Source: a virus
Taxonomy: Duplodnaviria; Heunggongvirae; Uroviricota; Caudoviricetes
Length of the DNA: 5,906 bases
Reading direction: 5' to 3' (one strand)
IMG/VR virus record: IMGVR_UViG_2778261591_000026
Span: 1-5,906 of that record
Shown: positions 1 to 5,906 of the stretch, one piece after another
How the letters are laid out: every line of letters begins with the position of its first letter
How positions within the stretch are numbered: the first letter of the stretch is position 1
Notes under the pieces: generated by a model
Told to the model about the DNA's origin: nothing
The model's input: the letters and a program-made list of their open reading frames with translations, nothing else
The model's database searches: none
Made by a program: the position numbers and the translations under genes

Positions 1-153
1 AGGGTTGATGTTTATCAGGGGCAAAATGGTCAATCAATCACTCTTGAATTACTGAATGCAAAGATTGGATTTGCAGCTTCAGGAAATGGCCCGCAGCAGC
101 AAAGTAGTAACCAGCAGAACACTCCTGTATACGACGATTCCATCCCATTCTGA
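1..153 (+). CDS. 3' end of a gene (5' truncated by window edge); C-terminus resembles single-stranded DNA-binding protein (SSB)
   Basis: Frame 1 is open from position 1 to TGA at 151-153. Translation ends ...GNGPQQQSSNQQNTPVYDDSIPF: a Gly/Gln/Pro-rich low-complexity tail ending in an acidic D-D-x-I-P-F tip, like the canonical SSB C-terminal tip DDDIPF. Not in the ORF track because it has no in-window Met start. Confidence 0.45.
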   Translation, partial: RVDVYQGQNGQSITLELLNAKIGFAASGNGPQQQSSNQQNTPVYDDSIPF

Positions 154-176
154 TTCAGAAAAATAAGGATTTAATC

Positions 177-473
177 ATGCCAGCGCCTCTGTATGGTGCG
201 GATGACCCGCGCCGCTGTTCCGGCAATTCCATATCGGAGGTGCTGGAAAATATCAAGAATAATCTCGACGCGTTTCTTGCTCTGCCACCAGAAACAAAAG
301 AAGAACGGAAGTACCGACGCGATATACAACTCGCAGAAAAACAGGAAAAAGACCGAATAAACGAAACATCAATCCGACCATTCCGCAAAGCCACATATAC
401 CCACTTCCCTGAATATATCGACCCGCGCCTGCGTAATTACCGCTCACGCTATGGCGCTATCAGTAATGACTGA
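177..473 (+). CDS. Hypothetical phage protein, 98 aa
   Basis: ORF track entry; ATG at 177 preceded by AAGGA at 165-169; same strand and tight spacing with neighbours. No recognised family. Confidence 0.55.
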   Translation: MPAPLYGADDPRRCSGNSISEVLENIKNNLDAFLALPPETKEERKYRRDIQLAEKQEKDRINETSIRPFRKATYTHFPEYIDPRLRNYRSRYGAISND

Positions 474-483
474 GGAATTTACC

Positions 484-774
484 ATGAAAACAATGAAGCT
501 AAACATCGACCTCGGAAAATACGTTATTACCGGAACCAAACACGACCTGATTCTTAGTGAAAGAGGAATTATCAAAGAAGGCGAGAATGCAGGGAAAGAA
601 ACACTAAGCCGTATCGGTTATTACAGCAAGTTTGAGCATCTGGTTAAAGAATTATGCAACCGTGAAATCATGTTATCTCAGGCGCAGACGCTACAGGATA
701 TTCAGCAACATATCGAGAATTTAGGTGTGTCACTTAGCATGGCTATTGACCAGTTCGTGGAGAGTAAATCATGA
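484..774 (+). CDS. Hypothetical phage protein, 96 aa (an in-frame longer form could start at 451)
   Basis: ORF track gives 451..774. ATG at 484 is preceded by GAGGA at 473-477 with 6-nt spacing and begins right after the upstream stop (471-473), so 484 is the preferred start. Stop TGA 772-774 overlaps the next ATG (ATGA). Confidence 0.6.
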
Positions 775-938
775 GAGGACTTGCATACAATCCCGGCATT
801 CTTCCAGCAGAAATGATTATTCGCCAACGCGTAAAGCCAATGCCATCGAGAGAGGAATTGCTTAAGAGAAATTCTTTTCCTTCAGTGAATCAAAACAAAT
901 ATCTGAATGCGATGTGGCGTAAAGGAGGCAAGCAGTGA
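771..938 (+). CDS. Small hypothetical protein, 55 aa ([55 protein letters not shown]), absent from the ORF track
   Basis: ATG at 771 overlaps the upstream stop (ATGA); its stop TGA 936-938 overlaps the GTG start at 935 (GTGA). It exactly fills the gap in an otherwise coupled operon. GGAGAG lies at 759-764. Confidence 0.4.
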
Positions 939-1393
939 GCGAAATTAACTATAAAGAACTGCGCGAGGCGGCGAAACAGGCAACGCAAGATGAATGGGTA
1001 GCATATATTTTGCCGGGCCATAACGGCATTTATCCTGCGCGCACGTCTGAGGGTAGGCATTGCGGATACTTTATTGACTGGCCTGGTACTGATGGACAGA
1101 GGAACGCTAGTGCCAATGCCCGTTATATCGCGGCTATCCCACCAAAAGTTGCGCTGGACCTCCTAGGCGAAATTAAGCGCCTGGAGGACAAAAATATTGA
1201 TGCCATGTGCCAAATTGCAGAGCTGGAGAGCAATCGCGCGGCGCTGGCGGCGGAGCATGGTATTCAGATTGCAATAAATGAACTGCTTGCTCTGGCCCCG
1301 CGTCTGGATAAACGAGCGGTGGATGCACTCTCTGTGGCTGTGGAGCACCTGTGTAAACTGATTAAGAAGGAGGCAGTCAGTGAGCAAAATTAA
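935..1393 (+). CDS. Ead/Ea22-like phage protein, 152 aa (paralog 1)
   Basis: GTG start at 935 with AAAGGAGG at 921-928. N-terminus [17 protein letters not shown]... resembles the N-terminal region I recall for lambda Ea22 and Ead-family proteins. Shares N-terminal and central motifs with the next ORF. Confidence 0.75.
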
Positions 1394-2054
1394 TTACCAG
1401 GCACTGCGTGAGGCGGCAGAGAAAGCAACGTGGGGAGACTGGGACTCATATAAACCACACCGTGGCGCACGTGGTTATGAGGTCCGACTAAGTAGTCAGG
1501 CCATTGCGCAACACGTCCTGAAAAACAACGCTGAATTTATTGCTGCCTTTAATCCAAAGATTGCTTTGGCACTACTGGATGAACGGGAAAGAAACCAGCA
1601 ATACATCAAACGCCGCGACCAGGAGAACGAGGATATTGCGCTAACGGTAGGGAAGCTGCGTGTTGAGCTGGAAGGCAAAGACAGCAAAATAGCCAATCTT
1701 ACCGCCGAACGCGATGCTCTTCGTGAAGGTGAGATGGGCGACGCTAGGCATAGCAACACACGGGCCGCAGCTGATATCTACTTCCAACTGGTCGAGGAGT
1801 GCGAAATTCCTGCTGGCCGTTCTCTGGTCGAGTACGTTGACGATATGCGCGAGAAGCTGGAAGCCGCAGAGAAGCGCATTGCTGAGCTGGAGTTGCGGGA
1901 GGTTGTGCTTCCGCAATGCTATAGCATGTTGCATCGCGTCGATTTTGACGAGCCTTACCACACTGAAATGGTTTACAGGCAGCATCAGGTTCTTGAGGCA
2001 CTGCACAACGCTGGAATAAACGTCACCGAAGCAGGTAAAGGAGAGGCATCATGA
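1380..2054 (+). CDS. Ead/Ea22-like phage protein, 224 aa (paralog 2), coiled-coil-rich middle and divergent C-terminal half
   Basis: GTG start at 1380 with AAGGAGG at 1366-1372. N-terminus [17 protein letters not shown]... and motif PKIALALLDERERNQQYIKRRDQENEDIALTVGKLRVELE resemble lambda Ea22 as I recall it. Stop TGA 2052-2054 overlaps next ATG 2051 (ATGA). Confidence 0.75.
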   Translation: MSKINYQALREAAEKATWGDWDSYKPHRGARGYEVRLSSQAIAQHVLKNNAEFIAAFNPKIALALLDERERNQQYIKRRDQENEDIALTVGKLRVELEGKDSKIANLTAERDALREGEMGDARHSNTRAAADIYFQLVEECEIPAGRSLVEYVDDMREKLEAAEKRIAELELREVVLPQCYSMLHRVDFDEPYHTEMVYRQHQVLEALHNAGINVTEAGKGEAS

Positions 2055-2578
2055 GCACTATCACAAGAGAATGGCTGCAGCAGACTATCAACGATTATGA
2101 AAGCGTTCGTGATGAGCTTCCTTTCGGGCTTGATGATTACCAGGGGAATATCCTGGCTGCCCTGCGTATCGCACTGGCATCGCTGGAAGCAGAGCCGGTG
2201 GCGTGGAAGGTAACATTCACGCAAATTGACCGTGAATATAACACGTTCACTGGTATGTATTCTGACAAAGCAGAAGTCGAACGGTGGGTGCGTCTGCATA
2301 AAGCATGTAATTTTCGGGCAGATATAACACCGCTTTATACCGCCAAGCCAGTGCCGGTAACTCCGGATGGTTGGATAAGCTGTAGTGAGCGAATGCCGGA
2401 AATTAGACAAACAGTTATTGGATGGAATGGATATGCAGTTAGACAATGCGTATATACAAGGAATGAATATGCCAAGACACAGAAAGGCAGAGAGCCAAGG
2501 TTTGAAACCTTAACTGGTATATGGCATGGAGTAACCCACTGGATGCCGCTACCAGAACCGCCGCAGGAGGTGAAGTGA
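2051..2578 (+). CDS. Phage protein with DUF551-like C-terminal region, 175 aa
   Basis: ATG 2051 preceded by GGAGAGG. C-terminal segment ...PDGWISCSERMPE...GW...THWMPLPEPP matches my recollection of the DUF551 signature common in lambdoid prophage accessory regions. Stop 2576-2578 overlaps next ATG 2578. Confidence 0.75.
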   Translation: MSTITREWLQQTINDYESVRDELPFGLDDYQGNILAALRIALASLEAEPVAWKVTFTQIDREYNTFTGMYSDKAEVERWVRLHKACNFRADITPLYTAKPVPVTPDGWISCSERMPEIRQTVIGWNGYAVRQCVYTRNEYAKTQKGREPRFETLTGIWHGVTHWMPLPEPPQEVK

Positions 2579-2856
2579 TGGACTCCTTCGCGAAATATAC
2601 GATTATTGACTGGATAGCCTTCCTTCAGGTTTTGCTCATCTGGTTTTATATGGCTTACAGGAGTGGACAGTGGATTGTCAGTGTAGCCTGTAGCAAGGGA
2701 TGGCGTTGGTGGAACCGGAAGAATAAAAAAGCACTGGCATTGGATTCGTTTTACGAAGCATTCAATCTTAACAGCCTTCAACCTGGTTCTGTCATTGTAG
2801 TCACCACTCAAAGCGGCATGACCATTCAGATTCATAAACCAAAAGAGGAAAAATGA
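2578..2856 (+). CDS. Small predicted membrane protein, 92 aa (the ORF track's 2521 start is an in-frame extension inside the upstream gene)
   Basis: ATG 2578 with GGAGG at 2566-2570 (7-nt spacing), coupled to the upstream stop. Translation has one strongly hydrophobic segment (IIDWIAFLQVLLIWFYMAY) followed by a basic patch (KGWRWWNRKNKK) and a roughly 45-aa tail. No recognised family. Confidence 0.55.
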   Translation: MDSFAKYTIIDWIAFLQVLLIWFYMAYRSGQWIVSVACSKGWRWWNRKNKKALALDSFYEAFNLNSLQPGSVIVVTTQSGMTIQIHKPKEEK

Positions 2857-2942
2857 TGTGGCCTATATGTGTTAATTGCGGACGGATGTGCCTATCTGGA
2901 TGGTGCCGAAAGTGCGACAAATGCACGAAGCAAAGACAATAA
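2853..2942 (+). CDS. Candidate Cys-rich micro-protein, 29 aa (MMWPICVNCGRMCLSGWCRKCDKCTKQRQ), possible zinc-ribbon-like peptide
   Basis: ATG 2853 overlaps the upstream stop 2854-2856 (ATGA); purine-rich AGAGGA at 2844-2849. Six Cys in 29 residues arranged CxxC-x3-C-x4-CxxCxxC. Too short for the ORF track; coding status unproven. Confidence 0.3.
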   Translation: MMWPICVNCGRMCLSGWCRKCDKCTKQRQ

Positions 2943-2976
2943 CAATCCTCGCACTCGCGGGGATTTCTTTTATCTG

Positions 2977-3002
2977 AACTCGCTACGGCGAGTTTTGTTT
3001 TA
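2977..3002 (+). terminator. Candidate hairpin plus U-rich tract (weak intrinsic terminator or RNA structural element)
   Basis: AACTCGC (2977-2983) pairs with GCGAGTT (2988-2994) around a 4-nt loop TACG, followed by TTGTTTTA. Lies in the 72-bp non-coding gap before the 55-aa ORF. Confidence 0.25.
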
Positions 3003-3014
3003 TGGAGATGATAA

Positions 3015-3182
3015 ATGCACTTCCGAGTCACAGGCGAATGGAATGGAGAGCCATTCAACAGAGTTATCGAAGCAGAGGACATCAATGACTGCTATAACCA
3101 CTGGATGATATGGGCGCAGATAGCAAATGCAGACATAACCAATATTCGAATTGAAGAACTGAAAGAACACCAAACCGCCTGA
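3015..3182 (+). CDS. Small hypothetical phage protein, 55 aa (MHFRVTGEWNGEPFNRVIEAEDINDCYNHWMIWAQIANADITNIRIEELKEHQTA); same position as the small ORF preceding xis in lambda
   Basis: ATG 3015 preceded by GGAGA at 3004-3008 (6-nt spacing); clean translation. Prefer this over the overlapping track ORF 2869..3108, which has no RBS and runs across the 2977-3002 hairpin. Confidence 0.55.
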   Translation: MHFRVTGEWNGEPFNRVIEAEDINDCYNHWMIWAQIANADITNIRIEELKEHQTA

Positions 3183-3196
3183 TGGCGGTTTTTTCT
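3173..3196 (+). terminator. Candidate rho-independent terminator directly after the 55-aa ORF
   Basis: AACCGCC (3173-3179) pairs with GGCGGTT (3184-3190), a 7-bp stem with 5 GC pairs and loop TGAT, followed by TTTTTCTT. The ORF stop codon sits in the loop. Confidence 0.4.
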
Positions 3197-3235
3197 TGCG
3201 AGTAATTGCGGAGACTTTGCGATGTACTTGACACT
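3196..3235 (+). promoter_or_regulatory. Probable cII-activated pI-type promoter for int (cII half-sites TTGC-N6-TTGC at 3196-3209), overlapping the xis start
   Basis: TTGC at 3196-3199 and 3206-3209 separated by 6 nt, the spacing of cII sites in lambda pRE/pI/paQ. Location at the 5' end of xis matches the known position of lambda pI. Confidence 0.5.
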
Positions 3236-3440
3236 TCAGGAGTGGAACGCACGCCAGCGACGTCCAAGAAGCCTTGAAACAGTTCGTCGATGGGTGCGCG
3301 AATGCAGGATATTCCCTCCTCCGGTTAAGGATGGAAGAGAGTATCTGTTCCACGAATCAGCGGTAAAGGTTGACTTAAATCGACCAGTAACAGGTAGCCT
3401 TTTGAAGAGGATCAGAAATGGGAAGAAGGCGAAGTCATGA
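3222..3440 (+). CDS. xis: Excisionase Xis, 72 aa, lambda type
   Basis: Translation MYLTLQEWNARQRRPRSLETVRRWVRECRIFPPPVKDGREYLFHESAVKVDLNRP... is recognisable as lambda Xis. Overlaps int by 23 nt as in lambda. Confidence 0.95.
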   Translation: MYLTLQEWNARQRRPRSLETVRRWVRECRIFPPPVKDGREYLFHESAVKVDLNRPVTGSLLKRIRNGKKAKS

Positions 3441-4488
3441 GCGCCGGGATTTACCCCCTAACCTTTATATAAGAAACAATGGATATTACTGCTACAGGGA
3501 CCCAAGGACGGGTAAAGAGTTTGGATTAGGCCGAGACAGGAGGATAGCAATCACTGAAGCAATACAGGCCAACATTGAGTTATTTTCAGGACACAAACAC
3601 AAGCCTCTGACAGCGAGAATCAACAGTGATAATTCTGTTACGTTACATTCATGGCTTGATCGCTACGAAAAAATACTCGCCAGCAGAGGAATCAAGCAGA
3701 AGACACTCATAAATTACATGAGCAAAATTAAAGCAATAAGGAGGGGTCTGCCTGATGCTCCAATTGAAGACATCACCACAAAAGAAATTGCGGCAATGCT
3801 CAATGGATACATAGACGAGGGCAAGGCGGCGTCAGCCAAGTTAATCAGATCAACACTGAGCGATGCATTCCGAGAGGCAATAGCTGAAGGCCATATAACA
3901 ACAAACCCGGTCGCTGCCACTCGCGCAGCAAAATCAGAGGTAAGGAGATCAAGACTTACGGCTGACGAATACCTGAAAATTTATCAAGCAGCAGAATCAT
4001 CACCATGTTGGCTCAGACTTGCAATGGAACTGGCTGTTGTTACCGGGCAGCGAGTTGGTGATTTATGCGAAATGAAGTGGTCTGATATCGTAGATGGATA
4101 TCTTTATGTCGAGCAAAGCAAAACAGGCGTAAAAATTGCCATCCCTACAACATTGCATGTTGATGCTCTCGGGATATCAATGAAGGAAACACTTGATAAA
4201 TGCAAAGAGATTCTTGGCGGAGAAACCATAATTGCATCTACTCGTCGTGAACCGCTTTCATCCGGAACAGTATCAAGGTATTTTATGCGCGCACGAAAAG
4301 CATCAGGTCTTTCCTTCGAAGGGGATCCGCCTACCTTTCACGAGTTGCGCAGTTTGTCTGCAAGACTCTATGAGAAGCAGATAAGCGATAAATTTGCTCA
4401 ACATCTTCTCGGGCATAAGTCGGACACCATGGCATCACAGTATCGTGATGACAGAGGCAGGGAGTGGGACAAAATTGAAATCAAATAA
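3418..4488 (+). CDS. int: Tyrosine site-specific integrase Int, 356 aa, lambda type
   Basis: Translation MGRRRSHERRDLPPNLYIRNNGYYCYRDPRTGKEFGLGRD... ending ...HLLGHKSDTMASQYRDDRGREWDKIEIK is recognisable as lambda Int. HxxR motif (HELR) present and the catalytic Tyr codon TAT is at 4441-4443 (residue 342). Confidence 0.97.
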   Translation: MGRRRSHERRDLPPNLYIRNNGYYCYRDPRTGKEFGLGRDRRIAITEAIQANIELFSGHKHKPLTARINSDNSVTLHSWLDRYEKILASRGIKQKTLINYMSKIKAIRRGLPDAPIEDITTKEIAAMLNGYIDEGKAASAKLIRSTLSDAFREAIAEGHITTNPVAATRAAKSEVRRSRLTADEYLKIYQAAESSPCWLRLAMELAVVTGQRVGDLCEMKWSDIVDGYLYVEQSKTGVKIAIPTTLHVDALGISMKETLDKCKEILGGETIIASTRREPLSSGTVSRYFMRARKASGLSFEGDPPTFHELRSLSARLYEKQISDKFAQHLLGHKSDTMASQYRDDRGREWDKIEIK

Positions 4489-4561
4489 TGATTTTATTTT
4501 GACTGATAGTGACCTGTTCGTTGCAACAAATTGATAAGCAATGCTTTTTTATAATGCCAAC
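4485..4561. other. attP P' arm: Int arm-type sites P'1-P'3 (about 4485-4513, reverse-complement orientation) and IHF H' site (about 4524-4536)
   Basis: Sequence caaataatgattttattttgactgatagtgacctgttcgttgcaacaaattgataagcaatgc is the reverse complement of the lambda P' arm as I recall it. It contains ATAGTGAC arm-type motifs and caacaaattgata, the reverse complement of an IHF-consensus-like TATCAATTTGTTG. Confidence 0.8.
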
Positions 4562-4576
4562 TTAGTATAAAAAAGC
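4562..4576. other. att core (common core O) of the prophage/host junction, attL (B-O-P') read on the opposite strand
   Basis: TTAGTATAAAAAAGC is the reverse complement of the lambda core GCTTTTTTATACTAA. Left flank (ccaac) continues as P' arm; right flank (aggcttcaacgg) continues as host attB arm. Confidence 0.9.
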
Positions 4577-4622
4577 AGGCTTCAACGGATTCATTTTTCT
4601 ATTTCATAGCCCGGAGCAACCT

Positions 4623-5906
4623 GTGAACACATTTTCAGTTTCCCGTCTGGCGCTGGCATTGGCTTTTGGCGTGACGCTGACCGCCTGTAGCTCAACCCCG
4701 CCCGATCAACGTCCTTCTGATCAAACCGCGCCTGGTACCTCTTCTCGCCCGATTCTGTCGGCAAAAGAAGCGCAGAATTTCGATGCTCAACACTATTTTG
4801 CATCCCTGACACCAGGTGCTGCAGCGTGGAATCCTTCCCCGATTACCCTGCCTGCGCAACCTGACTTTGTTGTCGGCCCGGCGGGCACTCAAGGTGTAAC
4901 GCATACCACGATTCAGGCGGCGGTAGATGCGGCAATTATCAAGCGTACCAACAAGCGCCAGTATATTGCCGTGATGCCTGGTGAGTATCAGGGAACGGTA
5001 TATGTCCCTGCCGCTCCGGGTGGAATTACTCTGTACGGTACAGGTGAAAAACCGATTGATGTGAAGATTGGGCTTTCCCTTGATGGTGGCATGAGCCCTG
5101 CCGACTGGCGTCACGACGTCAACCCGCGCGGCAAATATATGCCAGGTAAACCAGCGTGGTATATGTACGATAGCTGCCAGAGCAAACGCAGCGACAGTAT
5201 CGGTGTTCTCTGCTCTGCGGTCTTCTGGTCACAAAACAATGGCCTGCAACTGCAAAATCTGACCATCGAAAACACGCTGGGCGATAGCGTAGATGCAGGT
5301 AACCATCCGGCGGTGGCACTGCGTACTGATGGTGACCAGGTACAGATTAACAACGTTAACATTCTCGGTCGTCAGAACACCTTCTTTGTCACCAACAGCG
5401 GTGTGCAGAACCGTCTGGAAACGAATCGTCAGCCGCGTACGCTGGTGACCAACAGCTACATTGAAGGGGATGTGGATATCGTTTCTGGTCGCGGCGCAGT
5501 GGTGTTCGATAACACCGAATTCCGCGTGGTGAACTCACGTACTCAGCAAGAAGCGTATGTGTTTGCACCGGCTACGCTGTCCAACATTTACTACGGTTTC
5601 CTCGCCGTAAACAGCCGTTTCAATGCTTTCGGTGATGGTGTGGCGCAACTGGGCCGCTCGCTGGATGTTGATGCCAATACCAACGGTCAGGTGGTGATCC
5701 GTGATAGCGCCATCAACGAAGGTTTTAACACGGCTAAACCGTGGGCCGATGCGGTGATCTCTAATCGTCCGTTTGCGGGTAATACCGGCAGCGTAAATGA
5801 TAACGACGAAATACAGCGCAATCTGAATGACACTAACTACAACCGCATGTGGGAATACAATAACCGCGGCGTGGGTAGTAAAGTGGTTGCAGAGGCGAAG
5901 AAGTAA
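4623..5906 (+). CDS. ybhC: Host outer-membrane lipoprotein YbhC, 427 aa (pectinesterase-like, carbohydrate esterase family 8 fold)
   Basis: GTG start at 4623 with GGAG at 4612-4615. Signal peptide with lipobox L-T-A-C (Cys22). Sequence recognisable as E. coli YbhC, the gene next to attB-lambda. Stop TAA at 5904-5906 is the last codon in the window. Confidence 0.93.
   Translation: MNTFSVSRLALALAFGVTLTACSSTPPDQRPSDQTAPGTSSRPILSAKEAQNFDAQHYFASLTPGAAAWNPSPITLPAQPDFVVGPAGTQGVTHTTIQAAVDAAIIKRTNKRQYIAVMPGEYQGTVYVPAAPGGITLYGTGEKPIDVKIGLSLDGGMSPADWRHDVNPRGKYMPGKPAWYMYDSCQSKRSDSIGVLCSAVFWSQNNGLQLQNLTIENTLGDSVDAGNHPAVALRTDGDQVQINNVNILGRQNTFFVTNSGVQNRLETNRQPRTLVTNSYIEGDVDIVSGRGAVVFDNTEFRVVNSRTQQEAYVFAPATLSNIYYGFLAVNSRFNAFGDGVAQLGRSLDVDANTNGQVVIRDSAINEGFNTAKPWADAVISNRPFAGNTGSVNDNDEIQRNLNDTNYNRMWEYNNRGVGSKVVAEAKK

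Follow-up and report, generated by a model that had tools for sequence, protein, structure and literature searches.

A block of HK97/P22-type accessory genes between the recombination genes and xis of a lambda-like prophage

Results

The block at positions 177 to 3182 of the DNA analyzed here (a stretch of 5,906 nucleotides, referred to as the window) consists of small accessory genes in the shuffled state usual for HK97/P22-type lambda-like prophages, where such genes separate xis from the recombination genes. The block is ordinary and already known. We consider it very probable that the block is the distal, nonessential part of the pL (early-left) operon of an HK97/HK106/P22-type lambdoid prophage, that this prophage has a lambda-type orf55-xis-int-att end and sits at attB-lambda beside ybhC, and that the block arose by recombination at module boundaries. 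The first-pass annotation had likewise assigned these genes to a variable accessory part of the early-left region and had read the arrangement upstream of xis as different from that of lambda. Both points hold: the window has none of lambda exo, bet, gam, orf60a, orf61, orf63, and ea8.5, the block has only the first 79 aa of Ea22 and orf55 in common with lambda, and high-identity matches in the same order are found in HK97/P22-type phages, not in lambda. The order erf-ssb-abc2-(DUF5405)-DUF2737-...-xis-int is common to HK106, HK97, P22, HK140, HK446, and E. coli prophages, and the gene content also agrees with the standard early-left operon of P22, HK97, HK106, and HK446.

Table 1. Features of the window
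Feature	Position	Strand	Evidence and remarks
SSB-like gene, 3' end	1..153	+	HK97 gp40/HK446 gp31 family; acidic tail ...YDDSIPF
abc2, anti-RecBCD protein 2, 98 aa	177..473	+	PF11043 3.5e-44, full length; phrog_656 1.1e-49
DUF5405/phrog_154 gene, 96 aa	484..774	+	PF17399 1.2e-05 (above cut-off); phrog_154 1.7e-32
DUF2737 gene, 55 aa, pI 11	771..938	+	PF10930 8.8e-32; homolog of P22 orf56, HK97 gp38
86-nt direct repeat (SD AAGGAGG + GTG + conserved 5' coding)	922..1007 (copy 1), 1367-1452 (copy 2)	+	73% identity, spacing 445
Ead/Ea22-like paralog 1, 152 aa, GTG start	935..1393	+	PF13935 2e-17, profile positions 1-90 of 139
Ead/Ea22-like paralog 2, 224 aa, GTG start	1380..2054	+	PF13935 4.2e-29, full profile
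EaA-like protein, C-terminal DUF551 domain, 175 aa	2051..2578	+	PF04448 7.4e-16, residues 107-172
Exchangeable DUF551 core cassette, aa 118-161	2403..2532	+	conserved flanks 2354-2402 (PVTPDGWISCSERMP) and 2533-2580 (THWMPLPEPPQEVK)
DUF4752 gene, 92 aa	2578..2856	+	PF15944 2.4e-36
Cys-rich micro-ORF, 29 aa, six Cys (MMWPICVNCGRMCLSGWCRKCDKCTKQRQ)	2853..2942	+	start overlaps DUF4752 stop; HK106 gp30 annotation
Pair of terminator-like hairpins in tandem, U run after each	2944-2965, 2976-2995	+	terminator scan; MFE -25 kcal/mol, z = -5.9
orf55 (lambdap35), 55 aa, last gene before xis	3015..3182	+	phrog_676 1.3e-37; 91% to lambda orf55
Intrinsic-terminator-like hairpin over orf55 stop	3172..3191	+	terminator scan; MFE -13 kcal/mol, z = -3.25
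xis (excisionase)	3222..3440	+	PF07825 3.9e-41; 98.6-100% to lambda and HK97 Xis
int (lambda-type tyrosine integrase)	3418..4488	+	98.9% to lambda Int, 100% to UTAK-1
att core (reverse complement of GCTTTTTTATACTAA)	4562..4576	-	direct reading; prophage/chromosome junction, ybhC side

Direct reading of the sequence bears out the open reading frames (ORFs), coordinates, and overlapping stop/start codons of the earlier description and sets the number of genes at nine, all on the same strand. Stops and starts overlap as ATGA at 771, 2051, and 2853, as GTGA at 935, and as TGATG at 2576-2580; the GTG start at 1380 is overlapped for 14 nt by the ORF ending at 1393. Because all but one of the ORFs belong to curated families, a Shine-Dalgarno sequence lies 6 to 9 nt 5' of each, and all nine proteins have exact copies in public data, these ORFs are beyond chance. 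Pfam and PHROG leave just the 29-aa ORF unassigned, where several ORFs without a recognizable family had been reported. The two Ead/Ea22 paralogs, the DUF551-like protein, the small membrane protein (DUF4752), the Cys-rich micro-ORF, and the lambda-type xis, int, and att core (proteins 98 to 100% identical to those of lambda) were all recovered. PADLOC matched no block product to a defense family, Rfam gave no match in the window, and no convincing family support was obtained for minus-strand ORFs (one marginal partial PHROG match, E = 2.3e-4).

The window is a mosaic of pieces seen elsewhere. Positions 1-533 and 529-2402 match OkiPb01684 at 99.9 to 100%, 1566-5906 match GCA_025000245.1 at 99.9%, and 2354-5906 match UTAK-1 at 100%; other E. 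coli genomes cover every window base at at least 99.9% identity. The block was very probably built by homologous recombination at short conserved boundaries (Ead gene starts, DUF551 core flanks, and terminator hairpins), and it is through such recombination that the combination would be unique yet each piece common.

The EaA-like protein, whose exact sequence occurs on 216 contigs, resembles P22 EaA at both ends (33 to 38%) and P22 orf87 at its C terminus. Its AF2 model has two domains (pLDDT 73), and fold comparison of AF2 models of the DUF551 protein returned no informative match. OkiPb01684 is 99.9% identical to the window through 2402 and again over 2533-2580, not between, and the 100% identity of UTAK-1 begins at 2354. 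The 120 DUF551 homologs contain 49 distinct core strings, sorted by eye into about a dozen mutually dissimilar types, which show 9 to 31% identity to the window core on N-terminal regions that are 96 to 100% identical. The DUF551 core is a swappable cassette flanked by invariant sequence.

The description of the block as uncharacterized small genes does not apply to 177-473, which encodes Abc2, a RecBCD modifier with known structure and biochemistry. Because this first gene is abc2, one block product belongs to a known counter-defense family; the earlier statement that no product could be assigned to a defense or anti-defense family agrees with the PADLOC result and fails for Abc2. The product matches P22 Abc2 in the RecBCD complex (PDB 8b1t) at 1.6e-40, is 70% identical to P22 Abc2 (tblastn) and 74% to HK446 Abc2, keeps Pro68 within an IRPFRKATYT motif, and is found with its exact sequence on 230 contigs. 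A cryo-EM structure exists for P22-type Abc2, with the mechanism described in PMC9836394 and summarized in PMC12315714. By homology, Abc2 would turn RecBCD, otherwise a destroyer of phage DNA, into a source of ssDNA on which the Erf annealing protein and the phage SSB can act. The phage SSB gene lies directly upstream of abc2; the 50 aa of its 3' end are 100% identical to the HK106, FORC_082, and OkiPb01684 homologs, and a full-length homolog (L006:2283-2663) falls into phrog_44 (single-strand DNA binding protein, 2.9e-27). Because erf is outside the window, we infer the Abc2-Erf partnership from relatives, in which erf precedes the SSB-like gene; L006 is 100% identical over window positions 1-533.

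Between abc2 and DUF2737, the DUF5405 gene is a module that can be absent. Its product is 98% identical to HK446 gp29 and HK140 gp38; the gene is absent from HK97, HK106, UTAK-1, and FORC_082 by sequence comparison with the window and is broken by IS100 in OkiPb01684. The DUF2737 protein, whose exact sequence is present on at least 1,000 contigs, is 77% identical to P22 orf56, 93% to HK446 gp28, and 91 to 100% to the HK97, HK106, and E. coli copies. For the P22-like phage L, most early-left operon genes are described as having no known function (PMC8022706). By analogy, the products DUF5405, DUF2737, EaA-like DUF551, DUF4752, the 29-aa peptide, and orf55 most likely bind proteins of the host or of rival elements, in takeover or counter-defense, because the neighbors Abc2 and HK446 Oad2 act in this way. 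The expectation that genes at this position modulate host physiology or the lysis-lysogeny decision is backed, as a general idea, by the pro-lysogenic effect of Ea22 (PMC7093339) and by a July 2026 bioRxiv preprint that describes this locus, beside the recombination genes, as an anti-defense hotspot (10.64898/2026.07.10.737580).

A further-reaching possibility, which we hold to be unlikely though worth weighing, is an anti-defense island in which, beyond Abc2, at least one of DUF5405, DUF2737, Ead1/Ead2, DUF551, DUF4752, the micro-protein, and orf55 inhibits an immune system of a bacterium or prophage. The same preprint notes EaE-EaD/Ea22 fusions and reports that HK446 gp27 (Oad2, EaE family), encoded directly after DUF2737 in the same row, inhibits P2 OLD (10.64898/2026.07.10.737580). 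In the window, an Ead gene fills the Oad2 slot and the DUF551 core is hypervariable in cassette fashion on near-identical backbones, and the cargo of relatives at this place looks like counter-defense (a DpdA-like transglycosylase in HK106 and a MazG-like dATP/dGTP pyrophosphohydrolase in UTAK-1). However, the window proteins are unrelated to Oad2/EaE (BLASTP E > 0.07; hhalign probability < 1%), and the anti-OLD library screen is reported to have given only gp27-carrying inserts (10.64898/2026.07.10.737580); HK446 gp29 and gp28 are 98% and 93% identical to the window's DUF5405 and DUF2737, respectively. Position alone is a weak argument, and Ea22 already has another phenotype by experiment (pro-lysogenic). 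If such an island did exist, an arms race would have produced the DUF551 core exchange and placed an Ead gene where relatives have Oad2.

The first Ead/Ea22-like gene occupies the slot of EaE/Oad2 in relatives, and its product, unrelated to that family in BLASTP and profile comparison, combines the N-terminal domain with a short coiled coil and lacks the family-type C-terminal domain. Paralog 2, with an Ea22-type N terminus and coiled coil, is 55% identical to residues 1-79 of lambda Ea22 and 43% identical to the central part of P22 EaD. Its C-terminal domain is of a non-lambda kind and did not match the lambda Ea22 domain of known structure. The paralogs share 38% identity over 104 aa, and their exact sequences occur on 29 and 170 contigs, respectively. 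The 86-nt direct repeat is a module boundary common to Ead-type genes, and both copies match one and the same HK106/HK97 segment. Ea22 favors lysogeny (PMC7093339), and Ea22 family members of lambda and Stx phages form coiled-coil tetramers and shift infection toward lysogeny (PMC7093339, PMC10834534). Homology assigns both predicted window proteins to this pro-lysogenic family; the lambda phenotype may not transfer to them, because the C-terminal domain differs in paralog 2 and is missing in paralog 1.

Part of the block might instead be recombinational debris, with Ead1 a truncated remnant of recombination at the conserved start of Ead genes and a 29-aa ORF that is there by chance. PGAP calls the OkiPb01684 Ead1 homolog (99.3% identical) a partial pseudogene, Ead1 covers just the first part of the family profile with its last codons inside the duplicated boundary sequence, and the micro-ORF has no family and is usually skipped by gene callers. 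We find this improbable: Ead1 has an unbroken ORF preceded by a strong Shine-Dalgarno sequence, its exact 152-aa sequence recurs as stated above, a further 152-aa member of its cluster is on 77 contigs, named in E. coli and Salmonella, and the micro-ORF protein is kept in distant virulent phages with five Cys retained and synonymous changes.

The DUF4752 protein (pI 9.6) has one predicted N-terminal membrane helix (Kyte-Doolittle maximum 1.78 in a 19-residue window, residues 8-26), followed by a run of basic character and a C-terminal part rich in beta structure. It is 100% identical in HK106, UTAK-1, and HF4s and occurs on at least 1,000 contigs. The micro-ORF, which has no Pfam or PHROG family, probably encodes a zinc-knuckle micro-protein. 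By tblastn it is found at 100% in mEp213, mEp043, HK106, and Kapi1. It is also conserved in virulent phages, at 64 to 76% in the siphophages C1 and KFS-SE2, where the ORF is intact, keeps five Cys, overlaps the upstream stop, and is followed by a terminator, with synonymous differences between C1 and KFS-SE2. Exclusion genes are frequent in lambdoid prophages, and the membrane anchor, the two strong hairpins after the DUF4752/micro-ORF pair, and a true moron-like insertion at the same spot in HK106 would suit a prophage-expressed moron shielding the lysogen by superinfection exclusion or defense, which is nonetheless very improbable, as no promoter-like site lies 5' of 2578, the start there overlaps the preceding stop as is typical of operon-internal coupling, the pair is oriented as the repressed pL operon, no product has a PADLOC match, virulent phages with the micro-ORF have no lysogen to shield, and HF4s has DUF4752 without it.

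The tandem hairpins are the right edge of the variable region and an insertion point for morons. Lambda homology (97.9% at the nucleotide level) begins at 2939. In HK106, the hairpins are the exact site of an 812-bp insert, which includes a "queuine tRNA-ribosyltransferase" gene and has the 16 nt 2961-2976 repeated at its flanks. The first-pass annotation did not recognize 3015-3182 as the orf55 of lambda, which makes the right end of the block lambda-like from 2939 onward; the function of orf55 comes from modeling only (PMC8614690). The counterpart of the hairpin over the orf55 stop is marked as a terminator in the HK97 and HK140 annotations. Phage homology stops at 4576, and ybhC follows at 4623-5906.

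A promoter scan confined to sigma-70 consensus sites gave one site in 1-4700, where chance alone would give 7.0; this site lies inside int. The block genes are codirectional, tightly packed, partly translationally coupled, and without an internal promoter-like site, a layout under which the lysogen most likely keeps them silent. Their transcription would start at pL upon infection or induction, with N-antiterminated RNA polymerase passing the three terminator-like hairpins of the plus strand.

Comparison with known systems

The lambda exo-xis region (orf60a, orf63, orf61, ea22, ea8.5, and orf55; PMC3824215, PMC7093339, PMC8614690, PMC10834534) fills the same slot between recombination genes and xis. 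It has in common with the window the Ea22 N terminus and coiled coil (55%, 79 aa), orf55 (91%), the intergenic hairpins, and xis, int, and att (about 98% at the nucleotide level). In contrast, the window lacks exo, bet, gam, orf60a, orf61, orf63, and ea8.5, its recombination module is of the Erf/SSB/Abc2 type, and its Ea22-like C-terminal domain is unlike the solved lambda one.

The P22 early-left region (abc2-orf56-eaE-orf45-eaF-eaD-eaI-eaA-eaG-eaC-xis-int) is like the window in position and orientation, with abc2 first, the orf56/DUF2737 homolog next, small overlapping ea genes, and xis-int. Identities are 70% for Abc2, 77% for orf56, 43% for the EaD coiled coil, and 33 to 38% for the EaA ends, whereas P22 abc1, eaE, eaF, eaI, eaG, and eaC have no window homolog apart from a weak 25-aa similarity of orf55 to EaG. 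Beyond P22, the window has DUF5405, a second Ead gene, DUF4752, the micro-ORF, and lambda orf55, and its integrase and att are of the lambda type, not the P22 type.

HK97, HK106, and HK446 (Hendrixvirinae) have nearly the same row, erf-gp40(SSB)-abc2-(gp29 DUF5405 in HK446)-DUF2737-...-DUF4752-micro-ORF-orf55-xis-int, with the lambda att core, and segments in common with the window are 86 to 99% identical at the nucleotide level. They carry an EaE/Oad2-family gene straight after DUF2737, where the window has an Ead gene. HK106 has the same DUF551 allele as the window, fused to an Ead coiled-coil protein, plus an extra DpdA-like gene, and HK97 has a single gene between DUF2737 and xis. Among the window genes, anti-defense activity is known for Abc2 alone, and BLASTP and profile comparison found no Oad2/EaE homolog in the window. 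The neighbors of HK446 gp27 are nevertheless those of the window (Abc2 74%, DUF5405 98%, and DUF2737 93% identical), and the concept drawn from HK446, that of fast-evolving small inhibitors beside genes manipulating RecBCD, fits the window locus.

Organization of the window

The block studied here (177-3182) is a real but ordinary, already-known mosaic accessory segment of an early-left operon of the P22/HK97 type; it begins with Abc2 and is linked to an integration module of the lambda type. The plus strand of the window is an unbroken row of genes (see the table), and the homology to phages ends at exactly position 4576. Because phage homology stops there and is followed by ybhC, with ybhJ and ybhI next in E. 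coli genomes, the window is the int-side end of a lambdoid prophage integrated at attB-lambda, seen along early-left (pL) transcription.

Features of the window in order of position, with E values of profile matches
Feature	Position	Strand	Match or remark
3' end of SSB-like gene	1-153	+	last 50 codons, end ...DDSIPF
Nine-ORF block	177-3182	+	
Abc2	177-473	+	PF11043, 3.5e-44; phrog_656, 1.1e-49
DUF5405/phrog_154	484-774	+	1.2e-05 (Pfam); 1.7e-32 (PHROG)
DUF2737	771-938	+	8.8e-32
Ead/Ea22 (Ead1)	935-1393	+	2e-17
Ead/Ea22 (Ead2)	1380-2054	+	4.2e-29
DUF551 protein	2051-2578	+	7.4e-16, residues 107-172
DUF4752	2578-2856	+	2.4e-36
29-aa micro-ORF	2853-2942	+	without Pfam or PHROG family
lambda orf55	3015-3182	+	phrog_676, 1.3e-37
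xis	3222-3440	+	
int	3418-4488	+	
lambda att core, as reverse complement	4562-4576		
ybhC, chromosomal gene	4623-5906		

The stop/start overlaps listed in the first-pass annotation are all present when the sequence is read directly (ATGA at 771, 2051, and 2853; GTGA at 935; TGATG at 2576-2580); in addition, the ORF ending at 1393 and the GTG start at 1380 overlap by 14 nt. A Shine-Dalgarno sequence lies 6 to 9 nt 5' of each start, AAGGAGG at both Ead genes and AGGAGGTG at 2578. The same annotation had described the block as uncharacterised, with several ORFs of no recognizable family. That description does not hold: Pfam and PHROG scans leave just the micro-ORF without a family, and Abc2, the one well-characterized gene, had been overlooked. 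Coding on the minus strand was rejected, as the five longest ORFs gave no Pfam match and a single marginal, partial PHROG match (E = 2.3e-4). A hidden RNA element was likewise dismissed: at E values up to 1, Rfam returned only a sub-threshold minus-strand Leu-leader match at the terminator hairpins.

A promoter scan of positions 1-4700 gave a single sigma-70-like site, where chance predicts 7.0. Since this lone site is located inside int, and since the genes of the block are co-directional and tightly packed, with several stop/start overlaps, we infer that they would be transcribed from pL, with N antitermination through three hairpins, and that the block would be silent in the lysogen.

Abc2 and the recombination side

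The first product of the block is a member of the Abc2 family by sequence. It scores 149.4 bits against PF11043 (cut-off, 25), with residues 1-98 aligned to profile positions 1-97, and all of its 98 aa match the P22 Abc2 chain of PDB entries 8b1t/8b1u (1.6e-40), with 70% identity to P22 Abc2. The alignment to this chain shows that Pro68 is kept in the motif IRPFRKATYT. Abc2 proteins are further characterized by RecC binding and by changes in Chi response and recombinase loading. In the RecBCD-Abc2-PpiB structure, P68 of Abc2 occupies the active site of host PpiB; Abc2 does not block unwinding by RecBCD and is thought to hijack the enzyme, its single-stranded DNA product being passed to the phage recombinase Erf (Wilkinson et al., PMC9836394). 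Abc2 is one of four anti-RecBCD types across 325 lambdoid phages surveyed (PMC12315714) and, unlike Gam, does not set off P2 OLD toxicity (PMC12445682).

Upstream of abc2, the window shows only the end of an SSB-like gene, which falls in the SSB PHROG phrog_44; the position of erf lies beyond the window. In all close relatives, erf precedes the SSB gene, including the OkiPb01684 locus (100% identical over window positions 1-533), HK97, HK106, and HK446, and tblastn with lambda proteins found no exo in the window. The gene at 1-153 is of the HK97 gp40/HK446 gp31 SSB type, and its acidic tail DDSIPF resembles that of E. coli SSB, which suggests recruitment of SSB-interacting host proteins.

Two Ead genes and the missing Oad2 relative

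Both Ead paralogs have the N-terminal segment and coiled coil typical of PF13935, with scores of 64.5 bits (Ead1) and 102.3 bits (Ead2) against a cut-off of 27. Ead2 shares 55% identity with residues 1-79 of lambda Ea22 in reciprocal tblastn, and the tblastn alignment ends at residue 79. A C-terminal domain of the lambda type, solved as an NMR dimer, was not found in the 224-aa Ead2 (no PDB match at E values up to 1); Ead2 has a non-lambda C-terminal domain and Ead1 has none. C-terminal domains vary within the Ea22 family, and one variant bears DUF551 (PMC10834534, PMC7093339). The Ea22 proteins of lambda and Stx phages form tetramers and favor lysogeny, as reported for those Ea22 proteins alone (PMC7093339, PMC10834534). 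PGAP calls the OkiPb01684 copy of Ead1 (99.3% identical) a partial pseudogene, and its 152-codon ORF is intact.

Ead1 fills the slot after DUF2737, which holds an EaE/Oad2-family gene in seven of the seven comparators (HK446, HK97, HK106, HK140, HF4s, UTAK-1, and FORC_082). The HK446 occupant, gp27 (Oad2, EaE family), directly inhibits P2 OLD, and this locus has been named an anti-defence hotspot (July 2026 preprint, 10.64898/2026.07.10.737580). Homology to EaE/Oad2 (HK446 gp27, HK97 gp37, and P22 EaE, with the conserved motif ETPATDAFLAEVRAQ) was sought in the window proteins, and BLASTP gave no match better than E = 0.07; hhalign of this family with the two Ead proteins and the DUF551 protein gave probabilities of at most 0.6%. 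An Oad2 in disguise among these three was rejected on the two negative comparisons. Because neither BLASTP nor profile comparison finds an Oad2/EaE relative, the window has Abc2 without Oad2.

The DUF551 cassette

The 175-aa, EaA-like DUF551 protein matches PF04448 with 59.2 bits (cut-off, 22) over residues 107-172. It has the family's C-terminal domain of about 68 aa, which starts with W..S.R.P and ends with W.PLP.PP; W108, S112, R114, P116, W164, L167, P168, and P171 are the invariant residues. Among 1.84 billion cluster representatives, we found 1,085 DUF551 matches, almost always C-terminal, as is the case in nearly all of the best 150 representatives. DUF551 also occurs in YfdS of the cryptic prophage CPS-53 (PMC4776307). 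PDB sequence searches with the DUF551 protein or Ead2 gave no significant match.

Comparison of 120 close homologs reveals a protein built of exchangeable parts. Residues 1-45 exist in at least five versions, residues 46-116 are 96 to 100% identical in nearly all homologs, and the core (residues 117-161) comprises 49 distinct strings of 39 to 65 aa, which fall by eye into about a dozen mutually dissimilar types with 9 to 31% identity to the window core. Every core is framed by SERMP on one side and HWMPLPEPP on the other, both invariant. At least 12 proteins of 110 to 292 aa that are otherwise dissimilar, some of them with Ead N termini, carry the core allele of the window at 94 to 99% identity; they include a MazG-like dATP/dGTP pyrophosphohydrolase of UTAK-1 and the Ead coiled-coil protein gp32 of HK106. 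At the nucleotide level, the exchangeable core corresponds to 2403-2532, inside a segment (2354-2580) with invariant flanks.

In 22 places, another prophage type carries the identical 175-aa gene in its nin region, behind an Ead gene. There, the pair formed by the 3' part of Ead2 and the DUF551 gene (window 1566-2584) is 99.5% identical to positions 5273-6528 of locus L013 (GCA_043712715.2), located after a lambda-P-like replication gene and before NinX and terminase. The cassette therefore moves between early-left and early-right operons.

Mosaic origin and boundaries

No complete E. coli genome carries at least 80% of the window in one place, and the combination is therefore recombinant. Window positions 1-533 and 529-2402 are 100% and 99.9% identical to the OkiPb01684 prophage, which occupies the mlrA (yehV) site and has a different integrase. 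The sole break in this copy is a 1954-bp IS100 inside the DUF5405 gene (window 529-533; positions 3047-5000 of the OkiPb01684 locus) with a 5-bp target duplication. Positions 1566-5906 are 99.9% identical to GCA_025000245.1 at the same attB, and positions 2354-5906 are 100% identical to strain UTAK-1. The nine proteins of the block were all found as exact sequences in public collections, the micro-ORF being HK106 gp30; exact sequences occur in 230 contigs for abc2, 55 for DUF5405, at least 1000 each for DUF2737 and DUF4752, 29 for Ead1, 170 for Ead2, 216 for the DUF551 protein, and 213 for orf55.

Three kinds of boundary were identified. (i) An 86-nt direct repeat (922-1007 and 1367-1452; 73% identical) covers the Shine-Dalgarno sequence, the GTG start, and the conserved first codons of the Ead genes. 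(ii) On either side of the DUF551 core, the flanks are places where identity to OkiPb01684 stops (2402) and restarts (2533), and identity to UTAK-1 starts at 2354; the shared 47 nt encode PVTPDGWISCSERMP. (iii) Two tandem terminator-like hairpins at 2944-2995 (z = -5.9), conserved in lambda, mark where the variable region ends on the right. Lambda homology begins at these hairpins, and the window is 97.9% lambda-like from 2939 rightwards. Right after the first hairpin, HK106 has an 812-bp moron-like insertion (5052-5863 of its locus, L001) flanked by a repeat of the 16 nt at window 2961-2976; the inserted gene is annotated as a queuine tRNA-ribosyltransferase (DpdA-like).

The remaining small genes

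DUF4752 (PF15944; 124.1 bits, cut-off 27) and DUF2737 (PF10930; 109.2 bits, cut-off 25) are clear family members. DUF5405 (PF17399) also exceeds its cut-off, marginally in Pfam (26.1 bits, cut-off 21.6) and strongly in PHROG (phrog_154, 1.7e-32). We did not adopt the phrog_154 label "replication initiation protein"; Pfam, NCBIfam, and PDB gave no support for it, and the label was probably carried over from another annotation. WD40 matches to DUF4752 contained no passing stretch and were regarded as compositional. PDB sequence searches with DUF5405, DUF4752, and orf55 gave nothing significant, and we found no functional study of DUF4752, DUF2737, or DUF5405 in the literature. For orf55 there is only a speculative T7-Gp2-like model (PMC8614690), and the genome paper of the P22-like phage L lists the functions of most early-left genes as unknown (PMC8022706).

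The 29-aa micro-ORF shows 64 to 76% protein-level conservation in two virulent siphophages, Escherichia phage C1 and Salmonella phage KFS-SE2, in which it is unannotated (MWPICKHCGRMCLNSWCRKCDKPSK; about positions 2001-2078 of loci L010 and L011). In both phages, the upstream stop overlaps it (TGATATG), five Cys residues are retained (six in the window), and a terminator follows; the two copies differ from each other at synonymous sites. The ORF probably encodes a genuine zinc-knuckle micro-protein that gene callers overlook. A 480-aa TolC-like outer-membrane protein that heads its 90% cluster has nothing in common with it and is an artifact of short-sequence clustering.

Defence and anti-defence

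A defence-system reading of the block was rejected, as a PADLOC-DB v2 scan of all ten products gave no credible match; a match of Ead2 to PbeC (E = 0.0035, 14 bits) is a weak coiled-coil match and was regarded as compositional. An anti-defence role for the genes other than abc2 is possible on the basis of position only, and our literature search found no paper joining the exo-xis region with anti-defense. A more specific proposal, which we consider unlikely, is that DUF551 is a portable C-terminal targeting module, its core of 39 to 65 aa being swapped as a cassette between invariant flanks and one core allele being joined to at least 12 different N-terminal regions (EaA-like, Ead coiled-coil, and MazG-like). 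Behind this pattern would be an arms race in which proteins with DUF551, perhaps together with the product of the Ead gene in the Oad2 slot, bind and neutralize variable immune proteins of hosts or prophages; the block would be a second anti-defence cluster beside Abc2.

By itself the block matters little: it is a routine case of lambdoid mosaicism, and PGAP annotations of it already exist for hundreds of E. coli genomes. Its remaining value is as a list of candidates, because the locus beside phage recombination genes was recently shown to hide at least one immune inhibitor (HK446 Oad2) and most of the small genes in early-left operons of the P22/HK97 type still lack a known function; the pattern of the DUF551 cassette and the conserved micro-protein are of further interest. 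Should any of DUF5405, DUF2737, the Ead proteins, the DUF551 protein, DUF4752, or the micro-protein turn out to inhibit a defence system or steer the lysis-lysogeny decision, the finding would extend to enterobacterial prophages in their thousands, Stx phages among them.

Comparison with known phages

The first-pass annotation was right that the block differs from reference lambda: tblastn found nothing that corresponds to exo, bet, gam, orf60a, orf61, orf63, or ea8.5. The lambda exo-xis cassette, with exo upstream and orf60a-orf63-orf61-ea22-ea8.5-orf55 in order, was not found by tblastn, and the only matches of lambda proteins in the block are the N-terminal 79 aa of Ea22 and orf55 (91% identity). 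The difference from lambda reflects membership in the other common type of lambdoid phage and does not make the block unusual. The order abc2-(DUF5405)-DUF2737-ea-type genes-(DUF4752-micro-ORF)-orf55-xis-int is common to the window, P22, HK97, HK106, HK140, HK446, and many E. coli prophages. In P22, orf56 corresponds to DUF2737 of the window (77% in reciprocal tblastn), the coiled coil of EaD corresponds to Ead2 (43%), and EaA corresponds to both ends of the DUF551 protein. In HK446, gp29 shares 98% identity with DUF5405 of the window, and gp28 shares 93% identity with DUF2737.

What the first reader, a model, noticed from the sequence alone, without database searches (positions are those of the whole stretch)
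771..938. Unlisted 55-codon ORF that closes a gap in the coupled operon
Absent from the supplied ORF track, but its ATG overlaps the upstream stop and its stop overlaps the downstream GTG start. The 160-bp interval would otherwise be the only gap between coupled genes. The product is basic and has no recognisable domain.
Basis: seen in the sequence. Interest (0 to 1): 0.35.

Follow-up and report, generated by a model that had tools for sequence, protein, structure and literature searches.

The report
Known small phage gene (DUF2737) beside abc2
The 55-codon ORF is a real, conserved small phage gene that is already catalogued (Pfam DUF2737; identical to Shigella phage Sf6 gene 23), so the finding is correct but ordinary; its function is unknown, and it almost always sits just after the anti-RecBCD gene abc2.

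Summary
The ORF at 771..938 (+) exists as described. Its ATG overlaps the upstream stop (ATGA), its stop overlaps the downstream GTG start (GTGA), a GGAG lies 8 nt upstream, and the product has pI 11. It is a genuine gene. All 102 related loci keep an intact 51-61 codon frame. Twenty-one distinct DNA variants encode the identical protein, and median dN/dS is 0.19.

The product is a full-length member of Pfam DUF2737 (109 bits against a cutoff of 25) and PHROG 1117. It is 100% identical to Sf6 gene 23 and orthologous to P22 orf56, HK620 hkaI and HK022 gp38. NCBI's annotation pipeline names it routinely. It was "unlisted" only because 55 aa falls below the usual 60-aa ORF cutoff.

No function is recorded. 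One new observation is that DUF2737 always lies distal to abc2 in temperate phages: 80 of 80 loci sampled on Abc2 alone carry it, and phage-record counts are 224 versus 221. The gene downstream of it is mosaic. It also occurs without abc2 in virulent Guernseyvirinae. A resemblance to the LexA helix-turn-helix was tested and not confirmed.

Verdict: already known and low interest.

The parts
771..938 (+). DUF2737 family CDS (55 aa plus stop); 100% identical to Sf6 gene 23 protein; ortholog of P22 orf56, HK620 hkaI and HK022_38
   Evidence: ORF; Pfam PF10930, 109 bits; PHROG 1117; identity to Sf6 gp23; intact in 102 of 102 loci; dN/dS about 0.19
759..764 (+). Shine-Dalgarno-like GGAGAG, 8 nt (from GGAG) upstream of the ATG, inside the 3' end of the upstream gene
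   Evidence: Read from the sequence
771..774 (+). ATGA stop/start overlap with the upstream DUF5405-like gene (translational coupling junction)
   Evidence: The same 4-nt overlap is seen in 28 related loci
837..908 (+). Conserved core, residues 23-46 (P-x-P-[ST]-REELL-x-RNSF-x-[SG]-[VP]-[ND]-x-N-[KR]-[YHF]-L-N); predicted helix-loop-helix (helix 27-33, and helix 43-52, which runs past the core)
   Evidence: Alignments; pN/pS 0.14; AF2 secondary structure. This is the only part retained in virulent Guernseyvirinae
922..928 (+). AAGGAGG Shine-Dalgarno for the downstream Ead/Ea22 gene, embedded in codons K51-G52-G53 of DUF2737
   Evidence: Read from the sequence. The tail (codons 47-55) shows relaxed pN/pS of 0.37
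935..938 (+). GTGA start/stop overlap with the downstream Ead/Ea22-like gene; also the mosaic junction where nucleotide homology to Sf6 ends
   Evidence: The Sf6 megablast block ends at window position 939. Downstream neighbours fall into at least 8 unrelated families
177..473 (+). abc2 (anti-RecBCD protein 2), the invariably linked upstream module partner
   Evidence: Pfam PF11043, E=3.5e-44; linkage data
484..774 (+). DUF5405-like gene (PHROG 154; Sf6 gene 24 homolog), a module inserted between abc2 and DUF2737 in a minority of phages
   Evidence: Insertion pattern: 22 of 101 and 7 of 80 loci. It starts at the RBS+ATG that in P22-type loci starts DUF2737
935..1393 (+). Downstream Ead/Ea22-like gene whose GTG start overlaps the DUF2737 stop
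   Evidence: Pfam PF13935, E=2e-17; junction

Best explanation
SHOWN. The interval encodes a genuine 55-residue basic protein of the known family DUF2737 (PF10930, PHROG 1117). It is identical to Sf6 gene 23 and orthologous to P22 orf56, HK620 hkaI and HK022 gp38. It lies in the early-left arm of a lambdoid prophage integrated next to ybhC, in the order abc2, DUF5405, DUF2737, Ead/Ea22 x2, DUF551, DUF4752, orf55, xis, int. It has its own GGAG and 4-nt stop/start overlaps on both sides, and it is under purifying selection along its whole length. In temperate phages it is the fixed distal neighbour of abc2.

INFERRED (expression). It is made from the long early-left (PL-type) transcript during lytic development or induction, by ribosomes coupling from the upstream gene or using its own SD. 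It is not expressed in the repressed lysogen.

INFERRED (mechanism; probability about 0.4 for the autonomous-binder part). It works as a small stoichiometric binder. A variable N-terminus and basic tail flank a rigidly conserved helix-loop-helix core ([10 protein letters not shown]...N-K-Y-L). That core docks onto a conserved enterobacterial host or phage macromolecule, giving an accessory host-takeover function useful in lytic growth. Because it always ends the erf/abc1/abc2 module, its target most plausibly lies in DNA recombination, repair or RecBCD-related processes (about 0.3). Because it also occurs in virulent phages without abc2, it should be able to act without Abc2.
For: Identity and family:
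- Pfam 109.2 bits against a cutoff of 25, full length; PHROG 1117.
- 100% aa identity to Sf6 gp23.
- PGAP name 'DUF2737 family protein' for clusters with hundreds of members.

A real gene:
- 102 of 102 loci are intact.
- 21 nucleotide variants encode the identical protein, with up to 7 synonymous and 0 non-synonymous differences.
- Against P22, dN is 0.255 and dS is 1.355. Median dN/dS over 865 pairs is 0.19.
- pN/pS is 0.21 (codons 1-22), 0.14 (core) and 0.37 (tail). No other frame is open in more than 6 of 61 related sequences.
- No Rfam family matches the window.

Operon and coupling:
- Junction table.
- Promoter-like sites number 1 against 7.0 expected.

Linkage to abc2:
- abc2 or abc2+DUF5405 lies upstream in 84 of 101 DUF2737-selected loci.
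- 80 of 80 Abc2-selected loci carry DUF2737, 73 of them at a fixed 10-nt spacer.
- Phage records: abc2 224 full-length against DUF2737 221 full-length, with matching per-group tallies.
- The same order occurs in P22, HK022, an Stx2 phage and a divergent prophage in which Abc2 is recognisable only by profile.

Autonomy: the gene is present in Jerseyvirus, Kagunavirus and Serratia Eta within runs of small genes, with no abc2 among the genes shown in those stretches.

Shape: helices 27-33 and 43-52 are predicted in both AF2 runs.
Against: - No direct evidence of translation was available here (no ribosome profiling or proteomics).
- No functional study was found under any of the gene's names.
- AF2 confidence is low (pLDDT 63-68, pTM about 0.25). 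Foldseek finds nothing in the PDB or BFVD, so the 'binder with helix-loop-helix core' picture rests on sequence conservation alone.
- Linkage to abc2 may be inherited synteny rather than functional coupling. The samples are dominated by closely related E. coli and Salmonella prophages and are not phylogenetically independent.
- Abc2 binds and modifies RecBCD without this protein in published reconstitutions (PMC9836394).
Confidence: 0.85

Rival explanations
1. DUF2737 is a functional component of the Abc2-type anti-RecBCD/recombination module (in effect an 'Abc3'). It would act together with Abc2, for example by stabilising it, modulating the RecBCD-Abc2 complex, or targeting a second host repair or SOS factor.
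For: - abc2 to DUF2737 adjacency is complete in temperate phages: 80 of 80 Abc2-selected loci, and 224 versus 221 phage records with matching group tallies.
- The adjacency holds across Lederbergvirus, Hendrixvirinae and Sepvirinae and in a divergent pair.
- The downstream side is highly mosaic while the abc2 side is retained.
- Abc2 and DUF2737 differ in divergence between the same two phages (Abc2 74.5% against DUF2737 100% for the window versus Sf6), so exchange occurs nearby yet the pairing persists.
- Authors could not purify Abc2 alone, and the roles of Abc1 and Arf in this module are still unknown (PMC9836394).
Against: - DUF2737 occurs in several hundred virulent Guernseyvirinae records and in Serratia Eta with no abc2 among the genes shown around it.
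- A DUF5405 gene can be inserted between the two.
- Abc2 works on RecBCD without it in vitro.
- Homologous recombination between syntenic modules preserves gene order without any selection.
Confidence: 0.3
2. DUF2737 is a minimal, wingless LexA-like helix-turn-helix, possibly derived from a gamma-proteobacterial LexA DNA-binding domain. It would bind DNA (for example SOS-box-like operators) or interfere with LexA.
For: - The core aligns with LexA helix 2-turn-helix 3. hhalign gives probability 77.8% (P=1.9e-5, 43% identity over 30 columns) with alignment A1, and 64.7% (score 25.7) with the diverse alignment A3.
- None of 250 shuffles (max 21.3) or 450 real phage segments (max 19.2) reaches that score.
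- The match is in the same register against P. aeruginosa LexA.
- Predicted helices 27-33 and 43-52 coincide with LexA helices 2 and 3.
- The protein is basic.
Against: - The lead came from a 177,635-sequence search at E=0.69 and vanishes with the more diverse profile.
- hhalign P multiplied by the database size exceeds 1.
- No Pfam LexA_DNA_bind hit appears for any of 30 members, even at E<=10.
- The match drops to 27.5% against P. aeruginosa and 1.6% (in a different register) against T. maritima LexA, and it falls rather than rises against a LexA family profile.
- Foldseek finds no HTH hits.
- The protein ends where the LexA wing would begin.
Confidence: 0.07
3. The ORF is a chance open frame, and the conservation reflects a non-coding role of the interval. 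Such roles would include a spacer carrying the downstream gene's ribosome-binding site, an RNA element, or an antisense or alternative-frame gene.
For: - The window has 69 ORFs of 30 aa or more, so short ORFs are common.
- The 3' end does carry the AAGGAGG SD of the next gene.
Against: - Substitutions are concentrated at synonymous sites (dN/dS 0.19; 21 silent variants), and the frame is intact in 102 of 102 loci.
- The protein core is conserved at 40-57% aa identity with saturated dS in unrelated genomic contexts that have different neighbours.
- No other frame is open in more than 6 of 61 related sequences.
- No Rfam match.
- Strong Pfam and PHROG profile matches.
Confidence: 0.01

Closest known systems
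Pfam DUF2737 (PF10930) / PHROG 1117: Sf6 gene 23, P22 orf56 (NP_059593), HK620 hkaI, HK022_38, Jerseyvirus SE2 gp24
   Same: Full-length profile match. The product is 100% identical to Sf6 gp23 and 77% identical to P22 orf56. Size (51-61 aa), conserved core, and position in a run of coupled small early genes are the same.
   Different: Nothing substantive; this is a member. The only local variation is the DUF5405 gene inserted between abc2 and DUF2737 (as in Sf6), where P22, HK022 and Stx phages have a 10-13 nt spacer.
P22 recombination/anti-RecBCD module (erf, arf, abc1, abc2)
   Same: DUF2737 is co-transcribed with the module and is always its distal neighbour. Like Arf and Abc1, it is a small accessory protein with no known molecular role.
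   Different: It has not been reported as part of the module. It has no demonstrated effect on recombination or RecBCD. It also occurs in phages lacking abc2.
LexA N-terminal DNA-binding domain (PF01726; PDB 1lea)
   Same: There is local resemblance of the core to helix 2-turn-helix 3 of gamma-proteobacterial LexA, about 41-43% identity over 27-30 residues.
   Different: The match is not significant database-wide. It is lost against divergent LexA proteins and the Pfam model. There is no wing and no catalytic domain, and no structural support.
Other small early-left accessory proteins of lambdoid phages (Kil, CIII, Gam, Ea8.5-type 'ea' genes)
   Same: Small, non-structural, PL-operon encoded and translationally coupled; probably dispensable in the laboratory. 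They act, where known, by binding a host protein (general knowledge of lambdoid phages; context).
   Different: There is no sequence or structural similarity to any of them. No target is known.

Membership tests
Pfam DUF2737 (PF10930) | Score above the curated gathering threshold of the family HMM | tested here: met
   109.2 bits against a cutoff of 25, E=8.8e-32. All 30 diverse relatives also match.
Pfam DUF2737 (PF10930) | Full-length coverage of the ~53-position model by a ~50-60 aa protein | tested here: met
   Residues 1-51 match model positions 1-51 of 53. Family members are 51-61 aa.
Pfam DUF2737 (PF10930) | Conserved core residues (R27, E29, R33, N34, S35, F36, N42, L45) | tested here: met
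   All are present in the window protein. They are invariant or at least 90% conserved in alignments A1 and A3.
PHROG 1117 | Significant full-length profile match | tested here: met
   E=1.3e-37, positions 1-54 of 54. The category is 'unknown function'.
Translationally coupled protein-coding gene | Start overlaps the upstream stop, stop overlaps the downstream start, SD at proper spacing | tested here: met
   ATGA at 771-774, GTGA at 935-938, GGAG 8 nt upstream.
Translationally coupled protein-coding gene | Purifying selection on the reading frame in homologous loci | tested here: met
   102 of 102 loci intact; dN/dS median 0.19; pN/pS 0.14-0.37 in all three segments.
Translationally coupled protein-coding gene | Direct evidence of translation (ribosome footprints, peptides) | not testable with these tools
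   No expression data are accessible here. The literature searches found none.
Abc2-type anti-RecBCD / Rec module | Conserved genomic association with abc2 | tested here: met
   80 of 80 Abc2-selected loci; 224 versus 221 phage records; P22, HK022, Stx2 phage and a divergent prophage.
Abc2-type anti-RecBCD / Rec module | Association is obligatory (never found without abc2) | tested here: not met
   The gene is present in Jerseyvirus, Kagunavirus and Serratia Eta with no abc2 among the genes annotated in the surrounding 2.5-kb flanks.
Abc2-type anti-RecBCD / Rec module | Contributes to RecBCD modulation or recombination, or binds Abc2/RecBCD | not testable with these tools
   This needs genetics or biochemistry. 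Published RecBCD-Abc2 work does not include this protein.
LexA-type winged HTH (PF01726) | Significant match to the family profile | tested here: not met
   No PF01726 hit for any of 30 members at E<=10. The PDB profile search gives E=0.69 with A1 and no hit with A3.
LexA-type winged HTH (PF01726) | Similarity persists or strengthens against divergent members and a family profile | tested here: not met
   Probabilities are 64.7% (E. coli), 27.5% (P. aeruginosa) and 1.6% in a different register (T. maritima). Against a 3-sequence profile the score falls from 25.7 to 23.7.
LexA-type winged HTH (PF01726) | Three-helix bundle plus beta wing fold | tested here: inconclusive
   AF2 gives pLDDT 63-68 and predicts helices 27-33 and 43-52 but no confident tertiary fold. 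The protein ends before any wing. Foldseek against the PDB returns 0 hits.
Known anti-phage defence or anti-defence catalogues | Match to a PADLOC model | tested here: not met
   No PADLOC hit at E<=0.1. No NCBIfam hit.

The most novel reading that the evidence does not exclude
DUF2737 is an overlooked working part of the Abc2-type RecBCD-hijacking module. It would be a 55-residue basic protein, perhaps descended from the helix-turn-helix of a gamma-proteobacterial LexA. It would act on the host DNA-damage or recombination response alongside Abc2, for example by stabilising Abc2, or by damping SOS or another RecBCD-linked alarm. The evidence that does not exclude this is the complete abc2 to DUF2737 linkage in temperate phages and the unconfirmed LexA-like core.
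Probability: 0.15. Interest if true: 0.5.

Novelty: already known. Interest (0 to 1): 0.12.

Why it matters
As a gene call it matters little. The ORF has been annotated in phage genomes since the early 2000s, has its own Pfam and PHROG families, and is named automatically by PGAP. The practical lesson is that a 60-aa ORF cutoff hides real, conserved phage genes. A second 55-aa example lies in this same window at 3015..3182.

The one point with some value is the abc2 to DUF2737 association quantified here. Neither of the two recent papers on Abc2 and the lambdoid Rec module that were read mentions it. It gives an inexpensive, testable lead for a widespread family of unknown function (601 clusters at 90% identity; Stx, P22-like and HK022-like phages, and virulent Salmonella and E. 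coli siphoviruses used in biocontrol).

Tried and rejected
1. Chance ORF or non-coding spacer. Rejected on intactness, dN/dS and distant protein-level homologs.

2. RNA element. Rfam gives no match in the window.

3. Alternative-frame or antisense gene. No other frame is open in more than 6 of 61 related sequences.

4. LexA-like HTH.
- Pursued through hhalign, shuffle and real-protein nulls, divergent LexA proteins, a Pfam permissive scan, AF2 and Foldseek.
- It is better than local nulls. It is not significant database-wide, and it decays with LexA divergence.
- Kept only as a low-probability lead.

5. Structure-based annotation.
- Two AF2 runs (22 and 30 sequences) gave pLDDT 63 and 68.
- Foldseek against the PDB gave 0 hits. 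BFVD gave 3 hits, all at E>4.
- Uninformative.

6. Sequence search against the PDB: nothing significant.

7. NCBIfam and PADLOC: no hits.

8. Domain fusions as functional hints. The longer proteins in the hit lists are start-codon over-extensions into the abc2 overlap frame, frameshift read-throughs or deletion chimeras, not real architectures.

9. Neighbours in abc2-less phages: all PHROGs of unknown function.

10. Literature: 'DUF2737' appears in one paper, in passing. 'hkaI' with HK620 returns none. 'orf56', 'P22' and 'abc2' return nothing functional.

11. My first impression that Stx-phage records 'miss' the gene was withdrawn. The Stx2 record inspected has only 2 features in all.

12. One local hhalign batch hung on stdin and was rerun.

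Full report
**The window**

The 5.9-kb window is the early-left arm and attachment end of a lambdoid prophage. It reads on the + strand as follows (Pfam; translations; junctions):
- abc2, anti-RecBCD protein 2 (177..473)
- a DUF5405-like gene (484..774)
- the ORF in question (771..938)
- two Ead/Ea22-like genes (935..1393 and 1380..2054)
- DUF551 (2051..2578)
- DUF4752 (probable start at 2578, ends 2856)
- a 55-aa ORF (3015..3182)
- lambda-type xis (3222..3440) and int (3418..4488)
- the chromosomal gene ybhC (4623 onward)

E. coli chromosomes carry the same int-ybhC arrangement.

**Checking the observation**

- The ORF is 168 nt (55 codons plus TGA).
- Its ATG shares ATGA with the upstream stop, and its TGA shares GTGA with the downstream GTG start.
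- GGAG sits 8 nt upstream of the ATG.
- The product has pI 11.0.
- The AAGGAGG ribosome-binding site of the downstream gene is written in codons K51-G52-G53.
- From 484 to 2856, all other junctions overlap by 1-14 nt, so without this ORF there would be a single 160-nt hole in that run.

Two qualifications apply.
- There is a 10-nt spacer after abc2.
- A separate 158-nt gap lies at 2857-3014 and contains two tandem terminator-like hairpins.

The ORF is listed as soon as the length cutoff is lowered. The default cutoff is 60 aa, which explains why it was "unlisted".

**Is it a gene?**

I gathered 101 related loci: Sf6, P22, a Jerseyvirus, a Kagunavirus, Serratia phage Eta, 80 IMG/VR contigs and 15 bacterial genome contigs.
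- With the window, all 102 carry an intact 51-61 codon frame with no frameshift or internal stop.
- Among 75 distinct nucleotide sequences, 21 encode exactly the window's protein while differing at up to 7 synonymous sites and no non-synonymous site.
- Against P22 orf56, dN is 0.255 and dS is 1.355.
- Median pairwise dN/dS over 865 informative pairs is 0.19. These pairs are not independent.
- Pooled pN/pS is 0.21 for codons 1-22, 0.14 for the core (23-46) and 0.37 for the tail, so the annotated ATG is the start.
- No other frame is open in more than 6 of 61 related sequences, and Rfam finds nothing in the window.

The non-coding and chance-ORF readings are rejected.

**What it is**

- The product is a full-length member of Pfam DUF2737 (PF10930; 109.2 bits against a cutoff of 25) and of PHROG 1117.
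- It is 100% identical to the Sf6 gene 23 protein. That protein was annotated in the original Sf6 record as "similar to phage HK620 gene HKaI protein" and is named "DUF2737 family protein" in RefSeq.
- It is 77% identical to P22 orf56 and 96% identical to HK022_38.
- PGAP names it routinely. Clusters at 90% identity hold up to 829 member sequences in E. coli, Salmonella and E. albertii.
- tblastn finds it in 702 phage records. There are 601 clusters at 90% identity but only 60 at 50% identity among 1.84 billion representatives.

The family is therefore abundant but narrow, confined to phages of Enterobacterales. NCBIfam, PADLOC and the PDB sequence set hold nothing for it. The held literature has no functional statement.

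**Anatomy of the family**

Alignment of 30 diverse members shows three parts:
- a variable N-terminus
- a rigid core, P-x-P-[ST]-R-E-E-L-[LM]-x-R-N-S-F-x-[SG]-[VP]-[ND]-x-N-[KR]-[YHF]-L
- a short basic tail

Only the core is retained in virulent Guernseyvirinae. Two AlphaFold2 runs agree on helices at 27-33 and 43-52, but confidence is low (pLDDT 63 and 68, pTM about 0.25). Foldseek finds no neighbour in the PDB and only noise in BFVD.

**Context and linkage**

In temperate phages the gene is always the distal neighbour of abc2.
- Among the DUF2737-selected loci, the upstream gene is abc2 in 62 of 101. In 22 it is the DUF5405 gene, which follows abc2 in the two such loci I examined (this window and Sf6).
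- The downstream gene falls into at least 8 unrelated families.
- The nucleotide homology block shared with Sf6 ends at window position 939, one base past the DUF2737 stop codon.
- HK022 (Hendrixvirinae) reads erf, abc1-like, abc2, DUF2737, Ea22-like.
- An Stx2 phage (Sepvirinae) has abc2, then DUF2737 13 nt later.
- A prophage with only 54% DUF2737 identity still has a profile-recognisable Abc2 upstream.
- In the phage collection, abc2 is full-length in 224 records and DUF2737 in 221. Group tallies match: Stx2a 51/51, Stx1a 15/15, Stx2c 2/2.
- In the reverse test, which is not selected on DUF2737, 80 of 80 IMG/VR loci chosen by Abc2 similarity (81-100% identity) carry DUF2737 downstream. In 73 it follows a fixed 10-nt spacer, and in 7 DUF5405 lies between.

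Where DUF5405 is present it starts at the same GAGGAATTTACC-ATG that starts DUF2737 in P22-type loci. It therefore looks like a module inserted exactly at the gene boundary.

Against an obligatory partnership, DUF2737 also lies in runs of small coupled genes of unknown function in Jerseyvirus and Kagunavirus. In Serratia Eta it lies at the end of a kil-containing operon. No abc2 is seen among the genes shown in those stretches.

The two Abc2/Rec-module papers I read list erf, arf, abc1 and abc2 and do not mention this gene (PMC9836394 and PMC12315714).

**A lead that did not hold**

A profile search of the PDB sequences gave a non-significant hit (E=0.69) to the LexA DNA-binding domain. The core aligns with LexA helix 2-turn-helix 3.
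- hhalign probability is 77.8% with A1 and 64.7% (score 25.7) with A3.
- No shuffle (250, max 21.3) or real phage segment (450, max 19.2) reaches that score.

However:
- The hit disappears with the more diverse profile.
- No member touches Pfam LexA_DNA_bind even at E<=10.
- Against real divergent LexA domains taken from PDB alignments, the match decays: P. aeruginosa 27.5% in the same register, T. maritima 1.6% in another register.
- It falls rather than rises against a LexA profile.

This is what chance would give, or at most a derivation from a gamma-proteobacterial LexA. I keep it at about 7%.

**How it most likely works**

- Shown: it is a real, conserved, coupled small gene in a promoter-poor array (1 promoter-like site against 7.0 expected), positioned after the erf/abc module.
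- Inferred from established lambdoid and P22 biology: it is expressed from the early-left transcript during lytic growth or induction, not in the lysogen.
- Inferred from anatomy: it is a stoichiometric binder whose conserved helix-loop-helix core recognises a conserved enterobacterial or phage macromolecule.
- Its occurrence in virulent phages argues that it can act on its own.
- Its fixed place after abc2 makes DNA recombination, repair or RecBCD-related processes the most plausible target area.

I put about 0.4 on the autonomous-binder picture, about 0.3 on a working link to the Abc2 module, and about 0.07 on a LexA-like DNA binder. All three await experiment.

**Verdict**

Its absence from the ORF track is a length-cutoff artefact. 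Novelty: already known. Interest: low (0.12). The quantified abc2 to DUF2737 linkage is a small, testable by-product.

Noticed in passing
window 3015..3182 (+): A second 55-aa ORF falls below the 60-aa cutoff. It is a full-length PHROG 676 member (E=1.3e-37) and 96% identical to HK022_33, which is annotated 'undocumented homolog present in lambda'. It has no Pfam family. It is probably another real small gene missing from the ORF track.
   Followed up: partly
window 2521..2856 (+), probable start at 2578: The longest-ORF call for the DUF4752 gene starts at 2521 and overlaps DUF551 by 58 nt. The Pfam match begins at residue 27, and an ATG at 2578 shares one base with the DUF551 stop (TGATG), preceded by GGAGG. 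The true start is probably 2578.
   Followed up: partly
window 2857..3014 and 3172..3191: The 158-nt gap after DUF4752 holds two tandem terminator-like hairpins on the + strand (2944-2965 and 2976-2995). A bidirectional hairpin overlaps the end of the 3015..3182 ORF. These are possibly PL-operon terminators that are read through under antitermination.
   Followed up: no
window 474..486, compared with L003 (P22) 2491..2503: The DUF5405 gene starts at the same GAGGAATTTACC-ATG ribosome-binding site that starts DUF2737 in P22-type loci. This looks like a module inserted precisely at a gene boundary. It is present in 22 of 101 and 7 of 80 sampled loci.
   Followed up: partly
window 440..939 versus Sf6 (L001 1501..2000): The 96.4% nucleotide homology with Sf6 begins inside the 3' end of abc2 and stops one base past the DUF2737 stop codon. 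Abc2 itself is only 74.5% identical between the two. These are sharp mosaic junctions on both sides of the DUF5405-DUF2737 pair.
   Followed up: partly
protein P0120 (96 aa, a 744-base ENA contig): The N-terminus of a lambda N-type antiterminator (Pfam PF11438) is joined in frame to DUF2737 residues 17-55. It is a single-contig oddity, probably a prophage deletion from N to DUF2737 or an assembly chimera.
   Followed up: no
proteins P0001, P0003, P0136: Singleton DUF2737 variants carry in-frame internal tandem duplications of 12-15 residues around the PMPSR/REEL segment.
   Followed up: no
loci L094 and L096: Enterobacterial-type DUF2737 loci occur in assemblies labelled Chryseobacterium sp. 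18061 (L094, where Abc2 lies directly upstream) and 'MAG: Actinomycetes bacterium' (L096). Contamination or mislabelling is likely.
   Followed up: no
window 1..4700: Sigma-70 promoter-like sites are depleted on both strands of the prophage arm (1 found against 7.0 +/- 2.5 in shuffles). This is consistent with one long early-left transcript.
   Followed up: no
L102 (HK022) 2001..2165: In the HK022 GenBank record, the DUF2737 CDS carries a later protein accession series (AUM59813) than its neighbours abc2 and Ea22-like (AAF30380, AAF30379). This suggests it was missed in the first annotation and added on re-annotation.
   Followed up: no
window 484..774; RefSeq Sf6p24: RefSeq and PHROG 154 label the DUF5405-like gene 'replication initiation protein'. 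The original Sf6 note says only 'similar to phage P2 gene Orf83'. The functional name looks weakly founded.
   Followed up: no

Follow-up and report, generated by a model that had tools for sequence, protein, structure and literature searches.

A tandem Ead/Ea22 gene pair in a lambdoid prophage as probable mosaic cassettes adjoining at a conserved family boundary module

The Ead/Ea22 family is well known, but functionally obscure. Ea22 of lambda and of Stx phages is reported to be a tetramer with a pro-lysogenic phenotype (PMC7093339, PMC10834534), which for lambda Ea22 is the only phenotype known. Its architecture has three parts (an N-terminal region, a coiled coil and a C-terminal domain), of which the C-terminal domain is variable and includes a DUF551 variant (PMC10834534; PMC7093339). 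Lambda encodes a single ea22 copy with no annotated gene within ~190 nt downstream or 440 nt upstream. Ead of P22, HkaG of HK620 and the P22-like “ea” region have the same neighbours as the genes described here, i.e. abc2 (anti-RecBCD), DUF2737 and DUF551/EaA-type genes. Recombination among lambdoid phages has been proposed to focus on short, conserved boundary sequences (Clark 2001; Susskind & Botstein 1978, both as cited in a passage of PMC3029335). Here we describe two overlapping Ead/Ea22 genes, ORF1 and ORF2, in a window of 5,906 nt, by which we mean the whole stretch of DNA analysed (positions 1 to 5,906 of IMG/VR record IMGVR_UViG_2778261591_000026). We consider it likely that they are separate mosaic members of the family, forming adjacent, translationally coupled cassettes that are exchanged at a standard family boundary module and at internal hinges.

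To judge from its sequence, the window comes from a lambdoid prophage located at the lambda attachment site and represents its int-proximal end; the integrase is 99% identical to lambda Int and the att core GCTTTTTTATACTAA lies at 4562-4576. The early-left (pL) operon runs along the + strand of the window, where Pfam assigns a single string of genes (abc2, DUF5405, DUF2737, DUF551, DUF4752 and Xis), ordered as abc2, DUF5405, DUF2737, ORF1, ORF2, DUF551 and DUF4752, then xis and int. ORF1 and ORF2 are therein located in the early-left accessory region with phage recombination genes on one side and xis-int on the other, which is the same pL position as that of lambda ea22. The DUF551 gene is the next cassette of the same, presumably translationally coupled, string, and two islands within it (2354-2403 and 2531-2580) are kept in relatives that otherwise differ. 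An Rfam scan of the window returned no match, and promoter and terminator scans found nothing relevant within 900-2100. Antisense ORFs in 1163-2006 were regarded as chance occurrences, as none had a family match or an argument from conservation. Most of the 482 phage records matched by tblastn are Escherichia, Stx and Salmonella phages, and a few come from Klebsiella and Pseudomonas. HK620, HK140, HK106 and HF4s carry segments 96-97% identical to the window; however, none of the listed phages extends over more than 46% of 771-2578, which argues that the combination of segments differs, and a single ead-like gene is annotated under the match.

Table 1. Features of the Ead/Ea22 gene pair and its immediate neighbours (window coordinates)
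Feature	Position	Strand	Evidence
Upstream gene, DUF2737 family, 55 aa	771..938	+	Pfam PF10930, E = 8.8e-32
Boundary module copy 1: AAGGAGG, spacer, GTG, leader codons	922..1007	+	Direct repeat; family-wide column conservation -14 to +32
ORF1, short Ead/Ea22-like, 152 aa: N-domain variant A, PKVALDLL hinge, short predicted coiled coil, two-helix C-terminal module	935..1393	+	PF13935, 64.5 bits
ORF1 hinge and coil start, conserved island at which relatives change partners	1139..1255	+	Match ends at query 335 = window 1255; relative L003 matches 1148-1255 only
ORF1 C-terminal module, portable tail	1256..1393	+	Joined in frame to 5 or more different N-termini among fetched loci
Boundary module copy 2: AAGGAGG, spacer, GTG, leader codons	1367..1452	+	Direct repeat, alignment, junction table
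ORF2, full-length Ead/Ea22-like, 224 aa: N-domain variant B, lambda-Ea22-type coil, non-lambda C-terminal domain	1380..2054	+	PF13935, 102.3 bits, whole profile
ORF2 hinge and coil start (NPKIALALLDERERNQQYIKRRDQENEDIALTVGKLRVELE)	1554..1680	+	Near-identity of relatives starts or ends here
KRIAELE island, border of coil and C-terminal domain of ORF2	1875..1892	+	Repeat search and motif survey
ORF2 3' boundary GGT AAA GGA GAG GCA TCA TGA (GKGEAS, then stop)	2031..2054	+	Sequence; 3'-tail survey
Downstream gene, DUF551 domain, 175 aa	2051..2578	+	PF04448, E = 7.4e-16

The initial annotation had read this locus as two GTG-started, Ead/Ea22-like paralogs, and both the coordinates and the family assignment were borne out (Table 1). 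Each protein exceeds the gathering score of the Ead_Ea22 profile PF13935 (27 bits), with ORF1 covering positions 1-90 and ORF2 positions 1-139 of the 139 in the profile. The shared N-terminal motifs it had pointed out are likewise present in both, as a leader M-S-x-I-(N/D)-Y-x-x-L-R-E-A-A and a hinge P-K-x-A-L-x-L-L, and the pairwise BLASTP alignment gives E = 4e-12 with 38% identity over ~100 N-terminal residues. No BLASTP similarity was found beyond those residues, in agreement with the earlier view of exchanged C-terminal halves, and the ORF1 tail recurs on other N-termini. The N-domains themselves are different variants (A in ORF1 and B in ORF2), and thus divergence is not confined to the C-termini.

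Comparison with lambda Ea22, a member of the same Pfam family, reveals both shared and distinct parts. The three-part plan, its coiled coil being a predicted one in the window ORFs, is common to lambda Ea22 and these ORFs (PMC10834534, PMC7093339), and the 5' coding end of lambda ea22 (GTGAGCGAAATTAAC..CAGGCACTGCGTGA) specifies the same leader, its leader/hinge motif taking the form MSEINSQALREAAEQA. ORF2 is 55% identical to lambda Ea22 over 104 aa, including 34 of 34 residues in LLDERERNQQYIKRRDQENEDIALTVGKLRVELE, which falls in the coil start and belongs to the published lambda coiled coil, whereas the corresponding ORF1 segment is different and shorter. ORF1 has only the first 21 residues in common with lambda Ea22, is shorter and has a different, two-helix end. 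The lambda C-terminal domain (Ea22 residues 102-182) is absent from both ORFs, as BLASTP similarity stops after the coil, and lambda Ea22 finds PDB 8DSX at 1e-51, whereas PDB searches with the sequences and profiles of ORF1 and ORF2 gave no meaningful match. NCBIfam gave no informative match, and PADLOC defence models matched nothing in ORF1 and only a weak coiled coil in ORF2 (PbeC, E = 0.0035, 14 bits). AF2 models of the two proteins (26 and 22 homologues) have a mean pLDDT of 52 and 54, and within these low-confidence models long helices are predicted at residues 59-117 of ORF2 and 70-123 of ORF1; the best-predicted part of the ORF1 model is its C-terminal module (pLDDT ~77). By analogy with lambda Ea22, the proteins may be oligomeric scaffolds displaying variable C-terminal modules. 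Unlike lambda, the window has two copies that overlap head to tail and are presumably coupled.

The overlap measures 14 nt, and each ORF has its GTG start behind AAGGAGG. As had been noticed from the sequence, the terminal codons of ORF1 (AAG AAG GAG GCA GTC AGT GAG CAA AAT TAA) contain the AAGGAGG and GTG of ORF2, i.e. the end of the ORF1 tail is the start module of the following Ead gene, and module copy 2 provides the TAA stop of ORF1 in its +2 frame (1391-1393). The flanking junctions are analogous. The end of the DUF2737 gene (CGT AAA GGA GGC AAG CAG TGA) contains the ORF1 Shine-Dalgarno and its stop overlaps the ORF1 GTG (GTGA), while the Shine-Dalgarno for the gene that follows lies in the ORF2 tail, and the ATG of that gene (2051) overlaps the ORF2 stop (ATGA). 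In a survey of 3' tails, those of Ead/Ea22 genes were stereotyped and carried the Shine-Dalgarno of the following gene. RNA folding of three gene junctions yielded no structure relative to shuffled controls (z = +1.0, +0.44 and +0.10), which is what an open initiation region should show and leads us to reject a regulatory hairpin or a folded recombination site. A programmed +1 frameshift from ORF1 into ORF2 was also considered and rejected by inspection: between the Shine-Dalgarno and the stop there are 14 nt as compared with ~3 nt for prfB-type sites, no codon for re-pairing is available in AAT-TAA, and ORF2 has a strong initiation site of its own that is found family-wide.

The two module copies form a direct repeat, which was by far the longest in 700-2700 and is 73% identical. 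The repeat had been reported before; its length is 86 nt rather than the ~75 originally given. Two adjacent genes of one family, in one orientation, sharing this repeat as well as N-terminal motifs might seem to have arisen by local tandem duplication in the recent past, after which the copies diverged and the C-terminal half was replaced, as the initial annotation had suggested. However, when distinct family genes are compared at random, the median pairwise identity is 75% in the module region (-24..+36), falling to 56% downstream and 50% upstream, and the 73% between the ORF1 and ORF2 copies is therefore simply background. The different N-domain variants, being just 38% identical, argue against duplication as well. 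Furthermore, relatives 95-100% identical to ORF1 sit beside other partners, and this lineage is found mostly on P1-like phage-plasmids, with plasmids accounting for 162 of 271 matching places; the ORF2 body, for its part, matches at 97-98% identity genes in which the N-domain or the upstream neighbour is a different one, and ORF2 itself belongs to a cluster of 173 members (224 aa, 98% identical). Close relatives also have the ORF1 slot empty or filled by unrelated genes, as detailed below. A local duplication is thus already largely refuted and in our opinion barely credible.

The boundary module is a property of the whole family. In 88 distinct genes, conservation is mostly 70-100% at columns -14 to +32, and this holds for the majority of third-codon positions as well; the consensus is AAAGGAGGCAACCA-GTG-AGC-AAR-ATT-RAY-TAY-CAG-GCA-CTG-CGT-GAG. 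Of the 96 fetched loci, 53 contain the exact 20-mer AAAGGAGGCAACCAGTGAGC, and in 35% of the pairs of distinct junctions the two sequences are identical for a run of 20 or more bases. The module contains a stop in each of the other two frames (TGA at +2..+4; TAA or TGA at +12..+14), from which it follows that an upstream gene in either of those frames would terminate inside the module and pass its ribosomes on. Both overlap frames are indeed used by upstream ORFs of at least 40 codons, the overlap being 4 nt at 56 and 14 nt at 20 of 86 distinct junctions, and many kinds of upstream gene precede the module. Neighbouring Ead/Ea22 genes overlap by 4 nt in 31 of 53 pairs, and translation of such overlapping genes is presumably coupled.

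The conservation of the module could be due in part to what the N-terminal peptide and the initiation of translation require. In its strongest form, this argument would have the module kept exclusively for its encoded functions (RBS, start codon and an essential N-terminal helix), with exchange resulting from illegitimate recombination and selection for intact genes. The module does coincide exactly with the region of translation initiation together with the peptide that is best conserved in the family, it is unstructured like good initiation sites, and illegitimate recombination is favoured, in a passage of PMC3029335, for most phage mosaic joints. The depletion of similar junctions among tandem neighbours was not significant either (p = 0.10), and hence there is no sign of repeats destabilising arrays. 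Despite this, coding constraint would not readily explain why conservation includes most synonymous positions, why it reaches ~20 nt further upstream, where unrelated genes are encoded in two different frames, or why so many distinct junctions share long runs of identical bases. Alternative cassettes in the ORF1 slot begin with the same 19 bases, and breakpoints occur on both sides of the module. On balance, we consider this explanation unlikely, and we continue with exchange at the module by homologous recombination, a mechanism suggested by the module being common to many phages and phage-plasmids at the nucleotide level.

Gene content at the locus is consistent with such exchange. Among 79 IMG/VR loci, a sample biased in its copy-number figures because the loci were picked by ORF1 similarity, 29 have one Ead/Ea22 gene, 47 have two and 3 have three, so that the tandem arrangement is the commonest (50/79 viral loci). 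The unit missing from empty-slot relatives is 935-1379, a cassette of 445 nt. In E. coli EC291 (L099), a synthetic joint of 840-934 and 1380-1520 is contiguous at 97.9% identity over 236 nt, the same joint occurs in further genomes at 95-97%, and in the empty-slot E. coli prophages DUF2737 is joined straight to an ORF2-type gene. Elsewhere, the slot is occupied by a gene for a 100-aa hypothetical protein (L100) or by a DUF7446 gene (L101), and it is these two that both open with AAAGGAGGCAAGCA-GTG-AG. Near-identical relatives in other pairings, together with the empty and alternative slots, indicate that ORF1 is one 445-nt cassette flanked by the module. The earlier suggestion that the repeat mediates gain or loss of copies is accordingly upheld insofar as the module bounds a unit present or absent in related prophages. 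In situ, however, the two window copies share at most 9 consecutive identical bases (AAGGAGGCA) and are a poor substrate for deletion, since RecA-type exchange needs more than 9 nt of identity to be efficient. The exchange is better viewed as recombination between phages with closer module copies.

The positions of mosaic joints point in the same direction. Relative to single relatives, breakpoints of the window fall at ~944-966, 1526-1567 and 1674-1685, with those in ORF2 being at 1554 (L092), 1526 (L093), 1567 (L003), 1674 (L002) and 1685 (L007). A change-point test on 126 contexts placed the break at -40..-1 in 33 of 64 pairs sharing downstream and diverging upstream sequence, and before the start codon in 0 of 226 pairs sharing upstream sequence; these comparisons are ungapped, such that an indel can mimic a breakpoint, and the loci are redundant and related, such that the pairs are not independent. 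Mosaic breakpoints thus appear to cluster at the module and at two intragenic hinges, and recombination probably occurs inside the module itself. Of the internal sites, the first lies at the hinge and coil start, and the similarity of ORF1 to full-length relatives of 228-234 aa stops near 1255. The KRIAELE island marks another; its 15-mer is also present in ORF1 at 1214-1228 (14 of 15 bases), and in a motif survey of the family KRIAELE was followed by at least 15 different C-terminal domains.

The NCBI annotation presents a different picture of ORF1. PGAP calls its first 324 nt “incomplete; missing C-terminus” in five loci (L001, L002, L005, L006 and L007), and a skeptical reading would take ORF1 to be a decaying, truncated Ead/Ea22 pseudogene, and the pair to be one gene plus debris. 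The Pfam match, which ends at profile position 90, and the 11 non-synonymous versus 1 synonymous differences between the ORF1 tails of the window and L006 could be cited in its favor; however, with ~3 times as many non-synonymous as synonymous sites, an 11:1 split among 12 changes looks, by eye, not far from neutral. More importantly, a 145-158-aa ORF1 frame is open in >60 clusters (71-98% identity) on hundreds of contigs, dN/dS values are 0.28 (N part) and 0.46 (tail, versus a 79%-identical relative), and the start and stop are still coupled to the neighbours on either side. The C-terminal 40-residue module is likewise found in frame at the extreme C-terminus of ~30 representatives (50% identity level), distinct proteins of 88-247 aa with unrelated N-termini. 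Because this module recurs in frame on so many unrelated N-termini, ORF1 is a real gene despite the pseudogene call, and decay is in our estimation very improbable. One source gives an ORF1 relative a name beginning “modular protein involved in blocking h...”.

If ORF1 and ORF2 are separate, exchangeable members of the family, the following scheme can be envisaged. Each gene would consist of a leader, a variable N-domain, the PKxALxLL hinge, a coiled coil, the KRIAELE hinge, a variable C-terminal module and a Shine-Dalgarno-bearing tail. The module would serve as the standard 5' boundary, combining the RBS and start codon with stops in both other frames, and an upstream gene ending there in either frame would hand its ribosomes to the next gene. 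Homologous recombination at the module and the internal hinges would then insert, delete or replace cassettes, with arrays of one to three Ead/Ea22 genes as the outcome, and ORF1 (935-1379) would be the current occupant of a slot that is empty or otherwise occupied in close relatives.

Such a module has parallels in other systems. Boundary (linker) sequences of lambdoid phages are reportedly treated in the HK620 genome paper of Clark et al. from 2001. Like these, the Ead module is short, conserved between different phages, located at a module edge and accompanied by mosaic joints on both sides, and its conserved nucleotide sequence is set between flanks that are only 50-56% identical. Unlike them, it borders a single small accessory gene rather than a functional module, and it doubles as a candidate translational-coupling site with stops in two frames. 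Integron cassette arrays similarly comprise small, exchangeable genes of the same orientation that are bounded by repeats and vary in number at a fixed slot. Unlike integrons, however, the Ead/Ea22 arrays have no dedicated site-specific recombinase and no folded attC-like site, neither RNA nor DNA of the junction showing structure, their repeats are coding sequence and translation signals, and exchange presumably proceeds via general or phage-encoded homologous recombination.

ORF1 and ORF2 are ordinary members of a known mosaic family and do not constitute a new kind of system. Nonetheless, several consequences arise from the analysis. Firstly, it corrects what is likely to be a systematic annotation error, in which the NCBI pipeline labels a widespread 152-aa gene a pseudogene. 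Secondly, the conserved C-terminal K/R-G-E motif of Ea22, reported as “unknown”, is the translated RBS of the next gene. Thirdly, the locus provides a well-sampled case of short boundary sequences organising cassette exchange in a temperate-phage accessory region, and the traffic includes movement between integrated prophages and P1-like phage-plasmids. More tentatively, the 5' module may have evolved as a “universal cassette adaptor” (20-45 nt of shared homology together with an RBS, a start and a stop in each of the other two frames) which, with the hinges and tails, would create a recombinase-independent cassette array where lambdoid prophages and P1-like phage-plasmids trade variable effector modules on a constant oligomerising scaffold; this is a speculative proposal and a doubtful one at present. 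It fits a recent view according to which the region is a hotspot of anti-defence functions, with Ead/Ea22 in some cases being fused to an anti-OLD protein (bioRxiv 10.64898/2026.07.10.737580). If true, tandem copies would widen the range of host or defence targets.

Both members of the tandem pair score above the Pfam threshold for Ead_Ea22 (64.5 bits over the N-terminal two thirds of the profile for ORF1, 102.3 bits over the entire profile for ORF2), and both start with GTG behind AAGGAGG. As the initial annotation had described, the two proteins are related at their N-termini (protein alignment, E = 4e-12, 38% identity over the first ~100 residues and no similarity beyond), the repeated start string is genuine, being an 86-nt direct repeat of 73% identity, and the RBS and start of ORF2 are embedded within the last ten codons of ORF1, with an overlap of 14 nt. 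What did not survive comparison with the wider family is the idea that the pair arose by local tandem duplication. Our sample comprised 80 related IMG/VR loci plus further loci from E. coli genomes, in which family genes and their starts were located with an HMM of the N-domain. Across 88 distinct genes, approximately -14 to +32 is near-fixed (AAAGGAGGCAACCA GTG AGC AAR ATT RAY TAY CAG GCA CTG CGT), with column majorities mostly of 70-100%, including most third-codon positions; the lambda ea22 start reads GTGAGCGAAATTAAC..CAGGCACTGCGTGA. Random distinct family genes have a median identity of 75% in -24..+36, 56% downstream and 50% upstream, such that 73% is simply the background level. The repeat is therefore best read, from these comparisons, as a family-wide boundary sequence rather than the trace of a local duplication. 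Susskind & Botstein and Clark et al. (cited in PMC3029335) put forward short conserved boundary sequences in lambdoid phages, and the behavior of the Ead/Ea22 start module matches the proposal as it is relayed there. The suggestion that the repeat mediates copy gain and loss is supported for the phage population, but is weak for the two window copies, because their longest identical run is 9 nt and tandem Ead/Ea22 neighbors exhibit no significant avoidance of similar junctions.

The two genes also differ in their histories. Searched against complete E. coli genomes, ORF1 (query 921-1400) has 271 matching places, of which 162 lie on plasmids of ~90-100 kb, where the copies adjoin different downstream Ead genes; it is partly present in P1 records as well, and prophages that carry another integrase and sit at the mlrA site contain an identical block of 480 nt. 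The ORF2 body recurs at 97-98% identity in genes whose N-domains or neighbors differ, and 173 members make up its 224-aa cluster (98% identity). The family alignment contains at least four N-domain variants, two coil-start types and many C-terminal domains in mixed combinations. Modular swapping, like the family assignment, was rightly invoked. Surveying copy number at related loci, as had been recommended, yielded one to three family genes per locus (one in 29, two in 47 and three in 3 of 79 viral loci, a sample biased toward ORF1 relatives), with a 4-nt overlap in 31 of 53 neighboring family gene pairs. An artificial joint of window 840-934 and 1380-1520, with ORF1 left out, served as an empty-slot probe and was found contiguous in E. 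coli EC291 (97.9% identity) and in further genomes (95-97%). Other genomes fill this slot with either a hypothetical gene of 100 aa (L100) or, in L101, a DUF7446 gene; the two share the opening AAAGGAGGCAAGCA-GTG-AG. Relative to these genomes, ORF1 is a single 445-nt cassette flanked by the module at either end.

PGAP treats the first 324 nt of ORF1 as an incomplete pseudogene ("missing C-terminus"), and does so in all inspected complete genomes (L001 4165-4488, L002 2665-2988, L005, L006 and L007), likely because alignment to family members is limited to the N-terminal 108 residues. The intact frame, the portable in-frame tail and dN/dS speak against a remnant. The 145-158-aa frame is unbroken in >60 clusters at 71-98% identity, and the ORF1 tail forms, in frame, the very C-terminal end of ~30 protein types (88-247 aa) with unrelated N-termini, Ead N-domains and DUF551-type among them. 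The N part has a dN/dS of 0.28. For the tail, compared with a relative at 79% identity, the value is 0.46; the 11 non-synonymous and 1 synonymous changes separating the tail from that of L006 are too few to interpret. This evidence says that ORF1 is an intact mosaic gene, as judged from sequence. The tail module itself (~40 residues, two helices; GI[QE]IAINEL..L.P.LDKRAV..LS.AV.HL.KL.KK) is the C-terminal part of many small phage proteins whose N-termini are unrelated (P0241-P0266), and no family name was found for it.

The start module apparently doubles as a coupling site. It contains stops at +2..+4 (TGA, within GTGA) and +12..+14 (TAA or TGA), and of 86 distinct junctions, 56 have an upstream ORF (40 codons or more) that terminates at the first and 20 have one that terminates at the second, the upstream genes being of many kinds. 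In the window, the DUF2737 gene uses the first stop and ORF1 the second. Where the upstream gene is in the third frame, gene callers predict fusion proteins, e.g. ...SEQRRQPVSKIDYQALREAA... RNA at three junctions showed no structure beyond shuffled sequence (z = +1.0, +0.44 and +0.10), which fits an open initiation site and counts against a hairpin element.

Near-identity to single relatives begins or ends at ~944-966, 1526-1567, 1674-1685 and two DUF551 gene islands. In a change-point test of 126 distinct contexts, 33 of the 64 pairs with common downstream and differing upstream sequence break at -40..-1, and 0 of 226 pairs with common upstream sequence break before the start codon (breaks at +20-39, +60-99 or +280-340); as the pairs are non-independent and the comparison ungapped, an indel can pass for a joint, and the clustering is suggestive. 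KRIAELE forms a third island, common to ORF1 and ORF2 as a 15-mer with one mismatch, and at least 15 different C-terminal domains come after it in a motif survey. Gene 3' ends are stereotyped and nearly all encode the Shine-Dalgarno of the next gene, the terminal types being (A/E)QLRKGGNQ, AGIRIKGE, GKGEAS (ORF2) and KKEAVSEQN (ORF1), each followed by a stop. The significance of the conserved C-terminal K/R-G-E tripeptide ("+GE" motif) of Ea22 proteins was reported as unknown (PMC7093339). The tripeptide is translated AAAGGAGAG, the Shine-Dalgarno of the next gene, whichever gene that is, as in ...IRIKGE-stop with TGAtATG, in GKGEAS with ATGA (window 2031-2054) and at many loci. Lambda retains the site (AAAGGAGAGTGA; L094 2348-2375, - strand), which looks like a relic, given that no gene lies closely downstream. 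Both DUF551 islands (~50 nt each) are 91-98% identical in relatives whose other DUF551 sequence is unmatched; the second coincides with the 3' boundary of the gene itself (PEPPQEVK-stop with GTGA/ATGA). Ead-DUF551 fusions also occur, joined at ...IAELEAEPV... (P0201).

In published work, Ea22 opens with a short N region, continues as a coiled coil and ends in a C-terminal domain that varies; it is tetrameric and pro-lysogenic, with its molecular target reported as unknown (PMC7093339, PMC10834534). Lambda Ea22 shares 55% identity over 104 residues with ORF2 (34/34 at the coil start, followed by divergence), whereas its common stretch with ORF1 is only 21 residues. Neither protein resembles the lambda C-terminal domain (solved as 8DSX) in PDB sequence and profile searches, and with poor AF2 models, long predicted helices are the only structural claim we make for either. 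A 2026 preprint describes the neighboring region as an anti-defence hotspot and notes occasional fusions of Ead/Ea22 to an anti-OLD protein that is a relative of P22 EaE (bioRxiv 10.64898/2026.07.10.737580).

By sequence content, the window covers the end of a lambdoid prophage that carries its integrase: one ORF has 99% identity to lambda Int, followed by the lambda att core GCTTTTTTATACTAA and a chromosomal ORF. We take the + strand as the early-left operon direction; its genes are packed tightly in a single string from abc2 through Int.

Features of the prophage end and the Ead/Ea22 pair (window positions)
Feature	Position	Strand	Remark
abc2 anti-RecBCD	177-473	+	first in string
DUF5405 gene	484-774	+	96 aa
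DUF2737 gene	771-938	+	
Module copies	922-1007, 1367-1452		86-nt direct repeat
ORF1	935-1393	+	Ead/Ea22-like
ORF1 cassette	935-1379		
Tail module	1256-1393		
ORF2	1380-2054	+	Ead/Ea22-like
DUF551 protein gene	2051-2578	+	
DUF551 islands	2354-2403, 2531-2580		
DUF4752 gene	2578-2856	+	
Cys-rich ORF	2853-2942	+	29 codons
Terminator-like hairpins	2944-2995		two in succession
55-aa protein gene	3015-3182	+	after DUF4752, then Xis, Int
Terminator-like hairpin	3172-3191		bidirectional
Int ORF	3418-4488		356 aa
att core	4562-4576		
Chromosomal ORF	4623 onward		

Several neighboring features deserve mention. The DUF5405 protein matches PHROGs family phrog_154 (E = 1.7e-32), labelled "replication initiation protein", a label that seems doubtful for a 96-aa protein at such a position; Pfam and PGAP assign it no function. 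The Cys-rich ORF (MMWPICVNCGRMCLSGWCRKCDKCTKQRQ), which overlaps the stop of the DUF4752 gene through ATGA, resembles a mini zinc-ribbon peptide and had no match in an NCBIfam search. Hairpins lie 3' of this ORF and directly 3' of the 55-aa gene, all within a pL transcript expected to be antiterminated. In the closest relative, L001 (E. coli OkiPb01684), whose prophage is integrated at the mlrA site and encodes another integrase, IS100 (1891-3692) sits between abc2 and the DUF5405 gene, directly upstream of the matching ORF1-ORF2 pair.

The ORF1-ORF2 pair is an unexceptional example of an already known type. Its analysis yielded, as by-products, a probable pseudogene mis-annotation of ORF1, the documentation of a two-frame coupling junction, and an explanation for the published "+GE" motif.

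Follow-up and report, generated by a model that had tools for sequence, protein, structure and literature searches.

Do a small membrane protein gene and the very short cysteine-rich open reading frame (ORF) that overlaps its stop codon form one functional module, or are they separate genes of a phage operon? The question is raised by positions 2578-2942 of a 5,906-nucleotide stretch of viral DNA (hereafter the window; positions 1 to 5,906 of the Caudoviricetes record IMGVR_UViG_2778261591_000026). A preliminary description of the sequence had pointed there to a 92-aa membrane protein, possibly acting in superinfection exclusion or growth inhibition, coupled to a six-cysteine, zinc-ribbon-like micro-protein. 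Both ORFs and their ATGA overlap (micro-ORF ATG at 2853-2855, upstream TGA at 2854-2856) were present exactly as described (Table 1). The observation itself was thus confirmed and the interpretation as a whole partly supported: taking our whole preferred explanation together, we consider it probable that the two ORFs are separate accessory genes, both belonging to the early-left ("exo-xis" or ea) region.

Table 1. Positions of genes, signals and hairpins in and around the two overlapping ORFs (window numbering).
Feature	Position	Strand	Basis or remark
DUF551-domain gene, 175 aa	2051..2578	+	Pfam PF04448, E 7e-16; PGAP annotation of identical locus
Shine-Dalgarno AGGAGG of DUF4752 gene	2565..2570	+	Sequence; 7 nt before start codon
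DUF4752 family gene, 92 aa + stop, ATG start	2578..2856	+	Pfam PF15944, phrog_667
DUF4752 3' end carrying micro-gene ribosome-binding site (GAGG, 2845-2848)	2825..2852	+	Mosaic joint; travels with micro-gene
Micro-protein gene, 29 codons + stop from first ATG	2853..2942	+	tblastn, alignment, pN/pS
Terminator-like hairpin 1: 9-bp stem, loop ACTC, then TCTTTTATCT	2944..2975	+	Consensus scan
Terminator-like hairpin 2: 8-bp stem, loop TACG, then TGTTTTATGG	2976..3005	+	Consensus scan

A DUF4752 protein with a predicted membrane helix in the early-left operon

Annotation and profile matches placed the locus in a lambdoid prophage, which occupies the lambda attachment site beside ybhC. Its gene content comprises Abc2, DUF5405, DUF2737, two Ea22-like genes, DUF551, DUF4752, an orf55-like gene, Xis, a lambda-type Int and ybhC. 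The genes here are chained by overlapping stops and starts within the early-left (exo-xis) operon; the TGA of the DUF551 gene overlaps the ATG of the next one (TGATG), and PGAP places the start of the latter at window position 2578 in an identical E. coli locus. The preliminary description could assign neither product to a nameable family, which holds for the micro-protein (no family match) but not for the 92-aa protein. The latter matched Pfam PF15944 with 124.1 bits, where the gathering score is 27 bits (E 2.4e-36; residues 8-91 align with profile positions 2-84 of 84), as well as phrog_667 (E 2e-38), and is labeled DUF4752 by PGAP. Given this full-length match, it is a typical member with no difference from the family.

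The single hydrophobic helix near the N-terminus and the Trp/Arg/Lys patch behind it were borne out. The Kyte-Doolittle profile (19-residue maximum of 1.78, from residue 8) contains one hydrophobic stretch, and for the near-identical Kapi1 protein a DeepTMHMM note by another group places one transmembrane helix at residues 9-27. The helix is followed by GWRWWNRKNKK, with 7 K/R within residues 28-52, and the basic/aromatic GWRWWNR patch is invariant in the DUF4752 alignment. AlphaFold2 (pLDDT 67) modeled helices at residues 9-48 and 50-61 and strands at 72-76 and 82-86; the predicted layout of the protein is an N-terminal transmembrane helix, the basic/aromatic patch and then a helix with a short beta hairpin. 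A Foldseek search with this model (pLDDT 67) returned nothing meaningful (best E 1.4). The 92-aa product is, as predicted from sequence and model, a small single-pass inner-membrane protein, and the positive-inside rule puts its C-terminal two-thirds most probably on the cytoplasmic side. Queried on its own, the gene was found at 601 places in 546 of 5426 complete E. coli genomes. Literature searches for DUF4752 found no paper on the family, and neither gene was found described in these searches, in those for the peptide motif or in the exo-xis papers. Overall, the DUF4752 half of the finding is ordinary.

Its small single-pass architecture, basic Trp-rich juxtamembrane patch and wide occurrence in prophages would suit a superinfection-exclusion or lysogenic-conversion membrane protein expressed from the prophage. 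We regard this as unlikely. A simple sigma-70 consensus scan, which a weak or atypical promoter would escape, detected no promoter-like site upstream of the two genes in the window and only one in the whole window, against 7.8 +/- 3.1 in shuffled sequences. A consensus scan likewise detected no terminator-like hairpin between the DUF4752 gene and the genes upstream. With neither an upstream promoter-like site nor a separating hairpin, there is no sign of a separate DUF4752 transcription unit, and the start codon overlaps the upstream stop inside the early-left operon. The genes of the exo-xis region are reported to be among the earliest transcribed (PMC8614690, PMC4195576). Since no promoter-like site lies upstream in the window, the micro-gene is probably expressed from this operon and silent in the lysogen. 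Exclusion requires expression in the lysogen, so that both the lack of an upstream promoter-like site and the presence of the micro-gene in virulent phages weaken the idea. For the 92-aa protein, neither a defense-system match nor an upstream promoter-like site was found, the promoter half of this being weak as it comes from a consensus-only scan; PADLOC models did not match this protein at E <= 1, nor did any match the micro-protein. The low-confidence model with no fold match and the literature searches for DUF4752 likewise lend no support to an exclusion protein.

Coding evidence for the micro-ORF and its occurrence

Read from its first ATG, the micro-ORF encodes 29 residues, MMWPICVNCGRMCLSGWCRKCDKCTKQRQ, with six cysteines; read from the second ATG at 2856 it encodes 28, MWPICVNCGRMCLSGWCRKCDKCTKQRQ, a basic peptide with a pI of about 9. 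The second ATG is most likely the true start, as all homologues begin with MWPIC, GAGG at 2845-2848 is suitably spaced from it (7 nt, compared with 4 nt from the first ATG) and one copy (L006) lost the first ATG and kept the second. The six-cysteine pattern noted previously is present in this sequence but is not conserved as such: C24 (29-aa numbering) is confined to the lambdoid subgroup, and it is the other five that homologues retain.

Homologues were collected by tblastn and with degenerate DNA patterns. By tblastn we found them at 64-76% identity in phages C1, KFS-SE2, ST1UNAM, ZCEC08 and CF-SP1 and in Citrobacter phage Tr1, all in unannotated gaps; the pattern scans matched 76 viral and 39 metagenomic stretches. 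In E. coli the micro-gene occurs at 197 places in 183 genomes. Diverged copies (64-79% amino acid identity) are distributed among lambdoid and P22-like prophages, virulent siphoviruses (C1, KFS-SE2, ST1UNAM) and a 154-kb Citrobacter phage, so that among the carriers are phages of E. coli, Salmonella and Citrobacter, some temperate and some virulent. The micro-gene is also present, within the exo-xis region, in Stx1a-converting phages and in prophages of O26 and O111 strains. Part of the family set was gathered with patterns fixing codons 1-12, where conservation is therefore partly by construction; the tblastn matches and codons 13-23 are free of this bias. A pattern specifying nothing upstream of the first Cys codon still recovered only peptides starting with MWP[I/L]C, and a second one, with no N-terminal codon specified, recovered only MWPIC peptides and one chance match. 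A scan of contigs from one genome per species gave 7 matches and no true family member; these were start-less frames or low-complexity Cys/Trp stretches from Rhodobacterales and Clostridia metagenome-assembled genomes. By these searches the family, with lengths of 24-29 aa, is small and narrow.

An alignment of 14 distinct family sequences has the invariant core MWPIC-x2-CGRMC-x3-WC-x2-CD, with 14 of 24 residues invariant, among them five cysteines. Synonymous sites are saturated (pS 0.83) and pN is 0.13, giving a pN/pS of 0.16 in the micro-ORF frame and 0.34-2.3 in the other five frames; in codons 13-23, unconstrained by any search pattern, the ratio is 0.27. The frame is open in 14/14 sequences. 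The ATG and a purine-rich Shine-Dalgarno sequence 5-7 nt upstream are kept in every member and context, and in nearly all genomic contexts the distance between the start and the stop upstream is at most 1 nt. Among 122 close copies, the density of segregating sites was the lowest of the locus in the micro-ORF (0.155, compared with 0.268 in DUF4752 and 0.486 in the intergenic stretch). Judged by these comparisons, the micro-ORF is a genuine protein-coding gene under strong purifying selection across unrelated phages. It is the codon-level conservation between these phages that is decisive against chance; cysteine content alone would not be.

On a shorter time scale the picture differs. Rare variants in closely related lambdoid copies were mostly non-synonymous (10 vs 3, ratio 0.76) and included the Cys losses C20R, C20Y and, in phage JEP4, a loss of three of the five conserved cysteines; short-term constraint is therefore undetectable and some prophage copies are decaying. 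The micro-gene is dispensable. Such shallow polymorphism would fit a micro-ORF that specifies no functional peptide, be it a chance ORF or remnant, an RNA or DNA element, or an ORF of which only the translation matters, with ribosomes passed on to, or masking, the terminator hairpin 2 nt after the stop. The same could be said of the stop codon (2940-2942) abutting hairpin 1 at 2944, of the JEP4 copy still being open, and of two further loci, where the ORF is cut by a deletion (L025) or its stop is replaced (L031). We nevertheless find this reading very improbable, as amino acids are conserved despite saturated synonymous change and in one frame only, and the 14 invariant residues include W, P, I, G, R, M and D besides cysteine. 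Moreover, what follows the gene differs between phages: tandem terminators here, a bidirectional terminator in the siphoviruses, and the next gene 1-4 nt away in TraR/NinX prophages and in Tr1. In 34 distinct copies the pairing of hairpin 1 is mostly kept, and the variable positions 2978 and 2991 of hairpin 2 stay paired through G-U. An Rfam search of the window gave no family match above threshold; a Leu-leader match over the hairpins on the minus strand was far below it (20.8 bits, gathering score 50). We also considered the micro-ORF as a remnant of a larger Cys-rich gene, as L025 might suggest, where it is fused, through the deletion, to the 3' portion of a Cys-rich gene (113 aa). In L031 the arrangement is complete and has two separate genes, and this origin was rejected.

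The micro-ORF, which the preliminary description noted as too short for its ORF track, falls below ordinary annotation thresholds. In RefSeq it is annotated in 0/183 E. coli genomes, and the virulent phage records examined all lack an annotation for it; automatic annotation misses it almost always. The only correct annotation we found is gp30 of phage HK106 (YP_007151700.1 / AFH20718.1, UniProt K7P872), identical over 29 aa and at the same position behind DUF4752, but recorded only as a hypothetical protein, with no family, function or comparison attached. In mEp213 (gp28) and Dewey (CDS0021) a gene is called there in other frames. Curated families gave no NCBIfam or PADLOC match, and the best E-values were 0.25 for Pfam across the 14 family members, 0.28 for PHROG and 0.35 for PDB profiles. 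A "DUF1244" label on three TPA records of the micro-protein was not reproduced by the Pfam search. HMMER against 1.84 billion representatives with a 31-residue query gave one match, P0054, which we judged uninformative because four tandem repeats of SGFCQECDRCTTLQRQ in this 157-aa protein inflate the E-value. A cluster look-up that grouped the 29-aa peptide with TolC-like proteins of 473-480 aa was a clustering artifact, and a full-text literature search for the peptide motif returned nothing relevant.

Independence and mobility of the two genes

The ATGA overlap provides for translational coupling, and all lambdoid-type copies of the micro-gene lie behind a DUF4752 3' end. This could reflect one two-gene module, for example with the peptide regulating or partnering a DUF4752 effector that causes toxicity or exclusion. 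The lambdoid copies are, however, at least 97% identical in DNA, and their common neighborhood is therefore recent common descent. DUF4752 is found at 601 places and the micro-gene at 197; DUF4752 otherwise precedes an ASCH-domain gene. Because only about one third of DUF4752 copies have the micro-gene, the two are not an obligate pair. Conversely, the micro-gene lies elsewhere behind unrelated genes, its upstream neighbors belonging to at least six unrelated families, including a TraR-type zinc-finger gene and a 180-216-aa protein beginning MKLIDLL. Neither product matched a defense model. A joint module thus strikes us as improbable: the coupling suggested earlier stands as a positional overlap but not as a conserved two-gene system.

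The junctions around the micro-gene indicate how it has spread. In one locus (L098), homology to the window starts at 2825; the gene in front, an unrelated one of 147 aa, retains nothing of DUF4752 but its last 8 residues (...IHKPKEEK). Between the window and phage C1 the DNA homology is limited to 2856-2920. Mosaic joints are located at about 2825-2851 and at the micro-gene stop codon. Judged by the position of these joints, the micro-gene moves as a self-contained cassette of about 115 nt, comprising ribosome-binding site and ORF.

Cysteine motif and possible role of the micro-protein

Four cysteines, C5, C8, C17 and C20 (numbering from MWPIC), are invariant in the 14 distinct sequences with the spacing C-x2-C-x8-C-x2-C, and C12 is invariant too. 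The first knuckle reads C-[VKRN]-[NHQ]-C-G and the second C-x-[KR]-C-D. The zinc-ribbon-like design proposed in the preliminary description is upheld insofar as there are two CxxC knuckles conserved at fixed spacing; a metal site at this position would be in keeping with them, and the motif suggests a minimal zinc ribbon. Single-sequence AlphaFold2 gave a model with a mean pLDDT of 83 and isolated beta bridges only. Its four Foldseek matches were all zinc modules (LIM, MYND, RPC2 ribbon), each at E >= 6.6. Both the best profile match and one of these four were the zinc ribbon of RPC2, at non-significant values (E 0.35 and 8.7). The C-terminal ribbon of RPC2 (PDB 5fj8_B, 7ast_M) has the same C-x2-C-G-x-M-x4-W-C-x2-C spacing (VCDKCGLMGYSGWCTTC vs ICkhCGRMClseWCrkC) and matched the model at 2.5 A over 21 columns, but it is a small part of a protein of >1100 aa and the matches are non-significant. 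We take the likeness as structural analogy, which favors a Cys4 metal site but is no evidence of homology.

Two groups of small zinc proteins invite comparison. Haloarchaeal zinc-finger micro-proteins, defined as <70 aa (PMC10716476), carry two C(P)XCG motifs and are presumed or shown to bind one zinc ion (PMC10716476, PMC2253796). Among them, HVO_0758 and Brz of Halobacterium are likewise stand-alone, very small proteins with two CxxC knuckles, and the first knuckle of the phage peptide is CxxCG as well. These examples are about twice as long as the phage peptide. They are also archaeal and cellular, whereas the latter is phage-borne, of 24-29 aa, with a second knuckle of CxxCD rather than CxxCG and a fifth invariant Cys between the knuckles; it thus lacks the second C(P)XCG motif, and no sequence homology to the haloarchaeal proteins was detected. 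Closer in location, the lambda exo-xis region encodes the small zinc-binding proteins Ea8.5, a homeodomain/zinc-finger hybrid, and Orf73, a TraR/DksA-type C4 zinc finger (PMC8614690, PMC9239242). The micro-gene shares with them genomic neighborhood and small size and, as predicted, would share early expression and zinc binding; one of its subgroups lies directly behind a TraR-type gene. Ea8.5 (about 93 aa) and Orf73 differ in being roughly three times longer and in their folds, and their sequences do not resemble that of the micro-protein. TraR, which serves as the reference homologue of Orf73, is 73 aa long (PMC9239242).

A short peptide with 5-6 cysteines in 24-29 residues might also be the precursor of a modified or secreted product (RiPP or bacteriocin-like) or sequester metal in the manner of a metallothionein. 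This we hold to be scarcely plausible. The neighbors of the micro-gene are DUF4752, TraR-type zinc-finger, NinX, MazG-like and uncharacterized small proteins, and no maturase, radical-SAM, protease or export gene adjoins it in any context examined; in addition, the peptide has no signal or leader sequence, and it is conserved throughout instead of being split into a leader and a variable core.

To return to two separate accessory genes, we propose that transcription of the micro-gene would accompany that of the early operon, in lytic growth or upon induction but not in the repressed lysogen, and that its ORF would be translated by coupling to whichever gene lies upstream. The four cysteines of C-x2-C-x8-C-x2-C would chelate one metal ion, most likely Zn2+, and the peptide would thereby fold as a minimal zinc ribbon or knuckle, with a surface of conserved Trp, Arg, Lys and Asp that would bind a target. 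As the phages of E. coli, Salmonella and Citrobacter that carry the micro-gene include temperate as well as virulent ones, this target would most likely be a conserved enterobacterial macromolecule, protein or nucleic acid, and the peptide a host-directed modulator. Going further, we put forward only as a tentative idea that a metal-stapled knuckle of 24-28 residues is among the smallest autonomous phage effectors, modulating a conserved enterobacterial target, and that its cassette of about 115 nt spreads among phages of both temperate and virulent lifestyle. Such an effector might act, for example, on an immunity protein or on the machinery of transcription or replication.

In summary, the micro-gene is a well-supported case of conservation at the lower limit of phage gene sizes (24-29 codons), missed or mis-framed by annotation pipelines, and 14 invariant residues out of 24 are an unusually strong signature for such a size. 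The peptide is short enough for chemical synthesis and thus easily testable. The exo-xis region in which it resides is reported to influence lysogenization and prophage induction. If a host target exists, a minimal metal-stapled binder would be added to the known phage effectors.

Position of the locus and the DUF4752 protein

The window is a lambdoid prophage's left arm, read the way early-left transcription runs. From 5' to 3', its genes encode the end of a protein with an SSB-like tail, P22-type Abc2 (anti-RecBCD protein 2), DUF5405 and DUF2737 proteins, two Ead/Ea22-like proteins, a DUF551-domain protein, the 92-aa DUF4752 product, the micro-ORF, a 55-aa homologue of lambda orf55 (phrog_676), Xis and a lambda-type integrase, followed by the chromosomal gene ybhC. 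Based on these assignments, the 92-aa gene and the micro-ORF sit in the exo-xis or ea region, which is reported to be expressed early, to be non-essential and to be able to affect lysogenisation and induction (PMC8614690, PMC3824215, PMC4195576). The two Ead/Ea22-like paralogues are consecutive, with near-identical N-termini, and the second begins within the end of the first. The product of the leftmost gene ends in ...NTPVYDDSIPF, resembling the acidic DD(I/S)PF tail that SSB proteins use to attract partners, and its 50-residue fragment had no Pfam match.

Features of the window discussed in the text
Feature	Position	Strand
3' gene end with SSB-like tail	1-153	
First Ead/Ea22-like gene	935-1393	
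Second Ead/Ea22-like gene	1380-2054	
DUF4752 gene	2578-2856	+
GAGG upstream of the micro-ORF	2845-2848	
Micro-ORF from first ATG (29 codons)	2853-2942	+
Second ATG of the micro-ORF	2856	+
mEp213 gp28 (79 aa), public call	2869-3108	+
Dewey CDS0021 (33 aa), public call	2876-2977	+
Two tandem terminator-like hairpins	2944-3005	
Third terminator-like hairpin	3172-3199	both

A single promoter-like site was detected in the whole window, compared with 7.8 +/- 3.1 in shuffles, and the scan found none upstream of the DUF4752 gene. Sigma-70 promoter-like sites are depleted on the + strand of positions 1-4400, which fits a single long early transcript. The tandem hairpins lie directly 3' of the micro-gene, and the third, bidirectional one lies between the 55-aa ORF and xis, close to the latter; four terminator-like sites were counted in this region versus 0.6 +/- 0.7 in shuffles. 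Pairing in hairpin 2 is retained via G-U changes across 34 distinct copies.

Both ORFs and their ATGA overlap were present as first described, and so were the single hydrophobic helix and GWRWWNRKNKK patch of the 92-aa product. Its supposed lack of a nameable family, on the other hand, did not hold: it matches Pfam DUF4752 (124 bits, E 2e-36) and phrog_667, and PGAP annotates the gene as DUF4752. This family is limited to Enterobacteriaceae, with identity down to ~48%, and 546 of the 5426 complete E. coli genomes carry the gene. The gene has an AGGAGG Shine-Dalgarno, and its start codon shares bases with the upstream gene's stop codon. DeepTMHMM places the transmembrane helix at residues 9-27 of the Kapi1 homologue. 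A low-confidence AlphaFold2 model (11-sequence alignment, pLDDT 67) comprises two helices, the long one at 9-48, and a beta hairpin; for this model Foldseek returned no match. No PADLOC defence model matched the protein, and a literature search found no mention of the family. The 92-aa protein is a typical representative of this established family, and we read it as a predicted early-operon membrane protein; exclusion by the prophage-expressed protein is possible but unsupported.

Conservation and start of the micro-ORF

A tblastn search of 50,697 phage records detected near-identical copies of the micro-ORF in lambdoid and P22-like phages, and copies of 64-76% identity in the virulent siphoviruses C1, KFS-SE2, ST1UNAM, ZCEC08 and CF-SP1 and in the 154-kb Citrobacter phage Tr1. 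Each diverged copy occupies an unannotated gap, starts at most 1 base from the upstream gene's stop and is preceded by a GGAGG-like Shine-Dalgarno. Another 76 IMG/VR stretches and 39 metagenomic ones came from degenerate-pattern scans. A pattern with nothing fixed upstream of the first Cys codon returned only peptides starting MWP(I/L)C, and a second, which left the N-terminal codons entirely free, gave nothing but MWPIC peptides and a single chance match. Alignment of 14 distinct peptides of 24-28 aa gave a gap-free core with 14 invariant residues (M1, W2, P3, I4, C5, C8, G9, R10, M11, C12, W16, C17, C20 and D21, counted from MWPIC).

Among the 14 distinct DNA cores, pN/pS was 0.16 over all 23 codons of the ORF frame (+0; pS 0.83, pN 0.13) and 0.27 over codons 13-23, which no search pattern constrained (pS 0.90, pN 0.24); the other five frames gave 0.34 to 2.3. 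The window and phage C1 resemble each other at the DNA level only over 2856-2920. Polymorphism among 122 close lambdoid copies is lowest in the micro-ORF, with a density of segregating sites of 0.155 compared to 0.268 in DUF4752 and 0.486 in the downstream spacer. On these comparative grounds, we interpret the micro-ORF as a genuine conserved micro-protein gene, almost universally unannotated, that defines a small unnamed family.

The preliminary description could name no family for it, and indeed none in Pfam, NCBIfam, PHROG or PADLOC covers it. The exact 29-aa sequence has a single annotation, the hypothetical protein HK106 gp30, and PGAP has no annotation there in 183 E. coli genomes or in two genomes with the TraR-linked subgroup; a literature search found no mention. 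Three TPA metagenome records label the 29-aa peptide DUF1244, an assignment that Pfam scans do not reproduce. mEp213 gp28, which overlaps the micro-gene and the conserved 55-aa ORF, and Dewey CDS0021 are wrong-frame calls, and neither frame has coding-type conservation. Metagenome contig ERZ1031114.1538 carries the K26 variant of the micro-gene; it has the window's length (5906 nt) but is not identical to it, and the micro-gene offset differs. Five gut Clostridia/Lachnospiraceae MAGs share a recurrent C-x-G-C-G-K-M-C-K-x-x-W-C-x-x-C in short start-less frames. This stretch is unrelated to the phage family and probably represents another reading frame of a conserved gene.

The micro-gene most likely starts at the second ATG, giving a 28-aa product, since MWPIC begins all homologues, GAGG lies 7 nt from this codon (4 nt from the first), and a related stretch, L006, retains only the second ATG. 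At L006 1776-1780 the DUF4752 stop is mutated from TGA to TTA, so that the DUF4752 protein reads on for 163 aa, crossing the micro-gene region in another frame; this mutation also destroys the micro-gene's first ATG and spares the second.

Mosaic contexts

The proposed coupling of the two ORFs is not that of an obligate pair, with DUF4752 at 601 places in E. coli genomes versus 197 for the micro-gene. At IMG/VR loci, 2851-2937 is swapped for an ASCH-domain gene or other inserts and the common downstream sequence resumes at 2938, while in the related stretch L098 the cassette is found from 2825 onward behind an unrelated gene. One micro-gene subgroup is flanked by a TraR/DksA-type zinc-finger gene on one side and a NinX-like gene on the other, another lies behind a 180-216-aa "MKLIDLL..." protein, and still other genes precede it in Tr1 and stretches L099 and L124. 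The micro-gene thus acts as a mobile unit made up of its RBS and ORF.

In three IMG/VR loci (L062, L060 and L045), the slot just 3' of the DUF4752 stop holds MANLQLAVKGE*, the first 11 codons and sole remainder of the alternative ASCH-domain gene. The fusion of this remnant to the common downstream sequence again falls at the AATAACAATCC junction, so the remnant marks a deletion scar at a mosaic joint that is used repeatedly. Proteins of a family that begins with MKLIDLLVQELPK(R/H)GGW, without Pfam match, are encoded directly 5' of the micro-gene in virulent siphoviruses (L083-L085, L158) and directly 3' of it in a lambdoid-type contig (L124); either linkage or a coincidence of ea-region cassettes may account for this.

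Proposed zinc-ribbon design and role

Six cysteines are present in the window's micro-ORF, as initially noted, but only five are conserved in homologues; the sixth sits in CTK(Q/K)RQ, a C-terminal extension of the lambdoid subgroup only. The zinc-ribbon-like reading draws on the invariant C-x2-C-x8-C-x2-C with a CxxCG first knuckle. A minimal zinc ribbon design is a well-motivated inference from this spacing. AlphaFold2 on the single sequence gave a pLDDT of 83, unusually confident for such small size. The RNA polymerase III RPC2 zinc ribbon, with identical Cys spacing, was the best PDB profile match and one Foldseek match, both non-significant, and we take the likeness solely as an analogy. 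With a pI of about 9, the peptide is basic, and two of its tryptophans are invariant.

In phage JEP4 (601-690 of its stretch), C8R, C12R and C17F replace three of the five conserved cysteines in a still open frame, and this copy appears to be decaying in an otherwise complete phage genome. Rare Cys-loss variants also occur in other prophages and, with the JEP4 copy, provide evidence that the micro-gene is dispensable. We propose that the micro-peptide would act as a metal-stapled knuckle, binding a conserved enterobacterial target in lytic growth.

Follow-up and report, generated by a model that had tools for sequence, protein, structure and literature searches.

The question raised by this locus is whether RNA polymerase moving down the early left operon of a lambda-like prophage meets stop signals before it enters the excisionase and integrase genes and, if it does, whether those signals belong to the integration module or to the accessory DNA in front of it. 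The window, by which we mean the whole 5,906-nt stretch of DNA analysed (positions 1 to 5,906 of the IMG/VR record IMGVR_UViG_2778261591_000026, Caudoviricetes), comes from a lambda-like prophage that occupies the attachment site of lambda, and its + strand runs in the leftward (pL) direction. Overlapping small accessory genes on this strand are followed by orf55, xis and int, all in one direction. From position 2938 on, identity to lambda, 434 and HK022 is about 97%, and before that point the sequence resembles HK106. The homologous position in lambda lies inside the pL operon; pL, nutL and N themselves fall outside the window. The features on which the analysis turns are the following.

2853-2942, + strand: Cys-rich ORF of 29 aa (MMWPICVNCGRMCLSGWCRKCDKCTKQRQ), annotated HK106_030 in HK106
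2944-2973, + strand: hairpin A with U-tract; stem AATCCTCGC/GCGGGGATT, loop ACTC, tail TCTTTTAT
2976-3003, + strand: hairpin B with U-tract; stem GAACTCGC/GCGAGTTT, loop TACG, tail TGTTTTAT
3015-3182, + strand: orf55, 55 aa, homolog of lambda lambdap35 and of ORF55 of 434; phrog_676
3172-3197, + strand: hairpin C with T-run; stem AAACCGCC/GGCGGTTT, loop TGAT, tail TTTTTTCTT
3196-3209, + strand: TTGC-N6-TTGC (3196-3199 and 3206-3209), from the sequence; cII site annotated in HK630
3222-3440, + strand: xis, excisionase; Pfam Exc PF07825, E = 3.9e-41; first gene past hairpin C
3418-4488, + strand: int, lambda-type integrase; annotated int in the lambda and HK106 records

The start codon of the 29-aa ORF overlaps the preceding stop codon (ATGA) and its end lies 1 nt before hairpin A; it matched no Pfam or PHROG family and is one of many alternative genes found upstream of that hairpin. 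The orf55 product is 91% identical to its lambda counterpart and matched no Pfam family, and the protein has been modelled, speculatively, as an RNA polymerase binder (PMC8614690). Further upstream, the adjacent ORFs at 935-1393 and 1380-2054 have similar N-terminal regions and share a later IAA..PK.AL.LL motif; they resemble two Ea22-like paralogs in tandem. At the other end, a P'-core-B attachment junction and then host ybhC (4623-5906) lie downstream of int. Positions 4490-4580 take in a P' arm and, at 4562-4576, the core TTAGTATAAAAAAGC, after which host sequence leads into ybhC; we take them, from the established lambda att sequences, to be the int-proximal attachment junction. Given that this junction runs into host sequence, the prophage in this state lacks the phage sib/tI region downstream of int.

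Hairpins A and B occupy the 72-nt interval at 2943-3014, which is the largest non-coding gap in the + strand gene string; the preliminary description of this DNA had called it the only sizeable one of the operon. They form a tandem pair in which each member folds independently according to the fold calculation. The arms of A (2944-2952 and 2957-2965) make nine pairs, five of them G-C and one U.G, around a 4-nt loop, with a folding energy of -13.1 kcal/mol (z -5.03 against shuffled sequence) and a predicted RNA 3' end at about 2970-2973. Hairpin B has eight pairs, four of them G-C (arms 2976-2983 and 2988-2995), also with a 4-nt loop (-11.9 kcal/mol, z -3.95); its predicted RNA 3' end is at about 3001-3003, and the Shine-Dalgarno sequence of orf55, GGAG, follows 8 nt downstream. 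Hairpin C lies over the end of orf55, as its 5' arm consists of the last three codons of the gene and its 4-nt loop contains the stop codon. Its arms (3172-3179 and 3184-3191) make eight pairs, five of them G-C (-13.0 kcal/mol, z -3.63), and six T at 3189-3194 form the T-run, with a predicted RNA 3' end at about 3194-3197. None of 200 shuffles folded as well as the native sequence at any of the three sites.

We scanned the whole window under strict terminator settings (at least eight pairs, at least four of them G-C, a loop of 3-8 nt and at least five T in eight), and the + strand sites returned were exactly A, B and C, which are also its top terminator-like matches on that strand; the - strand gave C alone. 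The same scan of 1000 dinucleotide shuffles found a mean of 0.34 sites, with a probability of 0.002 for three or more, and three sites on one strand within 260 nt occurred in none of them. Intrinsic terminators are recognized by stable G+C-rich stem-loops (about 5-14 bp, with a loop of 3-8 nt), by 3' U-tracts and by a gene-end position along the direction of transcription, and the three elements agree with this description. The eight gene junctions upstream of these elements within the window have no hairpins. A search of the window against Rfam 15 gave no match at the gathering score, and between 2700 and 3400 weak generic hairpin matches alone were returned (E of at least 0.09). These results bear out and extend the preliminary description, which had reported a hairpin with a U-rich tail at 2977-3002 and a GC-rich one at 3173-3196, the two bracketing orf55. 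Both exist, as B and C, and both hold up against the shuffled controls that had been proposed as a check; the bracketing itself has to be amended from two elements to three, given that the tandem partner A had been overlooked upstream of B. The observation is therefore confirmed and enlarged, and its interpretation is partly supported.

The putative signals have a direction. Good U-tracts accompany A, B and C on the + strand only; A and B fail on the - strand, where the tail of C, GGTGTTCTTT, is poor and passes the scans weakly. Sequence variation was followed among approximately 200 loci drawn from IMG/VR, GenBank phages and GTDB genomes, which are closely related, so that counts among them are not independent events. 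The common polymorphism of hairpin B exchanges U-A for U.G and is about evenly split among the loci, and that of hairpin C places A-U, G.U or G-C at pair 3; both preserve pairing in the + strand RNA only, and in the commonest variants the - strand folds are weaker. A bidirectional terminator, or a function on the - strand, was accordingly discarded, as G.U pairs become C.A mismatches on that strand and the tails there are poor. Hairpin B, like the 3' arm and T-run of C, is near-invariant among the loci. Formal covariation analysis of the distinct B and C variants of this close family found no double-sided changes, and the scores were not above those of shuffles. Because the family is too close, covariation was not counted as support, and we relied instead on the unrelated hairpins that replace these ones, described below.

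Some variation concerns the coding part of C. Window positions 3171-3176, in its 5' arm, are codons 52 and 53 of orf55, and codon 53 occurs as ACC, GCC, GAC, TCC or AAC (T, A, D, S or N), a variability that is unusual for a gene otherwise 91-100% conserved. The GAC and AAC variants lose one pair of hairpin C, which leaves four G-C pairs and a folding energy of about -7 kcal/mol, and this counts against a terminator. In the phage 434 record (M60848; positions 530-545 of our extracted locus L085), the 3' arm of C reads GGAGG in place of GGCGG and a G-C pair is broken, which likewise weakens C; two IMG/VR loci share this change, so it may well be genuine and not an error of sequencing.

The preliminary description regarded a terminator at this position as undocumented, and this does not stand. 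All three hairpins are present in phage lambda itself, where the predicted RNA 3' ends of A, B and C would correspond to about 29,326-29,328, 29,296-29,298 and 29,103-29,105, and the DE3 prophage of BL21(DE3) has this region as well. They are already known as predicted or annotated elements, the published and GenBank entries being predictions or annotations. Hairpin A is labelled "tL4 terminator" in the HK022 record (X51962) and "terminator t-L4" in the 434 record (M60848), hairpin C is labelled "rho-independent terminator" in the HK140 record (NC_019710), and M60848 labels "terminator t'-I" a further hairpin, here called C', which abuts pI after ORF114. Relative to the tL4 of both phages, hairpin A is the same sequence in the same place, followed by the same B and orf55. 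Window positions 2944-2972 differ from HK022 tL4 (L001, 271-299) at one of 29 bases, in the loop, and 434 tL4 (L085, 295-325) is the same hairpin with three changes, having U-A for U.G and a larger loop. What differs among these phages is the upstream gene, which is the 29-aa Cys-rich ORF here, ea8.5 in lambda and others elsewhere. For hairpin C the HK140 element is the very same sequence. The t'I of 434 shares with C its position, that is, a T-run, then a single C, then the TTGC of the pI box, but the stems are unrelated (CGCCGCATCAATGCGGCTTTT in t'I, AAACCGCCTGATGGCGGTTTTTT in hairpin C). The t'I hairpin of 434 and HK022 (GCCGCATCAATGCGGC) is not homologous to C and, since ORF114 is inserted there between C and t'I, C is the equivalent of t'I in position only.

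Lambda tL3, an N-suppressible, rho-independent terminator of the same operon, was reportedly characterised experimentally by Luk and Szybalski in 1982. We rejected the identification of the present site with tL3, given that the tL3 hairpin (approximately 31,265-31,287, inside orf60a) lies about 2 kb further upstream. Hairpins A, B and C share with it the pL operon, the design of a hairpin with a U-tract and a similar energy, and differ from it in sequence and site. In an analysis of the lambda exo-xis region with ARNold, tL3 was listed as t1 of lambda at -14.1 kcal/mol, and A, B and C were predicted as t3, t4 and t5, with Erpin and RNAmotif both detecting most of these (Bloch et al., 2014; PMC4195576). 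The searchable literature on tL4, tL3, lambda Term-seq and tL1/tR1 RNA-seq yielded neither mapped 3' ends nor in vitro termination results for A, B or C.

The comparison of loci shows in what surroundings these elements occur. Of 84 loci, 59 lose homology to the window at 2935-2942, just 5' of A, and 19 more at 2958-2967, inside or just past the 3' arm of A; at the other end, 57 of 87 loci lose it at 3196-3202, directly past the T-run of C. In total, approximately 12-19 upstream and 6-7 downstream contexts surround the same core, with the lambda pI/xis module, AlpA-type excisionase modules and ORF114 (in HK022, 434 and Stx phages) among the downstream partners. Read across these loci, A/B-orf55-C is a portable cassette with mosaic joints at the hairpin T-runs and with orf55 as its cargo. 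Within the close family B is invariably found with orf55, and in loci with a different upstream gene the stem of A is sometimes swapped for an unrelated one, CCGC..GCGG or AACCCGC..GCGGGTT, before the same T-tract. In Stx2a_WGPS6, A and B are both replaced by GGAGCTTCGGCTCC with a run of eight T. Homologs of orf55 that are only about 50% identical have a different hairpin with six T over the stop codon (GTCGCTAACTAGCGGC in Tbat2_3 and GGTCGCCTAGCGCGGCC in a metagenome-assembled genome), and the homolog in 15G has a weaker one with five T. The orf55 homologs of Yersinia, Proteus and Morganella have no hairpin, which counts against a terminator. Near-identical lambda orf55 regions were also seen in genomes of unrelated taxa (L213-L229), including Shewanella, Pseudomonas, Chromatium, Bradyrhizobium, Kitasatospora, Oceanobacillus, Paenibacillus and others; the contigs in question often have low coverage and a length of about 48.4-48.5 kb, and this looks like contamination of the assemblies by lambda control DNA.

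A second gene appears to be exchanged at the same joints. In HK022, 434 and several Stx phages, C is separated from the excisionase module by ORF114 (114 aa, phrog_1229), in regions that end with one or more hairpins of their own:

L001 (HK022), 535-960: ORF114 region
L085 (434), 565-991: ORF114 region
L086 (Stx2a_WGPS6), 795-1210: ORF114 region

The gene is bounded by C and by a second hairpin that shares with C either the T-run or ATGGCGGTTT, the latter being the case for the hairpin after ORF114 in Stx2a_WGPS6, and some loci have the exact junction from C to the downstream module without ORF114. Given this sharing, the pattern suggests that ORF114 is gained and lost by recombination from hairpin to hairpin. 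A further hairpin, AAAGGAGCTTCGGCTCC with a T-run, was seen in two places, directly adjoining orf55 on its upstream side in Stx2a_WGPS6 (L086, 556-585) and, in loci without orf55 (L152, L154, L158 and similar), approximately 35 nt ahead of the cII box of pI; to judge from this distribution, it is another portable terminator-like element.

Small accessory genes of this kind recall the morons of lambdoid phages, which in the concept of Juhala and Hendrix are cassettes made of a promoter, a gene and a terminator. The orf55 cassette resembles them in being a small accessory gene with a terminator-like hairpin at its 3' end, in its presence or absence between otherwise similar phages and in having its joints at the flanks; it differs in having no promoter of its own. 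No sigma-70-like site was found in 2943-3014, the sole match of the window being at 4448-4475, and a moron model with a promoter inside the 72-nt gap was therefore dropped. The cassette is for this reason moron-like, not a full moron, and appears to depend on transcription of the operon.

The T-run of hairpin C ends 1 nt before TTGC-N6-TTGC, which we take, from established lambda knowledge, to be the cII recognition box at the -35 region of pI. The HK630 record has a putative cII binding site at the same position, 14 nt past the end of orf55. The preliminary description had drawn attention to this abutment, and the adjacency is exact; C is nevertheless not tied to pI. Across the loci C accompanies orf55, and at least six different downstream modules follow it, so that the abutment is a cassette junction. 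A cII-type box considered in an alternative downstream module (TTGCCTGATTTGC) was set aside, as its spacer is 5 nt and not 6.

When the relationship is viewed from the side of pI, a different regularity appears. We collected 105 distinct 600-nt contexts that contain a lambda-type cII box, and in every one a terminator-like hairpin lies no more than 70 nt upstream of the box (C in 76, C' in 22 and a third hairpin, D, in 7). Among random 78-nt windows taken from these loci, the proportion is 3.3%. These contexts are related to one another, and the counts are to be read as three independent hairpin types and not as 105 independent events. The sequences of C, C' and D are mutually unrelated, C' and D are located downstream of the preceding stop codon, and one C' variant has a compensatory change, from GCCGC/GCGGC to GCTGC/GCAGC. 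The earlier proposal of a stop signal before xis-int gains support from this recurrence, and the predicted terminators themselves agree with the z-scores of the folds, the enrichment over shuffles, the + strand-specific G.U pairs and U-tracts, and the earlier annotation.

Taken together, A, B and C, which also mark the borders of the cassette, are probably intrinsic terminators of the pL direction that N can suppress, predicted to keep unmodified polymerase out of xis-int. RNA polymerase without the N antiterminator, having initiated at an internal or stray promoter or escaped modification on a pL transcript, would stop at A, B and C, and the tandem pair A and B would terminate RNA at the end of the upstream accessory genes. 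Polymerase modified by N would read through all three. N-antiterminated pL transcripts would then be the only source of Xis and Int together, and the pI transcript, which cII activates and which starts inside xis, would supply Int alone. This scheme accords with the proposal of the preliminary description and with the established biology of lambda. The analysis demonstrates the structures, their statistical excess and strand specificity, their replacement by unrelated hairpins in the same places and the earlier annotation, and from these we infer that termination occurs with some efficiency, that N would suppress it and that xis-int would be protected. A point against the model is that the window has no promoter-like site upstream that could serve as a source of unmodified polymerase.

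The mosaic structure of the region could also be read more simply. Given that N antitermination makes hairpins invisible in the pL operon, A, B and C might have no selected role at xis-int and be mainly the borders of cassettes, either leftover terminators that arrived with each accessory gene or short conserved linker patches for recombination between lambdoid phages. The homology breaks at 2935-2942, 2958-2967 and 3196-3202, the variety of upstream and downstream contexts, the joining of different stems to one T-tract, the gain or loss of ORF114 between C and a further hairpin that has ATGGCGGTTT or the T-run in common with it, and the presence of C before AlpA-type excisionase modules and other genes all agree with such an origin, which is compatible with termination. 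Nevertheless, that every sampled lambda-type pI keeps an upstream terminator hairpin, in three unrelated sequences, is more than neutrality predicts, and within the window hairpins are confined to this one cassette, so we think it unlikely that borders are all they are. The hairpins with their T-runs may also be more than terminators, in that they would act as micro-homology joints that make orf55 and ORF114 portable and always place a stop signal before the next excision or integration module, with C in addition tuned by translation of orf55. Entry into xis-int would then be coupled to expression of the preceding accessory gene; the full combination is, in our estimation, rather improbable. 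Its last component may also be stated alone, with C as a translation-sensitive attenuator that a ribosome finishing orf55 would block, so that read-through into xis-int would depend on translation of orf55. A ribosome near a terminator can reduce its efficiency, and lambda-type orf55 has its stop codon inside the hairpin, as do the homologs in Tbat2_3, 15G and the metagenome-assembled genome (L234), whose hairpins are unrelated to C. Stop codons within terminators are, however, common in compact genomes, folding predicted no alternative (antiterminator) structure for C, and C' and D, which replace C before pI, stand clear of the preceding stop codon; we give this attenuator hardly any credence.

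A role after transcription would be of a different nature, the hairpins serving as barriers to 3'-to-5' exonucleases that stabilise the messages of the upstream accessory genes, for example against decay from sib or from processed ends. Their stability, G-C richness, location at gene ends and + strand specificity would suit this function, and in bacterial mRNA decay terminated transcripts also end in such a protective hairpin. A pure stabiliser would need no U-tracts, yet these are kept beside every replacement stem; stabilising and terminating roles moreover usually coexist, and protection in place of termination strikes us as very unlikely.

If the predicted N-suppressible terminators are functional, unmodified RNA polymerase would meet in A, B and C its last obstacles before xis and int, and this would help to account for the dependence of the excision functions on N antitermination or cII. 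It would be a small refinement of the textbook circuit and not a new principle, and the cassette result fits existing ideas on mosaic joints and morons. For the annotation of lambdoid prophages the comparison is of practical use, as it identifies orf55 and its flanking hairpins as one mobile cassette and finds an upstream terminator hairpin at every lambda-type pI sampled.

Follow-up and report, generated by a model that had tools for sequence, protein, structure and literature searches.

The closest described structure is the attL site (B-O-P') of lambda lysogens of Escherichia coli K-12 (ybhC/bioA), which is already known in full: it is the most studied product of site-specific recombination in biology, and nothing new is added to it here. 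Related in another way are insertions of prophages and islands that replace promoter DNA (position or polar effects of integration on the adjacent gene), where the insertion point lies within a promoter, the control DNA upstream of it is swapped, and a duplicated core regenerates part of the target. In the best-known regenerating cases, that target is the 3' end of a tRNA gene or the end of a coding sequence, not a -10 element. A further relative is the retroregulation of lambda int by sib/tI, together with escape synthesis. The sib/tI element is located on the P-arm side of attP, and pL transcription reads through from attL into the gal region in induced, excision-defective lysogens. In the laboratory, att-lambda passes for a neutral landing pad, whether occupied in lysogens, DE3 strains, CRIM/pOSIP integrants, or attB:: constructs.

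The window analyzed here (the whole stretch of 5,906 nucleotides) almost certainly carries an ordinary lambda-type attL (B-O-P') belonging to a mosaic lambdoid prophage with a lambda int-xis-attP module, and the prophage sits in the ybhB-ybhC interval, at the classical attB of lambda. The attachment core and the 5' flank of ybhC are the same as in K-12 lysogens, and the order xis-int-attL-ybhC is shared with lambda, as are the P' arm and the 3' end of int (100% identity) and Int itself (99%; 352 of 356 residues). A heterobivalent tyrosine integrase with an arm-binding N-terminal domain (Pfam Phage_integrase plus the lambda Arm-DNA-binding domain, Arm-DNA-bind_1) and an excisionase both adjoin the junction. 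The prophage is not lambda itself: the early-left genes upstream of xis, which include Abc2, Ea22-like, and DUF551 genes, resemble HK106, HK97, and HK629 and match them in pieces only. The window covers the left prophage end and stops inside the prophage, with attR lying outside it.

At positions 4562 to 4576 the window has TTAGTATAAAAAAGC, which on the opposite strand reads GCTTTTTTATACTAA, the lambda common core. No other site in the window matches the 15-bp core even when up to 2 mismatches are allowed (0.01 expected by chance), and this one stands at the phage/host boundary on the minus strand, in a single copy and with 0 mismatches. When the window is aligned with both lambda attP and empty attB, P' gives way to B exactly at the core: positions 4401 to 4576 (int 3' end and P' arm) show 100% identity to lambda, and positions 4562 to 4640 are identical to the empty attB locus. 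Matches to the HK106, HK97, and HK629 phage genomes end at 4576, matches to empty-site E. coli genomes begin at 4558/4559, and the bases that P' and B' share beyond the core are CAA at 4558 to 4560. Strands are exchanged in the 7-bp overlap, TTTATAC, here at positions 4565 to 4571. Between the core and the ybhC GTG at 4623 lie 46 bp (4577 to 4622). The initial annotation had placed the core at these coordinates with about 46 bp of host DNA before ybhC and the P' arm and int 3' end upstream, had named both int and ybhC, and had proposed alignment with the unoccupied site; all of this is borne out. It had also called the junction exact, which is right in that the switch falls at the core, but the crossover position is resolvable no finer than the 15-bp identity.

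Table 1. Features of the attL region and its neighbors, in window coordinates
Feature	Position	Strand	Basis
xis (excisionase), 72 aa	3222..3440	+	ORF; Pfam Exc, E=3.9e-41
int, lambda-type tyrosine integrase, 356 aa, transcribed towards ybhC	3418..4488	+	ORF; Pfam
P'3 arm-type Int site (predicted), AAATCATTAT	4485..4494	-	motif match; 100% lambda attP identity
P'2 arm-type Int site (predicted), CAGTCAAAAT	4496..4505	-	motif match; lambda attP identity
P'1 arm-type Int site (predicted), AGGTCACTAT	4506..4515	-	motif match; lambda attP identity
IHF H' site consensus (putative), TATCAATTTGTTG, fitting WATCAANNNNTTR	4524..4536	-	read from sequence; identical to lambda
Inverted repeat, P' versus core, GCTTTTTTATAA / TATAAAAAAGC	4543..4576	+	RNA fold
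C' core-type Int site (presumed), CAACTTAGT	4558..4566	+	predicted from sequence
att common core O, 15 bp, GCTTTTTTATACTAA on the minus strand	4562..4576	-	three-way alignment; lambda misc_recomb 27724-27738
Probable -10 of ybhC P1, TATAAA (4566-4571) or TAAAAA (4568-4573)	4566..4573	+	spacing to TSS; hexamer inferred
B arm, native host DNA: last 4 bp of promoter, then ybhC 5'UTR with SD GGAG (4613-4616)	4577..4622	+	sequence; comparison with empty attB
ybhC transcription start site (TSS), P1	4581..4581	+	transferred from MG1655 TSS 806546(-)
ybhC, GTG start, 427 aa	4623..5906	+	ORF; RefSeq CDS; Pfam Pectinesterase

The names P'1, P'2, and P'3 are taken from the lambda literature, and we take the corresponding sites in the window to be predicted Int sites. 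Their assignment rests on identity with lambda, because arm motifs taken singly occur at chance frequency (67 observed versus 64.6 expected). The overlap noted earlier between the arm-type sites and the end of int is correct, P'3 (4485 to 4494) covering the stop codon TAA (4486 to 4488). The site that we take to be IHF H' would be centered at about -50 relative to the ybhC TSS. Folded as RNA, the inverted repeat between P' and the core would give an AU-rich hairpin without a U tract after it.

In MG1655, transcription of ybhC starts at 806546(-), with a 5'UTR of 42 nt and 18 supporting reads, and a second start lies inside ybhB, 319 nt upstream (Kim et al. 2012, PMC3415461, Table S1); the ybhC start comes from this one dataset, and the table is noisy. 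Because positions 4562 to 4640 match the empty locus throughout, the start can be transferred to 4581, which is 5 bp outside the core, within retained host DNA, and 42 nt before the GTG. Plus-strand rows of Cappable-seq data, covering up to about 1 Mb, contain weak plus-strand TSSs at 806570 and 806637 (U00096.2). Of the two candidate -10 hexamers, TAAAAA ends 7 nt and TATAAA 9 nt upstream of the start, and the -10 region is invariant across the genera compared. Since the -10 falls within the core common to phage and host and the start in retained DNA, both survive integration. A consensus scan of the native intergenic region gave no -35 resembling TTGACA at a spacing of 16 to 18 bp; the candidates TTCCCG, CCTTCC, and TTTACC have at most 3 or 4 of 6 consensus matches. 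Such a promoter may need an activator or be of an unusual kind. In consensus scans that took in lambda attP, the junction in the window, and the empty site, no convincing sigma-70 promoter emerged for the native region. Two phage-side candidates were rejected: the match ATGACA-16-CAAAAT inside int (4448 to 4475) is at chance level for the promoter scan, and the perfect TATAAT facing ybhC in the P' arm (4550 to 4555) has candidate -35 hexamers at spacings of 13 bp (TTGATA) or 23 bp (TTGCAA).

Integration replaces all DNA upstream of about -20 from the TSS with the phage P' arm. The displaced DNA includes a 19-bp block, CTTCCCGTTTCGCTCAA, at -38 to -20, whose conservation among 23 enterobacterial genera is about 93%. 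In these genera the block scores 0.93 and the core 0.94, while the flanks score about 0.5 and the first 10 codons of ybhC 0.87. This conservation persists although the upstream neighbor differs among genera (ybhB, a divergent hutI, or an mtlR-like gene). Conservation at the level of the core, exceeding that of the first ybhC codons and kept beside varied neighbors, argues for a function of the block. The P' sequence that takes its place retains only 7 of its 19 positions. Searches of Rfam with the empty attB locus and with the whole window gave no match, so the block is not a known RNA family. Compared by eye with known consensus sites for sigma-E, sigma-32, sigma-S, sigma-54, PhoP, CpxR, PmrA, FadR, and NagC and with MerR-type spacer operators, the block gave no apparent fit in sequence and spacing. 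The suggestion that the prophage had displaced any ybhC promoter or regulatory elements more than about 46 bp before the start codon holds for everything upstream of about -20 and fails for the TSS and the -10. The same annotation would have been contradicted by a TSS and promoter lying entirely within 4577 to 4622, which is half the case: the TSS is inside this interval, the -10 is in the core, and the rest has been displaced.

These observations point to a mechanism in which ybhC would use the att core as its -10 region, so that integration rebuilds that element along with the start site and 5'UTR. What ybhC then has upstream is the P' arm, which brings the C' site, the putative IHF H' site (about -50), the predicted arm-type Int sites (three), and the 3' end of int. 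The host DNA that is moved away ends up at attR, tens of kilobases distant, and includes the CTTCCCGTTTCGCTCAA(G/C) block, a AACTTTTT motif further upstream, the TSS inside ybhB, and read-through from bioA-ybhB. Basal transcription of ybhC in lysogens would presumably be lower and differently regulated. Transcripts in the direction of int would in addition run straight into ybhC, because no terminator was found between the two genes and tI/sib is on the other side of attP. A regulatory consequence of integration is plausible on these grounds, and we lean slightly toward the view that integration changes ybhC expression in lysogens, by an amount and in a direction that we infer. An AT-rich P' arm might, given the lack of a recognizable native -35, substitute adequately for the lost DNA. 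The locus resembles the promoter-replacing insertions in its position within a promoter, the exchange of upstream control DNA, and the regeneration of part of the target by the core, and it differs from them in that the effect on expression is deduced here. In the literature searched, no measurement was found of ybhC RNA in a lambda lysogen compared with its cured parent or a non-lysogen.

Indirect support for a change in expression comes from an insertion experiment in E. coli 83972. In the attB::lsr derivative, a 12.5-kb cassette was recombineered between L001 1488|1489, which is 77 bp before the ybhC GTG and corresponds to -36/-35 from the TSS. By RNA sequencing, no gene fell more strongly than ybhC in lag and exponential phases (8- to 10-fold; log2 fold changes of -3.4 and -3.0), and ybhC was also down in stationary phase (-1.6). 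The published account holds that the inserted genes act in trans. Action in cis is at least equally likely: that the most strongly down-regulated gene in these two phases adjoins the insertion is a cis signature. The result is confounded in three respects: the cassette carries lsr genes, including that for the repressor LsrR; it may cause transcriptional interference; and it spares nearly all of the conserved block, so that what the drop implicates is DNA upstream of -35 and not the block itself.

That the junction reflects a chance match or an assembly chimera instead of a real attL could be suspected from the absence of the whole 5.9-kb window, at 80% coverage or more, from complete RefSeq E. 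coli genomes. Many independent complete genomes, however, contain the 401 bp across the junction at 100% identity, and 1,919 of 5,426 complete E. coli genomes (35%) have the site occupied; incomplete coverage of the window is due to the mosaic early-left phage genes and not to the junction. This reading is vanishingly improbable and is effectively refuted. The same frequency of occupied sites, with no obvious cost, fits a neutral junction, at which P1 would need only its -10 and TSS, the P' arm would serve as well as native DNA, and ybhC expression would be equal with and without the prophage. This is the textbook picture of lambda attB as a neutral intergenic site, and it gains from the retention of the TSS and -10, from a native promoter without a consensus -35, and from the possibility that the 83972 effect arises through lsr/LsrR in trans or through cassette interference. 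Weighing against it are the displaced -38 to -20 block, whose conservation in 23 genera matches that of the core, and the position of ybhC, next to the insertion, at the head of the down-regulated genes of 83972 in lag and exponential phases. We regard neutrality as rather unlikely, both as a description of this junction and as the general picture of the site.

Prophage read-through could alternatively be the main driver of ybhC in lysogens, giving an equal or higher level and a sharp rise on induction. Its source would be low-level pI/int transcripts, or pL after induction, passing through attL with tI/sib left behind at attR. The int and ybhC genes point the same way, 134 bp separate them, and this interval holds no terminator-like site, its only hairpin lacking a U tract; both escape synthesis and the position of sib/tI count in favor of such transcription. 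As in lambda, int in the prophage is severed from its downstream terminator/sib and transcripts would leave for host DNA by way of attL; the literature searched did not treat ybhC as the first gene on this path. In a repressed lysogen, however, pL is off and pI needs CII, so the contribution should be small. The simple scan that gave no terminator-like site between the int stop and ybhC, and none at the empty site or lambda attP, thereby misses tI in lambda itself, and its negative result is therefore weak evidence. Read-through as the dominant source of ybhC transcripts thus appears improbable.

The preferred reading, a change of ybhC regulation on integration, can be extended tentatively, with the odds somewhat against it, to a broader proposal: the lambda att site would be the core of a ybhC promoter/operator that spans -38 to -1 and shows about 93% conservation in at least 23 enterobacterial genera, and lysogeny and engineered att-lambda insertions alike would rewire ybhC. 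Basal ybhC expression would on this proposal be several-fold lower, the input of a regulator would be lost, IHF and Int would sit at the promoter, and ybhC would become coupled to prophage induction. The crossover falls within the probable -10 of P1, and with integration the locus loses its most conserved noncoding block. A true cis effect would make att-lambda occupancy a source of ybhC differences and a hidden variable in strain comparisons, and phages would here, as in other cases, have chosen conserved regulatory DNA for attachment. The practical value of the finding is modest. The GTG at 4623 agrees with the start of the RefSeq ybhC coding sequence at the matching NEBExpress locus, and the product is annotated as a pectinesterase-like outer-membrane lipoprotein and putative acyl-CoA thioesterase (RefSeq, Pfam). 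Published deletion data link ybhC to peroxide tolerance, and given this link, a phenotype is possible if the broader proposal holds.

The junction is an archetypal lambda attL, a structure already known. Matches of the window to the phage genomes HK106, HK97, HK629 and JEP4 run to 4576 and then end, and those to empty-site Escherichia coli genomes begin at 4558/4559. In a three-way alignment, 4401-4576 is identical to lambda attP (P' arm and int 3' end) and 4562-4640 to the unoccupied attB locus of strain HB-Coli0. The initial annotation had placed a 15-bp att core at 4562-4576, with phage DNA upstream of it and Int arm-type sites overlapping the int stop codon, and all of this is borne out; the core 15-mer matches the window once even at ≤2 mismatches (0.01 expected by chance). 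It had also called the junction exact. Phage does give way to host DNA at the core, but with no finer resolution than the 15-bp attP/attB identity, within which strand exchange takes place in the 7-bp overlap (4565-4571). Likewise, the approximately 46 bp of native host DNA is literally correct for unique host sequence, but functionally native sequence reaches 4562 through the core. Int shares 352 of 356 residues with lambda Int, and int and ybhC, both on the + strand, are 134 bp apart. Single loose arm-type motif matches occur at chance frequency, and the naming of the three consecutive matches as P'1-P'3 therefore relies on identity to lambda and the lambda literature. In RefSeq lambda (NC_001416), P'1-P'3 matches lie at about 27785-27815, and the annotated Int binding site "int 4" (27814-27854, within the int coding sequence) seems to be displaced by some 40 bp.

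Features of the window and conservation upstream of ybhC (negative positions are relative to the K-12 ybhC start, window 4581)
Feature	Position	Strand	Basis or remark	Mean majority fraction
xis	3222-3440	+	ORF; Pfam Exc match	
int	3418-4488	+	ORF; Phage_integrase catalytic domain and lambda arm-DNA-binding domain	
Arm-type motif matches	4506-4515, 4496-4505, 4485-4494	-	Three consecutive	
int stop TAA	4486-4488	+	Overlapped by the 4485-4494 arm-type match	
att core TTAGTATAAAAAAGC	4562-4576 (-19 to -5)		15-mer; reverse complement of lambda common core	0.94
Candidate ybhC -10	TAAAAA 4568-4573 or TATAAA 4566-4571	+	Position relative to start at 4581	
SD GGAG	4613-4616	+	ybhC 5'UTR	
ybhC	GTG 4623 to 5906	+	ORF; Pfam Pectinesterase match	
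B' block CTTCCCGTTTCGCTCAA(C/G)	-38 to -20		Host DNA beyond the core in unoccupied sites	0.93
Flanking intergenic DNA	Outside block			About 0.5
First ten ybhC codons	Coding			0.87

The corresponding site in K-12 lies between ybhB and ybhC. Among 5,426 complete E. coli genomes, 1,919 have the occupied configuration and 3,489 an empty attB. The whole window is intact in none of the complete RefSeq E. coli genomes (≥80% coverage), because the genes upstream of xis form an HK106/HK97-like early-left mosaic. Positions 1-3221 match HK106, HK97 and HK629 only piecewise and carry Abc2 anti-RecBCD, Ea22-like, DUF551 and DUF4752/ASCH-like genes, as named in the annotations of matching records. Over the 401 bp spanning the junction, the window is 100% identical to NEBExpress, a BL21 derivative. 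A 12.1-kb defective lambda-B prophage occupies attB in BL21 and REL606, and BL21 reportedly has 23 bp more between ybhC and attL than BL21(DE3) does (PMC4395058).

Two MG1655 ybhC 5' ends have been mapped (Kim et al. 2012, Table S1; PMC3415461): 806546(-), with 18 reads, a 42-nt 5'UTR and upstream sequence ending ...GTTAGTATAAAAAAGCAGGCT, and 806823(-), with 33 reads, inside ybhB and 319 nt upstream. The former corresponds to window 4581, 5 bp outside the core, and the core is the sole plausible location of its -10, the candidates for which coincide with the strand-exchange overlap. With the -10 inside the core and the start outside it on the host side, the lysogen regenerates start site, -10, 5'UTR and SD. 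Neither the start site nor the -10 is thus displaced; what is lost is the promoter's conserved upstream half and the upstream start site. A promoter scan found no consensus -35 in the native ybhC upstream region. The P' arm contains a perfect TATAAT (4550-4555), part of the P'/core inverted repeat and oriented towards ybhC; with its possible -35 hexamers spaced at 13 bp (TTGATA) or 23 bp (TTGCAA), it probably does not make an effective promoter.

The displaced half was examined in ybhC loci collected from 80 species genomes, with unoccupied sites of 23 genera aligned and scored as the per-column majority fraction averaged per segment. The stretch of about 38 bp from -38 to -1, CTTCCCGTTTCGCTCAA(C/G)TTAGTATAAAAA(A/G)GCAGGC, directly upstream of the ybhC start (positions 1486-1523 of the empty HB-Coli0 locus), is nearly invariant across these enterobacterial genera (~93% conserved), more so than the first ten ybhC codons, and a AACTTTTT motif around -53 to -45 is also frequent. 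The upstream neighbor is ybhB in Escherichia, Pseudocitrobacter, Franconibacter and Buttiauxella, divergent hutI in Salmonella diarizonae and Enterobacter, and an mtlR-like gene in Kluyvera; conservation despite these differing neighbors indicates that the block belongs to ybhC and not to the ybhB end. The native region matched no Rfam family. In the lysogen, TGCTTTTTTATAATGCCAAC takes the place of -38 to -20, keeping only 7 of 19 positions; the IHF H' site comes to lie at about -50, with the arm-type sites and int beyond it. The B' base adjoining the core is C in most genera, as in lambda P', so that attP/attB identity there is 19 bp instead of 15.

One experiment bears on the consequence for ybhC. 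E. coli 83972 attB::lsr carries a 12.5-kb cassette placed by recombineering "next to attB." In lag and exponential phases no gene was more strongly down-regulated than ybhC, which was also down in stationary phase (log2 fold changes of -3.4, -3.0 and -1.6, respectively); the strain shares peroxide sensitivity with a ybhC deletion, and the paper contains no discussion of a position effect (PMC12263705). Primer sequences place the insertion 77 bp before the ybhC GTG, at -36/-35 (between positions 1488 and 1489 of the HB-Coli0 locus). The simplest reading is a cis effect. The experiment is confounded by the lsr genes it brings in, by possible transcription from the cassette into the site and by the conserved block, which stays nearly intact; with that qualification, it shows the importance of DNA upstream of -35, be it the AACTTTTT region, the ybhB-internal start or read-through. 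The prophage junction removes all of this DNA and the conserved block as well. The suggestion that ybhC expression may differ in the lysogen is thus partly supported, with one indirect experiment suggesting an 8- to 10-fold effect.

A real, mostly negative effect of attL on basal ybhC expression is, by a modest measure, the favored reading. The regenerated start site and -10 speak for a neutral junction, the less likely outcome given the loss of the conserved upstream half; a literature search found no direct comparison of ybhC in lysogen and non-lysogen. Prophage-driven transcription could instead dominate. The genes int and ybhC are co-oriented, and pL transcripts exit induced, nonexcising prophages via attL towards gal, on which path ybhC would be the first gene. 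Lambda's tI/sib is located past attP, on its P side, and hence at attR in the prophage. A scan found no terminator-like site between int and ybhC, which is weak evidence because it also misses tI in lambda; the only strong RNA hairpin there, P' GCUUUUUUAUAA paired with the core, has no U tract. Dominance of such transcription is nevertheless considered improbable, well behind neutrality, and a reduction of basal expression is preferred.

On the ybhB side, a 10-bp GC-rich hairpin without a U tract (GCCAGATGGC-gcaat-GCCATCTGGT; HB-Coli0 locus 1419-1446) lies just past the ybhB stop and may or may not halt bioA-ybhB and ybhB-internal transcripts ahead of ybhC. Cappable-seq gives a weak plus-strand start at MG1655 U00096.2 806570 (+) (relative score, 1.55), located 7 nt past TATACT on the core top strand and, in the empty site, just left of the equivalent of window 4562; it fits TATACT serving as the -10 of a promoter that faces ybhB rather than ybhC. 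In a lysogen, transcripts from such a start would enter the P' arm and int in the antisense direction. A second weak plus-strand start lies at 806637.

At least two integrase lineages use the conserved site, as an integrase in Salmonella enterica subsp. arizonae, ~137 bp upstream of ybhC, is only 33% identical to lambda Int; its core and insertion point are as in lambda, with a differing P'-like arm (…CTGCTTTTTTATTTTATCGACT|TAGTATAAAAAAGC). Variant lambda-type P' arms occur in E. albertii and Escherichia sp. (loci L011 and L010). A 632-bp contig labeled Streptosporangium vulgare matches the E. coli ybhC 5' end, attB core included, at 99% identity; E. coli DNA contaminating an actinomycete assembly is almost certainly the explanation.
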